A DNA stretch of 10,586 nucleotides from Bacteriovoracia bacterium (GCA_046570105.1 JBKHVI010000075.1:1-10586); one strand, 5' to 3'. Counted from the stretch's first letter, positions 1 through 10,586 are shown. Notes: generated by a model not told the origin, from the letters alone. Made by a program: numbers and translations.

Positions 1-1
1 G

Positions 2-1618
2 GATGCCATGCCTGGTAAACAAATGGCGATCGATGCGGATTTGAACGCTGGCCTAATCGATAACAACGAAGCCAAACGTCGTCGTGCTGAAATTGCGCAA
101 GAAGCAGATTTCTACGGTTCGATGGACGGTGCTTCGAAGTTCGTTCGAGGTGATGCTATCGCAGGTATTTTGATCACAGTGATCAATATCATCGGCGGTA
201 TTATTATTGGCGTGGCCCAACATGACATGGCGTTTGCCGATGCTGCTGAAACATTCACCCTACTAACCGTCGGTGACGGTCTTGTTGCTCAGATTCCTGC
301 TCTTATTATCTCAACTGCGGCCGGTATTATTGCCACTCGCTCTAGTAGCGGCAATGCTCTTGGTAAACAAGTTGGTGATGAATTCACGGTTCATCCGAAG
401 GCCTTCTACATTACAGGTGGAGTACTCGGCTTATTTGCCATGATTCCTGGTCTTCCTGGACTGCCATTCTTTGGCATTGCCGCTCTTTGTGGTTTTGCTG
501 GATACCGCATTGAAGTCACTAAGAAGAACGCTGAGATTGCGAAGAAGAGCGATGAAGTTAAAGAACAGAAATCCCATGGCGAAACGCTTGAAAGTCTCTT
601 GCCGGTGGAGTTGGTGCAGCTTGAAGTCGGTTACGGCTTGGTGAGCATTGTTGATGCTGATCAAAATGGCGATCTGCTCGAACGTATCTCACATCTTCGT
701 AAACAGTTTGCCACTGATTGGGGTCTCATTATTCCATCAGTTCGTATCAAGGATAATTTGGAGCTTAAGCCAGGTGGCTATTCTGTGAAGTTGAAAGGAA
801 TTGAAATTGCCAAAGGCGAATTGATGCCTGATCACTTCTTGGCGATGGATCCCGGAACAGTTATTGGTGAAGTGGATGGCGTAGAAACCAAAGAGCCCGT
901 CTTTGGTTTACCGGCCTTGTGGGTGACAGAAGATCTACGTGATGAAGCTCAGTACAATGGCTACACCGTGGTTGATCTTTCAACTGTAGTAGCGACTCAC
1001 TTAACAGAAGTCTTGAAAGCGAATCTGCATGAGTTGTTAGGTCGCCAAGAGTTGGTGCGCTTGTTGGATAATTTCAAAGAGGACAATCCTAAAATTGTGG
1101 GTGATCTCATTCCAGATATTCTTCCGATGGGAACAGTACTCAAAGTTATGCAGAATCTTCTACGCGAAGGAGTCTCTGTTCGTGATCTTCGCTCGATTCT
1201 TGAAACGATGGCAGAATTTGGGCCAACCACAAAAGATGCTGACACATTGACTGAGTATGTTCGTCAGGCGTTGTACCGTCAGATCACTGAACGTATCAAA
1301 GGTGCTCAGGGAGATATCCCACTCTTCACTCTTGATCGCACAGTTGAAGAGAGCATTGCTCGCTCGATTGTACGCTCTGATGGTCATGAACAACTCTCGC
1401 TTGATCCTAAGGTGACACAAACTATTCTCGCTGGTCTCAATGAAAAGATTGAAGAGGCCACCAATGCTGGGGAAAAGATGGTGGTACTTTGTTCACCTGT
1501 CATTCGTCGCCACTTCAAGCGCTTGACTGAAAAGTTCATTCCCAACCTGATTGTGGTCAGTCATAATGAATTAAGTCCTGAAATTAACATCCGCTCACTT
1601 GGTACCGTAAGGTTGTAG
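2..1618 (+). CDS. flhA: Flagellar export gate protein FlhA (5'-truncated by window edge)
   Basis: Frame is open from base 2 (GAT GCC ATG = D-A-M). It reads DAMPGKQMAIDADLNAG...EADFYGSMDGASKFVRGDAIAG (FHIPEP signature), then LLTVGDGLVAQIPAL, TM helices, and the cytoplasmic domain (LEVGYGL, EPVFGLPALW, GYTVVD, NLLREGVSVRDL). The ATG at 8 is internal. Neighbours flhF/flhG/fliA indicate the flagellar rather than the injectisome homologue. Confidence 0.97.
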   Translation, partial: DAMPGKQMAIDADLNAGLIDNNEAKRRRAEIAQEADFYGSMDGASKFVRGDAIAGILITVINIIGGIIIGVAQHDMAFADAAETFTLLTVGDGLVAQIPALIISTAAGIIATRSSSGNALGKQVGDEFTVHPKAFYITGGVLGLFAMIPGLPGLPFFGIAALCGFAGYRIEVTKKNAEIAKKSDEVKEQKSHGETLESLLPVELVQLEVGYGLVSIVDADQNGDLLERISHLRKQFATDWGLIIPSVRIKDNLELKPGGYSVKLKGIEIAKGELMPDHFLAMDPGTVIGEVDGVETKEPVFGLPALWVTEDLRDEAQYNGYTVVDLSTVVATHLTEVLKANLHELLGRQELVRLLDNFKEDNPKIVGDLIPDILPMGTVLKVMQNLLREGVSVRDLRSILETMAEFGPTTKDADTLTEYVRQALYRQITERIKGAQGDIPLFTLDRTVEESIARSIVRSDGHEQLSLDPKVTQTILAGLNEKIEEATNAGEKMVVLCSPVIRRHFKRLTEKFIPNLIVVSHNELSPEINIRSLGTVRL

Positions 1619-1622
1619 ACCA

Positions 1623-3095
1623 ATGTTTGTGAAGAAGTTTGAAGCTGACACTATTGATGAAGCGCTCAAAGCGGTTAAGGCCGAGTTGGGCCCTGATGCT
1701 ATCATTCTTAAAACCATCACCAACAAAGGTCTGAAAGGTGCTTTCAAAAAAAAGCGCATAGAAATCACAGCGGCGATTTCAGAGAAGAACTTTGATAAAA
1801 AAGCAAAGGTGGACAAAGTGCTCAACGAAGACCAAAAACGAGATTTCTACACTCGCGGTGCTGGCTCAATGAAAGCATCCATTGATGAGTATGCTCAAAG
1901 TCCATCTACTGCCGGTGCTGCTGGCTACGGACAAATTGGTCTTAATAAAGTGGTTAATCAACTGGCCCGTGGCAAAGCAGGCATTACTGAAGCTGCTAAA
2001 AATACTTCTCAGGCACTTCGCCAAGGTCTTGATGATTTTTTAGGTGAAGAAGATTTGGATACGGATGATGATGCACTCGAGGAGATCATTCCTGCTCGTA
2101 GAGCTCCTGCACCTCGCCCTCAAGAGTCTCGTCCTCAGCCGAGAGTTCAAGCGGCGCCACAGCCTGCTCCTGAGCCTCAGGCGCAGGGACTCTCAAGTGT
2201 AGCGCGCGAAGTAATTAATGAGCTTCGCCAAGAACTCAAAACACAACAACACCGCATCCAGCTCCTAGAGCAGCGTTTACATGAAATGGGACCTGCTCAT
2301 GCTGTTCAGGCCAGCGCTGATGCTAAAGGTATTTTTCAACTTCGCACCACGCTTAAGTCGCTCGAGGTTGATGAAGCCATTGTGATGGATCTGATTCGCA
2401 AAGCCGCTTATGAACTTTCCAAAGATGATTTGGAAAACACCGATGTCGTCTTTGAATTTGCTCTTCGTGAAATGACTCAATCTGTGAATGTGGCAATGCC
2501 ACTTTTCTCACGTGTAGAGGGCGATGAGCCAGTGGTAACGGTACTTCTGTCAGAAGCGGCCGCTGGTCAGAGCAGTATGTCGATGAAGATTGCTGTACTC
2601 AAAAAAGACGTCGAAATCATCCAGTACTCAACCGATGGTGGCCATCAGAGCGGGGCAGACTTTGCCGCTCAAGTATTTGGGCTAAAAACTCATCGCGCTC
2701 AGAATCCAGCGGAGATTGTTCAGCTCGCTCGTAAGTGCGTGGAAGCTGGAAAAAGTGTCTTGGTTGATCTGCGCCTGGCCAGTAAACAGCAGGATGAGAC
2801 GAAGAAATTTATTGAGTCGCTACGCCGTGGCTTCCACCATGTCGAAGTGCTTATCACGATCTCTGCGATTCATGGGGAACTTTATAACCGTAAAATTCTT
2901 TCCCGTTACAAGGAACTGGCAGACGGGCTTATAATTTCTCATGTGGATTTGTGTCTCAATTTTGGGGCGCTTTATAATGTCCACCGTGCTCATTCCAAGG
3001 TTCCGTTAAAGTTCTTTGGTACGGGTCCAGTTGTTCCAGACGACGTAGAGTCGGCAACAGCTGAAAGAATTATGGCAGGCTTGTTTCAGTTCTAG
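1623..3095 (+). CDS. flhF: FlhF-like flagellar biosynthesis protein, SRP-GTPase fold with degenerate GTPase motifs (490 aa)
   Basis: Lies between flhA and flhG. Typical FlhF N-terminus (MFVKKFEADTIDEALKAVKAELGPDAIILKT...IEITAAI), long disordered B-domain linker, and FlhF-like C-terminus (PLKFFGTGPVVPDDVESA). G1-G5 motifs are substituted (see findings). Confidence 0.88.
   Translation: MFVKKFEADTIDEALKAVKAELGPDAIILKTITNKGLKGAFKKKRIEITAAISEKNFDKKAKVDKVLNEDQKRDFYTRGAGSMKASIDEYAQSPSTAGAAGYGQIGLNKVVNQLARGKAGITEAAKNTSQALRQGLDDFLGEEDLDTDDDALEEIIPARRAPAPRPQESRPQPRVQAAPQPAPEPQAQGLSSVAREVINELRQELKTQQHRIQLLEQRLHEMGPAHAVQASADAKGIFQLRTTLKSLEVDEAIVMDLIRKAAYELSKDDLENTDVVFEFALREMTQSVNVAMPLFSRVEGDEPVVTVLLSEAAAGQSSMSMKIAVLKKDVEIIQYSTDGGHQSGADFAAQVFGLKTHRAQNPAEIVQLARKCVEAGKSVLVDLRLASKQQDETKKFIESLRRGFHHVEVLITISAIHGELYNRKILSRYKELADGLIISHVDLCLNFGALYNVHRAHSKVPLKFFGTGPVVPDDVESATAERIMAGLFQF
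2091..2186 (+). repeat. Pro/Gln/Ala/Arg-rich low-complexity coding segment in the FlhF B-domain linker
   Basis: Encodes PARRAPAPRPQESRPQPRVQAAPQPAPEPQAQ, with imperfect cctcag/cctgct recurrences. It follows an acidic tract (DDFLGEEDLDTDDDALEE). Confidence 0.6.
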
Positions 3096-3108
3096 TTCGT
3101 AAATGATT

Positions 3109-3160
3109 TGTATCCGCTTCCCTAGGATGGGGGAGCTGAGTAAGTGGATGTACAGGAGGT
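3109..3160 (+). promoter_or_regulatory. Structured flhG leader with four GGA motifs (candidate CsrA/RsmA sites) and Shine-Dalgarno AGGAGGT
   Basis: Hairpin 3116-3124/3128-3136 with a GGA loop, and outer stem 3109-3115/3146-3152. GGA occurs at 3125, 3132, 3146 and 3155. SD at 3154-3160. Confidence 0.5.
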
Positions 3161-3162
3161 AT

Positions 3163-4023
3163 ATGCAGAAGACCAGTGATTGGCTGATGTCATTCAGCCG
3201 AGGCCCGCGACTCGATTCTCGTCCCGCGGCTCCTATTTCTAAACCATCACATTGCGTGAAAGTTTCCGTGACCGGCGGCAAGGGTGGCGTAGGAAAAACT
3301 TCTGTAGCACTTCGCATGGCACGTGAATTAGCAGGACTCGGTCATCGTGTTTTGCTGATCGACTGTGACATGAATCTCTCGAATACCGCTATCAAACTTG
3401 GTCTTCCACTAGATGATACTTTTTGGAAATTGCTCTCGGCTGAGAAAGATTTCCGTGAGTGTGTGATTCAGCGTGATGGCTATGATTTGCTACCTGCCTG
3501 CAATGGCAACATCGAATTATTTGAGAGTGAAATGGCGTTTGATGAAATCATCATCGATATCATTTCAGCTCATGAAAATGAATACGACTGGGTTCTCTTA
3601 GATTGCCCAGCAGGATTGTCACGCGAGAGTCTCACACTCAATGCTTGGTGCGATCACCGCATTGTTGTCGTGACGCCTGATAAAAGTTCCATCACTGATT
3701 CATATTCACTCGTAAAAATTCTTCAGACTCGCTTCGGAATCAAAGAAAATCACCTTTTGGTGAACATGATTCAGAACGATCGCCAGTTCCAAAAGGTCGT
3801 TATGACCCTGAGTGAGACGATCGAGAATTTCCTTGGATGCCGGACTCACGTACTCGGTGGTTTGCGCAAAGTGGATGTTTCTGCCGAGGGATTTGATACT
3901 TTTTTCCTCTCTGAGACCGGAAGTGAGTGGCATAAAAATTTCTTCAAGACTGTGCAGAGTTTCGCCGAAAAATGGGGTGCCAGCAAGACCCGCCAACTGG
4001 ACCTTGAACAAGAAGTTCACTGA
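3163..4023 (+). CDS. flhG: MinD/ParA-family ATPase FlhG (FleN), flagellar number regulator (~286 aa; start uncertain: 3148, 3163 or 3187)
   Basis: Deviant Walker A GGKGGVGKTS (3274-3303), VLLIDCDMNLSN, LLDCPAG, VVTPDKSSITDSYSLVK and LLVNM. Lies between flhF and fliA. Start 3163 chosen because AGGAGGT precedes it, although the spacing is short. Confidence 0.88.
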   Translation: MQKTSDWLMSFSRGPRLDSRPAAPISKPSHCVKVSVTGGKGGVGKTSVALRMARELAGLGHRVLLIDCDMNLSNTAIKLGLPLDDTFWKLLSAEKDFRECVIQRDGYDLLPACNGNIELFESEMAFDEIIIDIISAHENEYDWVLLDCPAGLSRESLTLNAWCDHRIVVVTPDKSSITDSYSLVKILQTRFGIKENHLLVNMIQNDRQFQKVVMTLSETIENFLGCRTHVLGGLRKVDVSAEGFDTFFLSETGSEWHKNFFKTVQSFAEKWGASKTRQLDLEQEVH

Positions 4024-4035
4024 GACCCCGAGCTT

Positions 4036-4041
4036 AAGGAG
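4036..4041 (+). promoter_or_regulatory. Ribosome-binding site of fliA
   Basis: AAGGAG 8 nt upstream of ATG 4050. Confidence 0.8.
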
Positions 4042-4049
4042 CTACGCCC

Positions 4050-4835
4050 ATGTCGTCATTGACGAGTAAATTAAAAAACCTCAAAGACTACCGCAGCACC
4101 GTTGATCCTAAAGTGAAGGATGAAATCGTGCTCGAGTATGCTCCTTTGGTGAAATACATCGCGCAAAAGATTGCCTCGCGCTTGCCATCAAATATCGAGC
4201 TCGATGATTTGATGTCTTGTGGAGTCATCGGTTTGATGGACGCCATCGAGAAGTTCGATCCATCTCGCGATAACAAATTTAAAACCTACGCTGAATTTCG
4301 TATTCGCGGTGCCATTCTTGATGAACTCCGTTCACAAGACTGGGTGCCACGTTCTGTACGTGAGAAAGCGAAGCAAGTAGAGCGCGCATACGCCAAGCTT
4401 GATAAAGAGCTGGGTCGCCCGGCAACTGACGAAGAGATGTGTGTTGAGCTTCAGTGCAACATGGAAGAGTTCCATGACCTGATCAACAAGTCGAAGTCAG
4501 TATCTTTATTGAATATCGACGACACGGCTTCAATGGGCCGTGGTGATAAGAAGCTCATGGTGAACCTAATGGAGAATAGCCGTTCGGCCAATCCATTCTC
4601 AGCGGTAAACTATAAGCGTGCCCAAGACATCATCAAAGAAGGCATCAAAACCCTTCCGGAGAAGCAACGTTTGGTGCTCTCGCTCTATTACTTCGAAGAT
4701 TTGAACCTAAAGGAAATTGGTCAAGTTCTCGACGTGACAGAATCACGTGTCTCTCAGCTACACACTCAGGCGATTTTGAAGCTCAAAGCTAAACTTCGCA
4801 CTCAGTTCGATAGCCACGAAGACCTCGCTAGCTAA
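4050..4835 (+). CDS. fliA: RNA polymerase sigma-28 factor FliA/WhiG family (261 aa)
   Basis: Region 2: YAPLVKYIA...LDDLMSCGVIGLMDAIEKFDPSR...FKTYAEFRIRGAILDELRSQDWVPRSVR. Region 4: LSLYYFEDLNLKEIGQVLDVTESRVSQLHTQA. Good RBS and expected operon position. Confidence 0.97.
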   Translation: MSSLTSKLKNLKDYRSTVDPKVKDEIVLEYAPLVKYIAQKIASRLPSNIELDDLMSCGVIGLMDAIEKFDPSRDNKFKTYAEFRIRGAILDELRSQDWVPRSVREKAKQVERAYAKLDKELGRPATDEEMCVELQCNMEEFHDLINKSKSVSLLNIDDTASMGRGDKKLMVNLMENSRSANPFSAVNYKRAQDIIKEGIKTLPEKQRLVLSLYYFEDLNLKEIGQVLDVTESRVSQLHTQAILKLKAKLRTQFDSHEDLAS

Positions 4836-4860
4836 TTTCAAATTTCATTCGTAAATAGTG

Positions 4861-4891
4861 AACCCAGGGCCAGTCCCTGGGTTTTCATTTT
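4861..4891 (+). terminator. Rho-independent terminator of the flhA-flhF-flhG-fliA operon
   Basis: Perfect 9-bp stem AACCCAGGG (4861-4869) / CCCTGGGTT (4875-4883) with loop CCAGT, followed by T-rich TTCATTTT, 25 nt after the fliA stop. Confidence 0.85.
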
Positions 4892-4910
4892 GTATTCAAT
4901 TTCCCATAAT
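4882..4910 (+). promoter_or_regulatory. Possible sigma-70-type promoter for the 4940 gene, overlapping the terminator tail
   Basis: TTTTCA (4882-4887), 17-nt spacer, CATAAT (4905-4910). The match is weak and the DNA is AT-rich. Confidence 0.3.
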
Positions 4911-4939
4911 AGAGTGAGGTCTTAATCAAAGGGTTTTGC

Positions 4940-7225
4940 ATGGAAGCGCGTACTCTCAAATTCACTCGTTGGCTCACTCATGGCATGTTGGCGATAAGTG
5001 CTGGCGGCATCATGGGTGTTGCGTGGGAATTGCAGCATACTTTGGCAAAAAAAGAGAGCTCAGAAGAAATCCAGTTCAAGCTGCGCAATAAGCTCGAGAC
5101 CATTCGCGCTAAAAATCCATTTAAAACTATTCATCGCTCGCTTGAATCAGTGCAAACCAACGATGCTCACGACAAACTCTCTAAACTCAACAAGTCTATG
5201 CAGTCGCTTGAATCGGAATTGGGTATTAAGCGTGGAGACGAGCTCGATAAAATTTTCCATGAACATAATCGTCTCATTCAAGAAGCAGCTGCTTTCTCAA
5301 AGCCGAAAGAATTGATTCAAACGCTTTCAGACAAAGTAGCACGCTTAGAATCTTTAGCTACGACTCGTCGTTGGGGTAATCTCACCAAAATGTCGCAACG
5401 GATGAAGGCGCGCTTAGGTCAATTGCAAATCAATGCCCGCGTAGAATCACCTTTAGTGCGTTTCATGGATAGTGACTTAACTGCCATGACTTCGCTTATC
5501 AAAGGCTCAACCCTCGAAGAAAAAGATAAAAATGAAGTGCTTCGTCAGTTGGAAGGAATTCGCCAAGAAATTTCTATGTTGCTGGATCTCCATCAAAGTC
5601 GCAAAGGCTTTACGGATCTTATCGAGCGCGCCGATGAAGCTGTCGGACGCTGGGCCGCTCGTGCAGATATGGCGGTTGGAACTCTCAAACATCGCGCCCA
5701 TGAAGCGGTCCTCAATTCGCTTCATCACTTATGGGCGATTGGCGTCTTTATTACCTTAGGTTGGTTCTTGGTGGGAGTGCTTTGGGCCATGGGGAAGCGC
5801 TCGCAACAGAAAATGCAAGACGACAATCTACTTGAGTTGTTAATGGAAGGAGTCTTGAGTGATCGTCCTATTTGGCAAAAACTCACCGGTCCCGCCCGTA
5901 GAGATGAACTCCAACATGCGATGAGAATTATCCGTAAGCGTATGGTGCTGGGTGAAGATTTTCAGGCCGCCATGCCGTTTGCCTCCGTCCTTATTAATCA
6001 TGAATTGAAACTCATTTGGGGAAATACTCTCTTCTGTGAGCAGTTTGGTATTGATGAGCAAGAACTCAGCCACGAATTCAATTCTTGGGAAAGTATTGTT
6101 GCTCGACTCTCTGGACCTGAAACTGATCCAGTAAAAGAAGCGCTAGAGACTTGCGCTCCTGGTACTTGGCAGGTCAAGTGGCAGATGGAAGATGGCGTAG
6201 CGATTCCTTTGGAAATGCATGTGTCTCCGATTGAAGGTAAAAAACATAATAAAATTCTCGTCGCCTTCTATCCGATGGCGATGATGCAAGATGCGATTCA
6301 ATCACAAGCACAGATTGTTATGGCACCCGTGCGCTTAGCATTGGATGCACTTGAGAATGAAAACTGGAGTATTGAAACGGAGAGAAATTTAGCGCCTCAA
6401 TGGCAGCAAGTGGGACTCTCGCAAGATTGGGAAAAACTCAGTCGCACCATTCATCGCATGGATCAGGCGAGAAACGATATTCTCTTGCAGGCACAGCGCT
6501 TAGAGAATGAGAAACACGATCAAATGAAAACCATTGCCGATCTCTCATCAGTATTAGAGCAGCGTGGAATTGCCATGCGCGCTCAAATGCAATCTCTAAA
6601 AGATGTCCGCGATAGCTTAGCGTCACTCGATCAATTAGGTGCTGATCTTGGAATGGAGCATGCTGCTCTTTTAACCAGTGCCAGAACTTTGATGAAGCGT
6701 TTTGATCATATCTATGAAGCTTCACGCTCCCTCAGTGATCGCATGGGACAGGCCAAAGATGCGGTTAGCCAGTTAGAAAAAACTAAGCTCGCTTATCGTC
6801 AGGGCAAACAAGATCTCCAAGAAACGAAGCAAGAAATGGTGCAACTCCACAACGCCTTCATCAATGTGCTTCCTGAAATGGATTTGAAGGCCCAAGAGTT
6901 GGCAGGTGAGATGAAAGACGCTCTCATGAAGCTCGATCGCGCTATCAGTCAGTTAGATAACAAAATGACAGGCTTTGATGTGCAAATTACCAAGCTTGCC
7001 ATGGCCTTTACCGGTCCTGTTCCTGAATTTGATCGTCACTTGGCCTCAATTGATGTGGCGGCCCACGAAAGAGTCGCCCAGGAAATTGCCCAGGCGATGC
7101 AAGAAGACCAAGAGTTGATCATTGAGCGTCTTAAAAAGTTAGTTGATGAATTGCGCAGCGATACCCAGCAGTGTATAAGTGCGCACAAACTTCAACTGAG
7201 CACGGATCTCACTGATCATACATGA
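4940..7225 (+). CDS. Hypothetical two-TM membrane protein with periplasmic helical domain, cytoplasmic PAS-like domain and long coiled coil (chemoreceptor-like architecture, 761 aa)
   Basis: Long ORF. Hydrophobic segments at aa ~11-29 and 264-285. PAS-like pattern at aa ~340-445 (AMPFASVLINHELKLIWGNTLFCEQFG...WQMEDGVAIPLEMHVSPI...ILVAFYP). Heptad-rich helical C-terminal ~270 aa. The ORF is secure; the function is inferred. Confidence 0.7.
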   Translation: MEARTLKFTRWLTHGMLAISAGGIMGVAWELQHTLAKKESSEEIQFKLRNKLETIRAKNPFKTIHRSLESVQTNDAHDKLSKLNKSMQSLESELGIKRGDELDKIFHEHNRLIQEAAAFSKPKELIQTLSDKVARLESLATTRRWGNLTKMSQRMKARLGQLQINARVESPLVRFMDSDLTAMTSLIKGSTLEEKDKNEVLRQLEGIRQEISMLLDLHQSRKGFTDLIERADEAVGRWAARADMAVGTLKHRAHEAVLNSLHHLWAIGVFITLGWFLVGVLWAMGKRSQQKMQDDNLLELLMEGVLSDRPIWQKLTGPARRDELQHAMRIIRKRMVLGEDFQAAMPFASVLINHELKLIWGNTLFCEQFGIDEQELSHEFNSWESIVARLSGPETDPVKEALETCAPGTWQVKWQMEDGVAIPLEMHVSPIEGKKHNKILVAFYPMAMMQDAIQSQAQIVMAPVRLALDALENENWSIETERNLAPQWQQVGLSQDWEKLSRTIHRMDQARNDILLQAQRLENEKHDQMKTIADLSSVLEQRGIAMRAQMQSLKDVRDSLASLDQLGADLGMEHAALLTSARTLMKRFDHIYEASRSLSDRMGQAKDAVSQLEKTKLAYRQGKQDLQETKQEMVQLHNAFINVLPEMDLKAQELAGEMKDALMKLDRAISQLDNKMTGFDVQITKLAMAFTGPVPEFDRHLASIDVAAHERVAQEIAQAMQEDQELIIERLKKLVDELRSDTQQCISAHKLQLSTDLTDHT

Positions 7226-8052
7226 GAGATTTTCAATTTAAGGCCATCAAAGAGAGTGAGCGTTTACAGGATGCTCTCACTCGGGTCACCAAATATCCCC
7301 CCGACGTTCTAACGGCGATGTTGAGCTATGGCGCTGTTCAAGTCCGCTTTCGTGGTATTGGTCCCTGGGAGCGAGTGCGCGATGGTCGCTTAAGTCTTCA
7401 TCCGCAAGATCAAGCGCGTGCTCACTACGACAGTAAAATTCTTTTATTGCCCGCCTTTAATAACGCTGAATGCATCAGCGAAAATCGTGACTATGGTGTA
7501 TGGATCAAACCAGCGGGTGTTGTTTCACAAGGCACTGATGCTGGCGACCACTGCTCGCTTCTTTATGCTGTTACAAAGGCGGGAAGAACTCCTTTCCCGG
7601 TTCATCGCCTTGATCGTGAAACTGAAGGTTTGATGGTTATTGCTTATCACTCAAAAGCTGCTGCTGAACTTTCGCGCTTGTTCCAAGAGCAGAAAGTCCA
7701 AAAAACATATCTCGCTATCGTCGCCGGCGACACTTCTGGCCTAAATGATCAAGGCCTTATCGATGAAAACCTTGATCGCAAAGTCGCTCAGACAAAATAC
7801 AAAGTGATTCAGAAACTTCCTGAGGGAAGACTTCTTGTAGAGCTCAAACCCATCACCGGGCGCCTTCACCAAATCCGTCGCCACCTCGATCTGTTAGGTT
7901 GTGGCGTCTGGGGTGATCCAAAGTACGGTAAGGGAAATAAGAACCGCGAAGGGATGAAATTGGCCGCCATTGGCCTCGAATTCTTTGATCCATGGGACAA
8001 AGGTCCACGTCATTTCCACTACAAGGCCAGCTTCGCTCTTTCTTCGACCTGA
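7222..8052 (+). CDS. RluA-family RNA pseudouridine synthase (276 aa)
   Basis: Motifs KPAGVVSQ, VHRLDRETEGL (catalytic Asp; HRLD at 7603-7614), KTYLAIV, TGRLHQIRRHL and GDPKYG. ATGA overlap with the upstream stop. Confidence 0.93.
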   Translation: MRDFQFKAIKESERLQDALTRVTKYPPDVLTAMLSYGAVQVRFRGIGPWERVRDGRLSLHPQDQARAHYDSKILLLPAFNNAECISENRDYGVWIKPAGVVSQGTDAGDHCSLLYAVTKAGRTPFPVHRLDRETEGLMVIAYHSKAAAELSRLFQEQKVQKTYLAIVAGDTSGLNDQGLIDENLDRKVAQTKYKVIQKLPEGRLLVELKPITGRLHQIRRHLDLLGCGVWGDPKYGKGNKNREGMKLAAIGLEFFDPWDKGPRHFHYKASFALSST

Positions 8053-8085
8053 AAGATTTACCCAAAATAGCAATTTATCACCGAA

Positions 8086-8127
8086 ATAGGCCTAAGACGG
8101 CCTATGGTGGGCCACCCAATCCATTGG
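8086..8127. repeat. Three adjacent short inverted repeats in the leader of the secreted-protein gene
   Basis: ATAGGCC-N6-GGCCTAT (8086-8105), GGTGG-G-CCACC (8106-8116), CCAAT-CC-ATTGG (8116-8127). The last overlaps the RBS GGAG (8126-8129). Confidence 0.55.
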
Positions 8128-8134
8128 AGTTTTG

Positions 8135-9643
8135 ATGATCGTGCGTAAATTTATCGCCGTTCTCACTTTAGGCCTTCTCTCGCTGAGCGCCGTAGCTGCT
8201 ATTTCAGAAGAGCACCTGGCCTCTCGTCTTAATGAACTAGAAAAAATTTCTGTGCTTGATCATGCTGCATTAAGAAGACAAGCGACTTATGAAATAAAGA
8301 ATTGGTCGATCGAAGAGCGCGCCTTCGCTGAAGCGACTAAGCTTTTAGAAGAACTGCGTTTTGCAGTTATACGTGGTCATGAACAGGCGTTGAGCGAATT
8401 AGGTGATGTAGATGCCGCTCGCGCTCAATTGCGCGCCAATATGGAAAAAGACATTCATCTAGTAGATGAAAGTCTGCGTGATGATGTTCGTCAGATTGTA
8501 GAAGATGTTCTGCAAAGTTCAACTCCTCAGTCTATTAAGCTTCATCCTACGGATCGCCTGGTGCAGTCAATGAAGGTGCGCGCAGCTCAGATGCAGACGC
8601 TCCTTACGCAAGCTCCACAAGAAGCAGTCGTGACCAATGAAAAATTAAGTGATTCTCGTCCTATTCGTGAACTTATGCAGGATAGATTTGGCGAGATTGA
8701 TCACGACAGTAAAGCGGCCCTGCTAAAAGCGTTAGTAGATGATCAAAGTCAGTCTGAGCGCTGGGTTTCAACTTCCAACATGACTGCTCGTTCGGCCAAT
8801 CAGCGTGGTTATGAGTCAGAGTTTTCTGCGCAAGTGTCAGCTGAATTCATGGGAGTGAGAGTTTCTGCCGGTCCAACTTTTAAATTCAAAAAATATGTCA
8901 CCACATCAGTTGATATGAAAGGTGAGGGTCTTTATCCTTTGTTTGATGCTCAAGGGAAATTCGATTTAGTTCTGCGTGACGCTGCCGGCAATCCACGTAA
9001 AATCGATGGAAAAACAGCACGTCGTTTCATCTTCTTCACTTGTGAAGTAGAAACGGAAGTAGAAAGTGAAATCGCTGCAGGCGGTGGCTTTAAAGTCGCG
9101 GGCCTGGGTGCTGAAGGAAAAGTTGTTGCGAAATATTTCACCAGTATCAGCTCTAACTCTCGTCGTGCGCTTGTTCCAAGCACGATTGATGGCCGTCAGG
9201 TGATCCTCTCGACATTGGCCAAGATTTGTCATCGTGATTTTATGAACACCAAAATCTCTAATGGCAAAACCGTGCTACAAAACCAAGAAGTGATGGTGAA
9301 AAATATCGCCTCTGGTCTCACTTATGTAAATCCAGCGATGAAATGTGTGACGGATAATCATTGCGTAAATTGGTTTAATCGCGAAGTCATTTGGCTTCAC
9401 AAGATCAACACCACACCTCGCTGTGTGCAGGATAAATCAAGTCCCGACCTGATGACCTGTCAGTTAAGAGGGGTCGCGAAAGCTGCTTGTTCGGTTTATC
9501 AAGAAGGCAAGCGCGTCTCTTCAGGCATGTTTGAGTACACCTGTAATACGGGTTACAAATGTGTCATCACTCATGAGGGCGGCTGGTTTCAAAATTGGGA
9601 AATGTGGGATCCGTGGCGCGCTGAATGCCGCAAAGTTCGATAA
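8135..9643 (+). CDS. Secreted hypothetical protein (502 aa): signal peptide, helical N-domain, beta-rich core, Cys/Trp-rich C-terminus
   Basis: GGAG at 8126-8129 then ATG 8135. Sec-type signal MIVRKFIAVLTLGLLSLSAVA|A. All 10 Cys lie in the C-terminal ~200 aa. Confidence 0.8.
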   Translation: MIVRKFIAVLTLGLLSLSAVAAISEEHLASRLNELEKISVLDHAALRRQATYEIKNWSIEERAFAEATKLLEELRFAVIRGHEQALSELGDVDAARAQLRANMEKDIHLVDESLRDDVRQIVEDVLQSSTPQSIKLHPTDRLVQSMKVRAAQMQTLLTQAPQEAVVTNEKLSDSRPIRELMQDRFGEIDHDSKAALLKALVDDQSQSERWVSTSNMTARSANQRGYESEFSAQVSAEFMGVRVSAGPTFKFKKYVTTSVDMKGEGLYPLFDAQGKFDLVLRDAAGNPRKIDGKTARRFIFFTCEVETEVESEIAAGGGFKVAGLGAEGKVVAKYFTSISSNSRRALVPSTIDGRQVILSTLAKICHRDFMNTKISNGKTVLQNQEVMVKNIASGLTYVNPAMKCVTDNHCVNWFNREVIWLHKINTTPRCVQDKSSPDLMTCQLRGVAKAACSVYQEGKRVSSGMFEYTCNTGYKCVITHEGGWFQNWEMWDPWRAECRKVR

Positions 9644-10291
9644 TCATTTAACCAGAGCAAGCCAGAGATCTTTAAGCGCCTGATCCATTTCCATTCCGGG
9701 TGGGCGCGTATTATCAAATACCAAATCGGCTTTTTTCTTCTTCTCATCTAACGAGAGTTGCGCCGATAAAATAGCATCAGCGGTACTCGCGGTGGTTAGC
9801 GGATCACGAGAGAGCAAACGCTGCTTTTGAATCTCAACTGGAACCCAGCTTACGACCACCACATCAAATAATTCCTGCATGTTTCTTTCAAATAGCAAGG
9901 GGATCTCATACACCAGCCACGAGACATTTCCTAAAGCTTTCAAGCGATCTTGAAACGCCTGAGGCAAGCGTGCATACAAGAAATTCTCCACTTCAACTTT
10001 CAAAGTTGCATCTTGAAAAACTTTTTCGCGCAATTTTGCAAATAACACTTCACCATTCTCCAAAACATCGGGAGCAAGGGCCGTCAGCCAAATTTTCGTC
10101 AATGGCCAGCGATAGATATCCTTAATCAAATCATCCGCAGAAATCACTGCCACGCCTTGCTCTTTAAAAAACTTGGCGACCGTTGATTTTCCCGAAGCGA
10201 TTCCACCCGTGAGTGCCACGATAGGGAAGTCACACCCATAAAGTCTGGCGGCCGCTTTTAATTTAATCCACTTCGGCTGCAGCTCACTCAT
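9644..10291 (-). CDS. coaE: Dephospho-CoA kinase (215 aa)
   Basis: VALTGGIASGKSTVA P-loop, ISADD, LREKVF, YEIPLLFE, QKQRLLSRD, AQLSLDEKKKKADLVFDN. Start at 10291 preferred because it gives an ATGA overlap with the mazG stop and is preceded by AAGGTGG. Confidence 0.94.
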   Translation of the reverse strand: MSELQPKWIKLKAAARLYGCDFPIVALTGGIASGKSTVAKFFKEQGVAVISADDLIKDIYRWPLTKIWLTALAPDVLENGEVLFAKLREKVFQDATLKVEVENFLYARLPQAFQDRLKALGNVSWLVYEIPLLFERNMQELFDVVVVSWVPVEIQKQRLLSRDPLTTASTADAILSAQLSLDEKKKKADLVFDNTRPPGMEMDQALKDLWLALVK

Positions 10292-10586
10292 TTGGTCGCC
10301 ACCTTCGCTTTGACCCATAACTCTTCCATCTGCTCATGAGTCATCTCGCCCATCTTAAGTCCGCTCTCTTCAGCGACTTTTTCCAGATAGTGATAGCGCT
10401 TTAAAAATTTCTGATTGCCACGACGAAGGGCCTCTTCCGGTTCAACGCCTAAGTGGCGGGAGAGTTGCGCGACACTGAAGAGTAAATCACCGATTTCTTC
10501 GGCCACTCGCTCTTTATTAAAATGCCCACCGGGTGGAAGCTCGTCTTTTAGCTCCTGCCACTCTTCTTCTACTTTATGCATGACCT
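10288..10586 (-). CDS. mazG: Nucleoside triphosphate pyrophosphohydrolase MazG, C-terminal part (5'-truncated by window edge)
   Basis: KVEEEWQEL...EEIGDLLFSVAQLSRHLGVEPEEALRRGNQKFLKRY...MEELWVKAK matches the C-terminal MazG domain. The frame is open to the window edge. Confidence 0.92.
   Translation of the reverse strand, partial: VMHKVEEEWQELKDELPPGGHFNKERVAEEIGDLLFSVAQLSRHLGVEPEEALRRGNQKFLKRYHYLEKVAEESGLKMGEMTHEQMEELWVKAKVATK

Follow-up and report, generated by a model that had tools for sequence, protein, structure and literature searches.

The 490-aa open reading frame at positions 1623..3095 (plus strand) of the window, by which we mean the whole stretch of 10,586 nucleotides analysed here (Bacteriovoracia bacterium, GCA_046570105.1 JBKHVI010000075.1:1-10586), is FlhF by descent and by fold. 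Judged by its sequence, this FlhF orthologue departs from the GTPase patterns of G1 to G4 given below, and it appears to be catalytically degenerate. We give roughly even odds (about 0.5) to the reading that the protein is a hydrolysis-dead tether linking FliG to the cell pole, with a pocket that may still seat a guanine nucleotide.

An FlhF orthologue and its family

The window contains, in this order, the 3' part of flhA, the 490-aa frame, the gene of a MinD-type ATPase, fliA, and five more genes. The first frame (2..1618, plus strand, as are the genes, domains and motif regions below) is open at the window start, and from its sequence and position we take it to be flhA. The ATPase gene is flhG (3163..4023, 286 aa), and fliA (sigma-28; 4050..4835) matched TIGR02479 above the cut-off. 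The 490-aa frame thus occupies the position of an flhF, between flhA and flhG/fliA, and a homologue of flhA adjoins flhF in 79 of 80 related loci. Named homologues of the window family, referred to as f1, point to Bacteriovoracaceae/Halobacteriovoraceae within the Bdellovibrionota.

Profile searches recognised the protein in part. There was no Pfam match, even at E 1, and the FlhF model TIGR03499 gave 57.3 bits, below its cut-off of 174.15, with a match limited to aa 1-269. An AlphaFold2 (AF2) model of aa 1-95 (pLDDT 90.5) begins with a head resembling the FliG-interacting domain (FID) at aa 1-53 (1623..1781), and three helices (aa 54-92) come after it. The best fold match of the head was the Shewanella FID (9EN1), with an rmsd of 1.2 Å over 45 aa, 38% identity and a Z of 6.3, which is modest because the FID is a small domain. 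Foldseek also placed 9EN1 in the top row (E 0.009). The FID is the best-conserved part of FlhF, with a median identity of 87% within the family and 45-58% to other families. The variable linker that follows (aa 93-232; 1899..2318) showed the highest dN among the four parts of the protein against 10 of 10 relatives.

For the NG domain (aa 233-490; 2319..3092) an AlphaFold2 model built from 113 sequences (pLDDT 95) has the SRP-GTPase fold. Its best matches among 48,161 representative chains were 8R9R (Z 25.0) and 2PX0 (Z 24.3), both with an rmsd of 2.5 Å over 242 residues and 14-16% identity. FtsY, SRalpha and Ffh came next (Z 19.5-22.7), and below these the values fell to 13. Foldseek returned 8R9R as well (E 3.7e-14). 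PDB sequence searches yielded no SRP protein, the best FlhF row being 9EN1 at E 0.15, and the G domain is therefore tied to the SRP family by fold searches only. Together with the gene order flhA-flhF-flhG-fliA, the superposition on the B. subtilis FlhF NG domain (2PX0) bears out the sequence-only reading of the frame, which had assigned it to FlhF with an SRP-type G domain.

No second, canonical flhF was found. The genome of the window, which is 87.8% complete, contained no other FlhF; the two frames that matched SRP54, 393 and 439 aa long and with GxNGAGKTT and DTAG, are taken for FtsY and Ffh. Among 400 Bdellovibrionota genomes sampled by taxonomy, 100 of them f1, the window profile matched in 99 of the 100 f1 genomes, and canonical FlhF (TIGR03499, E<=1e-30, five candidates scored per genome) was detected in 0 of these 100. 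Elsewhere canonical FlhF was detected at the same threshold in f9 (52/53), f14 (52/57), f13 (21/27), f4 (18/20), and f6 (7/34).

We aligned 183 distinct FlhF proteins and dropped two cut ones (L024 and L073), which left 108 window-type loci and 73 loci from 18 other families. The 108 are skewed to close relatives, part of them are labelled by homology and not by taxonomy, and a few carry other titles (e.g. L044 and L078). L160 comes from a 4.9-kb contig of an f21 genome in which a canonical copy is present as well. A tree built from head plus NG domain placed the degenerate proteins (37 f1 rows and 10 unlabelled proteins) on one side of a branch with an SH-aLRT support of 100 and a stem of ~1.6 changes per column. 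A tree of the N-terminal 95 aa (18 rows) likewise had the degenerate forms on one side of a branch (100/100). Since this holds in both trees, the 108 loci are taken to represent one event; neither tree fixes the sister group of f1 FlhF.

Motifs lost and pocket residues kept

The G1 region (2550..2588) is reduced to S-E-x-x-x-G-Q-[ST]-[ST] followed by an invariant K322, and in the window the motif reads SEAAAGQSS (aa 310-318, nt 2550-2576). The pattern GxxGxGK[ST] occurred in 0 of 108 loci (SEAAAGQS in the window). Both the first and the fourth Gly of the P-loop are changed, an acid stands at 311 in 104/108 loci, and the Lys has become Gln at 316 in 108/108 window-type loci versus K/R in 73/73 loci of other families. 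Gln was also present at 316 in all 20 of the 20 lowest-scoring f1 matches, an unbiased check, and the 113-protein alignment has Gln in 107 proteins and Lys in 2, the remaining 4 having some other residue (weighted frequency of Gln 0.89). Among the sampled families, f1 is the only one in which the P-loop Lys is gone. In the former G2/insertion-box region (2610..2657), the loop is ~5 residues shorter and unconserved, and the catalytic Asp and Arg/Lys are gone; the G2 motif was found in 0/108 loci with a strict and in 2/108 with a loose pattern, compared to 67/73 elsewhere. D338, which had been proposed as the G2 Asp, was rejected: the alignment places the canonical Asp at S336, at the strand end.

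G3 (2766..2777) persists as D-x-[RK]-x, which is DLRL (aa 382-385) in the window. The Asp is present in 106/108 loci, the Gly of DxxG in 2/108, and a basic residue stands at 384 in 102/108 versus 0/73 outside. G4 (2937..2948) has the form [ST]-H-x-D instead of [TS]KxD, with SHVD (439-442) in the window: D442 is kept in 108/108 and S/T439 in 99/108, Lys/Arg in 2/108, and the former Lys position 440 is occupied by His, Tyr or Phe in 96/108. The closing loop of G5 (3024..3044), G-x-x-[VI]-P-[DE]-D, reads GPVVPDD (468-474) and is largely intact, with G468 and P472 in 108/108 and D474 in 107/108. The Gln of G5 remains in 2/108 loci, a replacement that is also found in 7 of 8 f9 loci, which keep the P-loop Lys. 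The motif readings given earlier for G1, G3, G4 and G5 were thus accurate. The accompanying statement that all five G motifs are degenerate holds for G1, G2, the G3 Gly and the G4 Lys, but it was too sweeping, as G5 is nearly intact and three further residues persist: the G4 Asp in 108/108 loci, the G3 Asp in 106/108 and G315 in 108/108. On this motif record, hydrolysis by FlhF is very probably dead in the window family.

G-domain conservation was ranked with weights over 113 proteins, mostly 50%-identity representatives (median position 0.43). The top ten positions of this ranking were G315, K322, N452, D442, G468, P472, S414, D474, D382, and A478. Eight of the ten, all except N452 and A478, lie in or beside G motifs. 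K322 is found in 108/108 loci and S/T317 in 103/108. Published mutants of Vibrio FlhF were mapped onto the window by motif position, not by alignment of the Vibrio sequence. In V. alginolyticus FlhF, the substitutions T306A, D439A, T436M, and E440K abolished flagella, G299A, G304A, K305A, D377A, and K437A left fewer flagella, and G380A caused little change (PMC6092412); K311A in FlhF left few flagella (PMC5774409). The null positions T306, T436, and D439 correspond to S317, S439, and D442 in the window, which are canonical or have Ser for Thr, and at the null position E440 the canonical residue is lost (L443). The equivalents of G299, K305, G380, and K437, where substitutions weakened flagellation or were tolerated, are lost. 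In this mapping the window retains S317, S439, D442, K322, G315, and D382. The B. subtilis dimer contacts K318, E321, and T184 (PMC5774409) correspond to H440, L443, and A312 here, all of them changed.

The protein had been described as a nucleotide-independent scaffold. The absence of recognisable catalytic machinery is upheld; nucleotide independence is not, as the pocket residues are among the best conserved. A P-loop without its Lys is usually poor at nucleotide binding. The residues on the guanine, Mg2+ and alpha-phosphate sides are best conserved, and they persist even where a genus has no FlhG; a pocket that binds but does not hydrolyse is therefore no less likely than one that does not bind. 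From this pattern, a class ii pseudoGTPase (binding without hydrolysis) appears slightly ahead of class i (no binding), and the prediction that the pocket binds a guanine nucleotide is close to an even bet. E311 and R/K384 may occupy the phosphate site or contribute to holding a phosphate. The Asp, Gly and Pro residues that persist might have a structural function, or they might belong to a dimer or partner surface.

The strongest alternative, a tentative one that we rate below even odds, is that the NG domain belongs to class i: it would serve the same tether role, with no nucleotide bound, with the pocket rim as a constitutive dimer or partner surface, E311 and R/K384 filling the phosphate site and the aromatic residue at 440 filling the base site. 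The lost P-loop Lys, the Gln positively kept in its place, and the changed first and fourth Gly argue for such a domain; acid 311 and base 384 are family-specific and both lost in three genomes of the genus g13, and in p190RhoGAP pG1 the nucleotide site seems to be hindered by a salt bridge (PMC5593906). However, conservation in the family is among the highest at the Asp that specifies guanine, in the G5 loop, and at S/T317, K322, and D382, whereas the G4/G5 regions of p190RhoGAP pG1 and AAGAB, which are class i examples together with p190RhoGAP pG2 and CENP-M (Rnd being one of class ii; PMC5593906, PMC12490416), no longer support guanine binding.

FlhG, candidate polar partners and integrity of the gene

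The true start of flhG is 3163 and not 3103, since this is where the family alignment starts; the four runs compared all have one additional base behind 3106, which backs this start. The DQAxxLR enhancer helix, whose Gln stimulates FlhF (PMC12826062; bioRxiv 2022.03.19.484964), was found in 0 of 103 FlhG proteins beside a degenerate FlhF. Window FlhG has the N-terminal sequence M-x-K-T-S-[ED]-W-L in its place. The form x-[TAP]-S-[ED]-W-L is present in 101/103, with Gln in 0 or 1 of 101, depending on register, and with Lys two residues after the Met in 67/101 (otherwise N, S, R, D and others). The ATPase motifs are intact (K40, K45, D67, D69, and D147 in 98/98). At the C-terminus, the QFFW-type amphipathic tail of other families (W in 28/41), which is presumably a membrane-targeting helix, is replaced by E-[QH]-[DE]-V-H. 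Loss of DQAxxLR is not specific to the window family, since 32 of 49 FlhG of other families are also without DQA though their FlhF keep the P-loop Lys or Arg. DQA was found in 0/8 loci of f9, 0/4 of f13, 0/7 of f6, and 0/6 of f23, and the activator is absent in f28 too.

Among 20 regions read, L224, L227, L232, L236, and L237 (f14/f27/f15/g13-type) had no flhG between flhF and fliA, and FlhG was absent from 3/3 g13 genomes (best match E 1e-17). The g13 FlhF proteins (3/3) keep Q316, K322, D382, S414, D442, G468, P472, and D474, and they are changed at E311, R370, R384, R402, D473, and R482. The persistence of the pocket residues in g13, which has no FlhG, is one event; it hints that FlhG is not the reason for their conservation and that the residues which did change may belong to the docking site of FlhG.

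It is improbable that the protein is a slow GTPase of class iii, in which R/K384 would replace the P-loop Lys and the FlhG helix or another partner would supply a catalytic group. Such an enzyme would agree with the base at 384 (102/108 versus 0/73), the kept Mg ligands S/T317 and D382, and the conserved N-terminal helix of FlhG with Lys two residues after Met in 67/101. On the other hand, the G2 Asp, the Arg/Lys and the G3 Gly are gone, the FlhG position is not fixed (K, N, S, R, D, others; Gln 1/101), and g13 is without both the base at 384 and FlhG. A Lys/Gln swap in which FlhG would supply a Lys in trans was also considered and rejected, Lys being present there in only 67/101.

The flhG leader (3096..3162, plus strand) folds into two hairpins and contains what appear to be CsrA-type sites. 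A hairpin with a GGA loop lies at 3116-3136 and the second hairpin covers the ribosome-binding site. The motif CAGGA[TC]G occurred upstream of the flhG ribosome site in 44 of 100 f1 loci, versus 0.4 in shuffles and 0/38 in other families; these are counts over kin and not independent. GGA was located in a hairpin loop in 8/8 folded leaders, which were picked partly for the motif, and csrA was present in 5/5 genomes tested. The looser pattern A.GGA was not enriched in flhG leaders (18 versus 24.5), and the leader folds were not clearly stabler than shuffles (z -0.7 to -1.9).

Downstream of fliA, a syntenic gene (4940..7225) encodes a 761-aa membrane protein (orf761) with a TM, a PAS-like domain and a long coiled coil. 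A homologue follows fliA in 61 of 68 loci, the 7 misses having <=1.2 kb of room, and orf761 was detected in 100/100 f1 genomes and 0/300 others (E 1e-8). Proteins alike in size, TM layout and position follow fliA in f23 and f33, which have canonical FlhF; HHalign related them to orf761 (83.6%, E 8e-6), single-sequence comparisons being weak. Because of these probable distant orthologues beside canonical flhF, orf761 is a candidate partner only, and the idea that it is a purpose-built replacement landmark is weakened. A terminator-like hairpin lies at 4860-4884 after fliA; such sites were not above chance (7 found, 6.0 expected). The FimV C-terminal domain was not found in 4 f1 genomes, nor in the f9 control (5/5 without). 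DUF2802/FipA (PMC11620751) was detected in 0/67 f1 genomes, an absence that is not diagnostic since the domain is also missing with canonical FlhF in f14 (0/34) and f23 (0/6), and f21 lacks it too.

A redeployed protein, which would serve another polar task of predators or act solely as a FliG chaperone and not in flagellar placement, is hardly a probable reading. It could account for the long stem branch (~1.6 changes per column), the conserved family-specific patch S414-I-H-S-E-x-Y-N422, and the absence of the FimV domain from the 4 and of DUF2802/FipA from the 67 family genomes. Yet the gene still lies between flhA and fliA, no part of the protein is better conserved than the FID, and DUF2802 is missing beside canonical FlhF as well.

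The G domain is maintained by purifying selection. In 35 disjoint pairs, picked by shared 12-mers and with dS of 0.05-1.5, the median G-domain dN/dS (Nei-Gojobori) was 0.047 and the highest value 0.19, and between the window and 10 relatives the ratio was 0.04-0.13 in the 7 non-saturated comparisons. With Q316 in 108/108 loci, the motif loss is thus shared and selectively maintained, in line with the sequence-only reading. Close orthologues with canonical motifs were not found: Q316, D382, H440-V441-D442, and P472-D473-D474 were identical in 120 of 120 homologues among the matches listed. An independent run, X5, spans 2462-2906 of the window. The 16 G-region differences tested among those listed were all synonymous, 13 of them from X5 alone and 3 from RNA runs, and 0 of the 16 fell in the G1 codons; the three RNA runs contain only short pieces of the window, as contigs (share 0.08-0.13), and give no evidence of transcription. 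The identical motif residues and the synonymous differences in the independent run exclude an assembly error. Recent decay, a pseudogene or a sequence error, to which the lack of a Pfam match and the missed TIGR03499 cut-off might have pointed, can be dismissed given the low dN/dS (~0.05), the same changes in 120/120 homologues listed and 108/108 loci, open frames in all matches listed, and the synonymous differences.

A proposed tether without hydrolysis, and related systems

We hypothesize that the window protein, as the only FlhF of its family, would act as a hydrolysis-dead tether. Shewanella FlhF tethers FliG, bound by the FID, to the landmark HubP, bound by the NG domain; the NG-HubP contact is independent of nucleotide, and hydrolysis stimulated by FlhG is the presumed trigger for release of the tether (PMC11236974). 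In V. cholerae, GTP binding by FlhF is needed and hydrolysis is not (cited in PMC6092412), and a like statement is made for P. aeruginosa FlhF (PMC12713375). By analogy with the Shewanella protein, the N-terminal FID of the window FlhF would capture FliG, the NG domain would dock at the pole on a putative partner, and MS/C-ring assembly would start there. We infer a tether without hydrolysis since both tether ends are kept, FliG is present, and Halobacteriovorax, whose isolates have a single polar flagellum (PMC12724312), has a degenerate FlhF at its locus L086.

The GTPase cycle and the FlhG trigger would have been lost once, in the family ancestor, by replacement of the P-loop Lys with Gln, removal of G2, and loss of the G3 Gly and of the FlhG Gln. 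A guanine nucleotide (GDP, GTP or similar) would stay in place as a static cofactor, in the manner of class ii pseudoGTPases, and the guanine, alpha-phosphate and Mg sides are most likely kept because the pocket still seats it. If the cycle is lost, something else must provide for release and for control of flagellar number; the FlhG ATPase, the remodelled W-L helix of FlhG, and regulation of flhG translation of the CsrA type are candidates. A more far-reaching proposal, which we regard as doubtful, is that Bacteriovoracaceae have rebuilt the FlhF-FlhG module without the GTPase step and obtain one polar flagellum by a route new to the literature. The pseudo-FlhF would be locked, or would sense GDP, (p)ppGpp or c-di-GMP without hydrolysing it, and would tether FliG to a new partner, possibly orf761, and FlhG without the activator Gln and the membrane tail would dock via the W-L helix in an amount set by CsrA.

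A December 2025 review (PMC12826062) presents FlhF/FlhG as a conserved GTP switch and states that the need for GTPase activity differs by species. Point mutants disagree. Cells of the window family probably place their flagellum without this textbook switch, since FlhF has lost its catalytic parts and FlhG the matching trigger. The degenerate FlhF offers a natural way to ask if tethering by itself, whether or not a nucleotide is bound, is enough to place flagella at the pole and to control their number. No description of a natural motif-less FlhF was found in full-text searches of mainly open-access literature, and the main text of a comparative genomics study of the phylum contains no 'flh' (PMC11656739). 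Degenerate flhF genes often escape Pfam or carry annotations as hypothetical proteins or active GTPases.

Other Bdellovibrionota FlhF show partial losses. The G4 Lys is lost in f9 (0/8) and f28 (0/2) too, f6 FlhF have lost the G3 Gly and G5, and f15 FlhF have lost G2; unlike the window type, these families retain the P-loop Lys, which stands in 72/73 loci of all the other families aligned, with Arg in one. By its motifs, the FlhF-FlhG switch is eroding across the phylum.

With known FlhG/FleN that carry DQAxxLR and a membrane tail (PMC12826062), window FlhG shares the type of a MinD-like ATPase encoded directly downstream and the motifs KGGVGK, DxD, and DxxxG; it differs in that the enhancer Gln is gone, a W-L helix stands instead, and the tail end is acidic. 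With canonical FlhF (TIGR03499; S. putrefaciens 8R9R and 9EN1; B. subtilis 2PX0), the window protein has in common the gene order, the FID, the variable linker, the N domain, the G-domain fold, the G4 Asp, the G3 Asp, and the G5 loop. In contrast to these, its P-loop Lys is Gln, the catalytic Asp/Arg of G2 and the G3 Gly are absent, the G4 Lys and the next Glu are replaced, and its score lies under the family cut-off. As PMC5593906 describes for pseudoGTPases, the fold is kept, at least one G motif is lacking, and the protein is conserved. Like the pseudoGTPases of PMC5593906 and PMC12490416, it would be a GTPase fold that has lost G motifs and is kept as an interaction module. The examples that these two papers name in the passages covered are almost all eukaryotic and none belongs to the SRP family; the window FlhF would be an SRP-family pseudoGTPase, a kind not named there, and one that conserves the guanine side of its pocket.

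Partially eroded FlhF and loci without flhG

Partial erosion of FlhF arose independently in families f9, f13, f28, f6 and others of the Bdellovibrionota. At these loci (L191-L204 and L209-L220) the enhancer helix, the DQAxxLR activator, is missing from FlhG. The G4 Lys is gone from the FlhF of f9 and f28, the G3 Gly and G5 from that of f6, and G2 from that of f15. A DUF2802 (FipA-like) protein was found in f9 (34/35), f13 (15/18), and f28 (6/6). Three loci in f14 and f15 (L224, L227, and L232) encode a long FliA-like protein (341-403 aa) directly 3' of flhF, and flhG was not found between these two genes; at L232 it is missing from the locus although the FlhF motifs are canonical. In genus g13, FlhF is reduced to 349-375 aa (L236 in genome G113, L237 in G182, and the copy in G318). 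A search of these three whole genomes revealed no flhG, and the pocket residues of FlhF are retained despite its absence.

Exceptional FlhF copies

One f21 genome contained a second flhF of Bacteriovoracaceae type on a contig of 4.9 kb (G305:C56, locus L160), which is probably binning contamination. The P-loop position is occupied by Lys in two family-type proteins, P0169 and P0206. Since P0169 is nested within the degenerate FlhF clade, its Lys suggests a reversion.

Genes downstream of fliA

The 761-aa TM-PAS-coiled-coil protein (window 4940-7225) belongs to no known family; it is present in 100/100 family genomes and encoded directly 3' of fliA. The version in g13, the genus without FlhG, is only ~640 aa, and f23 and f33 probably harbor distant orthologues. 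The 503-aa protein (8132-9643), whose N-terminus resembles a signal peptide and whose C-terminus is rich in Cys, was found in 29 of 80 related loci; a Pfam search with it yielded nothing above cut-off. The pseudouridine synthase (7222-8052, PF00849), coaE (9644-10318, PF01121), and what we take to be a MazG-like fragment (10288-10584) are ordinary neighbors.

Leader, start, and C-terminus of FlhG

The longest open reading frame of flhG starts at 3103. It is not the true start, which lies at 3163: in four runs 3106 is followed by an additional T, and FlhG of the family begins at 3163. The leader (3096-3162) contains putative CsrA-type GGA hairpins, one of which covers the ribosome-binding site; the GGA loop is constant and the stem sequences differ. 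CAGGAYG occurred in 44/100 family flhG leaders, compared to 0/38 in other families. Whereas FlhG of other Bdellovibrionota ends in an amphipathic QFFW tail, the window's FlhG has a conserved acidic E-[QH]-[DE]-V-H end instead (3990-4023).
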